Source: the human T2T-CHM13v2.0 reference genome, Homo sapiens. From it: 64,000 bases of DNA. A program made the position numbers and the translations under genes. The notes beneath the pieces are model-generated. The model had not been told where the DNA came from. It saw only the letters and a program-made list of their open reading frames with translations, and did not search any database. The stretch is taken from NCBI RefSeq assembly GCF_009914755.1, contig NC_060925.1; one strand, given 5' to 3'. Positions 1 through 64,000 of the stretch are shown here, piece by piece (within the stretch, counting starts at the first letter, position 1; each line of letters starts with the position of its first letter).

Positions 1-461
1 TTGCTGAGCATCGTGGGCCCCAGAGAGGTCAAGTAATTATCCTAACACAGGCATATCTCCTTTTATTGCTCTTTATTGCACTTCGCAGACACTGCGTTTT
101 TTACACATTGAAGGTTTGTGGCAATCCTGCGTCCAGCAAGTCTATTGGAGCCATTTTTTTTTTCAAACAGCATATCCTCACTTTCTTTCTTTGTGTAACA
201 TTTTGTTAATTTTCATAATATTTTAAACTTTTTAAAAATTATTCTTATACCACTTATGGTGATCTGTGATTTTTGATGTTACTATTGTAATTGTTCGTGT
301 ACCACGAACCACACTCGTATAAGATGGCAAACTTAATTGACGAATGTTGTACATGTTCTGACTGCTCCACCAATCTGTTCCCCATCTCTCTCACTTTTCT
401 CAGGCCTCCCTATTCCCTGAGACACAACAATAGTAAAATGAGGACAGGTAATAATCCTACA

Positions 462-1800
462 ATGGCCTCTAAGTGTTCAAGCAAAAAGAAGAGTCACACA
501 TCTCTCATTTTAAATCTGAAGCTAGAAATGATTAAGTTTAGTGAGGAAGGCATGTCAAAAGTACAGACAGGCTGAAAACTAGACCCCTTGAGTTAAATGG
601 TTAGCAAAGTGATGAATGCAAAGGAAAAGTTCCTGCAGGAAATTAAACATGCTACTCCAGCAAACACATAAATGATAAGAAAGCAAAAGAGCGGTATTGC
701 TGACCTGGAAAAAGTTTTAGTGGTCTGAATAGAAGAGTAAATCTGCTACTAAATTCCTTTTAGCCAAAACCTCATCCAGAGCAAAGCCCTATCTCTCTTC
801 AATTACATAAAGGCTGAGAGAGGCAAAAAAGCTTCAGAAGAAAAGTTTAAAGCTAGCAGTGGTTGATTAATGAAGTTTAGAGAAAAAAGCTATAACATAA
901 ATGTGCAAGGCGAAGCAGCAAATGCTGATGGAGAAGCTACAGCAAGTGATCCAGAAGATCTAGATAAGAGAATTAATGAAAGTGGTGATGCTAAAAGACA
1001 CGTTTTCCAAGTAGATGCAACAGCCTTCTATTTTAGGATACCATCTAGGACTTTCATAACTAAAGAGAAGAAGTCAATGTCTGGCTTCAAAGCTTCAAAG
1101 GACAGGCTGACTCTCTTTTGAGTGGATGCTGCAGCTGGTGACTTTAAGTTGAAGCCAATACTCATTTACCATTCTGAAAATACTAAGGACCTTATGAATT
1201 ATGCTAAATACTCTGTCTTTGCGTTATCAGTGGAACAACAAATCCTGGATTATATCACATCTGTTTATTTCAGAGTTTACTGAATATTTTTAGCCCACTG
1301 TTAAGACCTACTGCTCAGAAAAAAAAAGATTTCTTTCAAAATGTTACTGGTAATTGACAATGTATCTAGTCACCCAAGAGCTCTCATGGATGTGTACAAA
1401 GAGATTAGCGTGGTTTTCATGACTGCTAACACCACATCCATTCTGTAGCCCATGAGTTCAGGAGTAATTTTGACTTTCAAGTCTTATTATTTAAAAAATA
1501 TATTTTGTAAGGCTATAGCTGCCATAGATAGCAATTTCTCTAATGGATCTGGGCAAAGTAAATTGAAAACCTTCTGGATTTGAGACCAGCTAGCCTGGTC
1601 AGCATAGTGAGACCTGGTCTCTACAGAAAAGAAAAATAAAAAAACTTGGCCAAACATAGTGGAAAGGAGTTGCCATTCCAGATGCTATTAAGAACATTTG
1701 GGATTCACAGGAGAAGGTCAAAATATCAACATTAACAGGAGTTTAGAAGAAGTTGACTGCAACCCTCATGGATGACTGAGGAATTCAAGACTTCAGTGGG
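462..1800 (+). pseudogene. Disrupted Tigger1 (pogo-family DDE) transposase ORF
   Basis: ORF pieces 291-575 and 870-1121 resemble Tigger1 transposase, with many stops and frameshifts. End is approximate. Confidence 0.85.
1579..1659 (+). mobile_element. Internal Alu fragment (left-arm end, linker and right-arm start) inside Tigger1
   Basis: tttgagaccagc...gacctggtctctacagaaaa...ttggccaaacatagtgg, flanked by tgga on both sides. Confidence 0.8.
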
Positions 1801-2664
1801 AGAAGTCACCACAGATGTGGTGCAAATAACAAGAGAACTAGGATTAGAAGTAGAGCCTGAAGATGTGACTGAATTGCTGCAATCTCATAATAAAACTTAA
1901 ACAGATGAGTTGTTTCTTATGGATAAGCAAAAACAAAAGTGGTTTCTTGAGATGGAATCTACTCCTGGTGAAGAAGCTGAGAACATTGTTGAAATGACCA
2001 CAAAGGTTTTAGAATATTACATAAAATAACTTGAGGAAGCAGCAGCAGGGTTGGAGAGGACTGACTGCAATTCTGAAAGAAGTTCTACTCTGGGTGAAAT
2101 GCTATCCAACAGCATCACATGCTACAGAGAAATCTTTGTGAAAGGTAGAGTCAATCGATACGGAAAAGTTCATTTTGTCTTATTTTAAAAGTTGCCACAG
2201 TTTGTCACCCTAAACTTCAGTAAACACCATCCTGATTAGACAGCAGCCATTAACATCCAGGCAAGACCACCCTCCACCAGAAAAAATATTACAACTCACT
2301 GAAGGCTGAGATGATTATGAGCATTTTTTAGCAATGAAGTAGTTTTTAAAGTATGTACATTGTTTTTGCCCCCATAAGACATAATGCTACTGCACATTTA
2401 ATAGACTATATTCTAGTATAAACATACCTTTTCTATGCACTGGAAAGCCAACAAATTTGTGTGACTTGCTTCATTGTGCTATTTGTTGTATTGTGGCAGT
2501 TTGGAACTGAATCCACAATATCTGTGAAGTATACCTATATGTAACTAGTGGCAGAATCATTATGGGTACCCTGATCTCTGACTTCCAGTCCAGTGCTCCT
2601 CAAAGCTGCTGTATAGTAATCCCGCTTTTGGTTCATATGTGCATAATGTAATTAGGTGCATAAT

Positions 2665-2770
2665 ATAAGTTCCACATGGTCAGGGATTTTTGTTTCGTTG
2701 ACTAATGTATGCCATGTGCACAGAACAGTGTATGGCACATAATATGTGCACAATAAATACTTAAGAGTTT
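2665..2770 (+). mobile_element. L2 3' end fragment
   Basis: agaacagtgtatggcacataatatgtgcacaataaatac resembles the L2 terminus. Confidence 0.6.
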
Positions 2771-2849
2771 ATAAATCAGATTTATTTCACATACTCATGA
2801 CTAAACTAATCACTGGCAAAGAAAACAGAATTGCCTTGATTGATCTAGA

Positions 2850-3033
2850 CAAGTTATTCCCAAAGTGTGGTTCCCAGATTAGCAGCATCAACATTACTTG
2901 GGAACTGGTTAGAAGTGTCCATTCTTTAGCCCCACCAGACACCTACTGAATTATAACCTCTGGGTTTGGGGCTCAACTATCTGTGTTTTAACAGGTTATC
3001 TGGATGATTCTAATGCAGGCTGAAAGCACTGGT
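2850..3033. mobile_element. MER5A (hAT-Charlie)
   Basis: caaagtgtggttccc...agcagcatcaacattacttgggaactggttaga...ctgtgttttaacagg...gatgattctaatgca. Confidence 0.85.
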
Positions 3034-4486
3034 TTCAGATTGACCCCTAACAGCAATGTGAACAAAACCAGAGGCAACTGGGGAGGCACCAACAATGAGT
3101 GCCACTGGTATTTCCATATTTTAACATTTGTAGCTAAGAATGATACTCTATTAGAAGGCAGAGAGTCATGCTCCATGAAAAAAAAGAGTTGAGGAACATC
3201 TTTCAGGGTTGGGGCTGTGAGGAGAGACCTTGGCTGCTCCCACTGCAGTAGTTGCTGCAGGAGAATAGCTGGTGCTGAAACCTACCAACCCTTCTCTCTG
3301 CCCACTTCAAAGTTTATTGCACGCTATAGCGTGCCCAGCCTCTGCTTTGACTCCAACAGGAGAGAAGGTCCATTGCACCCCTGAATTAATCATTTCATAT
3401 TGCTGAGCCCATTTTCTCATTTGTAAAATGAGAAGTTTGGATTAAATGACTTTGAGTTTCTTCAAGTGTTTATATTTTGCATCTGTATCACTTCAGGGCA
3501 ATACGGAGAGGAGGCTGCATGTAAGCACTCCTGTTTGAACTTGACTCTACATTTTAATCAGAGATGGAGACACAGCCCAGCCTTTCTTTTGGAATACAAA
3601 TGTGGTATTATTAGTTTCTTTAAATCTATTCTATCAATACAACAATTATGTCTGAGAGTCCATCATTGTCAGTCATTTTGCTATCTGAAGATGCTAGATA
3701 AAAGAGTCTGCTTTCCTGAAGGAACACCTAGTCTAAAAGGAAATTATATAAGTAAACTGAAGTGTGAGAAGAGGGTAAAATTATTAGCAAAAAGGACGAA
3801 ACAAACATAAATGGAAGTTACACTACAGGGAAGGCATGTCACTTGGGTGTTGTTTATTAAGGAATGTCAATAATCATATTGATATTTGAACAACATTGGG
3901 GATATTTAGCTTGATATTTTAACAACATTAGGGATAATTCAGTGAAGGCAGAAAGTTGTTAAACTTTCTTCTAAAATCAGAATGACTTCAAATAGTGTTG
4001 CAATTAATTTTCACTCTTTCTGATGCTCCAATTCATTGACTTAAAAGATTTCCCCTGTTTCTCTTATTCTACTAATAGGAACAAAATAATACTGATAAAT
4101 GGACTTTAGGTGAACGAGTAACTGCAAATCACTATGATGGTTGTGCCCATTATGGAAAAACCAAAGGGCAGGAGGCTCAGAACAAGACAATGTCAGTGGT
4201 GTTTCCTTGGTCTCCAGGCACAATATTAGAAGAGTAATGGGTTTGGGGAGATGCACAGACGGTTGTCAGGCTGTTTCCTGTGCGATGGTGAATTGCCCCA
4301 TTAATCACATGTTTAAGCATATTTTCATCAAACATGTCTTTCTATTGCTTTTATTTATTCAGCAATACTGAGAAGCCATAGTCACTTATAAAAAGGAGTA
4401 TTCGGTATAATTCTAATTCTCTGTTTACTAGCCACTGAAGAATCCTCATTATTTTAGAAATTTTCAATTTATCAAAAACTTAAATT

Positions 4487-4745
4487 AGCTTGGGCAACAC
4501 AGCAAAAACCCATCTCCACACAAAATTTTTTTTTATTAGCCATGCATGGTGGTGCACCTCTGGAGTCCCAGCTACTTTAGAGGCTGAGGCAGGAGGATTG
4601 CTTGAGCCTAAAAGTTTGAGGCTGCAGTAAACTGTGGTCATGTCACTGCACTCCAGCCTGGGTAACAGAATGAGATCCTGCCTCAAAAAAGGAAAAAAAA
4701 AAAAACTAAACTAAACTAAATTAAAAAAAAAAAAAAACCAACCAA
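4487..4745 (+). mobile_element. 5'-truncated AluJ
   Basis: gaggattgcttgagcc...gaggctgcagt (J-type) followed by an A-rich tail. Confidence 0.9.
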
Positions 4746-6474
4746 ACTAACAGAAAACAAAATTTAATGGAAATTTTCCATTTAACTGTATTATGAATGT
4801 ACATCTAAGTAAAATACCTAGTTTATTTGATTTCAGATGAAAGGATATCAATTGATTGTGGTAATGTTCAAGTGATAAGAAATATGACTGGTTATTTGTA
4901 AAATCAAGGGAATTAATGGGATATCTTTGATGAGCCAAACACTTGCTATAATCAGATACAATTTTAAGGGTTCTTTCAGGAAAATAACTGTGAACCATTG
5001 CCAAAAGGATGTTTATTGGGACAGCTTGAGTATTGCTTCAAGGGACAGTGATTGGGAAAAACAAGGGACACCAAAGGCAAATGGTTAGAAATAAAACCCT
5101 CCACTTCCTTAGAATAAAATTCCCGTTCCTCATTTTTTTTGTGAAAGTTTGCCACATGATTCCAACTCCAATTTCCGAGAGGCTAGGCTACTGGGCTGCT
5201 ATGGGGAGTAGGTCCCAAGTTTAGGACTTATGGGGTGACTAGAGTTGGCAGGAATGTCTGTGGCACATGAAGCTGACTTTACATCTTCCCATTTAGACCA
5301 GCTGTTTGATCCTACGCGGAAGGCTTTCCTTATTCTTTTCCATTTAAAAATTTCTGTACCTTCTGAATGGACGCTAGTGAATTATACCAGCATCTAGGGA
5401 GACTTTGTAGGAAAAAGTCCTGTGCCAGCCCTCTAAGGCAGAGGGAACTGTGTTCAAGTGAAATTTTGATGTGCGCATACATAGACGCACACACACTCAC
5501 ACGCCTTCCTGGTGAACACTTCTTGCAAATGCTCCTGCACTTGTTGGTCCTTATTGGCCCGTTGAACAATGTTTATTAAATACTCTATCAGGTTCACAAA
5601 AGGTATTGATGACATCACTAAGGGACTGAAAGTCAGTTCAAACCACTTACTCATTCTTACAACAGAATCAGGCTACAGTAACCATAAAGCCATTTATTAA
5701 CACAGCAAAATTAAGAATACATTTTTAATTCCGATGGTAATGATATTTTGTCTAGAGGACATTGATTCTGTTTCACCATGCTGCTTCTGTAAACGGAAGG
5801 AAAACAAAATTATGATTCAAGTTACTAATATAATGAAAAATCATTTGTATTCCTTTTTATTACTTGGACTGACACCTGGTGAATAAGATAACCACATACT
5901 ATTTAGAGGAGCTCTGCACAGAGAGGGAAGACAAAATCCTCATTAACCATCTGTCAAGGGTTTAAAATTATAATGTCACGGGGGCAAAATTTAATTTTAC
6001 TAATAATGCAGGACCTACTTTAGCTAAGATAAATAACAAATTTTGTAACATGGAAAAGAGCTGTGTATTTCTTACTTAAAGGGCTTTTGGAAGGGTTATA
6101 GTTACAGGTAGTTCAAGAATGTTGACAAGGGAGGTTGGCATAGCTGAACATTTGAGACCTGTCAAAGTTAACAGATTCAGAGCATGACATGCTGGGACTG
6201 AAAGGAGGTGAAATGTCTTTAATGGATGTGTTGTCTTTTTTTCTCTCTATCAGTTGACTGAGCTTTGCACAGGGTATAAATAAGTATGCTGTGTGCAGCC
6301 TGTCACAGTCTGATGCCTCACATTGAATGTGATCTGGGTATTACATTTGAAACTTTCCTAATAACTCCTTTTATTCTTTATCTTAAGTGTGCTGGATATT
6401 GATATAAGGCCTTAGAGACCCAACCTGAGCTTTAAAGTTCAAGTTCTCTCCTCCAGGAAGAACTTTTGGGAGGT

Positions 6475-6900
6475 TAATCAATTAGGGTTCTTATAAGAGG
6501 CACAGGAAACATGGAGATCACATTCTGAAGAAAATTTAATGAAGGATAGTTTACAGAGGCATGTGCAGGACTTAGGAAATCAATAGGAGGTGCTGAGGTA
6601 TCCAGAGACTACTAAGTGTGGAAACTAAGAAGCCATGTTCACTCCTAAGACCCCATGAGGTGGAAGCTGGAACCATGGAGAAGTGGCTGCCCTACTAGGA
6701 ATATGAGTCATAGAAATACAGGCTTTTCCAGACCATGATGCCAGAATAGGGAAAGAGCTGAGGAAAAAAACCCATACTCTGTGTTTGCCACTTTCTAGTC
6801 CCTTGCTGACTTAGAAGCAAGAAGGGAAGGTAGCCTGGGTGACGAAATCCAAAGAGGCGTCCCAAGAACATGGTGGGAAGAAAACTGTAGAGAATACGAA
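6475..6900. mobile_element. Old ERVL-type LTR (LTR33/LTR16-like)
   Basis: aatttaatgaaggatagtttacagagg...ggtgctgaggtatccagagactact resembles recalled ERVL LTRs. Subfamily is uncertain. Confidence 0.45.
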
Positions 6901-6929
6901 GAGGTGATGTGCCAAAGAAGGATGAAAAG

Positions 6930-7607
<678 letters not shown>

Positions 7608-7691
7608 ATAAGCACAGTGGATATGATTAAATGAAAGATAAAATGTATAAACAATTCAGCCTCCTTGCAGATGTTGTTCTGAAGAAATAAG

Positions 7692-9745
7692 TGATATGGT
7701 TTGAATGTTTGTCCCCTCAAAATTTCATGTTGAAATGTAATTCCCAATGTTGGAGTGGGGCCTGGTGGGAGGTGTTTGGACCATGATGGTGGATCTCTCA
7801 TGAAAGGCTTGTTGTCCTTCCAGCCCTAATGAGTTTATGCAACATCTGGCTGCTTACAAAGGAGCCTGGAACTTCCCACTCTCTTGCTCCCTCTCTCTCT
7901 TGTTCCTGCTCTCTCCGTGTGATGTGCCTACTCCCCCTTCACCTTCTGCCATTATAATAAGCTTCCTGAGTCCCTCACCAGGAGCAGATGCAGAACCATG
8001 AACCAATTAACCCTCTTTTCTTTATAAATTATCCAGTCTCAGGCATTTCTTGATAGCAACACAAAAATGTACTAACACAAAAAATTGGTATCGAAGCACA
8101 GAACACTGCTACAAAGAAACCCGAAATGTAGAAGTGGCTTTGGAACTGAGTAAGAGGCAGAGGTTGGAAAAGTTTGGCGGGCTCAGAAGACTGGAGCATA
8201 AGGGAAAGTTTAGAACTTCATAGAGACTTGTTAAATGGTTATGACCAAATGCTAATAGAAATATGGACAGTGAAAGCTAGGCTGATGAGATTTCCTATGG
8301 AAATTAGAAAGTTATTGGGAAGTAGAGCAAAGGTCTCGGCTGCGTTATGTCCATGCCCTAGGGATCTGAGAAAGTTTGGACTTAAGAGTAATAACTTACG
8401 GTATCTGTTGGAAGAAATTTCTAAGCAGCAAAGTGTTCAAGATGTGGTGTGGCTGCTTCTAACAACCTATGATCAGATATGGAGCAAAGAAATAAAGCTG
8501 GAATTTAAGTTATTTAGTATCATGTTTAAATTTGGCTCAGGCCACTGCAAGCCATAAGCCTTGGCCGCTCCCAAGAGATGTTAAGTCTGTGGTTGCATGA
8601 AATACAAATGTGAAGGGGGCTTAGCAGCCTCCACTTAGATTTCACAGGATATATGGGAAAGCCTACATGATCAGACAGAAGCCTGCTGCAGCAGCAGAGC
8701 CCTCACAGAGACCCTCTACTAGGGCAGTGCCAAGGGGAAATGTGGGGTTGGAGCTCCCACACAGAGTCCTCACTGGAGCACTGCCTACTGGAACTGTAGG
8801 AAGAAGGCCACCATTCCCCAGACCCCAGAATGGTAGATCCGTCAGCAGATTGCACCATGCATCTGAAAAAGGTGCAGGCACTCAACTCCAAGCCATGAGA
8901 GCAGCCACAGGGCCTGCACCCTGCAAAGCCACAGGGGAAAAGCTACCCAAGGCCTTGGGAGCCCACTCCTTGCACTGGTGTACCCTGGATGTGGGACATG
9001 GAGTCCAGGATTACTTTGGAGCTTTAACGTTTAATATCTGCCTTGCTGAATGTTGGACTTGTGTGGGGCCATTCTCCCTCTTGAAATGGGGATGTCTACC
9101 CAATGCCTGGACCACTATTGTATCTTAGAAATAAATAACTTGTTTTGATTTCATAGGCTGATAGGTGGATTTGAGTGATGCTGGAATGAGTTAAGACTTT
9201 TGAGGACTATTGGGAAGAGATTTTTGTATTTATGCAATGTATTTTTACAAATGTTTGCAACATTTTTGCAATGTTCTTCTCATGAGAAGAACATGAGATT
9301 TGGTGGGGGTTGAGGGATGGAATAATACAATTTGGGAGCTGTTTTTTCCCTCCAAATCTCATGTTGAAATGTGATTCCCAATGTTGGAGGTGGAGCTTGG
9401 GTGGGAGATGTTTGGATTTTGAGGGTGGATCCCTCACAAATGGCTTGGTACCCTCCCTGTCCTAATGAGTTCATGCAAGATCTGGCTGTTTAAAAAGACT
9501 AGCACCTTCCCTGCTCTCTCTCTTGATTCCTCTCTCTCTTGCTCCTACTCTCACCATATGATATGCCTGCTCCTTCTGTGCCTTCCACCATGACCAGACG
9601 CTTCCCGAGGCCTTCACCAGGAGCAGATGCCAGTGCCATGCTTCCTATACCACCTGCAGAACCATGAGCCAATTAAACCTCTTTTCTTTATAAATGACAC
9701 AATCTCTGGTATTCGTTTATAGGAACACAAAAACAGACTAAGACA
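7692..9745 (+). mobile_element. MST (MaLR) element: 5' LTR ~7692-8078, internal region, 3' LTR ~9322-9745
   Basis: Two homologous LTRs (catgttgaaatgt.attcccaatgttggag...acta(a)caca/agaca), MaLR internal sequence between them, and a 5-bp TSD ataag/atgag. Confidence 0.9.
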
Positions 9746-11284
9746 ATGAGCTTGCTAGATCAGGGCATATTGCATGTCAGTTGAGGCCCTTCTCTTTGGC
9801 TTCATGTGAAGAGATTATTTTCACTTTGCAGTTTATAAAGTCAAAAGGATCTGTTGAGAAGAACTAGAACCACATGGTTAAAAGAACTACATATACTGGT
9901 TGTAACAGTTCATCTACTTTTCTGTCTACTCATTTCTGTCAACCACAAATACAAAAGGTTTAATCTAGAGAGTTGACGAAAATGCCAAATCATTGTGGGG
10001 CATAGAAGTGCTTTTGAGGAATCTCAGTTAATTGCTGAAGTTAGTTTGGAAAGGAAAAGGGAAACAATGTGAAGACCCTTGAATATACATGAAGGCCCAG
10101 GGCTCATGCTTAGTGATTTGAGTACCAGGCTGATTGGAAAATTAACTCAGACCTCTTCAGTTGATGGGGGCTAAAGTGGTTCCTGGCCTGGTCAGGATTG
10201 GTTTAGCACCAGGGGAAGATTAGGCCTGGGGCTGAAAGTCACCAGTTGCCAGAGCTGCAAATTTTTTAATGTACTAGCATCAACAGTAAGAATATCTCTT
10301 TTTATAAAGCATAATTACTGTCTAAAATGGAAAGGGGGGCTTTATAGTAAATTAGTCCTGTGACAGTCTCAATTCAAAACATTCAAACATCTTAAGCATA
10401 TTTAAGTAAATTTTCTTATACTGACCTCTGAAGATAAAAGATAACAATTTCATTAATATTCCTAAAAGTGAATGCCATATGATTTTTGACCTAGGCTACA
10501 TGTCTAGTATTTAAATAATTTGTTCTTGGAGAGTCTAGATGCCAGTGTTTCGATTTTAATATTATATTTTATATTAGAATACCTGTTAAGTCAGCAAGTG
10601 CAGCCTTAAAAAAGATACTATCATTTAATTGAAATATTCTGGTTCCTAGCAAAGTATGACAAATCCAACTCAAATTAATTATACCAACAATGAGACATTG
10701 CTGAATGTGAGTTCTGTCTCCTTGTGCTCTAAATTAGATCAGTAGAACAAAACAACTCTTTTGTTTTGTAAACAAAAGGATGCAAATTGGCCTAATTGAA
10801 AAAAAAACAAACAGAATGTACAACAAGGTACATATCTCCTTTTATTGAAATTAATTAACAGATGTGTAATAAAAGTTAAATAAAATTTTATTTCTTACAA
10901 TAACATCTCTTTCTTAAGACACACATCCAAATATCAGATTTTTTTGTGAAATGCTTATTTGTTTAGAATTGCTACATATGTTTGTGCTGTTTTATGTTTT
11001 TATTAATTCAGACATCACAGAGTTTGCTAAGTCTGTATTTCTTCTCGTTACTTTACCTATTCTAGGAAATTATCATGTATTCATAAATTCTAAGAATGTT
11101 AACATTTTAAAAGACACATTTTGCTACCCATTCTCTTTGAGAGCAAAAGGTTAAATCAAATGACACATTTTCCTGATTCTAAAAATATTGTAAATCAGTA
11201 GAACAAAGCAATTGCTTTGAGTTTAAAATGTGTATCAATTAGAAAAATATTTTTGTTTTCATTTGTAAAATATTGCAGCCAACT

Positions 11285-11880
11285 GCCAACAGTTTGGCAG
11301 TTTCTCAAAAAGTTAAACATAGAACCACCCTACCATAGGACTCAGTAATTTCACTCCTAGGTATATATCCAAAAAGAATTGAAAGCAAGGAATTGAACAG
11401 ATATCTCTATACTAATGATCATAGCAGCATTATTACCAACAGTCAAAAGGTAAAAATAACCCAAGTGCCCATCAACAAATGAATGGACAAATAAAATGTG
11501 ATATATGCAATGAACACCAGTCATTCAAAGAACGAAATTGTGATAAATCTACAACATGAATGGGCCTCGAAAACATTATGCTTAGTGAAATAAGCTAGAC
11601 ATGGAAGAACACATATTGTATGATTCCACTTGCAGGAGATGCCTATAATAAACAAATTCATAGAGACAGAGAACCGAATGGAGGTTACATGAGGCTACGG
11701 GGAAGGGAGGAGTGGGAATTATTGTTTATTGGGCATAGATTTTATGTTGGGAATAATGAAAAAGTCTTGAGTATAGATGCACAGCATTATGAATATAATT
11801 AATGCCATCGAATTGTACACTTCCAAATAGTGAAAAGGTAAATAATATATTACATATATTTTATCTCGGTAAAAATAAAA
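11285..11880 (+). mobile_element. L1M (L1MB-like) 3' end
   Basis: cagtttggcagtttctcaaaaagttaaacatagaa...cactcctaggtatatatccaaaa...aacattatgcttagtgaaataagc. Confidence 0.9.
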
Positions 11881-12513
11881 GGAAACACAAATCCCATTCC
11901 ATTTATTTTAACAAATATTTGTTAATTAGTACTATGCATGACACTTAACAAAATAGCCTCCATTCTGTTTTCCCACTAGATGCTTATATTCTAATATGAT
12001 GGATGACAACAAGAGCTATGAGGAAGTTAAGGAAGAAGAATTGTGTTGATATGGGTAGGGAGTTGCATAAAGGAGAAAGAGGTTGGTGGATTGTTAAATT
12101 GCCAGCGATGGATATTGAAAATACCAATGACAGGATAGACACATAAGGAGAAGGAAGGGCACGAGGAGAAATACTGATGCAGGAGACAGCACAATTGTGC
12201 AGAAGCACAGGGCTGCTTAGCAAAAGTGGAGTGAGAGATCAGGCTACAGGCAGAGAGGCATTTTGAGAAACTGAGATTACGGGGTTCCACTGTTGATAAT
12301 CTAGTGTCTTTTTGACCTTGAACCATTTTTACTTGTTACCTTTCACTCAGGTCTTTGGGTGGTCAGGCGCTCTATTCTCAGTATTAAGAGAAAAAATGAA
12401 ATATAAATTTACTAGTTCAGTGTCATGAATGTTCAGATGCTTTTATGATATTGTGTAATTTGCTTCTTCTGAGCCAGCATAGAAGTCACCTAGGTTCCTT
12501 ACAAATCAGTGAC

Positions 12514-12980
12514 TGTGGCAGGCAGAAAAACAGCCCCTCACCCCAAAGATGTTCATGTTCTAATCCCCAGAAAATGAATATGGACATAGGTATAAGGGTG
12601 AATTAAGTTTGCAGATAGAGTTGAGGTTGCTAATCAACTGACCTTAAAATAAGATTATACTGGATTTTCTGGATGGCTCAATGTGATTACAAAGGTGCTT
12701 TCAAATGCCAGAGAGATGGCACCATAGGACTTTACTGGCCATTGCCGCCTTAGAAGATGAAAGCAGGCCCTCACCCAAGGTTTGCAGGCAGCTTCCAGAA
12801 GCAAGGAAGTGAATTTTCTGCCAGGGCCTCTAGCAGGAATAAAGCCCTGCAATAAGCTTGAGTTCAGCCCAGTGAGGCTTGTTTAACTTACCTCTAAAAC
12901 TGTAAGATAATACATTTGTGTTGTTTTAAGGCACCAAGTTTGTGGTAGCTTGTTAACAGCAGCAATAGTAAACGAATCTA
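12514..12980 (+). mobile_element. MLT1D/E-like MaLR LTR
   Basis: tgtggcaggcag...ccaaagatgttcatgttctaatccccagaa...gttttaaggcaccaagtttgtgg. Confidence 0.85.
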
Positions 12981-13073
12981 GTGACAGATCAAATACAGGA
13001 ACAGAGACCTTGATGATCTTTCTCTTCTTTACTCTTGAAGGTTTTTCTCTCTGTGGTGACATACAACTGCACT

Positions 13074-13290
13074 AAGGGTTTCTCAGCATTGGCACTGTTC
13101 ACATTTTTGGCTGGGTAATTCTTTGTTGTGGGGGCCATCCTGTGCATTGCAGCATGATTAGCAGCACCCCTGGCCACAACCTGTTAGGTGCCAGGAGCTT
13201 TCTTCCTCTAGTGTGACATTAAACATGTCCTCAGATCCTGTCAGGTGTTCCCTGATGAGCAAATTTACCCCCAGTTGAGAACTGTTTACC
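13074..13290. mobile_element. MER20 (hAT-Charlie)
   Basis: gtttctcagcattggcactgttcacatttttggctgggtaattctttgttgtgggg...cccagttgagaac. Confidence 0.9.
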
Positions 13291-13561
13291 TGGACTTATC
13301 CTTAGGGATATGAGTTTATCACCAGCATCTTTGAGTTTTTGACTTTCAATTCAAAAATGCTGCCTGAACTTTTAGACTATGGAGAGATTAAGACTACAGA
13401 TGGTTCCCTAAAAGTAAGTATCCTCAAAACAATCCTAAAACGAATTAGGCAGGTCTTGCAAGGAAAAGAGGATGGGTGGAGAACAATGAGCTCTGTGTGT
13501 ATGTAGACCACATGCCATCTTCATGTTCTACAGAAGTCCACACAAGAAAGAGAAGTGATGA

Positions 13562-13981
<420 letters not shown>

Positions 13982-14524
13982 AAGACTGCATAGAACATTG
14001 ACTTTCCTTTGGTTACTTGAACCATATCTGTACTGCTTTGATTTTTTGACTATGGTTAGGTTGTGTAAGCCAGGACATTCTTAACCTGTATAAACATATA
14101 TTATTATGGTAACTGTATTCTCAGAATGAAGAATCAGTCCATTTACCGTGCTTTGAGATTCTCCACTTTGGGAATTGTCCATGGCTTCCACTGTACTATC
14201 TATTTGGATTCTGACTGCTGGCAGGAGGAGAACCAAGCCAGTGCCAAAGTCTTGCCAGAGTGGCAGAGTATATGGGAGTGTGTGCATGTTTGTGAGTGTT
14301 CAGGTGACAATGTGCTCAGTTGAGAGCAGCCTTCTCGTTGCAATTCAATGCCAACTAGAAAAGATTTAGAATATTCTACTGTTTATTTTGTCACCTCCAC
14401 AATTGAAGAAGATGGAGGATGCATTGCTAAAGACCAATAAAATTGCATAGGGGTGTGTGCGTGTGTGTATGTTAGTTGTAGCAAAGGAGAAGTAAAGCAC
14501 ATTTTACCAATTGACTAGTTGCAT

Positions 14525-15165
14525 TATTGAACCTGGTTCATTCTTCCCACGCATAGCAAGCCAATCACTGAGATGACAGAGTTTGCAAAAGAGGTAGGGA
14601 TTATTCATGAGGCAGCCAAGCAAGGAGGCAGGAGAACAGGTTTCAAATCCACCTTCCTAGAGATAGGGCTTAGGGATATTTATGGGTTACAGAAGTGGGG
14701 ATGGTCTAAGACATAGAGAAAGGTGACTGGCAGTGGGAAAAATGAACTAATCAGTTATCTATACGAACATCGTGTTCATGGCATTTCATGGGATGTATTT
14801 TTCAGAAAATGGCAGCATTAGCATGATGACAGGGTGAAGTATTTGTGTCTGTGAGGTCAAAAGGCCACCACTCAGGTATTTCCACAGCCCCAGTTGAAGG
14901 GTCAGTGGTCTCAACCAGTTTGACCTGGATGGGAGCTACCCCTAAGCTCCTAAAGAACAACTTAAATGATTGTTACCATGGTGACTTAAAAAGGTTATCT
15001 ATAAGGTACCCAAGGAAGGTTAAGTTACAGTGTTCAGCAGCATAGCCTTCAGCTACTGCAGCCTTCAGTTTCATGGAAAAAAAAAAAAAATCTGCAAGAC
15101 ACCAAAATCAAGCAGAGCAGGCTAAGTTTGGCAGATCTCATCAGATTAACTCCTCAGTGTCAGTT
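14525..15165 (-). mobile_element. ERV1-class solo LTR (subfamily uncertain)
   Basis: gcaagccaatcactgagatgac...gcagccaagcaaggaggcaggagaacaggtttcaaatcc resembles MER4-group LTR ends. Confidence 0.55.
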
Positions 15166-15291
15166 GTAGCATTGCATAGTAGGGAAATCTCCAGCTGATC
15201 CAGGCTTGCATTCACAGGGTTTCAATATTAGGATGCTGAGATTCTGATAGGCAGAGAATTGTAGAGGGCTTATTACCATACAGAAGCTGCC

Positions 15292-15960
<669 letters not shown>

Positions 15961-17444
15961 CTTGGTGATGTTTAGGTAACATTCTGAAGCTAATTCAGTT
16001 TGCTTTTGCCAGCTGGGACTTACACATTTTGGTATCTATCAATAAGAACACGGAGACACAGGCATGACCTACTTTCTAACACGAGGCCAAGATAGCTTCA
16101 AAACCTCCGAACTTAAAAAATAGAGTCCACACCGTTCTCTGAAACTAATTCATGCTTTTTCGTCATTAAAATGATTTGCCGCAGCTGCTAATTGGTTCCC
16201 AACATCAAACCTTTAGCAAGGCCTACAGGAAGGACTTTCTCTTCTTAACAAATGACTCATAGGACCTGTGGGATTTTTGTTTTAACCAGACTTCAACTAT
16301 AAGAAAACTGGTGGACCTCCCTCCTACCCAGCCACCAAACTTTGAGAATTTACTTTCCCTTATGTAATGTAGTCATTTCAGAGATGAAACTCTTGAGTGA
16401 ACCCCATTTGCCTTTCCCTCAGTTCATCACAGTAGCTTTCTCTAAAAGGCCTTTCTGTTCAAAAGCTGTCTCAGGATTTGAAGGCCATGCTTACAAGCTG
16501 CAGTGGAGCTAATAGGTAGGTCTTCCATCATCACTGGGTTGTTGAGTTTAATCCATTAAATGTAAGCATTAATCACTTTATTTCATCAGCTGTGCTCCCA
16601 TCTGCTAATAGGTCAAGCTTGCCCTTGAAGCAATCCTTTGTTAGATATAATTCCATGAGTTGTAGGAGCAATTTAATTTTTGCAAGAAATCCTAAACATG
16701 TTTGAAGCTCAGTTGAGAATTTTCGTCTCTGCAAATGGACATGTGAGTCAGCAGAGCAGATACTGAGTGGAAAGCTGATGTTTCCCCTCCTATTATCCTT
16801 TTCCTCTCTAAATATCTAAGCATTTAGCAAGTAATCAATTTGATGCTGAATTTAACATTTCTTTTTGAGAGTGAAGGGGAATTTTGAGTGGCCCTCAGTA
16901 AAACTCCTGGGCCTAACTTTATTTTCCCTTACTTCAAGCACAAAATTTTTACTTTCTATGTTTTCTCCTCTCAAGCCTTTGGTCTTTACTGATTGAGAGA
17001 AAAGAGACCTAACGTTGTTTGATAGTGCTTTGTTTATACTGTGAAAGTAATAAAAATGTCTCCTATAGTAGAGCATTTCATAAAGGCAAAAGACTTTCAC
17101 TTGTGCAGTCTCATTTGCTTCTCTCAACCATCCTGTGGACATGTGTTAGGTGCAAAAAATCACCTGTCAGTGTGATACAGCAGGAGGGGCACTGGCAAGG
17201 AACTCAGAACCTGTGTTTTATTTCACTTCTGCTACTTTTAGGTTTTGGCTTCGAGCAACTCAGGGACCCTCTGTGGGTCTTGATTTCTCTGATGTAAAAT
17301 GGAATGTCTAGGCAGCAGGGTGAGTGTGGTGGTGTACCAGTCATGTCGACTTCTATACCCCTAGAATATCTAGTTATTTAAATGTCAGAACAGGAACCAG
17401 AACCCAGCTCTTCTGATTCCTAGCTGCTTTTCCATTCCACTATC

Positions 17445-18636
17445 TGTGGTAGGCAGAATAATGGCCCCTCAAAGCTGTGCACATTCTAATCTCTGGAACC
17501 TGTGAATGTGTTACCTTACATGATGTATTGAGCAGGGTTCTCCAGAGAATCGGAACCAGCAAGTTCTCTCTCTCTTTCTCTCTTCTCTCTCTCTCTCTCA
17601 CTACATCTATATATAAACACACACAGATATGTATATGTAATGTATATGTATGTGTTTGTGTTGTGTGTATTTGTGTATACATATAAAGATTTATTATAAG
17701 AATTGGCTCATGCAATTATGGAGGCTGAGAAGTTTCACAATCTATCATCTGCAAGCTGGAAAACCAGGAAAGCTAGTGGTATAATTCCATTTGAGTCTGT
17801 GGGCCTGAGAATCAGATGAGGGGTTCCTAGTGTAACTCCCAAAGTCTGAAGGTCTGAGAACCAGGAGCTCCAATGTCTGAGGGTAGGAACAGATGGATTC
17901 CGCCTCAAGAAGAAAGAGAGTAAACTCATCCTTCCTCTGTCTTTTTTTTTTTTGGTGTGTGTGTGTGTGTCGGGGGGGGGGGTTATTTTGTTTTGCTTTG
18001 TTTTGTTTTTGTATTCAGGCCCTCAGAGGATTGGATGATATCCACCTACATTGGTGAGGGTGGATCTTCTTTACTGGGTCTACAAATTCAAATACAAATC
18101 TCTTTCGCAAACACCTTTACAGGCACACCCAGAAATAAAATTTTATCAGCTATCTGGGCATCCCTTAACCTAGTCAGGTTGACATATAAATTCAACCATC
18201 TCACAGGGCAAAGGAATTCTGCAGATGTGATTAAGTGAAGAATTTTGACATAGGCAGATTATCCTGGATTATTCAAATGTCCCTAATGTCATCACAATGG
18301 TCTTTGTAAGAGGGAGGCAGGATCAGTCAGAGGGAGAAAATGTAAGGATGGAAGCAGAGGTCAGGAAGGAGAAATGATGATACACTACTGGCTTTAAACG
18401 TGGAGAGTGAGGCATTGAGGCTAGGAATGTAGGTGTCCTCTAGAAGCTGGAAAAAGTAAGAAAAATGATCCTCTCCCAGAGGCTCCAGAAGGAATGTAGC
18501 GCTATAGACATCTCAATTTTAGCCCACTGAAATGGATTTTGGACTTCTGACCTTCAGAAATGCAAGATAAATTCCTGTTGTTTCAAGCCACTAAATTTGC
18601 GATAATTTGTTATAGGAGCAATAGGAAACAAATACA
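17445..18636 (+). mobile_element. MLT1D LTR split by an MLT2 insertion
   Basis: ...gaatgtgttaccttacatg | ggcaaaaggaattctgcagatgtgattaag...caataggaaacaaataca. Confidence 0.85.
17524..18205 (-). mobile_element. MLT2B-like ERVL LTR with CT/TA/TG microsatellites
   Basis: tgtattgagcagggttctccagagaa...aattggctcatgcaattatggaggctgagaag...ttgacatataaattcaaccatc. Confidence 0.9.
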
Positions 18637-19584
18637 CTACCCCATTCTTCAAGCAACTGAAATTTTTCAAGATATTGCTATCACTTACATTGATTTTATA
18701 TATATATCTTCTGTATGTTAGATGCTAAAGGAAATGCCACTTTTAAATAGCTTTATTTTCTACTCTCCCGATAGTCATTAAATTGAGGAGTTTGAGGAGG
18801 ACCCTAGCGGTCTCAGTTAATACAATTTACTTGATTAATTCAACTGGGAAACAATAGAGGATATAGATGATAAAAATAATTATAGCTGTGGAAGACAGAA
18901 TGGGAAGGGTGATACTGAAATCTTAATTCTTTCAAGAAAAAAAAATCTGATAGAAGATGGTACCAAAACTAGAGGAAACTAATTTGATAGTGCAATTATT
19001 TTTGTACATGTGAATTGTTCCCATGGATGGTGATTAAGGCCATAATGTCCATTTTAACTTTGGATACTAAAAACTTTTCTTACCAAAATTCCTTGAAATT
19101 TTCACATGATTGAAATTTGTTTGACAGAAGACATGCAGCTGATCTTAGAGAACATTTCTTGTGTAGTTAATTCCCAAGAAATAAAATTAATCTAAAACAA
19201 ATCATTTTACATTAAAATTGACATAACAAAGTAAATTGCTTTAAAGCAGTGGAAGGATGACTGAATAGGAGACAGAAGTGTATTTTGACTAAAGAGCAAG
19301 CCCACGTAGATTAAATATAATTTCTTTATTATAAAAAAGGAACTTCATAAGCAGGAACTTCATAAGCATATCAGCATCTTTTGTGCTTTTTAATAATTTT
19401 TTTATGGTTAAATTTTAATTTATTTGGTGAAAACACCAGTGGAAGCACCATTTCTCTTGCATGCTCTCAATTTCCTCAGCTCCCTTGGGCCTCAGAGTAG
19501 TGACTTAATAAAAATGTAAGCACCTGGTGTCTTAGCCAAAGGCCCTCTGTAGGGAGGGAACTAGAGCTTTGGGGGAACTAGAGC

Positions 19585-19810
19585 TTTGGGGAAGCAGTTG
19601 GTTCCGGAATCTGATTGTGTGGAGTTGAATCTCGCTCTGCCATTTTCTAATTGTGCACCACTGGGCAAATCTCTTCACTGTAATGGGTCCTTTTTTCTTC
19701 ACATTTAAAATAAGGACATAAAATCAATATTTCCCTCACAGATTACATATCTTGATATGTAACGACTTAATGTACTCTTGGGCACATGATCAACATTCAA
19801 TAAACCAGAG
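19585..19810 (+). mobile_element. MIR
   Basis: ttgaatctcgctctgccatttt...ctgggcaaatctctt...cacatttaaaataagga. Confidence 0.65.
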
Positions 19811-20419
19811 ATATTGTCCTCATTCAAGTATTGTTGTCAAGTCTTCTGTAGATATTTCAAAACTGCTGCACCAGTTTCTCCCCTCATTGATTCTCCTGTT
19901 GTGCCATAGTACTATTTACAGCAGCGAAAGCCATTGTCCCTTGTTCAGCCTTGCTTGATCCATCTGAAATTGTCCTGTTCTTCCCTCTTTAAATATCTTA
20001 TAATCTCCTTTTATTCATCAAAGTGTAATTAGATGAAGTCTGAATTCTTTACCTTTGTTCTGAAACAAGCTTGTGTTTGTTTGTATGCTTAACTAGAATG
20101 TCTTTCAACCAATGTTAGACATATTACATTTGTGATCTCAAATCTCAAATCGGATGTTGCCGCTATCCAGCATGTCTACTAAACTCCTCAGTGTGTTCAC
20201 TTTCTCATTCGCCAAAATGACAAATACATGCCTGCTTTCCTACTCAAACATCCTATACCAAACTCTCCTTTCCCCCCTTCCTAGCTTATAAACTTGGGCC
20301 ATTTTAAAAAACACACATTTAGAAGCTACCCCAGTCTTCTTTCTATGAAATCTACCGATCCATTTGTGTCCCTAGCACACTTTCAGCTTTTCATCCTGTG
20401 AATACTCACTAAGGTATGT

Positions 20420-20790
20420 TGACTGCTGAGAGGAAATGCTCAGCGTCTCAGTGGCTTCTCCCATGATAGTTTGCTTATCGCTCACTTGAAGTCCATGCAT
20501 CTGTTCCTGGTCATGTAGCTTTCCTGGACAGCTTCTCTTCAAGCAATGCTTTAGAGATTCAGATCACTTTCTTGATATGAGGTCATCTGCAACATGTGGC
20601 TTCTGTGATCACCATAGAGGCAAAAGATGGTGGAGAAGGCATAACTGCTTCAGCTCAGAAGTGACACTTTCTTTCTTTATTCCCTCTGTGGGAATCAATC
20701 TCATGGCCCTACCTGGGAGAAAGACAGCTGTAAACAATAGTTGTCTGATGGGGAAGAGGAGCTGCCTTGGTTGCATGGTCAGTCACATTA
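20420..20790. mobile_element. Old MaLR (MLT1-like) LTR fragment; source of the copy at 28581-28783
   Basis: tctcagtggctt...ttatcgctcac...cagaagtgacac motifs. Confidence 0.45.
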
Positions 20791-21441
20791 TGAATGAATT
20801 CTTGTTCGTATAAAATGCAACTCCTTCTTCACTCGAGTTCTGTGCTCTATTCTCACTCAACTTATTGGACCTCCGTTCTGGAAATTATTACTTCTCCTGT
20901 TGAGCAATTTCTCTTCTTCTATTAGATCATTACTATTAGTATATAAACATGCTCTAATATCACCTACCATAAAAGACAAAAACATTGAAAAAGAACCCTT
21001 TTTTGGTCCCTTTTTCCTTTCCAACTACCACCTAATTTTTTAATAGCACTCAAACATCTTCAAACATAATCCCATTTCAATGTGCTTTCTGTTTCTTGGT
21101 AGTACACTAACTTATAGAAAAATTTGGTTTGGTAGAAACCAGCTTTTAACTTTTCCCCTCGTTCTCACTTGGCTACATTTTAGAACTTACCTTTTTTCCC
21201 CATTTTGTCTCTGATTTCCATTGTAATTTCCTTACCTGTAAGAATAAATGAATGTCTGTTTTTATCTTCATAATAAATTATACCTTTTAATAGTTAAGAA
21301 ATAAGAATTTCATAGGAATCCTTCAATATTTCTGCTAGAATAAATGTTATATTCATTTGTTTTCATTTAAACAAATCAAAAAAAGTAAAACAAATAAATG
21401 ACTAATTTTTATCTTCTTAAGCTAACTTTGGTGTGTACATG

Positions 21442-21813
21442 TGATATGGTTTGGCTGTGTCCTCACCCAAATCTCATCTTGAATGGTAGTTCCCATAATC
21501 CCCACATGTTCTGAGAGGACCTGGTGGGAGGTAATTGAATCATGGGGGCGTTTACCCTCATGCTGTTCTCATGATAGTGAGTGAGTTCTCATGAGTTCTT
21601 ATGATTATATAAAGGACTTTTCCCCCTTTTGCTCAGCACTTTTCCACGTTGTTGGCATGTGAAGAAGGACGTGTTTGCTTTCCCTTCCACCATGTAAGTT
21701 TCCTGAGGCTTCTCCAGCCATGCTGAACTGTGAGTCAATTAAACCTCTTTCCTTTATAAATTACCCAGTCTCGGGTATGCCTTTATTAGCAGTGTGAGAA
21801 CAGACTAATTACA
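21442..21813 (+). mobile_element. THE1 solo LTR
   Basis: tgatatggtttggctgtgtcc...cagactaattaca with a perfect 5-bp TSD acatg. Confidence 0.95.
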
Positions 21814-23430
21814 ACATGGTACACTGGACCTTTGGCCTCTCCATTTCTTCCTGCTCCTCCCACACTGGCCAGCATGCTGCCCTTTTGCATGTTTAGTAAG
21901 TGACATATTGAAGAAGGAAATGTACTGACTATTTGCTTCTTGTTGGCAAGACTAATAAAAGTCACTCTAGTAAAATTGTGATGCATTTGCCTAAAATGAG
22001 GCTTTCTGGATTACAAGCAGATTTCATTTATCATAATATCCCTGTCCTCCATAACCATGAGTAACATAATTGACTCTGATTTAATCCTCTATTTCAAATA
22101 TGCAGGTCATTCCAGAGTTAAACTCCTGTAAGTAAGAAAAATGAATATTGCTGTAATTGAATAGCTAAATTGGCAGAGCATTCAACATGAGATAAATTAG
22201 GAAGAAATTGACAGTAAGAACTATCTTTTCCCTGACACCAGAAGCACAACATGAAGAAAGCCAATTAAATCGAACATCTCATCAACCCATTAACAAGTGT
22301 AGAATTACACTTTAGGGTTTATTTTTCCAACGCAACACTTCATTTAAAGCACAGTGTTAGGGAACTGGAGATATATTTTTAAATACACACACACATATGT
22401 GTGTGCATATATATCTATATTTTAACTTATAATAAACATACATGTATCTATATTTTAACTTGACAGTCTAAATAATTTGTTACTATTCAGCTTGGAGATT
22501 TAAAACAAATTAAGCCAAGCTATAAAAATATTATCCATGATATACCAGATAAGGGTAGCACACTACAACCTTCCATTATACATTAATAACATGTTGATCT
22601 CTGACCATACCAGAGTTAAAACCAACTGGGAATCTGAGTGACTTTAAATAGGACATGCACTCTTTTACACCCTCAAATTTCATTCATTTATATTCTCTGA
22701 CCCCTGAAGTTGTTTGAGTTTATACTATCTGTTTCAGATAATTCAGGTCTTCATGAAATAATTCAAAGCCCCATCTGCTATTTCTTTGGCAGGGGTTGGG
22801 CGTCAATTGAAACTACCACAGTTCCTCACCTAACCCACCTGAGGTGTAATTTTAATAGCCAAAAGACGAGAGCAAAGTATTATGTACTAGAGCATGGCTT
22901 AGAAATAAAAGGACCTGAGGGAAGAAAAAAGAAAACATAGCGAAAGTTTAATTCCGTTCTTTGAACTCTTCCAGACTAAACAAGACAGAACAAACTCCCT
23001 TTTCCCTTGATAAAAAGGTAAATAGTATAATTAAACACTTATCCAAAGAAAAGTGTTTATATAAAATATAAAATACTTATCCAAAGAAAATATAAAATCC
23101 TATTTACTTATCTGTTTCTAAGTTCTAGGTATCATCCTTACCACTGAAGCTATAAAGACAAGCAAGACTCTCATTCATTCAGTCATCATTCAATCATTTA
23201 CACATATGTATTTACTATGACTAGGGTTTTGGGTAGCATAGTGAGCAAAACCAGAAATGGATCCTGCCTTTGTGAAGTATACAGTCCCTAGGGCTTTGGG
23301 AGGCTGGGGTGAGGGAATGACTTTAGGCCAGGAGTTTGAGACCAGCCTGGGCAACATAGTGAGACCCATGTCTCTAAAAAATATTTTAAAAACTTAGCTG
23401 GGCATGGTGGTGCATGCCTGCAGTCCTAAT

Positions 23431-24175
23431 TGAAAGGAGTCAGTCAGCTTGCTTTAGGCAAATAGGAAGGAAGGGGTTCCCGGAGAACCTCCAACCTGTG
23501 TTTTGTGCAAATAAGGCAACCTGCACAGGAGCTTGCCTAAACATGCCCACAGCCGACTAAGGTCCTGTATGTGCACTGGGGGAATGGGGTGGTGACACCA
23601 GGAATTCGCGCCTTATACAAATAGGGAATCCAGCCCCATTGGCTTATATGTAAAAGCCCTTGTATTCAACTGTTAAGGAGGTAACAAGGACCCTGCTTTC
23701 AGGTCCCCACTCTTTGCTGACAGCTTTACTTTCACTTAATAAACTCTACTCCAGGACCGGGTACAGTGACTCACGCCTGTAATCCCACCACTTTGGGAGG
23801 ATGAGGCGGGCAGATCACAAAATCAGGAGATCGAGACCATCCTGGCTAACATGGTGAAACCCCGTCTCTACTAAAAATACAAAATATTAGCCAGGTGTGG
23901 TGGTGGGTGCCTGTAGTACCAGCTACTCAGGAGGCTGAGGTAGGAGAATTGGAAGGCGATTGAACCTGGGAGGCAGAGGTTGCCATGAGCCGAGATTGCA
24001 CCACTGCACTCCAGCCTGAGCGACAGAGCGAGTCTCTGTCTCAAAATAAATAAAGAAATAAAATAAAATAAATAAACTCTACTCCACTCACTCTCCGGTG
24101 TCCGTGTGCCTAATTTTTCCTGGTTGTGAGACAAGAACCTGCACCTAGCTGAGCTAAGGAGTAAAATATCCTGCA
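23431..24175 (+). mobile_element. ERV1 (MER4-group-like) solo LTR
   Basis: TG...CA ends, 4-bp TSD taat, AATAAA, and a U5-like ttcctggttgtgagacaagaacc. Confidence 0.8.
23754..24070 (+). mobile_element. AluSc-like element inserted at the LTR poly(A) signal
   Basis: 16-bp TSD aataaactctactcca (23738-23753 and 24071-24086). Confidence 0.95.
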
Positions 24176-25739
24176 TAATTTCTACTTGAGAGGCTAAGGC
24201 AGGAGGATCGCTTGAGCCCAAGAGTTCAAGGTTGCAGTGAGCTATGCTTATAGCACTGTACTCCAGCCTGGCTGAACAAGCAAGACCCCTATGCAAAAAA
24301 TAACAATAATAATAATAAGTGTACAGTCTAGCTTGTGAACTGTATCTAGGTGATACAAGTGAAATTAACATATGCAATGAAATAAATGCTCAAGTGGTGG
24401 TCAAATGAAAGTCTATAATAGGGAGATTTGACTCAGGGAAGTCAGAAAATGTCTTCCCTGAGAAAGTGATACTTGAGCTGAGAGTTCAAGGATAAACAGG
24501 CATTGAGTAGATAAAGCCAGGTATTTTTGATGAATAGACATTGGCAGGTTGAGCTCAGAATTTGGATCTCCATCATTAGATTAACAGGAAATAATTGCTA
24601 GAATTTAAACATAAGTAATAGTGAAGTTTTTTATTTTCAGAAAGAATACTCTGAGTGAAATGTTGAGAATAGTCAGAGTATCTGCAGCCAACCTGGTTAG
24701 AATGCTATAGATTCAGTCTATATAAGAGATGGCTATTGCTTGGACTTTGGTGGAGATAACAGAAGTGAGGATTCAGAAGGTAAAATCTAAATTTTGTGAT
24801 AGGGTGAAGTGGGAAAAGGTGAGTGAGAGAGAAGAGCCAAGAATGATAGCTGGTTTCCAACTTTTTCAGCAGAAGCTCTTGTTTCTGTTCTTTGAGATGG
24901 GCAGTGCTGGAATCGGACTAGGATTTTTCTTGGAGGAGGCTGAGCTCATAAATGTGTTCTTTTGGACATATTTAAACATATTCTCAAAGATCCGAGTCTG
25001 ATGAGGGACACAGATAAACCTACACGTACAGTAAAATGCCACAGATGCTACAGTGGAGGTGTGTGAGAGGTGTGTGCTCACAGAACAGGAATGAAAAGCT
25101 TATTCTCCAGGCGTGGACAAGGCCTTTAGTGAGAGTAGCACCTGATCTAGGATTTCAAGGGTAAGCTGGAGCTTTCCAGGTGGATAAATGGGTATAGGGT
25201 TAAGGATGTAAAAGAAGACTTAAAAGGCTGTGAAAATAGTGCACGTTGGGCAATAAAAAGAATACAGAAATGGAACTACTTGATGTGTTCCAAAATTATG
25301 ACACGTTCCACACGTCTGAAGGAGTTTTGAAGGAATAGCAGGATATGAGGCTGAACATGTATGAGATATTAAAGTCTTTAAATTTGTGATGACTATGATT
25401 TATATCCAAACTGCTCTGCTTTTTAGGGTGAAAGTGAAAGCTATAAGTAATTTTGACAAGATAGTCAGTGTGAACTGAGACTGTCTGGGGAAAACTGGGA
25501 TGTGAAGCTACTCTACACTCTGAAAGTGACTGATTCCCAGAAGCCATGGGGAGCTGTCGGAGATCTTTTAAGCAGGGCAGGGAAGCAACTGGATGAAAAT
25601 TTTAGGAAGGTCATGTCACTGAGATACCTCTGTGCAAGTGGATACAGAATTGGCTTGGTCCTTTTAAGATCTAAATGATTATTATATAAATAAACCTTTT
25701 TATCATGTGGCTATCACATACTTTCTCAGGTTCTATTTA

Positions 25740-26081
<342 letters not shown>

Positions 26082-26432
26082 TTATTGTTTAAAGTGGCAA
26101 GATCATTTATTAAGGCATTTGAACATTAAGAACAAATGTGTATGTAAACTTGCATAAATCTTAGTCAGATATCTGGAGAGGACAACACAGTTTTAACCTA
26201 CTTTGGGGTTCTATAGCCATCTGCCACTCTCCATTGTGGTCCAGGCTAATCTATGTTTTCTAGTCCTTCTTCATAAGCACCTTTTGCCTAGTTGCAGGGC
26301 AAGCTTTCATATGTCTTGAATACCTGTGATTCTTACCCCATTGTTCTCTCCATAATCTGCGTTCTACCACTATTCTGGTATATTGTAGCATCACAATGAT
26401 GCTGTTTTGCTCTGTGTGTTAGCCAGAGGCTG

Positions 26433-26484
26433 GGGAGGGTAGAAAGGACTGCCAAGCAGGGAGGGTAGAAAGGACTGCCAAGCA
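26433..26484. repeat. Perfect 26-bp tandem duplication
   Basis: gggagggtagaaaggactgccaagca x2. Confidence 0.95.
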
Positions 26485-28289
26485 GAGAAAGAAACATGAA
26501 TCAGAACCAGCTAATACAGGATGGGAGAGTACATGTGCCATTATCAAACACACAGAGGAGTGAATAAGAAGCAAAGGTAGCAGATATTAAGAACTAAGCT
26601 TTGGAGATATTGATATACTTTGAGTCCAGAGAAGGAGCTAAGATGAGAAGCTGGGGGAGTCCGTGTTGTGGAAAAGGGCATAGTTGGGTTGGCGTGTGCA
26701 TTCATTCTCAGTTTCTGCCCTGACAGAATGTTTGCACGTTTTTGCAAGTCCTTAAATTCTTCAATTTCATTCAAACTGTGTCCCTCAGTCAAGGTGCCTC
26801 CAGGGACCTTGGCCACCCCCTTGATTGCGCCATGAAAACATCCCCCCTTTTACCTTTGCCAGCTGTTTTCTCCCGCTAACTCTACTCTTTATTGCCTCTC
26901 TCACCCCTGATCTGTCATCTCTATTGCTCTAGTCTATCAATTGCCAAGTCTATATTTAACCACAGGTAAGCACCTCTTCTAACTGATAGTCATTTAAAAA
27001 AGCATTTTGCAGCATTTCTATACCATGCCTTATAATTGTTACGCAATTTGTTTTTCATGCCTCTCAAAGGACGAATCCTATTTTCCATGATAGCATATTT
27101 TACTATCCCCACAAAAAGAGAATGAAGCAATTTGATTTGAACATTTAGAAGCTTTTCCTTCTTCTTAAAATTCCCCAGTATCATTACCATTAATTTAATT
27201 ACTCTACCTTTCTTGTTTCAAAAAAAAAAAAAAAAAAAGAGAAAGAGGTGTTTTCCATTCTAAAGTTTAGTCACCTGCTTGTGCTTTAGCTACTCTGGAC
27301 CTATATCCACCAAACATTCTCCTTTTTTTCTATTAAATCTTAAACTTTGCTTTGCCCCTGGCTCTGTACCAAGCTGTTCGAGTTTTCTCCCTCCTTTCCT
27401 CTGTACACAGGCACAAAAACTTCCCTTGATTTTAGCAAGCTTCCCTTTGAGGTCATCACCTTTTCTTTCCCTTTAACCACCTGCTTTCTTACAACAGTTT
27501 TACATAATGTCTTCTCTTTTCTCTCCTTAGAAAATCAACATAACAGAAATATTTTCCCTTCTAGCATGCTCCTCATTTTAACTGCACGTTCTCATTATAT
27601 CAGCAAGTAAGATTGTTCATATCTTTTCCGTTTGTTCTTCCCATGTTTTCAGGGCTTTGGTGTCTCTCCTCACTGAAGTGGGAATTGTCATGATAAAATA
27701 TGACAATATAGATAGCATTTGAGTTAAAGAGGAAGGAAACATATGGGTAGTTGACAACACACATATGTCACTTACGCCAGGACCACACTGGAGAAGCCAG
27801 TTCTCTCAACTACGGTCACTGGTTTTATACAAGATCAAGCTAATTCTTTTTTAGGTGGGTTTGGGAAATGACTTTGAGCAAATGTATTTATTCTCAGTGT
27901 ATTTTCAACAGATAGTTTTGTTCCAAAAAATAATCTTGTGGCTGTTCTTCTAGACAAAGCAGAATCACTAATAGGTATTTGAAGGTCTGATCTGCCCACG
28001 GCATAAGCATACAGCTGTTGGGCCAACAGGTCTGTAGTTAGTAAATGAGGCAAAGGTCAACTGAAATGTCTTTTATGTAGTATCTAAGCCTGGAAAGAAC
28101 CCGGACAGAACAAAGAAGACCCGTTAGCACAGCAGCAATCCCAAGTGGGGATGAGTCCAAGGGCTCCGGACTTATTCCCTGAGACGCTAAGGCTCAACTT
28201 CTGTACTTATTTTTCTTCTTATTTGAAAAGCCTCAGTGACTCGTCATTCTCTGTTTTTAATCTTTTGCCACAGGGGAGAAGCTCCTTTA

Positions 28290-28493
28290 AAAATATATAT
28301 ATATTATATATATATATACACACACATATATAATTTTTGAGAAAAAAATATATATACACATTTTTGAGGAAAAAATATAATACATATGTATTTTTTGAGG
28401 AAAAATATGTATACATATATATTTTTTGAGGAAAAGTATGTATACATATATATTTTTTGAGGAAAAAGTATATATACATATATATTTTTTGAG
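28290..28493. repeat. (TA)n-derived minisatellite with about 6 units of ~29-31 bp
   Basis: Repeated tttttgaggaaaaa(g)tatRtatacatatata ending in ttttttgagacggagt. Confidence 0.9.
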
Positions 28494-28500
28494 ACGGAGT

Positions 28501-28783
28501 TATAATTGTTACTTGATTTGTTTTTCATGCCTCTCAAAGGCACCTAATCTGCCTGAAGTGTAATTTTAATACCTTTAATACTCTTCAAGCAATGCTTTAG
28601 AGATTCAGATCATTTTCTTGATGTGAGGTCATCTGCAGCATGTGGCTTCTGTGGTCACCACAGAGGCAAAAGATGGTGGAGGAGGCATAACTGCTTCAGC
28701 TCAGAAATGACACTTTATTTTTTTGTTCCTTTTGTGGGAATCAATCTCATGGCCCTACCTGGAAGAAAGACAGCGTAAACAAT
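28501..28783 (+). other. Composite insertion of local sequence copies (from 27031-27070, 22827-22857 and 20535-20738)
   Basis: Aligned by eye: 37/40, 27/31 and about 190/204 identities. Confidence 0.85.
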
Positions 28784-29052
28784 TGTTCTCTTTTTCTTTT
28801 TTTTTTTTTTTTTTTTGAGACAGAGTCTCGCTCCGTCACCCAGGCTGGAGTGCAGTGGCATGATCTTTGTCACTACAACTTCTGCCTCCCAGGTTCAAAC
28901 AATTCTCCTGCCTCAGCCTCGCAAGTAGCTGGGGTTACAGGTGCCGGCCACCACGCCCAGCTAGTTTTTGTATTTTTGTGTGTGTGTGTGTGTGTGTTTC
29001 TATTTTTATTTGTTTCAAGGAATTTAACATTTTTAAAACTTTTTTCATTTTT

Positions 29053-29646
29053 AAAAATATGGATCACTTCATGAATTTGCACTTCTCCTTGCAGGGGTCA
29101 TGCTAATCTTCTCCATCATTTCCACTTTAGGATATTGCCACGGTTTCTACGGGACTGAACAAAGGGGGACCCACACAGGAATGAAAACTTAAAACAAAAG
29201 TAAGTATTTTAAAGGAAGGGGCCAGGGGAAGAAGAAGAGCACTCGCAGCTTCCAGTGAGCATGAACAGCACCTGAGCTTCCACAGCCCTTCCTATTTGTT
29301 GAGTAGAATGAGCAGGGAGGAGGAGGTAATGATTGCTCAGCTGCTTAATTGATCACAGGTTCATATTATTACTAAGAGGCTTCAGATGTGCCCTGTAGAT
29401 AATCACAAGAAACACTTGTGCCTGGGTCGTGACTGCCTCAGCATTCCTTCTGGGCGGTAGACGCGGTTTGTCAGTTTACCAGTTTGCCAACGTTCTGCTT
29501 TTCTGAGAACAGTTTGCTGTTTACTCATATACCCTCCAGTGGTATACTGAGTTGATCACAACCCTCACTTTCTGCAGCAGCCACTAAGGAAGGCGCAGAG
29601 GGACTTCCTTTCGGCCCGAAACAGTATCTGTGCTGCCAAAGTGAGT
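29053..29646 (-). pseudogene. U6 snRNA retropseudogene split by an LTR (29053-29135 and 29624-29646)
   Basis: The reverse complement matches U6 (aaaaatatgg...gaatttgc...gcaggggtcatgctaatcttctc... / tgtgctgccaaagtgag). It has an A-rich tail and a TSD-like ggaattt(t)aa on both sides. Confidence 0.92.
29136..29623 (-). mobile_element. LTR3 (HERV-K3/HML-6) solo LTR
   Basis: The minus strand reads gtgagggttgtgatcaactcagtataccactggagggtatatgagtaaacagcaaactgttctc, as recalled for LTR3. TG..CA ends and a degenerate 6-bp TSD ggatat/gtatct (U6 has gtatat here). Confidence 0.8.
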
Positions 29647-29843
29647 ATGGAATTTTAAATTTTCATTCTTAATCTCTTCCTTCACCCACTGGTCATTCAG
29701 GAGCATGTTGTTTAATTTCCACGTATTTGTATAGTTTCAAGTGTTCCTCTTGTTATTGCTTTCTAGTTTTGTTGCACTGTGGTCAGATAAGATACCTGGT
29801 ATGATTTTGATTTTTAAAACATTGTAGAGACATGTTTTGTGTC

Positions 29844-31052
29844 TTTTTTTTTTTTTTTTTTTTTTTTTAGTATTTGTTGATCATTCTTGGGTGTTTCGCG
29901 GAGACGGGGATGTGGCAGGGTCATAGGATAATAGTGGAGGGAAGGTCAGCAGATAAACACGTGAACAAAGGTCTCTGGTTTTCCTAGGCAGAGGTCCCTG
30001 TGGCCTTTGGCCCTGTTTGTGTCCCTGGGTACTTGAGATTAGGGAGTGGTGATGACTCTTAAGGAGCATGCTGCCTTCAAGCATGTGTTTAACAAAGCAC
30101 ATCTTGCACCGCCCTTAATCCATTTAATGCTGAGTGGACACAGCACATGTTTCAGAGAGCACGGGGTTGCGGGTAAGGTTATAGATTAACAGCATCCCAA
30201 GGCAGAAGAATTTTTCTTAGTACAGAACAAAATGGAGTCTCTTATGTCTACTTCTTTCTACACAGACACAGTAACAATCTGATCTCTCTTTCTTTTCCCC
30301 ACATTTCTCCCTTTTCTTTTCTCCCCCTTTTCTTTTTGACAAAACTGCCATCGTCATACTGGCCCGTTCTCGATGGTCGCTGTCTCTTTGGAGCTGTTGG
30401 GTACACCTGCAGAAAGGCTGTCACTTCACACTTGGAAGATTGCACAGCGGCCAGGCAGAGGCGCTCCTCACTTCCCAGACGGGGTGGCGGCGGGGCAGAG
30501 GCGCTCCTCGCATCCCAGACGGGGCAGCCGGGCAGAGGTGCCCCTCACTTCCCAGACGGGGCAGCCGGGCAGAGGCCCCCCTCACTTCCCAGACGGGGCG
30601 GCCAGGCAGAGGCGCTCCTCACTTCCCAGACGGGGTGGCGGCCGGGCAGAGGCTGTAATCTTAACACTTTGGGAGGCCAAGGCAGGTGGCTGGGAGGTGG
30701 AGGTTGTAGCGAGCCGAGATCACGCCACTGTACTCCAGCCTGGGCAACACTGAGCACTGAGTGAGGAGACTCCGTCTGCAATCCCAGCACCTTGGGAGGC
30801 CGAGGCGGGCAGACCACTCGAGGTCAGGAGCTGGAGACCAGCCCGGTCAACACCGCGAAACCCCGTCTCCACCAAAAATACAAAAACCAGTCAGGCGTGG
30901 CGGCGCGTGCCTGCAATCCCAGGCACTTGGCAGGCCGAGGCAGGAGAATCACGGGAGCCCGAGGCAGGGAGGTTGCAGCGAGCTGAGATCAGGGCAGTAC
31001 AGTCCAGCCTCGGCAACAGAGGGAGACCAAAGAAAGAAAGAGGGGGAGGGGG
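29844..31052 (-). mobile_element. SVA_A-type retrotransposon: short hexamer remnant, Alu-like domain, ~5 VNTR units, SINE-R and poly(A)
   Basis: T25 at 29844-29868, SINE-R at ~29869-30445 (including cacctgcagaaaggctgtcacttcacacttggaagattgcac), VNTR ggcagaggcgctcctcacttcccagacgggg at ~30447-30652, Alu-like region to ~31030, then agggggaggggg. Confidence 0.95.
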
Positions 31053-31194
31053 AGTTTTTGTATTTTTAGTAGAGAGGGGGTTTCACTATGTTGGCCAGGC
31101 TTGTCTTGAACTCCCGACCTCAGGTGATCCGCCTGCCTCAGCCTCCCAAAGTGCTGGGATTACAGACGTGAGCCACTGGGCCCAGCCTAGAAAT

Positions 31195-31610
31195 TCTATT
31201 TTATTGTATATATTTAAGGCACGCAGCATGACGTTACAGGATACATACAGACAGTAAAATGGTTGCCATCGTGAGGCAAATTAACACATCTACCATCTCA
31301 GATAATTACACCTAATTTTTTGTGTGTGGCAAGAGCAGCTAAAATCTACTCATTTAGCAGGAATCCCACATACCATACAATTTTAACTGTAGCCCTCATC
31401 TTGTGCCATAGATCTCTAGACTCTCTCATCCTAGTAGCTGCTACTTTGTATCCTCTGACCTAAGTGTCCCTATTTCCTCCTCACTACCCTGTCCACTGTT
31501 TTATTCTCTGTCTCTGTGTATTTGACTTTTTTTAAAAAGAAAGATCCCACTTAGAAGTAAAATCATGCAGTATTTTTCTTTCTGTGGCTGGCTTATTTTA
31601 CTTAGCGTAA
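31195..31610 (-). mobile_element. L1MA-like 3' end
   Basis: ttttattgtatatatttaagg...atcatgcagtatttttctttctgtggctggcttattttacttagc. Confidence 0.85.
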
Positions 31611-32334
31611 TCCTTAGCGTATACTTTCTCTCTTCTCTTTACTGCCTCTCCTGTGAAGAAAGGCCTCCTGTAACTTGCAGTAAAAGATTTTAAGAGTATC
31701 ATTAAGAAAATTTGTTATTGCCTCCAAAAAGTTTAGGATATCAGGGTAGTAAGACTCCTAGAACTATAAAAGGTTGATTTCTTATTCTATTTTACTAAAG
31801 GTTATTCAAATAATTAAAGTAGCTGGGAAGAAGTTTTTGGTGAAAAACCCCAATTCACTTATCTCCTGTAGATAATAGTTTTGTCATTTCCCTTAAAACG
31901 TTACAGAACTCATTCAATACATTCCAATTGCTTTTTCTTCCTAGCAAGATATCATAACACTGGCTTTTTTTTTTTGGATGGGAACCCCTTTGATGATCAC
32001 CCTGTGTACACTTTTCATTTAGAAAATAATTCATTGAAAACATTTTCTAGGGTCAGGCCCAGCGCTGCTCTTCTTTCTGTGTTCTTATACTAGGAGAATT
32101 TGCCAACTCCCCAAATTTCAAATTCCATGGCCGCCTAAGAATATGATCCTAACCTTCATATTTTAGATAATTTGCACTTTTATGTAATTTTTTTCTCCAT
32201 AGGATCAATATGTGTAAAATGAGACAATATTCTTCCTTGATCAGTGGGGATTACAAAATGATAAATTGTGATTCTTAATGAGAACATTGATTGAAACCTT
32301 TTAGTAAAGATATTTATTAAAAATATTTACTCCT

Positions 32335-32630
32335 GGCTGGGTGCAGTGGCTCATACCTGCAATGCCAATACTCTGGGACACCTGGGTGAGGGGATCACTT
32401 GAGGCCATGGAGTTCCAGACCATCATGATGAGACCCTGTCTCTACAAAATAAAGATAAAAATAATTAGCCAGGCATGGTGGAGTGTGCCTGTAGTCCTAA
32501 CTACATGGGAGGCTGAGGCAGGAGAAGCACTTGAGCCCAGGAGTTCTATGATCACACCACTGCACTTCAGTCTGGGCAAGAGAATGAGACCCTATCTCTA
32601 AAATAAAGAAAATAAGATACAATAAAATAA
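32335..32630 (+). mobile_element. AluJ (degenerate, with deletions)
   Basis: Alu dimer with TSD core tatttactcct. Confidence 0.9.
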
Positions 32631-34364
32631 AACTATTTACTCCTATAACAAAGGATAATTTTGTTACATGTGGACAGCGGGAAGGTCTGAAATAAGTTAG
32701 TACTGAGGTTTGGCTGTGTAACCCCCAGTCTCCTGTACCCTGAAGCTGTATCAGGTCCACACCCTACTGAATGCAGCCTGTGTGAAGTGGGTTTGCCAGG
32801 GTGAGAAGTAGCATCGTGTTACCAAACCACCTTTTAGAATAAAATGCTCCAATATTAGGTAGAGAGACTGCTTAGAAAGTCAGAGCATTTTTCCCAAGGT
32901 TACTTCTCTATTATTAGAAAATAAAAAATTTAAAAAAAAACTCTTGCACATTTGCACCAGATTGAAAGTTAATAGAAAGTTCATCCTCCAGACGTCTCTT
33001 TAGGTGAATCTGCCATATATGCTCCAAATTAGATTCTCTCTTCAATTTCCTTGTCTCTTCTAAGGATATTACCATTTTTCCAATTACTTTCACTCAAAAC
33101 CTTGGAGTTCTCTGTGACAGATCTCTCTCCTTTACTCACTCTGTCAAAAATTAAAAATTTCTTGCAATTCCCCCTGACACCTTCCAAATCCCAGCCTGCA
33201 ATGATTCATTTTCATGCCACTCAGCAAACCACTTGACTGGATTTCAAGAATGTTGTTCCCACACCACAATTCTTCTCTAATTATGGCACCAAATAAGAAT
33301 CTCTCAAGGAACATGTCACTCCTCGGCTGAAAAATCCAAATTGTGTCTCTGTAACATTTTGAAAACAAAACCCTCCTTTCAGAGGTCCACATGTTGTCCC
33401 TTGGTCCTTATTTTCCATCTTATTTCTCACTGTTTTCCAAAGTGAATATGAGGTCATATCACTCTGATATGACCACTATCTTTATTCTCCTTGAATTCAT
33501 CGTTTTCTCTTTTTCATTAAATTCACTTACTCTGATTTTATCTCATTTCACATTTGAAGCTTAGACAACTAGCCAGGTTTTCAACAGTCTCTCATGGCTT
33601 CCAACTCTGATATTAACCCCAGCCTGGCTCTCAATAGGCATTAAATTATACCCTTAAGATAGTGCTAGTATTAAGATAGTGAAGATATTAAGATAGTGAA
33701 AAGGTTGCCTGAGCACATGTACTTTAACCTGGGATCCGCTGGATTCTGGAGGTTTCAGACCCTTGTATCTTACTTGCTGGTGACCTTCCTCTTGAGCCCT
33801 ATCCGTTGTTTCTGAAACCGCAGCCTGTTCCTTCTCTTTACTAAATTTGATCACATCTAAAAATAAAATTCCTTTGAGTTCCTCCTTCTCATCCCAGCTT
33901 CTGAGCCTAATCTAGAAACATGATTTTACCCTACAACTGTGTCTGATGTGAACTATTTTGGGCATAATTAGTCAATAGGACGGTATGATTGTTTTCCTGT
34001 AACCGACCTAGGCTGAAGTCTTTTGAACAAACTGGATACATTGAAAACAAGACAAAACAAAACCCTAATATATTAGTTAAAGTCTGAAGCAACACATCAA
34101 AATGAGATGAAGTCAGATTAAGTGTGGTTTCCTAATTCAATTTAGATACTAAGTCCAAGGCTAAAATTTAAGACTGAAATCTTGGTATAATTCCTTTAAC
34201 ATAAATCTTGTACATTGGTAAACTCTTTGCTTTTTGTGTTTGTTTTTGAAAGCAAGAAGCGTCCATTTTCCATGTATATGTCTTCGTAAGTTCCAGCACA
34301 GAGTGTACTACCTTTTCACTATTTTATATTTTTATATTATTTATCTAAGATGGATGTTGTTAAT

Positions 34365-34585
34365 CTGTAGCTTGCAAACAAATTCTGACTATCTGATTGT
34401 TTTTGTAAATAAATTTTATTGGAACACAGCCATACCCATTTAATTACATATTATTGTTTACATATTGTCTGTGGCTGCTTACCCTGGATTGCACAGTTGA
34501 GTAGATGTGACAGAGCTGATGTGGTTGCAAAGTCTAAAATTTTTTCCATCTAGTTCTTTAGAGAAAAGTTTGTCTACCCCAGATT
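34365..34585. mobile_element. MER58A-like
   Basis: gtttttgtaaataaattttattggaacacagccatacccatt...ttagagaaaagtttg. Confidence 0.85.
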
Positions 34586-35137
34586 TAAGAAGACACTATG
34601 ACAAAAAGAATCCGTATACCTTTGGCCTTCTGAAATTGAAATGATATGCATCACGAGGCAACAATTTTGAGTTGGCAAGTGTAAAATGAATAACAGTGCA
34701 AATAATCACTTGGGAACCAAGTCAAATCTTTCCTCCTCCATCAGGTTTTCCTTCCTATCCCCACAAAGTTAATTGCCCCCCTCCTTTGTGCTACAACATG
34801 TTGTTGTAACAATGAAAACATTAATGATTGTTGATGTATTTGGCTTCCGAATTAAATTATGATCTTTACAGGGGCAAGGAGCATATTATATTTATCTTGA
34901 CTCACTCTAATGCCTACAGTTGTGGTGTGTATGAGCTCAATAATCTCTCATTGCTAGAAAAGATAAGTGGATGGTTTTTGTAAGTAAGAAATTGCAGTCC
35001 AGTGAAAAACAGCTTTTAGCATTTCTACTTATTTTATTCCCTTGGAATTAATACTTACTTTATTCTCTCAGAACTTTGAGAAATATTCTCAATAAATGGG
35101 CTAACCATGCAGGGTTAGAGATGATGATGCAATCTTA

Positions 35138-35449
35138 CTTTTTAAATTTTTTTTACAGACAAGGTCTTGCTCTGTCACCCAGGCTGAAATGCAGTGGCTT
35201 AATACTAACCCACTGCAGCCTCAAACTCCTGATCTCATGTGATCCTTCTGCCTCAGCCTTCCAAGAAGCTAGGATTATAGGCACACACCACCATGCCTCA
35301 CTAGTTTCATTTTTTTATTTGTAATTTTTTGTAGAGACAAGGTCTTGCTACATTGCCCAGGCTTATCTCGAATTCCTGCCCTAAAGCAATCCTCCTGCTT
35401 CAGCCTCTCAAGGTGCTGGGATTATAGATGTTAGCCACCATGCCTGGCC
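35138..35449 (-). mobile_element. AluJ
   Basis: cactgcagcctcaaactcctg...gcaatcctcctgcttcagcc, with a degenerate TSD. Confidence 0.92.
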
Positions 35450-36074
35450 ATACAACCTTATTTACAGACATTACCTGAAGAGAAGACACAGGTTGAAATC
35501 ACTAACAGTTTTGTAATAAAAGGTTTTAAAAGGCTTGTAGATAACTTCAGTTAATTTAATACAGGATATTGGTAGGATATACCTGTCCTACTTTGAAAAT
35601 AGCAATTTGTCTTTTTGTCAAGCAGGTTGACTGTAAATATCAAAAGCAAATTACTGATTGGGATAAATATTGTTCAAGCCTAATTGTAGAAACCTTATGT
35701 TCTATAAATTGGGCCATGTGTCCAATCCCAGTCACTTTCCATTTGTTTACTTGTCTATTTCTTTATTTATTTAACCATCAAGGATGGATTATGTATCCTA
35801 TATCAGGGACTGGATTATGTGCATTTACTTACAAAATTATCCAAAAACTCTGAGAAGTAAATGTGCTTAGTTTTTGTTTTTAGGATGGAAACCCTTATAA
35901 AATACATAATTTCCTGTAGGTGTAGTGGCTAGAGAGAGATCAGATGTTACTATCATCACGTGGTTTTTGCTATCACTGTCCATCAAGGTAAATTCAGTTA
36001 ATTCATTTAATCCTACTGGAAAGGTACATGTCTCTTACTAGTCCATGCCCATTACTCCTTAAACTGTAAAATCA

Positions 36075-36746
36075 GTATACTATTTTTCTTATCTCTGTTA
36101 TAACAAATTAACACAAATTTAGTTGGTAGAAAAGACACAAATGTATTATCTCACAGTTCTGGTAGGTGGGGATGTTGGATACAGTGTGGCTCAGCAAGGT
36201 CCTTTGCTTGGAATATCATAAGGCCCAAATCAATGTTCCTTGATTCCTACATTCTTCTGGAGGGTCTGGAAATTAATCTGCTTCCAAGCTCATTGAGGTC
36301 ATTGGCCAAATTCAGTTTCTTATTCTGCTAGGTCGAGGTCCCTGTTTCCTTGTGGCTGTTGGCTGGGAGGCCATTTCTCCTGGCTGGCTGCTGACTGGGA
36401 GGCCATCTTCTCCTTAGGGAGGGCTGTGATCCCCTTTATTTGTCTCCTGTCTCTTTAAATGGGCACTGACCAGAAGAGTCCTCATGCTTTGATTTAACTG
36501 TCTAACTTCCTCTTCTGTTGCACCCTTCTTGCCTCCAAAGAGAGAAACATCTTTGTTTTTAAAGGCACATGTGATTAAATTGTGCCCACATGGATAAGTC
36601 ACAAAAACCTCCCTTCCTTAAGGTTCATAGCTTCAGATGACATCTGCAAAGTCCCCTTTGTTATGTAAGGTAACATTTTCACAGGTTCCAGGGATCAGGG
36701 AACATCTTTGGCATGGACATCTTTGGGGGTCATTCTGCCTACCACG
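36075..36746 (-). mobile_element. MLT1 (E/F-like) LTR; another old MLT1 fragment probably follows at ~36780-37100
   Basis: ataacaaattaacacaaatttagt...tattatctcacagttctg...cattctgcctaccac. Confidence 0.8.
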
Positions 36747-38205
36747 TTTGGTAGGATCCCTTTCTTAAAGAATTCTTTAGACTCAGTTATATAAGCTAGA
36801 AATGGCTTGATTGTGCTGTAAGAATAAATGACCTCACAGTCTCATGGAAACATAGTTTATTTCTTGATCATGCTTCATCAAAGTTTGGTTTCTTTTCTGC
36901 TCTGCATCATCTTCTCTCTAGGACCCAAGGTGGCAAAGCTTCCTTTATCTGGAACATTGTTAGTAATCGTGGCCAAGTAAAAAGGGATAAACCTTCTGCC
37001 CAGAAATGACAAGCACACATCGCTTCTCACATGTCATTGGCTGAGGCATGTCACATTTTGCATAATGCCTACCTCCCCCATGAAAGTCAAGGCAAAGAGG
37101 AAAATTTGATATTTTGTGCAAAATAATATAATCTACCCTAAAAAACAAGCTTCTTATCATTGCTAAATCTTCTGTTGAAGACTAGTATTGTCAGGCAACA
37201 CCAATTCCTTACTATTAGGTGAGAATACATAGTGTTACAAAGGAATTTTATTTCTAGTACTGAGACTCTATGTAGAATATTCAGAGTATTCATAGCAAAC
37301 TAGTACCCACGGGATAAAACAATGAAAGAAATAGAAGGAAAGACTTCAGTAAGGACACCAAAGAAGTCAAAAGTTACAGACATGTTGCAAGTACAAACAA
37401 CATGAAAATTATTTTGCTTATATTTTATGAAGTCCTAAATAAAGACACACACAGAAAATACCAAAAAATAATTGAGAAAATGCTGACAATCCTCCAAATT
37501 AAAGACATTTTAAAATGTTAAGGATTAGAGTTGAGTTGTTCTATATGTTATCCAAATAGTCTTCCCATTTTAACTTTTGATATCAAGACAATTGCTCTGA
37601 TCTCAAACAAATACTAGTTTTTCTTTACAGAGAGAAAAAAAAAATCCAAAAGGAGTGACTAACATTTACTTAACACCTCCCGTGAGCCTTGTGAATGGAA
37701 GGAGAAGTTTTTGTTTGCTCCTTCTGCTTTGCACCAAGTCCAGCTGGTATTATTCACACATTATGAGATGATTACCATCAGTTACAGTCCACTTTAGTAG
37801 GGTGGTTGCAAGATTCATACCTATGTGTTTGACAGTAGGTGGCCATGAGAGGAAACCATTGAAGGGAGGAGCTACTGTGTATCTTTGTAATAGTCAATTG
37901 ATGAGAATTCTGCTAGTATGTGGAAGACCTGGTTGTTGTGGAGGTTGCAAAGATAAATACGCAACTGTCCTAGACTTTAAGAAACATTTTTATCTCTACT
38001 ATCTTGAAGTCTTTGGTAGTTCATGTCAATTGAGTTGCTACCATTTTGTGGATCATTGTTGCATATTTATTAACTATTATCTTTTTGTGAACATGCAGGA
38101 AAACCTGGCTCAACTGTCCCCTCTTTTGACATGCTCTCTGCCTCCCTTGTCACTCTGAGTGATGAAGACTCACATCTTCTCTGCTCCTTTAGGACCATTT
38201 ATCAG

Positions 38206-38260
38206 CTGCCTCAGCCTCCCAAAGTGCTGGGATTACAGGCGTGAGCCACCATCCCTGGCC
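38206..38260 (-). mobile_element. Isolated Alu 5' head (55 bp)
   Basis: ctgcctcagcctcccaaagtgctgggattacaggcgtgagccaccatccctggcc. Confidence 0.9.
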
Positions 38261-38667
38261 AGTTGCACCCTTGTTTTAGGCATTCGGCTCTATCTTATGT
38301 AGGTCAATTTCAAAGAGTTAATCATGACCCATACTTAGTACTCCTTTTGATTTGATAGTGCCTCCAGATGTGGGCCACCATCTCTGCAATTCTGCATTAA
38401 TGTGGCATTTGATTCCATAAAAAAGGCAGTTGAATTTAACATTGTTATTGTTGCTATGGCTGTTTTTAAGTACAAGATATTTTGCCAGCACTAGTTGTTG
38501 ATTCCAAGATTGTGCCAGAGAGCTCACACTCTGGGTTGGGCAGGGAGATATCAGTATGTATAACTTCACAAGACAGACAAAGGTGGAAGAACTCACTTGT
38601 TCATGCCTGTTGCTGTGCATGCTCATGCAGTCCATTAGTGGGAATCCTTTTCGAAAGCCTCCCGCAT

Positions 38668-38966
38668 TTCTTTTTGTTTTCATTGAGACGGAGTCTCGCT
38701 CTGTCACCCAGGCTGGAGTACAGTGGCGTGATCTCGGCTCACTGCTAACCTCTTCTGCCAGGTTCAAGTGATTCTCCTGCCTCAGCCTCCCCAGTAGCTG
38801 GGATTACAGGTGCATGTCACCACCCCTGGCTAATTTTTGTATTTTTAGTAGAGACGGAGTTTTGCCATGTTCGCTAGGCTGGTCTCGAACTCCTGACCTC
38901 AAGTGATCTGCCTGCCTCGGACTCCCAAAGTGCTGGGATTACAAGCATAAGCCACCGCGCTCAGCC
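38668..38966 (-). mobile_element. AluS
   Basis: Full dimer. Confidence 0.95.
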
Positions 38967-39369
38967 CCTCCACCTTTTAAAAACAGAAAATTCAATTAGT
39001 CTCCTAAAACATATTTCTAAAGGAGTAAGTTGTAAGTGTAATGTTTAAGGCAAATAAAGTTTAATGCAATTCTAGTAGCAATTTCTGAAGCTCTTTAATT
39101 AGTGGAAATAAGCTAACACTTTTCACTTGGGATAAGGTCCAAGAGTAACTTCTTTAAAGACTAAACAGTGAGAAAATAGTTCATGTATAAAAATAAAATG
39201 TCTGATTACCTATTTTAATTTGGAGTCTGTAAGAAAATCTTGATTGTAAAGGATAATTGCAGCCATAGGTGTATGATAATACTGTCATTTAAAATCATTC
39301 TGATAGGGAAAACTAGGATAATGGATTTGGAATGGTGACAAATCACAGGTCACAAAGTGCTCTGTGTCT

Positions 39370-40480
39370 TTTAATTCATTTTTTTCATTAATTGTTGAGT
39401 GCATATTAAGTCACAGGCACTGTTCTAGGCTCATAATATTAAAAATAATAATAAAATATGGGCCGGGCGTGGTGGCCCACACCTGTAATCCCAGCACTTT
39501 GGGAGGCCGAGGCCAGTGGATCCCCTGAGGTCAGGAGTTTGAGACCAGCCTGACCAACATGGTGAAACCCTGTCTCTACTCAAAATACAAAAATTAGCTG
39601 GGCGTGGTGGCCCATGCCTGTAATCCCAGCTACTCGGGAGGCTGAGGCCCAAGAATTGCTTGAACCTGGGAGGTGGGGGATTGCAGCCTGGGTGACAGAG
39701 TGAGACTTTGTCTTAAAAAAAAACTATAATAATAATAAAATATGGCTGTGTCTTAGAAGATTACACACTGCGGTGGGGGAGCAGGTAAATAATCAAGCAG
39801 TTATAAACCAGCATGGAAAGTGATACAGTGAGGGTGATGAAAAGTCTGGGGATCGGTAGATGGAGCACCACCAATTCCAGGCTGTCCAGATGTGGTCTCT
39901 GGAGCACCAAACAACCAGACAGAAACCTGAAAGAGAGTTGGAGATTGGCAGCCAATGGCATTGGAGAAGGGGGATGGGAGGTGTCCTTGGAGAGGAAGCC
40001 ATTTCAGAACAATGTGACCTTAAACGAACTGCACGTGCACACTGGGGCTGGAAATCCATATAGGAGTTGTATCAGGAAGGGCAAGCCATAACAAGCTTTC
40101 ATGCATGAAGTCGTGAGTCACGGGAAGATTTCAAACAAGAGAATGAAACAATCGGATTTGTGACTTTGACAGATCGCTTTGACAGTTGAGTGAGATAGGA
40201 ATCAGGAAGATAAATTAAGAGGTAATCTCTGTAGCCCAGTAAAGAAACACTAAAATCTTCAACTGAAGTTTCAGCAGTGGAAACAGAGATAAGTGATTTG
40301 TTTAATGAGAATTCACATCACTTGGGCACATAGAGAAAGAATTGAATTTGGAGAAAATGAGCCAAGATTATTCCCAAAATTCTGGCTTGAGCAACTCAGT
40401 GGGTAATATTACTGTTCACCAAATAAAGGCTATGAGAAGAGATGCAAGTTTAGGGGAAGGGAAGAGAGTGTGGGTATGAA
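39370..40480 (-). mobile_element. L2 remnant containing an AluS at 39461-39723 (+)
   Basis: attgttgagtgcatattaagtcacaggcactgttctagg...tctggcttgagcaactcagtggg. The Alu has TSD ataataataaaatatg and a ~30-bp right-arm deletion. Confidence 0.75.
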
Positions 40481-40939
40481 AGTAAGAAATAGATAATTTA
40501 GAATAATTTCACGTGTTTAATCATATTTAATAATTACTTGTCTATAATAGAGTGAATAAGGGTGACTTTCTCACTACATTTAAAATAAAATAATTAATTT
40601 TTATATGGCTCTACTAGTAAAATCGAAGTTGACATGAAATAGTCATGAAATTAGTCAACCATTTAAATCCATGCAACTTTTAAACATTTAAACCCAATGT
40701 TTGTCATGTATACACAAGTGATTCTGAATTGGCATTCATTTTCCATAGCTTTCTAAATAGATGTCGAATTGTGTTTTCACTGAATTATTTAAACTTACTT
40801 GTCTTGTGCAACACCACCACAGTGATTTTCTTGTCCTGCAACACTTATTAGAATTGATGTAGCTCAAAATCAGATTTAATTTTTGTATTTATTGCTGGAT
40901 CTTGCCTGTGGCCATTATTACTAGGATGTTTTATTGGTG

Positions 40940-40940
40940 A

Positions 40941-40971
<31 letters not shown>

Positions 40972-41253
40972 GAGATGGAGTCTCACTCTGTCGCCCAGGC
41001 TGGAATGCAGTGGCACCATCTCGGCTCACTGCAAGCTCCACCTCCGGGGTTCACACCATTTTCCTGCCTCCGCCTCCTGAGTAGCTGGGACTACAGGCGC
41101 CCGCCACCACACCCGGCTAATTTTTTTGTATTTTTATTAGAGACGGGGTTTCACCGTGTTGGCCCGGATGGTCTCAATCTCCTGACCTCGTGATCTTCCT
41201 GCCTCGGCCTCCCAAAGTGCTGGGATTACAGGCTTGAGCCACTGTGCCCGGCC
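40940..41253 (-). mobile_element. AluY-like
   Basis: ctgcaagctccacctcc...ttcacaccatt...ggatggtctcaatctcc, with TSD tttaKtggtgatYttct. Confidence 0.95.
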
Positions 41254-41349
41254 TTTAGTGGTGATCTTCTATTTTTTGTTTACACTCTTGCTCTTCCTCT
41301 CTCTCTCTCTTTCATGTATCTATATCTATCTCTTTTTCTCTGTCTCTCT

Positions 41350-43145
41350 CTATATGCATTCCATTTTTTTAACACTTCCTTAATGTCTAGTGATATATTT
41401 TCTCCTGCTGCAGTTCTGGAATCAGCCACTTCACATGAGCCCTGGCTCCTTTTGCTGGTGCCTGGTATTTAAAAACAAAGATCCAGGCACCAGCTGTGTT
41501 CATTGCTAGAGTGGCACTGCCTCTATCCCCTCTCAGTGAAGAAAGCTGGGACACACCTGTAGCTAAACTAACTCATGCATACACACACAACTATATCTGC
41601 ATCTATGTATTGACATATATACTTTAAAATATGAGTCCATATTAAGACCTCTGACCACAATTCAGCACTGCAGAGTTCATTTTAGCGCTTCTCCTTTTTT
41701 ATTTGTAACTTCCTTCTTCAGTAGTGAGAAACCTGTCTTTATTATTTATCACATCTTTACTAATCTGTTCAACTCTAGTGTACAACTGAAGGAGTTTCAG
41801 AATTCTTAACCAAAACTCCTGTGAGAAACAAATTTATCAACTAGGATACAGTGTTTGTGTACTGTTCCTTTTTCCCCTTAGCCTTACAGTATCCAGTCAA
41901 AACAGCATTTTTCCAGAGTTAATTACATCAGTTTCTTCCTCCTGCAGCCGCCTTAAGTATGATCATGTGGTTCATTTGTAATACAATTTCTTCACATTCT
42001 GGTAAATTTTAAAAATTAATGTGTAATAAAATTCACTTTTTGTGGTGTTCAGGTCTGTTGGTTTAGACAAATGCATAGAGTTGTATATCCACTGCAACAC
42101 TTCAAACAATTTTTTAAAAATCTCTTTGTTTTTTATATAAAGATGAAGTTTCACTTTGTTGCTCAGGCTGGAGTACAGTCGTGCAATCATAGTTTACTGT
42201 AGCCTCAGACTCCGGGGTTCAAGCAATCCTCCTGTCTCAGCCTCCTGAGTAGCTGCAGACTACAGGTGTGTGCCATCATGCCCGGCTCAAACAAAGCAAT
42301 TCTATCACCCCAAAATTTCTCCTTTGCTATTCTTTTATAGATTACCTCTTGCTTCCATCCCCCAACCCCAGCAACCACTGATTGCCTTGGGATAATTCTT
42401 CCTTTTTTAAAGAGTATCATATAAAATTGAATCATATAATATGGAGTTTTTCTGGTCTTGCTACTTAGTTCACTAGCAGAATGCATTTAAGATTCATCTT
42501 TGTTATGTAAATCAATAGTGTGTCTATAAAGTCTAGTATAGCTGTATTAACAGTTTGCTTTTCCATTCACTAGTTGAAGGACATTGGGAATACTTTAAAG
42601 TTTTGTCAACTATGAATAAAGCTGCTATAAATCATTGTGTAAGACTTTGCGGGAACATAGATTTTTATTTCTCTTGGTTATATAGTTAGGTTTGGTATTG
42701 CTTTTCTATAGATCCTTTGAGATTTTCTATATAAACAGTCATGTTGTCTGTGAATCGAGAATTTTATTTTTTCATGTTCTTATCTGTATGATTTTATTTT
42801 TATTGTCTTGTTGCATTGACAAGAAATTTTAATACAATGTAAAATAGGAGTTTGGAGAGAAGATTTCCATCCCTCATTCCCAAACTTAATAGAAAATTTT
42901 CAGTCTCACCATTAAGTATGATGTGAACTCTAACTTTTTAAAATTGTATTTTGTAGATGTCTTCATCAGATTAGGAAGTTCCCTTCTATGCCTAGGTTGC
43001 TACAGAATTTTGTTTCTTTTACCAGGAATGTTAAATTTTGTCAAGTGATGTTTTGGCATCTGTTGAAATGGTCATTTATTTTCTTCTTCAATAGTCTGTT
43101 AGCATGGTGAGTTAATTGATTGATTTTTTGAAAGTTAAAGCAGGA
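41350..43145 (-). mobile_element. Old L1M fragments with an Alu monomer (~42120-42288)
   Basis: L1 antisense motifs ccattcactagttgaaggacattggg...ttcagtctcaccattaagtatgatg. Confidence 0.7.
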
Positions 43146-43299
43146 TAGTTTAAATTTACTGTTTTTACTTTCTTACTTCCCATTCTCCTCTCAACAGATG
43201 GCTGTCTATCATCCATAGCTCTCATGTCACATAGCTCTCTTGCTAAGCTAATGCTCTTCATTTTGTATAATGTTTTCAATCTTTATTTTACATGATGTC

Positions 43300-44160
43300 T
43301 ATTAAACATGGCCACCTTCTAGAAATATACTTTCCTGGTTTTCTTTTTTTGTTTTATGGTCACTGCCCCCAATTTCCCTTGTCTTCCTAGAGATGTGTAC
43401 CCCCTTGGATTTCATTTTCTTGCTTTGTCTATATATCTATTTATCTGTCTATTTTCTCTGCAAGTCTATGTTTCCAATAATCATATACACTTAGGTGACT
43501 GCCAAATATAAGTCTCCAATCTAGAACTGTCTCTGGTGAGATCTATGTCCAACACATTTACCTGCATATTATTTTGTCATCAATGTGTATTACCAAATTG
43601 ACCATGTTGCTCTGCCTCAATTCTTCAAAGCCCCTTACTACTTTTAGCCTAAAAGTTACTAACCTATGAACTCTAAGCCCTACTTAACCTTTCAGATTTA
43701 TGTCTTGTTTCTTCCCTAGCTATACTGTTAGCTTAATTATACGGAATATTATCTGTTTCCAGATCAAATCACATTATGCTATGTCATGACTCTGAGCCTT
43801 TGTACATATTGTTTTCTGTCTGTGTAATGCTCCTCCCTCTTTAAATTTCTTCTCATTTTTCAAAGTTTAGTCTATTTCACCCTTTGTGAGGCCTCATATC
43901 TACACCTCTCTGCACTGTTCAATGTCAGGCCACTGATGATTTACTTATCTGTGCTTTCATATCATCTATTCACAACTCACACTATTATGCTGTAATGTCA
44001 TAATTGGTTTACATGTTTGTTTTTTTTTTTCCACACCCTTCTCCCTATACATACATCTCAGCTACTGGATTTTGATAGCAAGGACTAGATACTGATCCTT
44101 TGGCACCTATAAAGGCCCTGATACATAGCTGGCAATAAATCCACATTTGTTGAATGAATA
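43300..44160 (+). mobile_element. L2 remnant
   Basis: gactgccaaatataagtctccaatctaga...ctgagcctttgtacatattgttt..., ending catttgttgaatgaata. Confidence 0.65.
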
Positions 44161-45164
44161 GTCTTAGACAATCTTGAGTCCTAAAAATTTCACCACTATA
44201 GGTTTAAATAAGACCTTTGTATGGTAAATTTTTGGCAGAATATAACCAGCAAACTAAGGTGGGAGGTTCTGGCTGTATGCTGAAAAAGAGAGAAAACATC
44301 AGTGACGAGGTGGAGTGTTGAGGGCTAAGTCCAACCTTAAGAAACATCACATAAATCTGGGTCAGATGAGGGCTTTGTAGGAATTGAATATCACCATGCA
44401 AAAATTTTTCAGATAAAGAGGGCACCGGAAATGTGATGGGGCTCTGCCAATGGAGAACAGCATAGAAGATGTCAACAGTATATATACGTCAATTTAAAAT
44501 GACTGTTACTCAGCTAATGGCTTCCTATATCGTATGCCTCTATGACAAATTTGTGGAGGCTACAAGTATGAAATGACTCACCTCCTAAGGATGAAGTACC
44601 ATTTCTAATGAACCCTTGATGACTGATCATCGTAAAATCGATGCTGCATGACAATCCAACTTCCTTCTTGCAAAGGTTTTGGAGGGTCATTTCTTAAACT
44701 TTACCCCTTATGCCGAAAGAAAGTTAAACTTTTGGTTTAACTTTTAAAATCTATGTTTTTAAAAAAAATACGATTTAAATACAGAAGCCACTTTGGAAAG
44801 CATTTGCTTAATTAAATTAGGCTGTAGGCCAAAGACAAAATAAGGGTCAAAGATCTCAGACTGGAAAAGCAGCAGAGCATGAATCAGCATCTTATTTATA
44901 ATCACACTTGAAAATCAAGGTCATTTTTGTTCTGGTAGTATGAAGGAAGCTCTGGGTTTCAATAAGAACTGTAGTAGAAACCTCTTAACTGTCCTCCACT
45001 TAATCTACTTTCTGGAGTAACTGACGCTTTGTGTTCCCTGTCTAAAATGTAATGACTGGGGCCACTGACATGCTGAAGCTTGTGACTATGCCCCAAAACC
45101 AGGGTTAGCAACTATGGCCCATGAAGAAAATCTAGCACACTGCCTGTTTGGCTATTATTTCATT

Positions 45165-48880
<3,716 letters not shown>

Positions 48881-49079
48881 TCTAAGGACACTGCACCAAA
48901 ATAGCAGAGTTGAATTCTTGTGTCAGAGACATTCTTGCTCTCAAAGCCAAAAGTATTTATATATGAACATTAACAGAAAGTTTGCCAATACTTCCCCTAG
49001 AAGATTTCCACTTTATGAAATGTATGAGGCAGTTGTGTTGTTCCTAATCCTTAATATCACTTGTGTTTGCTATTGGAGG

Positions 49080-49420
49080 CATGCTAAGTTAAGTAAACAT
49101 TTAAGAAACTGATGATACATGAGTGCAACAACAAAAACTGATATTAATTATTTGAACAAAATGAGTAGTGATTTAGAAAAATACAACATAAGCAATTGCC
49201 TAAAATATTGATATTAAATTAGGTATAAAATCATGTTAAAAAGCTACGATTTTAAGATTCCTTTACAACTTTCTCCTATTTTCACTCCATACCATAGATA
49301 GAAGCTGAAAATTGTAAACAATACATTATAGATGTAATTTGTTGGCACACACAAGAATAATGTGGAATTGAATTAGTAGAACTATAGTCAAGGAACAACC
49401 TTTGGCCTGTGATTATCGAT
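49080..49420 (+). mobile_element. Possible ancient Tigger (Tigger13-like) fragment
   Basis: Weak resemblance to a recalled consensus (gctgaaaattgtaaacaatacattatagatg...caaggaacaacctttggcct). Confidence 0.35.
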
Positions 49421-49842
49421 TGCCTGGGTCAATGTTTAACATCAAAATATCGTTGGTTTAGGCATTAGGCGAAGTTCATTGAGCACTAATAAGATAATAA
49501 AATTATCCACGGAATTACCTGTGCTCAAGAATAAAATTTGAAGGTGATTAATCTGCATTGAATGTTAAAATATGAACAAATGAGAGGTTCTTCGCTTCCT
49601 AAATAATAAAACAAAAATCAGAGCAGAATAAAAAAAGTGTAAATTATAAATCATAGTAGCCACTGGAAGCAATGCTGAACTCACAAGTTATAGATTTGTT
49701 TTTTTTCTTGTTTTGTATTGTTATTGTTTTCAGAAAAATCACTAAATCTTAAGGCTTTTAAAACTTTTTATTGTTCATCTTTACCAATTTTCTGTCCTTA
49801 CAAAAACAAGGATGAATTGAGTCTAGATTATTCAAAGATAAT

Positions 49843-50211
49843 TGTATCAGTCCTGTTTTCACACTGCTATAAGGAACTGCCTGAGACTGGAAAGGAAAGA
49901 GATTTAATTGACTCATAGTCCAGCATGGCTGGGGAGGCCTCAGGAAACTGACAATCATTGGTGGAAGGGGAAGGGAAAGCAGCACCTGCTTCACAAGGCA
50001 GCAGGAAGGAGAAGTGCCAAGCAAACGGGGAATAGCCCCTTATAAAATCAACAGATTTTGTGAGAAGTCATCACTATCATGAGAACATCATGGGAGAAAC
50101 CACCCCCATGATCTAATTACCTCGACCCTGTCTCTCCCTTGACATGTGGGGATCATGGAAGTTATAAGTCAAGATGACATTTGGGTGGGTACACAAAGCC
50201 CAACTTACACA
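49843..50211 (-). mobile_element. THE1/MSTA solo LTR
   Basis: tgtatcagtcctgttttcacactgctataaggaactgcctgagactgg...atttgggtgggtacacaaagcc. Confidence 0.9.
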
Positions 50212-51081
50212 AGTCTATGTGTAAGTCATAGACTTAAACATTGTGTAAAACACTTGAAGAAAAAATAATTTCAATAAAAAGTTATTTCTAATTAGCACTT
50301 TCTTTTTTTTACCCGTGAAGAACTAAAAAAAGTTATTTATTTATCATAAAATATAGCTGTTGATTTAGCTAGTTCAAGAAGCCCTGGAAATGTTGAAAAA
50401 GATGATGTAAGTAAGAATGTCTGAGGTCTATAATTTTTAAATTAGAAGAAAATTTTACAGACTTATTGAAAAGTCATCAAGATACAACAATTTGTTTACT
50501 TTTGTTACCTTAATGGAGAATGAAATTCAAATAAATTTGTTAAATCTTATGGAAAACTTGGGCTGAGGTTGAAAACTACAGAAAATTCTGCACTATAAAG
50601 AGATAATCAATAATGTAATGTTACTCATCTCACATAAACTGGAAGTTCCATTTACAGAAATATGGCACACAATAATGGATTGGTGGTAATACTTTTTTTT
50701 CTAAAATTAAGAATGAAGTTGGAATCATGTAGTTTGTGATAGAAACAAATCAAAGTATGGAAAGTAATAATAAGAAGAGGAAGTAAAAAGAGGATGAGGA
50801 GAGACCAAATAAGGTAAAAGATTTATAAATTAGGAGCTGGAGACAGTCCAGATATCACTTTATTTTAAATTGAACAAGAACACAAAGCAAGTCAATAATA
50901 TTCATTTTATAAATGGAGATATTATGTTGGAAAAACTGAATTTAATTCATAAGCAGCTTTACTGAAATCTTAATATATGGAAACAATAGCCAAAATCACC
51001 ACTTTAAGGTATATAAGTATGTAAAGTATAACTTTAAATAAATCAATTAGTTACTAGTATCATTTAAGAATTTGAAAACTA

Positions 51082-51407
<326 letters not shown>

Positions 51408-52464
51408 CTATTTTCAGTAAAATGCAAGGAATACTAACTATAAAATGATAGAACCTTACACTGAGTAGGGACTTTGTAAGTTACCTAAATCAATCTACTA
51501 TATAGTAGTGTCAATACAATCCCATTTAAGTGCTGGCTCATGAGACTGCATCATACTTTATGAAGGACTTTCCAGAGGGGAAAGAACCACCGGGACTAGC
51601 CCCAGCCCAAAGGACTGAAGGAGAACAAGAAGTCAAATTCTGGGAATGCAAATGTTAATATCAAATACAAAGACAGGGACCATTCTGAATGGGAGCTGGA
51701 GCCAGGAGTGAGAAACCCAGCATATTTGGAGCAGAAAAGGAAGGCTGTCTTGCATTGGATCAAAGAGGCTTTGTGACGTTGGTTCACATTTGTTACTCTC
51801 TGGGCACGTCGGCATCTCTGGGTGTTCTGGGCTGGCTTAAGGAATCTCAAATCAGAGTAGACAAATGTAGTGGTTTCCTTCATTACGTCTCTAAAAATCA
51901 TGCAGCCTCTGCTTTCACACTTCCAGTAACAAAATCACAACTTTTTCTCCTTTGTGAGGAAGGTGTTTGTTACATTGACCCCAAATTCTCACTTTGACAC
52001 TCCTTTTACCTGTGAAGAACTAAAAAAAAAAAGTTATTTATTTACCATAAAATATAGCTGTTGATTCAGCTAGATTGGGAATCCCTGGAAATATTGACAA
52101 AGATGATATAAGTGTAAATGTCTATCAGATAGACATGTCTATCTGAAAGAGGGATACAAAATAAGAACACTTTTAAGTATTAAATATTAACATATAATAT
52201 TTAACATTAAATATTAACTGTTCTCTGGATTTTTCATTTATCAGGTTAAATATCTTGATTCTTTTTCAGTAATCCCTAAAATGAAATCTGTACTCATATT
52301 TTATGTTTGTATAAATACTCTTTGCCTATACTTCAGTTTCTCTATATATTATAAAGAAATGAAAATCATAGAGTTGTACCTTTTCAGAGGAAGTAGAATT
52401 ATTACTTACAATAAATTATAGCACATGTTATTAGGAGTCAGGCAACAAAACTGTCTCAGATTGA

Positions 52465-52750
<286 letters not shown>

Positions 52751-55700
52751 CATAATCATCTTTTGCATTAGGCCCTATTCACACACTGCCACTGCTCAGG
52801 AAGCTAAGTTTCTCTCATCCTGTATATATGCTGCTGAACATTTGAGCATATTGACTTCACTTGAGTCAATATGTAAAAAGCCCTTAGGAATATTAGTTTG
52901 TCAAATCCTATTAAAATTCAGAATTTTGATGTGCCTGTCAAGAAAGTTAATATGATGAAAATAATTGAGGACATTTTTTCTAGATAAATAAAGAGGATAA
53001 TTTGTCTTCAAATATTGAAAGATGAGTCAGATGAAGAGGAATTAAATGTTTAATTTTCCTTAGCATCAGAGGATAAACGTGATAGTAGGATATTTGGTTT
53101 TAATAACGTATCATGTTCTCTTACCCTCTTTGTACATTTGAACAGTTCATGTCCTCTCTGAGCTTTATTTTTCTGGTTTGCAAAACAGAAACTGAAAAAG
53201 ATTAATGCCTCAAAGCATTGATGAAATAATGTACTTGAAATTGTTTAACATAATGTAAGCGTGCTTATTGGGCGTCACGTGGCTTCTCTAAGCGTGTCTT
53301 TCTCATCTGCCAAATACTTGTTCCTTCATTCATGCATTTATCTAATACCTTTCACCTTGCTGAACAATGCTCCCTGTCTCTTCAAATCACAGAGACCACC
53401 ATTTCCTCCTGTGTTTTCTTCCTTCATGCAGTAGCCTGGAACAACGGCAGAAATCATAGCTCCTGCTATGATTTTTTCCTGGGTTACTAGTTTCTAAGGG
53501 TCGAGAGTAATTCTGTCAACTTTTAATCCTTCATGGGCAAAAGTGGAAGTCTCTGGTATTCTTTATTGACGTATATATGTGTAAATGTATGTTTAATGTA
53601 TTTATTAATAATTCCTTACCAAACGTGGCAGTGTGCTGGCATATTTGATGGAATGTGAATAAGATACAATTTTTTTTCCAAAAATCTTAAAATCCTAGGA
53701 AGAGAAAACCAAAACAGGCAAACACACTAATAAGTATAATATGATGCATTATATACCAACTGGCCTATGTCACATGTAAAATTATTTGCAAAAAGAGTGC
53801 CATAGTGTCACTGGATTGAAGATCTTGGAGAAGCCTTCAGAAGGAGGTGATATATTTGATACAGATCTTGACACACGAAAAGCATTTTAACTGATGGAGA
53901 AGAAATGGAAAGCTTTCCATTAAGCCTTCCCCAATCCCTTCAGTCAGAATTTGCTACTCACTCTGTTGTATTTTGTTTTCAGATTTATTGTGTCAATTAT
54001 CTGTGATTATAGTGTAAGTGTGTAGGTGGATAACTTTATCACCTCTATAATAGCAGCCTCCTTCAAAGCAGGAGCTAGAGTGAAAGTGATTCATCTTTAC
54101 ATCACTCTCCTTCAAATTAGAGTGTAAAGTCCTCTTAATCTAGTAATGCATCTTCTGCCTTTTTGCCAAATGCAACAAATCTGAGAAAATAATATTTATG
54201 AAATGAGACCGAAACTGGGTGTTAAATTGAACTGGGGAGAAAGGCTTAGGGAAGGATTGATAACATAAAATGTCACTAAATTGCAGGTCAAATCTCATTA
54301 TAATATGCTTGAAGGGAATTGGCCAAATTTTCTGTATTGTATTGTATTTTGTCATATTAAGAACTACTTGAAATAAGTAGATCAGTGATAGATTTTTGGT
54401 ATTTTTTTCCTAACCAAGGATGTTTAATGTTGTGGTATTTGTTTGAACTGGTTTGATCTGCACAAAACTTGGTTATTTATGTGAGATATTTTCTATAAAA
54501 ACAGACATATGCTTGTAATGACATGAGAAGGTTTGAAAATGAGGTAGGAGTTCCCTCTAGCATCCTTGAGGGAATTTGGAGGAGGAGTAATCAGGAAAAA
54601 CATACACACAACTATAGCCTTCAGTTTGTCTAAACTTTGAAGTTCAGGAAAAATGTAACATAAATAAATTTAAAATGGGGGAATTACAGATTAGAGTCCT
54701 AATAGAGCAGGAAAGTTATGTATTAGGCTTAAAATTGTAACTCACCAAACATTGCAATCAGTAAATATTTAGAAATTAGTGCATTTTATCTAATTAAAAA
54801 AATGACGCATACAGTTTTGAACAACAGTCAATAATGTCATTAATATAGGGGTATTATAATTTTGTTTTAGTGAGAGAAGCTGTAGTAGGTTGAATAATGG
54901 CTACATTAAAATATCAAGTCTTAATTTCTGGAAAGTGTAAAAATTCCCCATTTTTAATTTTTTATATTACATTTTTAAACATTTTACATTTATAAACATT
55001 TTTATACATTTTACTTTTATAAAACTCCCATTCTGAGTTTTATAAATTGAAGATAATGTGAACAATTACACTCAAAATATTAAGATAAAATTTTAAACAA
55101 CACTATGTAACATAAACATCAGTAATATTATAGGCTTTTATTATGAAGCTTTTGATATAGAGAGTCATTTATTGTATCATGAGTGTGTGGTTTTCAGTAT
55201 GAGATTAGATGAACTGAAGTTTAGATTGGGGAAGCTAAATGGCCTATAGATCTGATATGAAAATCTTCAATGAGAAGCCTACCTTGGCCTTTCAAGGGCA
55301 TATTCTTGAAAAGTTCTGTATATGTTTAATATTATCAATCAAATCATGTTTCAATTGTCTCATGGTTAAATCTGGGGTAAAATGTCAAATATATTGACTA
55401 TTTAATTTTCACTAACTATATTGTCATTTGAAATTTTATATAAAAATGTTAGGCATAAATAGGAACATAGATATTTGCAAAGTTTCGATCTAAGTTTATG
55501 AGAATGTTAGTCTATCAAAATGGTACCATTTTAATTAGCAGTTCAATAAACACCTGTAAGTTACGAAATGGCTGTCAATGAATTTGCTTTCTATGAAATA
55601 TTTTATCAGAAATCACTTTTGTTCCATAGTCCAGGATTAGTTTGATATCCAGCTGTGCATAGTTTAACGGGTTCAAAAGGGACCTGAAGTCCTAGGGCTG

Positions 55701-57854
55701 ATAATGCACAGGCTGGTCTTCATAGAGAGGAGATGGTTGATGTGAAGAATAATGGTGCTGCTACTGTGTTAACTTTGTATACTTTGCATGGGATAGATTG
55801 TTTTAATCTTTTAACTGATACAGGTGTTTGTTTTATTATTATTTTCCCCTTTTTCAAATTTTATTTTAGGTTCAGGGTGTACATGTGAAGGTTTGTTAAG
55901 TGGGTAAACTGCAGGTAGCTGGGGTTTGGTGTACAAATGATTTTGTCACGCAGGTAAGTAAGCATAGTACTTACAGGTAGTTTTTTGACTCTCACACTCC
56001 TCCCAGCCTCCATGCCCAAGTAGCCCATAGTGTCTGTTGTTCCCGTTTGTGTATATGTGTACTCAATGTTTAATTACCACTTCTAAGTGAGAACATACAA
56101 TATTTGTTTTCTGTTTGGCATAAATTTGCATAGGATAATGGCCTTCAGTTGCATACACGTTGCTGCAAAAACCGTGATTTCATTCTTTTTTATGACTATA
56201 TGCACCACATTTTTTAATCCGGTCCACCAGTGATGGGCATCTAGTTTGATTTCATGTCTTGGCTCTTGTGACTAGTGCTGTGATGAACATATGAGTGTGT
56301 GTATATTTTTGGTAGAACAACGTATATTTCTTTGCAGCCCAGTAATGGGATTGCTGGATCAAATGGTAGTTCTGTGTTAAGTTCTTTGAGAAATCCCCAA
56401 GCTGCTTTCCACAATGGCTGAACTAATTTACACTCCCTCCAGCAGTGCCTAAGAGTTCCTTTTTTTGTACAACCTCACCAGCATCTGTTTTCTTTTGTGG
56501 TTTGTTTTTGTTTTTGTTTTGGCCCTTTGATAATAGCCATTGTGACTTGTGTGAGAGGATAGCTCATTGTGGCTTTGATTTGCATTTCTCTAATGATTAG
56601 TGATGCTGAGCATTTTTAAATTTGTTTTTTTGACCATGTGTATGTCTTCTTTGTAGAAGTGTCTATTCAAGTCCTTTGCTCATATTTTTTCAGAGGTTGT
56701 CTGATTTTGCTTGTTAAGTTTCTTATATATTCTGAACGTTAAACCTTTGTTGGATGCAAAGTTTGCAAATATTTTCTCTCATTCTATAAGTTTTCTGTTT
56801 ACTCTTTGATAGTTTCTTTTGCTGTGCAGAAGCTGGCTGGTTTAATTATGTCCCATTTGTCTATTTTTGTTTTAGTTGCAATTGCTTTTGAAGACTTCAT
56901 CATTAAATCTTTGCTGAGGCCTATATCCAGAATGATAGTTGTTAGGTTTTCTTCTAGGGCTTCTATAATTTTAGGTTTTTGATTTAAGTCTTTAATCCAT
57001 CTCTAGTTGATTTTTGTATATGATGAAAGGAAGGAGTCTGGTTTCAATCGGCTGCATATGGCTTCCCAGTTATCCCAGCACCATTTATTGAACAACGAAT
57101 CCTTTCCCCATTGCTTGTTATTGTTGACTTTGTCAGAGATCAGATGGTTGTAGGGATGTAGCTATATTTCTGGGTTCTTTAACCTGTTCCATTGGTCTAT
57201 ATGTCTGTTTTTGTAATAGTACCATGCTATTTCGGTTACTGTAGGCTTATAGAATAGTTTGAATATGGGTAGTGTGATGCTTCTGGCATTGTTCTTTTTG
57301 CTTAGGATTTCTTTGACTATTTGGGCTCTTAGTTGGTTCCATATAAATTTTAGAATAGTTTTTTCTAATTCTGTGAAAAATGTCATTGGTAGTTTGATAG
57401 GAATACTATTAAATCTATAAATTGCTCTCGGCAGTATGGCCATTTCAACAATATTGATCCTCCCTCAAGAGCATGGAAAGTTTGCCATTTGCTTGTGTCA
57501 TCTCTTATTTCTTCAGCAGTGTTTTGTAATTCTCACTGTAGAAATTTCTTACCTCTCTGCTTAGCTATATTCCTATTTTATTCTTTTTGTGGCTGTTGTG
57601 AATGGGATTGTGTTCTTGATTTTTTCTCAGCTTGGATGTTATTGATGTATAGAAATGCTACTAATTTTTGCACATTGATTTTTGTACCCTGAAACTTTAC
57701 TGAAATTGTTTCTCAGTTCTAGGAGCCTTTTGGCAGAGACTCCAGGGTTTTCTAGCTATAGAATCATAATGTCTGTAAAGAGAGGTAGTTTGACCTCCTC
57801 TCTTTCTATTTGGATGCCTTTTTAAAATTTATCTTGCCAGGTTGCTGCAGCTAG

Positions 57855-58710
57855 TGAGAGGTGGAGCCAGCTGGGCGTCTGGGTCAGGTGGGGACTTGGA
57901 GAACTTTTCTGTCTAGCTAGAGGATTGTAAACACATGAATCAGTGCTTTGTGTCTAGCTAAAGGATTGTAAATGCACCAATCAGCACTTTGTAAAAACGC
58001 ACCAATCAGTACTCTGTAAAATGGACCAATCAGTACTCTGTAAAATGGGCCAATCAGCACTCTGTAAAATGGACTAATCAGCACTCTGTAAAATGGACCA
58101 ATCAGCAGGACGTGGGCAGGGAACAAATAAGGGAATAAAAGCTGGCCACCCCCGACAGCCAGCAGCAATCACTCGGGTCTTCTTCTGCACTGTGGAAGCG
58201 TTGTTCCTTGGCTCTTCACGAAAAATCTTGCTGGTGCTCACTCTTTGGGTCCACACTACCTTTATGAGCTGTAATACGTTACCTGTATGAGCTGTAATGC
58301 TCACCGCGAGGGTCTGAGGCTTCATTCCTGAAGTCAGCAACACCACGAACTCACCAGGAGGAACAAACAACTCTGGACATGCCACTTTGAAGAGCGATAA
58401 CACTCCCTGTGAAGGTCTGCAGCTTCACACCTGAAGTCAGCAACACCACAAACCCACCGGGAGGAACAAACAACTCTGGACGTGCCACCTTTAAGAGCTG
58501 TAACAGTTACTGCAAAGGTCTGCCACTTCACTCCTGAAGGCAGCAAAATCACGAACCCACCTGAAGGAAGAAACTCCAGGCACATCTGAAGGAACAGACT
58601 CCGGACACACCATCTTTAAGAACTGTTAACACTCACCGCGAGGATCCACGGCTTCATTCTTGAAGTCAGCGAGACCAAGAACCCACCGGAAGGAACCAAT
58701 TCCGGACACA
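57855..58710 (+). mobile_element. LTR12 (ERV9) solo LTR
   Basis: tgagaggtg...ccggacaca with a perfect 4-bp TSD ctag, a tandem CCAAT array and tandem U5 repeats. Confidence 0.95.
57935..58140 (+). promoter_or_regulatory. LTR12 U3 CCAAT (NF-Y-type) array with a TATA-like AATAAAA
   Basis: Five intact ccaatcag units, mostly at 24-bp spacing, plus two mutated units. gggaataaaa at 58131-58140. Confidence 0.7.
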
Positions 58711-58790
58711 CTAGGACTTTCAGTACTATGTTGAATAGAAGTGAGAGTGGGCATCGTTGTCTTGTTCCAGTTAGTTTTTTTAAGTAACTA

Positions 58791-59633
<843 letters not shown>

Positions 59634-59697
59634 TAATTAAAATTTTCTTCTTATGTTAGATTTGATATGGTAGAGTATTTGTTTTTTACATTGAATG

Positions 59698-60075
59698 TGT
59701 ATTAGTGTGCTAGAGCTGGTATAACAAATGCCACAGACTGGATGGCTTTAACAACAACCAAAAATTACTTTCTCAAAATTTTGTATGCTAGAAGTCCAAG
59801 ATAAAGATGTCATAAAAAATTAGTTTCTTCTGAGGCCTTCTTCTTTGGCACATAGATGGCCAGCTTCCTAGTGTCTTCACATCACCTTCCCTGTGTATGT
59901 GTCTGTATCCTAATCTCCTCTTCTTATAAGAACACAAGTCAAATTGGTTTAGGGTTCAGTGTAATGACCTCATTTAACCTTGATTTTATCGTTAAAGTCC
60001 TTTTCTCCAAGTATTATCACATGCTGAGGAGGATTAGAACTTTAGTGTGTAAATTTTGGGCAAACACAAACCACG
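59698..60075 (-). mobile_element. MLT1B-like LTR
   Basis: tgtattagtgtgctagagctggtataacaaatgccacagactgg...tcctaatctcctcttcttataag. Confidence 0.85.
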
Positions 60076-61029
60076 CAGATAGTTACCTTCGGATAAGAAA
60101 CATTTGTATTTATGTACTGTAAGAGTACACAGATCTACTATACAAATGTAATTAATCATGTAAAAAGGGTACATAGATATATGGTTCTTTCTATCACATG
60201 GAAAAACACACTAGAAAGATAGTAGAATTTACTATATATTTTCCCTCCCTTTATTGTATAGGTTATGGAAATGCCCAATTTTATAAAAGACAACAATATT
60301 CTTCCATGATGTGTACTATAAAGAATATGTAAATCTTCATTCACCACAAGATATGAACCAGTGTCTCTTCAGATCAAATTATCCTTGGAATTCATAGTGT
60401 ACTCTATGATCAATGGGAGTTTCAACTGTGCTTCTCCCAGACTGTATTAACATGAACAATGATACCATTTAAAGTCTGTCGCCATTTTCAGGTGGTGTAT
60501 TATCAGTGTTTCAAAAAGAGCAAGTTGGGGCAATATTTCATGAGCCATATGCTGTGAGATACTAATACATGCTACATGAAAAATAGTTTCTGTTGCCAAG
60601 TAATTTTGGAAATTCTTCGTTAAAGATGTTTCCATGTGAAAGCATTTCTTATAGTTTAAAATGTTCTAAAGTGAAATAATATGGTGGAATATAACATGGA
60701 ACATACCTGAAACTTATTTTATCATAGAAAATTTTGTGGAATAAGCATCTCAGAACACGTATTTTGAATCAGGAAGGATAGGAAGTCTTTCTGTTACTAA
60801 ATACGATCCCTCCCTCTTTAAAAACTTTCTGGGTATTCATCTTTTATTTATTTTACTTATTGTATGATGCCTTTTATTATTAGCATCTATGCAGGCAAAA
60901 TGATTTTGTAATTGACCCAAAGCCAAACAGCCACTAAAACACACAAGCAAAATTTGAATACAAGGTTAGTGTTTTATTTTGTTTTAACTTTAAAACCCTC
61001 ACTCTTTTCAGTCTACTATTAATCTGGGC

Positions 61030-61175
61030 TTTCACGCCAGCCCCTGTGGCATACTCCTGTATTCTCAGCTACTTGGGGGCTGTGTGGCAGGAAGATCCTT
61101 TGAGCCCAGAAGTTGGAGGTCAGCCTAGGCAACATAGCAAGTCTCCGTCTCAAAAAATAAAATAAAATAAAAATA
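61030..61175 (+). mobile_element. FLAM/FAM Alu monomer
   Basis: cagctacttggggg...tttgagcccagaag...gcaacatagcaag...ctcaaaaaataaaataaaa. Confidence 0.8.
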
Positions 61176-62628
61176 AGTACTTATAGAGCTACAAAAATCC
61201 TAGAGCTTCCTTATAACATACACCAGCTAGTTACACTAACTAGTTAATGGCTAGGTTAACACTTATGGCTTTCCTACAAAAGAGCACTTCCATACCTTGA
61301 AGAAATATTATCTAGTTATGAAGTGCTATATTTGCTAGAGAGCATTGCCACTCAAATGTATTGTTTACTGTCTATGAGTTTTTAAGAGTCTAAATTTAGA
61401 TAGGATTTTGAGACTCAGTGAGCTCCAATGATTCATCATAGATAAATTATATAAAACCTACAAAAATTTGAAGACACAAGGTAGAAACATTTTTGAAAGA
61501 TGAAGGGGTTTTGTGATACAAAGACTGTAAAATTGGGACTTTGTCTTCAAGAGACGATGATGACATGAACACTAGAATGTGCTCATTTTTCTGGAATAAT
61601 TCTGATATTCCTATTTGTTGACATAACATCTCTAGTTATCAGCTCCACCTATTCAATAGTATTGCTTCAATGAGCAAATATGAACGACTAGAGAAAAGAG
61701 ACTTTAAGATTCATAATTATTCTCAAACTTTAATTATGTCAGTTCATATTTATTACTGTGCCTGAATTTCAGCTATGATTGAGGAAGCAGTAGTATTTAT
61801 TATTACATTATGATTTCCAGTAATTTATAAGATTCAAGTCGGCCACATAAAGACTGCTAATAGTAGTATTTGTAAAAACTCACCAGAATGCCTCATTTAA
61901 AATCTAATTAAAGCAATCTATGAAGTAATTAATATAAACTTACAGTTTTGAACAAAAAGAGAGGAAAAAGGAAAACCTTTCTCAGTTTGACACCTCAAAG
62001 TAGAAGTAATTTCAGTCCTTTTATCAAAATAGAGTCTTTTGCTTAATAAAGACTACATTAAAAAACATGAGGTTTCCTATTTATTTCCTTCTATCTTCTA
62101 AGGTCCTTATCATTATGCATGAGGACTTCAGTCTCCAGAATCCACAGGATCATGACAGTTAAGAATGAAATAACTGGAACATCAGGTTAGACACAGGCTA
62201 CAATTTACAGCCGCAGCCGAAATAGTGTTTGTAATAGTTTACTACTTGAAATTCAGACTTAAATTACTATTTAGCCACACACTGAAATGTAACAATTTAA
62301 ATTCATTAAATTACAGTTAATAGCATCTCAATACCATCTATCATAAATCATTGCATATTTAAAATGACTCTGGTAAACCATTCAATAAATATTTCTTCCT
62401 CATATTTTTCACAGCTAAAAATGGATGTTGGGGCATACCAATTCATATACGCCTATTTCTAATAAATGAAGCCGGAGAACAAGAAGTAACTTAACTAAAT
62501 TAGCTCCTAAATCAACTTAGTGGTAATCTGGGTAGCTGATTGAAAATAAAGTCCCAAAGAATACTCGTGTATGACAAAAATCAAGAGCCCTAGAAAAGAA
62601 ATCAGGACAGTGGGGATCTAGTTACTAA

Positions 62629-62952
<324 letters not shown>

Positions 62953-63204
62953 CTCTTGACTATGCTTCCGTTACTGGTGTGAAAAGGAAAATCACTTCAA
63001 CTCCCTGAATATCAGTTCTCCATCAGTCAGATGAAGAGGGTAAAGTTAAGTTTTCTGATGTCTAGTTCCAAAGACTCTATCTTCTTAACTGAATTTTTTT
63101 AGTGTTCTGAGTATCGAATTCTATGTATAGCATTTAACTTTGTGACAGTGACTCTTATAAATATGAAATGGGCACATTTGTCATGACTGTGTTTTCAGAC
63201 AGGT

Positions 63205-64000
63205 TTGTTAACTGAGAAATAATTCACATATCCAATTCACCCATCTAAAGTGTGCAGTAAATGACTTCTAGTGTATTCATAGAGTTATGCAGACATCACC
63301 ACAATCAATTTTAGAACCCTTTCATTACCCAGAAAAAAAACCCTGTACACTTTGGCCGTCACCCTCATCCCAAAATTTCCCATCCCTCCCAGCCTTAGGC
63401 AACCACTAAAGCACTTCTGTATAGATTTGCCAATTCTGGTGTTTAATATAAACGGAATCATGCAATATGTGGTCCTTTGTAAATGGTTTATTTTTTAATG
63501 ACAAAGTATTTTGAAGGTTCATTCATCTTCTAGCATGTTTCAGTACTTTATTTCTGTTTCTACTCCTAGTTATATACCCAAAAGAAATAAAAACGAATAC
63601 TGCCAAAAAAGCTTTTATGTGAATGTTCATAGCAGCATTATGAATGGAAAAATAAAATGTGAGTATATCCATTTGGAATAATGGAATATTATTAGTTAGA
63701 CAATAATTATTAATTATAATTATTATTATTGTAAATTGTAACATTATTAATAGCAATGGAACATTATTTCTGAATAATATTCTCAATGTTATTTCTGAAT
63801 AATATTCTCAATAATCCATTATGTGGATATATTCTCATTTTATTTTTCCATTCATAATGCTGCTATGAACATTCACATAAAAGCTTTTTTGGTAATATTT
63901 GTTTTTATTTCTTTTGGGTGTATAGGTAGGAGTAGAACTGCTGGGTCATACGGTAATTCTGTGGTTAGCTTTTTGAGGAAAATCTTGTCTGTTTTCTAAA
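63205..64000 (-). mobile_element. L1MB-like 3' end carrying an internal inverted duplication
   Basis: caattcacccatctaaagtgtgcag...catcaccacaatcaattttagaac...gaactgctgggtcatacggtaattct. Confidence 0.9.
63558..63937. repeat. Inverted repeat with ~114-bp arms (63558-63671 and 63824-63937)
   Basis: ccaaaaaagcttttatgtgaatgttcatagcagcattatgaatggaaaaataaaatg is the exact reverse complement of the core of the right arm. Confidence 0.95.

What the first reader, a model, noticed from the sequence alone, without database searches (positions are those of the whole stretch)
28485..28820. Chain of templated local copies between an aborted Alu tail and the full Alu
Seen, in order: (1) ttttttgagacggagt, only ~10 nt of an Alu 3' end; (2) 28501-28540, matching 27031-27070 (37/40); (3) 28541-28571, matching 22827-22857 (27/31); (4) a short tttaata filler; (5) 28581-28783, matching 20535-20738 (~93%); (6) poly(T) and the Alu starting again. 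All pieces are in the same orientation and each donor lies further upstream (-1.5, -5.7, -8 kb). Some mismatches are CA/TG pairs, which fits decay of ancestral CpGs. Inference: one old event of serial template switching. It could be DNA-templated (MMBIR or Pol-theta-like), or the L1 reverse transcriptase could have jumped from Alu RNA onto a local minus-strand transcript and back during TPRT. The ~7% divergence is roughly compatible with an AluS-era event.
Basis: partly seen in the sequence, partly recalled or inferred. Interest (0 to 1): 0.75.

Follow-up and report, generated by a model that had tools for sequence, protein, structure and literature searches.

The report
Three-piece local patch inside an Alu
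Three short stretches copied from 1.5, 5.7 and 8 kb away sit end to end inside the tail end of an old Alu element, likely the scar of one error-prone DNA repair event (less likely a stumble during the Alu's own insertion), which is a real but known kind of genome change with no sign of function.

Summary
Three same-orientation copies (37/40, 27/31, 196/212) of donors 1.5, 5.7 and 8.0 kb to the left abut between a 10-nt Alu 3' stub and a second T-tail that resumes the Alu. No distant copy was found. Corrections: piece 3 runs to 28791. The 'full Alu' is split at its linker by a younger SVA carrying an 853-bp 3' transduction from chr21 (96% identical; it contains the U6 pseudogene; no SVA at the chr21 site). 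Junction microhomology is 0-1 nt. The patch is about as old as its Alu or somewhat younger (3.1% vs 4.5% non-CpG per lineage, p=0.37). A genome-wide look at stubs broken at the same Alu position found two templated insertions clearly younger than their Alu, two duplication edges, one sister locus as old as its Alu, and two stand-alone stubs with their own TSDs. Best reading (0.55): a serial-template-switch repair insertion in an Alu already in place, a three-donor variant of repair-mediated duplications. Coupling to the Alu's own insertion (0.35) is not excluded. Primate orthologues would decide; none is held here.

The parts
28284..28493 (.). AT-rich microsatellite running into a 31-bp x 5.6 minisatellite whose unit contains the Alu's T-run plus 3 nt; likely the eroded left TSD and first tail
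   Evidence: 28324-28493, 86% matches; degraded match to the Alu's 5' flank, shuffle p about 0.04, so inconclusive
28485..28500 (-). Alu 3' stub: 6 T of tail plus 10 nt of Alu body
   Evidence: (15/16 to 28811-28826)
28501..28540 (+). Templated piece 1, copy of 27031-27070
   Evidence: 37/40; 1-nt microhomology to the stub
28541..28571 (+). Templated piece 2, copy of 22827-22857
   Evidence: 27/31; shuffle control; 0-nt microhomology
28572..28580 (+). 9-nt filler; an 8-mer occurs twice (28565-28572, 28574-28581), a slippage re-copy
28581..28791 (+). Templated piece 3, copy of 20535-20746
   Evidence: 196/212
28792..28816 (-). Second Alu poly(A) tail (T-tract with one C)
28817..28977 (-). Alu right arm and linker, S-type by recalled diagnostics
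27031..27070 (+). Donor 1 (-1.5 kb)
22827..22857 (+). Donor 2 (-5.7 kb)
20535..20746 (+). Donor 3 (-8.0 kb)
28963..28977 (+). Left copy of the SVA insertion's target-site duplication, in the Alu linker
   Evidence: 15/15 to 31053-31067
28978..28992 (.). (GT)n microsatellite where the transduction's poly(A) tail is expected
   Evidence: origin from a tail is inferred
28993..29845 (-). 853-bp SVA 3' transduction, copy of G000:C21:42351887-42352739; holds an L1 ORF2 scrap (28993-29052), the U6 pseudogene (29053-29154) and a multi-copy repeat (about 29155-29575)
   Evidence: 820/853; U6; ORF2 match of the chr21 continuation E 2e-6
29844..31052 (-). Old SVA element (poly(A), SINE-R, short VNTR, Alu-like part, hexamer end)
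   Evidence: best full-length relative 89%; part names are recalled
31053..31067 (+). Right copy of the SVA target-site duplication
31068..31187 (-). Left arm of the same Alu
31188..31202 (+). Candidate right TSD of the Alu; no exact left partner
   Evidence: inconclusive

Best explanation
Three local copies and a second copy of the Alu's tail end are joined here, likely by one DNA repair event in which a strand broken 10 nt into an already inserted Alu would have copied three nearby templates in turn and then re-entered the Alu's T-tail. Shown: the pieces, their donors, their order, the filler, 0-1 nt junctions, single-copy status, and that the SVA and its chr21 cargo are a separate, younger insertion in the same Alu. 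Inferred: a single event; a rightward-growing + strand copying the - strand of donors at -1.5, -5.7 and -8.0 kb (FoSTeS/MMBIR- or SDSA-type switching, with one slippage step); re-entry upstream in the tail, which duplicates tail plus 10 nt; later decay of the left tail into the AT minisatellite. Order of events: Alu, then patch (about twice the SVA's age), then SVA.
For: Sister loci broken at the same Alu position show DNA events after insertion. L049 is a 381-bp inverted local copy (1.1 kb away, 97%) inside an Alu 9.7% diverged. L055 is a 115-bp re-copy of flank plus tail plus stub at 97% beside an Alu 5.7% diverged, with the same stub-insert-tail-Alu layout and a 1-nt junction. L056 and L057 are edges of 95% duplications. 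Single-donor direct local copies are common: about 5 credible others among 16 rows in 264 kb, one later interrupted by two Alus. Patch age is 17/276 non-CpG pairwise (3.1% per lineage), below twice the local S-type mean of 5.7% (P=0.004). Size, filler and TSD-like repeat fit repair-mediated duplications (PMC2671141). The second tail starts with a 9-mer that matches the candidate genomic TSD at 8/9, as re-entry on DNA would give.
Against: Microhomology is 1, 0, 0, 0, 1 nt, whereas 31 of 39 proximal repair duplications had 2-9 nt (PMC2671141 Table 1). Age does not separate the patch from this Alu (9/198 = 4.5%, p=0.37), and the pooled 5.7% is inflated by subfamily mixing. That catalogue reports only two-donor chimeras (20 of 1,136), and none of 39 proximal cases ended in a poly(A/T) tract. 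Two of our three donors lie beyond 5 kb. Stand-alone 10-nt stubs with their own TSDs exist (L045, L046), so reverse transcription does stop at this point. The 8/9 TSD match is equally explained by donor 3 running on. The 20 sister loci were hand-picked from 44.
Confidence: 0.55

Rival explanations
1. The patch arose during the Alu's own target-primed reverse transcription. Copying stopped after 10 nt of Alu, the cDNA end (extended by L1 ORF2p or a host polymerase) copied three nearby minus-strand templates, most likely single-stranded DNA or fragments rather than a transcript, and then re-primed on the Alu RNA's poly(A) and finished the element.
For: 0-1 nt junctions suit homology-free jumps; purified ORF2p copies DNA as well as RNA, adds untemplated bases and jumps templates (PMC10830420 passages), and jumps efficiently on poly(A) RNA (PMC7617806 passages). 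Engineered L1 activity gave three insertions with extra genomic pieces, one with four short local pieces (PMC11702581 section 7 and Fig. S10 caption). 2 of 13 stubs are stand-alone insertions with TSDs. L061 has TSD-tail-stub-70-bp copy from 101.6 kb away-tail-Alu-TSD, with insert age matching its Alu (3/70 pairwise vs 3.0%). Same-age test p=0.37. Re-entry lands on a 25-nt T-tract.
Against: PMC11702581 attributes its local pieces to processing of the reciprocal (5' junction) end, not the tail end. L055 shows the same layout arising after insertion. L061 has a 4-nt microhomology, and its second tail repeats the C-spacing of TSD plus first tail, as DNA re-entry would. The point estimate of patch age is two thirds of the Alu's. 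No minus-strand transcript is annotated.
Confidence: 0.35
2. Free DNA fragments from the neighbourhood (flaps or resection products) were captured by end joining at a break, or two or three independent insertions piled up at one site.
For: 0-1 nt junctions; multi-piece capture is described beside L1 insertions.
Against: All three pieces are direct, from one side and in order of distance, which random capture gives roughly once in 50-400 (my arithmetic, post hoc). There is no target sequence between pieces, divergences are homogeneous (p=0.53), and the filler shows synthesis.
Confidence: 0.07
3. Remnant of a larger duplication, an Alu 3' transduction, a processed transcript, or an assembly error.
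For: Two other stubs mark edges of larger duplications.
Against: No distant copy of the patch; the pieces are out of genomic order, so they are not a spliced RNA of either strand; 7.8% divergence, mostly transitions, excludes assembly error.
Confidence: 0.03

Closest known systems
Repair-mediated duplications (Pace et al. 2009, PMC2671141; parts 1-6 of 8 of the text read, Table S1 part 1 of 15 and two prefix searches)
   Same: Short (291 bp), single-copy local DNA inserted into a transposon; filler; TSD-like repeat; chimeric donors; age within the range listed for primate-wide cases.
   Different: Three donors rather than at most two; two donors beyond 5 kb; 0-1 nt microhomology; one end abuts a poly(T) tract. 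No chr1 row starts with 2360-2369 in Table S1 (my hg18 position of about 236.5 Mb is an estimate from recalled offsets).
L1-mediated insertions with templated genomic pieces (PMC11702581; passages, section 7 and part of the Fig. S10 caption seen)
   Same: Several short local pieces joined to a retrotransposed sequence.
   Different: Those are new insertions in cultured cells, attributed to the reciprocal end; here a fixed germline Alu, with the pieces at the tail end after a 10-nt stub.
FoSTeS/MMBIR templated-insertion chains and polymerase-theta slippage fillers (recalled; no paper read)
   Same: Serial switches, short pieces, re-copied filler.
   Different: Usually 2-6 nt microhomology (recalled); polymerase-theta templates usually lie within about 100 bp (recalled).
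SVA 3' transduction (10.1101/2021.07.12.451456 passages: 55 high-confidence SVA 3' events in CHM13)
   Same: SVA, its poly(A), flanking cargo from another chromosome, TSD around the whole.
   Different: The chr21 site carries no SVA. The preprint's tables are closed, so whether this event is listed is unknown.
U6/L1 chimeric retrocopies (PMC13174262 passages)
   Same: Full-length U6 joined in sense to an L1 piece at the chr21 source.
   Different: The chr1 copy is secondary cargo of the SVA, not an insertion of its own.

Membership tests
Repair-mediated duplication | Insert of at least 50 bp interrupts a transposon whose two parts join within 30 consensus positions | tested here: met
   Stub then the Alu resumes, overlapping by tail plus 10 nt
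Repair-mediated duplication | Donor present once elsewhere in the genome | tested here: met
   for pieces 1 and 3; piece 2 shown only in the window and not scored genome-wide
Repair-mediated duplication | Donor within 5 kb (at least one for chimeras); length up to about 620 bp | tested here: met
   1 of 3 donors at 1.5 kb, the others at 5.7 and 8.0 kb; 291 bp
Repair-mediated duplication | Breakpoints with microhomology, filler, deletion or 4-21 nt TSD | tested here: met
   9-nt filler and a repeat of at least 16 nt present; microhomology of 2 nt or more absent at 5 of 5 junctions
Repair-mediated duplication | No poly(A/T) tail on the insert | tested here: inconclusive
   A 25-nt T-tract abuts piece 3; DNA re-copy or RNA re-priming cannot be told apart
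Repair-mediated duplication | Orthologous empty site with the intact transposon | not testable with these tools
   No other primate genome is held
TPRT-coupled chimeric insertion | One TSD around all parts | tested here: inconclusive
   No exact partner for the Alu's immediate 5' flank; degraded match p about 0.04; a 9-nt AT-rich exact match 19 nt away
TPRT-coupled chimeric insertion | All parts of the same age and arriving on one branch | tested here: inconclusive
   3.1% vs 4.5% per lineage, p=0.37; branch not testable
TPRT-coupled chimeric insertion | All parts in one orientation with poly(A) at the primed end | tested here: met
   not discriminating, since the other nearby local copies are direct too
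TPRT-coupled chimeric insertion | An RNA covering the donors on the needed strand | not testable with these tools
   The given annotation shows only a + strand predicted lncRNA
SVA 3' transduction | TSD around SVA plus cargo at an L1-endonuclease-like site | tested here: met
   15/15 at 28963-28977 and 31053-31067
SVA 3' transduction | Cargo starts at the SVA poly(A) and matches one source locus | tested here: met
   820/853 to chr21; the match ends at the poly(A)
SVA 3' transduction | Poly(A) signal and terminal tail | tested here: inconclusive
   AATAAA at 29010-29005, 12 nt before the end (AACAAA on chr21); a (GT)n repeat stands where the tail is expected
SVA 3' transduction | Source SVA at the donor locus | tested here: not met
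   The chr21 site is empty in this genome. It works like a 3' transduction whose source allele was likely lost; a parent-offspring pair is not shown

The most novel reading that the evidence does not exclude
This is a germline fossil of L1 ORF2p itself stalling 10 nt into Alu RNA, jumping without homology onto three local minus-strand DNA fragments of flap and Okazaki size (40, 31, 212 nt) at a replication fork, and re-priming on poly(A). With L061 on chr12 it would belong to an uncatalogued, recurrent 'stub-patch-tail-Alu' class that records polymerase jumps and fork geometry across primate genomes.
Probability: 0.2. Interest if true: 0.6.

Novelty: new variant of a known kind. Interest (0 to 1): 0.32.

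Why it matters
As a repair scar it is neutral history: it extends repair-mediated duplications from two donors to three and out to 8 kb. Its value is as a lead. The layout recurs (this locus, L055, L061 among 21 loci examined), it can be mined genome-wide and dated with primate alignments, and that would show how often insertion-coupled jumps rather than later repair make such patches. The locus also shows that the annotated U6 pseudogene and two predicted lncRNA exons (29131-29199, 29578-29640) lie in DNA that an SVA carried from chr21.

Tried and rejected
A tripartite U6-L1-Alu chimera made in one insertion: rejected, because the U6 and L1 scrap are cargo copied from chr21 and the Alu's left arm lies beyond the SVA. 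A 5'-truncated Alu or an Alu-L1 deletion junction: rejected for the same reason. A fourth, inverted template at 27220-27247 for the second tail: low-complexity match only, not used. A snap-back palindrome at 28778-28787: possible, but donor 3 running on with two changes explains it as well. Direct orientation as evidence for an RNA template: rejected. The 24-aa chr1 L1 scrap alone found no PDB match; the 50-aa chr21 continuation did. The Alu's TSD search was inconclusive. Of 16 survey rows, 3 are this patch; I set aside 7 as repeat-derived, tandem-like or low-complexity by eye and kept 6 rows (5 events, one uncertain). Nine literature searches listed no paper that I recognised as describing this locus or a germline stub-patch-tail-Alu class; subscription papers are mostly outside the library. 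10.1101/2024.08.27.596794 (passages) gave nothing on local templated pieces. Four papers were not held, so L1's preference for lagging-strand templates, capture of Okazaki flaps at breaks, and the 2006 SVA transduction catalogue are recalled only.

Full report
OBSERVATION. Read on the + strand the site is: AT-rich minisatellite, six T plus 10 nt of an antisense Alu 3' end (28485-28500), three copied pieces with a 9-nt filler (28501-28791), a 25-nt T-tract, and the Alu again from its 3' end. The pieces match 27031-27070 (37/40), 22827-22857 (27/31) and 20535-20746 (196/212), all direct. The weakest beats 60 of 60 shuffles (at most 23/31). In the window self-comparison all three pairs lie in low-copy DNA. 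A whole-genome search returned only the patch and donors 1 and 3, and the joined stretch only itself. The stub is the only 1 of 27 Alu-type 3' ends in 264 kb that is not followed by Alu.

JUNCTIONS. Exact microhomology is 1, 0, 0, 0 and 1 nt; the filler repeats the last 8 nt before it, a slippage mark. The pieces are out of genomic order, so they are not a spliced transcript of either strand. Their divergences are homogeneous (p=0.53), which fits one event.

SURROUNDINGS. The Alu is not contiguous. A search with the neighbouring U6 region found one 95% paralogue on chr21. The match covers 28993-29845 (820/853, no gaps) and stops at the poly(T) of an SVA. The SVA runs to about 31052, then the Alu's linker and left arm follow to 31187. 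A 15-nt repeat in the linker flanks SVA plus cargo. This is the layout of an SVA 3' transduction inserted into the Alu. The chr21 site has no SVA; loss of the source allele is my inference. The cargo ends 12 nt after an AATAAA, and a (GT)n repeat stands where its tail would be. At chr21 the U6 copy is joined to L1 ORF2 sequence (E 2e-6 to solved ORF2p), a U6/L1 chimera of the kind described in PMC13174262 (passages). Among the 40 candidates scored, only chr21 is near-identical to the middle of the cargo; the SVA's best full-length relative is 89%. No clear TSD for the Alu itself was found: its 5' flank aligns to the left AT-rich stretch only loosely (p about 0.04).

AGE. Patch against donors: 22/282 = 7.8% (5.0-11.6); non-CpG 17/276 = 6.2%, or 3.1% per lineage. 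This Alu against a consensus of 44 right and 42 left arms in hand: 9/198 = 4.5% (2.1-8.5); same-age test p=0.37. Ten other S-type right arms in the window pool to 62/1088 = 5.7%. The transduction is 25/823 = 3.0% pairwise, younger than the patch (Fisher p=0.03) (all). Against twice the pooled figure the patch is low (P=0.004), but that pool is inflated by subfamily mixing. So the patch predates the SVA and is as old as its Alu or somewhat younger. Subfamily labels rest on recalled diagnostic positions.

BACKGROUND. In 264 kb (200 kb upstream plus the window) 16 low-copy local matches passed the filter: 3 are this patch, 7 I set aside by eye, and 6 rows form 5 single-donor direct copies, one uncertain. 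One of these was later interrupted by two Alus with their own TSDs. Local copying is therefore common and needs no Alu insertion; the three-donor chain is what is unusual.

SISTER LOCI. A pattern for an Alu 3' end that leaves the Alu after 10-11 nt matched 45 places (reversed-pattern control 3). I fetched 20 of the other 44, chosen to avoid those that looked like small deletions. Seven were ordinary Alus and 13 true stubs. Two stubs stand alone with 9-11 nt TSDs (L045, L046), so reverse transcription can end here. I looked for donors for 5 of the 13 and found one each time. L049: a 381-bp inverted copy from 1.1 kb, 97% identical, inside an Alu 9.7% diverged, with 3- and about 2-nt microhomology. 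L055: a 115-bp re-copy of flank, tail and stub at 97%, beside an Alu 5.7% diverged. Both postdate their Alu. L056 and L057 begin 95% duplications. L061 repeats our layout inside a 17-nt TSD, with a 70-bp copy from 101.6 kb away, a 4-nt microhomology, a 3-nt slippage and an age matching its Alu; it fits either mechanism. Six stubs were not followed up.

MECHANISM. Best: a break or stalled strand 10 nt into the resident Alu copied three upstream templates in order of distance and re-entered the tail (0.55). Rival: the same chain during the Alu's insertion, with re-priming on poly(A) (0.35). ORF2p copies DNA and jumps templates in vitro (PMC10830420, PMC7617806; passages), and L1 insertions with up to four local pieces were seen in cells, though assigned to the other end (PMC11702581). 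The missing microhomology favours the rival; sister loci and the age trend favour the best reading. Within the rival, DNA templates are likelier than a transcript, for which there is no evidence. A fork-linked version (fragments of flap and Okazaki size, donors on one side) is speculation resting on recalled work.

KNOWN KINDS. The closest is the repair-mediated duplication (PMC2671141): 824 proximal cases, mean 162 bp, 20 two-donor chimeras of which 5 have both donors local, TSDs at 6 of 39 breakpoints examined, and highest rates 30-42 million years ago. No chr1 entry near my estimated hg18 position is in its Table S1. The patch works like a member and fails no defining feature that I could test, but it has three donors and abuts a T-tract. 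SVA 3' transductions are catalogued in CHM13 (55 high-confidence events; 10.1101/2021.07.12.451456 passages); its supplements were closed and may list this one.

VERDICT. Real, well defined, neutral as far as can be seen, and a variant of a known kind. Interest 0.32. The open question, repair or insertion-coupled, is settled by primate orthologues that are not held here.

Noticed in passing
window 28963-31067; G000:C21:42351887-42352739: Old SVA with an 853-bp 3' transduction from chr21 inserted in the Alu linker; the source site has no SVA. RNU6-725P and two predicted exons of LOC105373220 lie in the cargo.
   Followed up: yes
L061 (G000:C12:102599018) with donor L063 (C12:102700680-102700749): Sister layout: TSD, tail, stub, 70-bp copy from 101.6 kb away, second tail, Y-type Alu, TSD; insert and Alu of similar age.
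   Followed up: yes
L049 (G000:C10:96465299): 381-bp inverted copy from 1.1 kb away inserted into an old Alu at the same position; a young repair duplication.
   Followed up: yes
L055 (G000:C5:70001990): 115-bp tandem re-copy of flank, tail and Alu stub, much younger than the Alu.
   Followed up: yes
L045, L046: Alu insertions truncated to about 10 nt of body, each with its own TSD.
   Followed up: partly
L056, L057: Alu stubs at the exact start of 95% duplications (partners C10:38.117 Mb and C13:51.855 Mb).
   Followed up: partly
L050, L051, L054, L058, L060, L062: Further Alu stubs, some beside inverted Alu pieces; no donor search made.
   Followed up: no
L014, G000:C21:42350505-42350548: 44-bp direct local copy (95%) of C21:42352456-42352499, ending at the 5' end of an Alu left arm.
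   Followed up: partly
window 50307-50422 and 52004-52123: 120-bp direct local duplication, 85%, 1.6 kb apart; likely an older repair duplication.
   Followed up: partly
upstream flank L020-L039 (about -190 kb, -143 kb, -84 kb, -62 kb from the window start): Four more direct local copies of 90-240 bp; the -190 kb one was later split by two Alus.
   Followed up: partly
window 63558-63937: 380-bp imperfect palindrome (79%), probably a non-autonomous DNA transposon; not identified.
   Followed up: no
window 58281-58710: Degenerate tandem array of about 110-bp units (67-77%).
   Followed up: no
window 19338-19368, 19556-19591, 26433-26485: Perfect two-copy tandem duplications of 15, 17 and 26 bp.
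   Followed up: no
window 31188-31600: Resembles the 3' end of an old L1M element (recalled, untested); the Alu sits at its tail.
   Followed up: no

What the first reader, a model, noticed from the sequence alone, without database searches (positions are those of the whole stretch)
28963..31067. SVA_A insertion carrying a ~870-bp 3' transduction (L1 > U6 retrocopy > HML-6 LTR3) into an Alu linker
Seen: the host Alu is split, and agtttttgtattttt occurs at 28963-28977 and 31053-31067. The right-hand 'ag' could belong to the hexamer, so the TSD is 13-15 bp. Between the copies lie the SVA (29844-31052) and also 28978-29843, beyond the SVA's own poly(A). The junction is TTTT/AG, an L1-endonuclease-type site. 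Known: SVAs are hominoid-specific and can carry 3' flanks by read-through. Inference: the L1 fragment, the diverged U6 copy and the LTR3 look older than SVA, so they probably did not land here afterwards. One SVA transcript from a source locus would have delivered the whole nested module, duplicating an snRNA pseudogene and an ERVK LTR.
Basis: partly seen in the sequence, partly recalled or inferred. Interest (0 to 1): 0.8.

Follow-up and report, generated by a model that had tools for sequence, protein, structure and literature searches.

The report
SVA insertion carrying a chromosome-21 flank
A hominoid SVA jumping element landed inside an Alu on chromosome 1 together with about 850 bases copied from chromosome 21, an ordinary case of a mobile element dragging neighbouring DNA along, except that no parent SVA sits at the chromosome 21 site today.

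Summary
A minus-strand Alu is split. An exact 15-bp duplication (28963-28977, 31053-31067) encloses 2,075 bp: a full-length minus-strand SVA (31052 to 29844, 25-A tail) plus 866 bp beyond its tail.

Of those 866 bp, 851 (28993-29843) match one other place in this genome, contig 21 at 42351887-42352737. There are 33 mismatches and no gaps (96.1%), spread evenly over all sub-elements. There the same L1 > U6 > LTR nest lies in an L1 that runs on at both ends, so contig 21 keeps the ancestral arrangement. One event copied the whole nest.

The block ends 12 nt after an AATAAA inside the L1, at a CA. It begins at a TT|AAGA L1-endonuclease-type site.

The predicted hallmark was not found. Contig 21 has no SVA at the junction or within 10 kb on one side and 20 kb on the other, and there are no sibling copies.

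Best reading (0.75): a 3' transduction from a contig 21 source SVA that never fixed. Main rival (0.12): L1 reverse transcriptase switched templates from a contig 21 RNA to an SVA RNA.

This is a known mechanism and an ordinary instance. The names SVA_A and LTR3 could not be tested here.

The parts
28791..28962 (-). Host Alu, 3' part, with its A tail (poly-T on the plus strand, 28791-28816).
28963..28977 (.). Target-site duplication, the copy next to the 3' end of the insert. In the sense orientation it reads AAAAATACAAAAACT.
28977..28997 (.). (TG)10.5 microsatellite where the terminal poly(A) tail should be. Contig 21 has only TGTG here. No A lies beyond the five A of the TSD.
28993..29052 (-). 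L1 ORF2-region fragment, sense on the minus strand, forming the 3' end of the copied block. It holds AATAAA at 29005-29010. Homology to contig 21 stops 12 nt after that, at a CA.
29053..29138 (-). U6 pseudogene, 3' part (U6 nt 16-107). This is most of the annotated RNU6-725P.
   Evidence: (54.6 bits against a gathering score of 44).
29136..29577 (-). Endogenous-retrovirus LTR inserted into the U6 copy. At least 40 other genomic copies are 81 to 87% identical.
   Evidence: At one locus two copies flank a gag zinc-finger remnant.
29578..29622 (-). 45 nt of unexplained origin between the LTR 5' end and the U6 5' part.
29623..29645 (-). U6 pseudogene, 5' part (U6 nt 4-26, 20 of 23 identical).
29649..29843 (-). 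L1 fragment forming the 5' end of the copied block. It belongs to the same L1 as 28993-29052.
29844..29868 (-). The SVA's own poly(A), 25 nt, now internal to the insert.
29869..30350 (-). SVA SINE-R part. Its poly(A) hexamer reads AACAAA (29873-29878), where all 5 closest SVAs read AATAAA.
30447..30653 (-). SVA VNTR, 5.4 units of 37 bp.
30654..31019 (-). SVA Alu-like region (antisense Alu pieces).
31020..31052 (-). CT-rich, hexamer-like 5' end of the SVA.
31053..31067 (.). Target-site duplication, the copy at the 5' end of the insert.
31068..31187 (-). Host Alu, 5' part.

Best explanation
This is one L1-mediated retrotransposition event. An SVA RNA that had read through its own poly(A) site was inserted into an Alu on chromosome 1.

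Inferred steps:
- The parent SVA sat in minus orientation on contig 21 (presumably chromosome 21), inside an old L1. Its insertion site was TGTT|AAGACAC, read on the L1 sense strand.
- Transcription ran past the SVA tail for about 850 nt, through the L1, a U6 pseudogene and the LTR nested in that pseudogene.
- The transcript was cleaved and polyadenylated at a CA 12 nt after an AATAAA that lies inside the L1 coding sequence.
- The parent SVA never fixed, so today's contig 21 allele is the empty site.
- The terminal A tail was lost, and the ACACA at the RNA end grew into (AC)10.

Shown steps:
- L1 endonuclease-type nicking of the Alu at TTTTT/AG, followed by insertion of the whole RNA, leaving a 13-15 bp target-site duplication.
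- The origin of the extra block on contig 21.
For: - A single exact TSD encloses the SVA plus the block, and the Alu is continuous once they are removed.
- Directly around the SVA alone there is no TSD. Anchored comparisons give 3 of 8, 6 of 10, 8 of 12 and 5 of 15 matches. The bases just after the A25 tail match contig 21 exactly up to the junction.
- The block has one other copy in the genome: 851 columns, 33 mismatches, 0 gaps. Differences per segment are 4/60, 4/102, 15/423, 3/67 and 7/199.
- Searching each end of the block separately found only the window and contig 21 at 95% or above. The next hits are generic L1 at 86% or less and U6 copies at 89% or less.
- Contig 21 keeps the ancestral context on both sides.
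- The 3' end looks like a real cleavage site. The window has AATAAA. The third base of that hexamer is T in 23 of 29 related L1 copies, and the three closest copies read AATAAA, so contig 21's AACAAA is probably a later change.
- The 5' junction on contig 21 is TT|AAGA. Only 39 of 1494 local positions (2.6%) come that close to TTAAAA.
- The SVA's own hexamer is AACAAA, against AATAAA in 5 of 5 closest SVAs.
- The SINE-R part is at most 96-97% identical to any other SVA, an age consistent with the block's 3.9% divergence.
- Literature (PMC12593883, passages read): 3' transductions are frequent among SVAs. For 16% of young transduction-bearing SVAs no source SVA was found, and the authors attribute this to loss or low frequency.
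Against: - No SVA lies at or near the contig 21 site in this assembly. The key prediction of a transduction is therefore unmet and has to be explained by loss of the source.
- There are no siblings sharing the block.
- No terminal A tail remains, only (TG)10.5.
- The AACAAA change in the SVA cannot be shown to predate the insertion. Five other SVAs carry it, but they are no closer to this one (93-95% identity) than SVAs with AATAAA (96-97%).
- If reverse transcriptase switches templates preferentially at AA, the endonuclease-like motif is less telling: 30 of 226 such positions (13%) qualify.
- Only one human assembly could be searched.
Confidence: 0.75

Rival explanations
1. Template-switch chimera. 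L1 reverse transcriptase began on an unspliced, polyadenylated contig 21 transcript that ended at the L1-internal AATAAA. After about 850 nt it jumped to the poly(A) tail of a normally terminated SVA RNA from some other locus. No SVA was ever on contig 21.
For: - It gives the same end product: a single TSD, an internal A tract, and a 5'-truncated 3' part.
- It needs no lost source, which fits the clean empty site on contig 21.
- A template switch between an mRNA and an SVA RNA has been proposed for CKS1B (PMC12593883, passage read).
- The two A at the junction could have guided the jump.
Against: - The junction falls on a TT|AAGA endonuclease-type site, expected for 2.6% of positions, or 13% of positions starting AA.
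- The 3' part is unspliced repeat-rich DNA, not an mRNA.
- It needs trans-mobilisation of a rare RNA plus a switch. From recall, both are much rarer than SVA read-through.
- The SVA's own signal is AACAAA in this copy.
Confidence: 0.12
2. Two separate insertions. Either a retrocopy of the contig 21 RNA entered the Alu first and the SVA later landed exactly at its 5' end, or the SVA came first and the block later inserted between its tail and the TSD.
For: Poly(A)/poly(T) tracts are good L1 endonuclease targets (recalled). A second TSD made only of T would be hard to see.
Against: - There is only one TSD.
- The sequence next to the SVA tail is contig 21 sequence to the base, not a second TSD copy.
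- No T run remains at the block's 3' end, where a second tail plus TSD should lie.
- The SVA and the block appear similar in age.
Confidence: 0.04
3. A DNA-level duplication or repair patch copied the contig 21 DNA next to an existing SVA, with no RNA intermediate.
For: There is no terminal A tail. A (TG)n run sits at the junction, which could be read as microhomology with the contig 21 TGTG.
Against: - The block ends 12 nt after an AATAAA, at a CA.
- It starts exactly at the end of the SVA tail.
- The whole insert lies inside an L1-type TSD at a TTTTT/AG site.
Confidence: 0.02

Closest known systems
SVA 3' transductions (Xing et al. 2006, recalled and not held here; PMC12593883, passages read)
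   Same: A full-length SVA with its own A tract, followed by unique flanking DNA from another chromosome. The block ends at a downstream poly(A) signal, and everything lies in one L1-type TSD. Loss of the source SVA is described for part of the young cases.
   Different: The progenitor SVA is absent from the origin locus in this assembly. There are no siblings, and the terminal tail has been replaced by a dinucleotide repeat. The cargo is itself a three-level repeat nest rather than unique or genic DNA.
SVA-CKS1B pseudogene chimera by template switch (PMC12593883, passage read)
   Same: SVA at the 5' side and a 5'-truncated foreign RNA copy at the 3' side.
   Different: In that case the foreign part is a spliced mRNA and no A tract separates the parts. 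Here the foreign part is unspliced and follows a 25-A tract.
U6 retropseudogenes and U6/L1 chimeras made by L1 (recalled)
   Same: On contig 21 the U6 copy sits in an L1. About 35 nt of L1 are present on both sides, as a long TSD would give.
   Different: The chromosome 1 U6 copy (RNU6-725P) was not made from U6 RNA. It is a passenger in a longer RNA and was already split by an LTR.

Membership tests
SVA retrotransposon | CT-rich hexamer 5' end, antisense Alu-like region, VNTR, SINE-R and poly(A), in that order. | tested here: met
   Read. TRF finds a 37-bp VNTR of 5.4 units, a 25-nt tail and a GAGGGG repeat. Weak Alu/SRP hits lie on the opposite strand. The element is colinear from q13 to q1196 with another SVA (L021, 89%). 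The SINE-R part is 95-96% identical to 39 other loci.
SVA retrotransposon | Subfamily SVA_A. | not testable with these tools
   No consensus library is on hand. What can be said is that no other copy exceeds 96-97% identity, and the block's divergence of 3.9% (3.05% at non-CpG sites) points to an old insertion.
L1-mediated 3' transduction | Extra sequence between the element's own poly(A) and the 3' TSD, all inside one TSD at an L1 endonuclease-type site. | tested here: met
L1-mediated 3' transduction | The extra sequence maps to one other locus that keeps the ancestral context. | tested here: met
   Contig 21, 96.1% identity over 851 bp. The L1 continues on both sides.
L1-mediated 3' transduction | A progenitor element lies directly upstream of the sequence at the origin locus. 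| tested here: not met
   No SVA at the junction, and no SINE-R or VNTR within 10 kb to the left or 20 kb to the right. This applies to one human assembly only. Published work accepts lost sources, so this lowers the claim but does not exclude it.
L1-mediated 3' transduction | The block ends at a downstream poly(A) signal followed by an A tail. | tested here: inconclusive
   The signal is present: AATAAA at 29005-29010, 12 nt before the end of homology at a CA. The tail is absent; (TG)10.5 stands in its place.
L1-mediated 3' transduction | The block starts with the source element's TSD, so the origin junction is an endonuclease site. | tested here: inconclusive
   The junction is TT|AAGA, a match reached by 2.6% of local positions. 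Without the source's 5' flank the TSD itself cannot be seen.
U6 snRNA pseudogene | Match to Rfam RF00026 above its gathering score. | tested here: met
   54.6 bits against a gathering score of 44, at 29053-29154 on the minus strand. Comparison with six identical genomic U6 copies shows nt 16-107 at 29138-29053 and nt 4-26 at 29645-29623.
HERV-K(HML-6) LTR3 | Similarity to the LTR3 consensus. | not testable with these tools
   Only the kind of element is supported. It is a repeat of about 440 bp with at least 40 copies at 81-87% identity. At C2:128.05 Mb two copies flank a remnant matching the retroviral Gag zinc-finger family PF14787 (E 4e-17).
Template-switch chimeric retrocopy | The 5' part is complete, the 3' part is 5'-truncated at an arbitrary point, and there is one TSD. 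| tested here: inconclusive
   The structure is compatible, but the junction is not arbitrary: it is a TT|AAGA site.

The most novel reading that the evidence does not exclude
No SVA ever sat on contig 21. The insert would then be an ancient SVA chimera, roughly 10 to 20 million years old. L1 reverse transcriptase would have copied an unspliced contig 21 transcript that ended at a poly(A) signal inside an L1, then switched to the tail of an SVA RNA. This would show that template switching, not only read-through, put foreign DNA behind SVAs early in their history.
Probability: 0.12. Interest if true: 0.35.

Novelty: new member of a known kind. Interest (0 to 1): 0.2.

Why it matters
- It is a clean worked example of how an SVA moved 851 bp between chromosomes. 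It duplicated a U6 pseudogene and a retroviral LTR.
- RNU6-725P is therefore a passenger copy, not an independent U6 retrocopy.
- It shows that an origin locus can be recovered even when the source element is gone. This matters for transduction catalogues that require a progenitor element.
- The copied block supplies both internal exons of a predicted lncRNA listed in the hub's table.
- None of this changes what is known about SVA biology.

Tried and rejected
- **TSD around the SVA alone.** Rejected. The longest shared word, TCTCTAC, is not at the ends, and the anchored matches are poor.
- **SVA near the contig 21 locus.** None within the 30 kb fetched plus L002. Only ordinary Alus matched the Alu-like part, at 67-77%. 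An SVA about 99 kb away (C21:42252593) appeared, but it lies downstream of the module and is transcribed away from it.
- **Sibling copies.** None was found with the whole block or with either end. Only 40 candidates are scored per search, but any copy at 90% or more would have outranked the 81-89% rows that were listed.
- **Is AACAAA a lineage marker?** No. Five other carriers exist but are not closer relatives.
- **Literature.**
  - Xing et al. 2006 is not held.
  - A search for RNU6-725P found 0 papers.
  - A search for SVA-mediated transduction papers up to 2015 found 0.
  - The CHM13 repeat paper (bioRxiv 10.1101/2021.07.12.451456, passages read) catalogues progenitor-offspring transductions. 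Its tables could not be opened, so I cannot say whether this locus is listed.
- **Origin of the 45 nt at 29578-29622.** Unresolved.

Full report
**What is in the sequence**

The Alu at 28791-31187 lies on the minus strand and is interrupted. AGTTTTTGTATTTTT occurs exactly at 28963-28977 and again at 31053-31067. Looser matches exist (8 with up to 1 mismatch) because the word is an Alu motif. The two exact copies, however, share the host's own G variant.

I removed 28978-31067 and aligned the remainder to 7 other Alus of the window. Five passed my score cut-off, and all 5 cross the junction with no gap at it. The duplication is therefore a real target-site duplication. The nick site is TTTTT/AG on the plus strand.

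**The SVA**

Read on the minus strand from 31052, the element has these parts in order:
- a CT-rich hexamer-like start
- an Alu-like region, whose Alu pieces score weakly on the opposite strand in Rfam
- a VNTR of 5.4 units of 37 bp at 30447-30653
- a SINE-R part
- 25 A (29868 to 29844)

It is colinear over q13-1196 with another short SVA (L021, 89%). Its SINE-R part matches 39 other loci at 95-96% and none better. My own alignments give 95.7-97.4% for the five best. It is a complete but old SVA. The subfamily name could not be tested.

**The extra 866 bp**

A search of the window's own assembly with 28978-29843 gave two long matches. One is the window itself. The other is contig 21 at 42351887-42352737, 96% identical over q16-866. 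The 40 further rows cover only q158-601 at 81-87% and belong to an LTR family.

Base by base, 28993-29843 aligns to the contig 21 copy over 851 columns with 33 mismatches and no gaps. Differences per sub-element are 4/60, 4/102, 15/423, 3/67 and 7/199. This evenness is what one copying event predicts. Searching each end alone found only these two copies at 95% or more.

**Anatomy of the block, read on the minus strand**

- **L1.** 29843 to 29649 and 29052 to 28993 are two pieces of one L1, in the sense orientation. In an uninterrupted L1 (L033) they map to overlapping coordinates. About 35 nt are present twice, as a long TSD of the U6 insertion would give.
- **U6.** Rfam finds U6 at 29053-29154 (54.6 bits, gathering score 44). 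Compared with six identical genomic U6 copies, U6 nt 16-107 lie at 29138-29053 and nt 4-26 lie at 29645-29623 (20 of 23 identical). The U6 copy is therefore split.
- **LTR.** Between the two U6 parts lies an LTR, about 29577 to 29136. In the six other loci examined, 7 alignments span q76 or q85 to q501-519.
- **Unexplained 45 nt.** 29622 to 29578 could not be assigned.

At one other locus two copies of this LTR flank a remnant that matches the retroviral Gag zinc-finger family PF14787 (E 4e-17). It is thus an endogenous-retrovirus LTR. The name LTR3 was not testable.

**Which copy is ancestral**

On contig 21 the L1 continues on both sides.
- Across the right junction, 8 of 10 other L1 copies are colinear with contig 21 with no gap within 15 nt. 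The other two aligned poorly or with gaps.
- Across the left end, 29 related L1 copies continue in the same way.
- The chromosome 1 copy is instead bounded by the SVA tail on one side and by the TSD on the other.

Contig 21, or a lost locus just like it, is therefore the origin.

**The two ends of the block**

*3' end.* Homology stops at GAAACACA, 12 nt after AATAAA (29005-29010). Contig 21 now reads AACAAA at that hexamer. The third base is T in 23 of 29 related L1 copies, and the three closest copies read AATAAA. The signal was thus most likely intact on contig 21 when the RNA was made. This end looks like the cleavage site of a polymerase II transcript.

No A tail remains. (TG)10.5 stands where contig 21 has TGTG. 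I infer that the tail was lost and the ACACA seed expanded. Growth of dinucleotide repeats at retroposon tails is recalled from the literature and was not tested here.

*5' end.* The block begins right after the SVA tail, at a contig 21 site that reads TGTT|AAGACAC on the sense strand. This is one mismatch from the L1 endonuclease consensus TTAAAA (recalled). Only 39 of 1494 local positions (2.6%) come that close, or 30 of the 226 positions that start with AA.

**The missing source**

Contig 21 has no SVA at the junction. Within the 10 kb to the left and 20 kb to the right that I fetched, only ordinary Alus match the SVA's Alu-like part, and nothing matches SINE-R or the VNTR. No sibling insertion carries the block.

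The paper PMC12593883 (passages read) reports that for 16% of young transduction-bearing SVAs no source element is found at the origin. The authors put this down to loss or low frequency. The same paper proposes a template switch between an mRNA and an SVA RNA for one case.

**Weighing the readings**

Read-through from a contig 21 SVA that never fixed explains five things:
- the internal A tract
- the endonuclease-type origin junction
- the unspliced cargo
- the poly(A)-site end
- possibly the SVA's own weakened hexamer, AACAAA against AATAAA in 5 of 5 closest SVAs

That last change cannot be dated. Five other SVAs carry it without being closer relatives (93-95% against 96-97% identity).

A template switch gives the same product without a lost source. 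It does, however, leave the junction motif to chance and needs rarer events. Two-step insertion is disfavoured because there is only one TSD and because the bases next to the SVA tail are contig 21 sequence to the base. I put read-through at 0.75, template switch at 0.12, and the rest below 0.1.

**Age**

The two copies differ at 3.9% of all sites (Jukes-Cantor 0.040) and at 25 of 821 non-CpG sites (3.05%). With recalled primate substitution rates of about 1.0 to 1.5 per thousand sites per million years per lineage, this gives very roughly 10 to 20 million years. That fits an early SVA but does not name the subfamily.

**Limits**

- Only one human assembly was available, and no ape or monkey orthologues.
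- No repeat library was on hand.
- Xing et al. 2006 is not held.
- The supplementary tables of the CHM13 repeat paper are closed, so the locus may already be listed in print.

**Verdict**

This is an ordinary instance of a known mechanism.

Noticed in passing
window 29131-29199 and 29578-29640 (+): Both internal exons that the hub's table lists for the predicted lncRNA LOC105373220 lie wholly inside the copied block. They have AG/GT splice sites (cactttag|, |gtaagt, ctgcag|, |gtgagt). The same four sites are intact in the contig 21 copy (L002 about 1639-1707 and 2086-2148).
   Followed up: partly
window 29053-29154 and 29623-29645 (-): The RNU6-725P annotation covers U6 nt 16-107 plus about 16 nt of the LTR end. 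The U6 5' part (nt 4-26) lies about 470 bp away, across the LTR. The pseudogene is split and is a passenger copy of the contig 21 one.
   Followed up: yes
window 29578-29622; L026 (G000:C21:42350511-42350548): 45 nt between the LTR 5' end and the U6 5' part match nothing else in the genome. The exception is a 38-nt exact repeat (the LTR's first 10 nt plus 28 nt of this stretch) 1.95 kb upstream on contig 21, where it abuts an Alu. Its origin is unexplained.
   Followed up: partly
window 28977-28997: A (TG)10.5 microsatellite has grown from a TGTG seed since the copy was made. It occupies the place of the lost poly(A) tail.
   Followed up: partly
L002 1513-1518 (contig 21) compared with window 29005-29010: The L1-internal poly(A) hexamer is AATAAA in the chromosome 1 copy but AACAAA at the origin locus today. 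Related L1 copies (T in 23 of 29) suggest that contig 21 changed afterwards.
   Followed up: yes
L005/L006 (G000:C2:128050600-128053910): Two copies of the same LTR family, 2.9 kb apart, flank a remnant with two CCHC zinc knuckles. It matches Pfam PF14787 at E 4e-17, so this is a degraded provirus of the LTR's family.
   Followed up: partly
G000:C21:42252593-42253045: Another minus-strand SVA lies about 99 kb from the origin locus. It sits on the downstream side and is transcribed away from the module, so it is not a candidate source.
   Followed up: partly
L058-L062: Five other SVAs in the genome carry the same AACAAA change in their poly(A) hexamer but are not close relatives of this one. 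The change is recurrent.
   Followed up: yes
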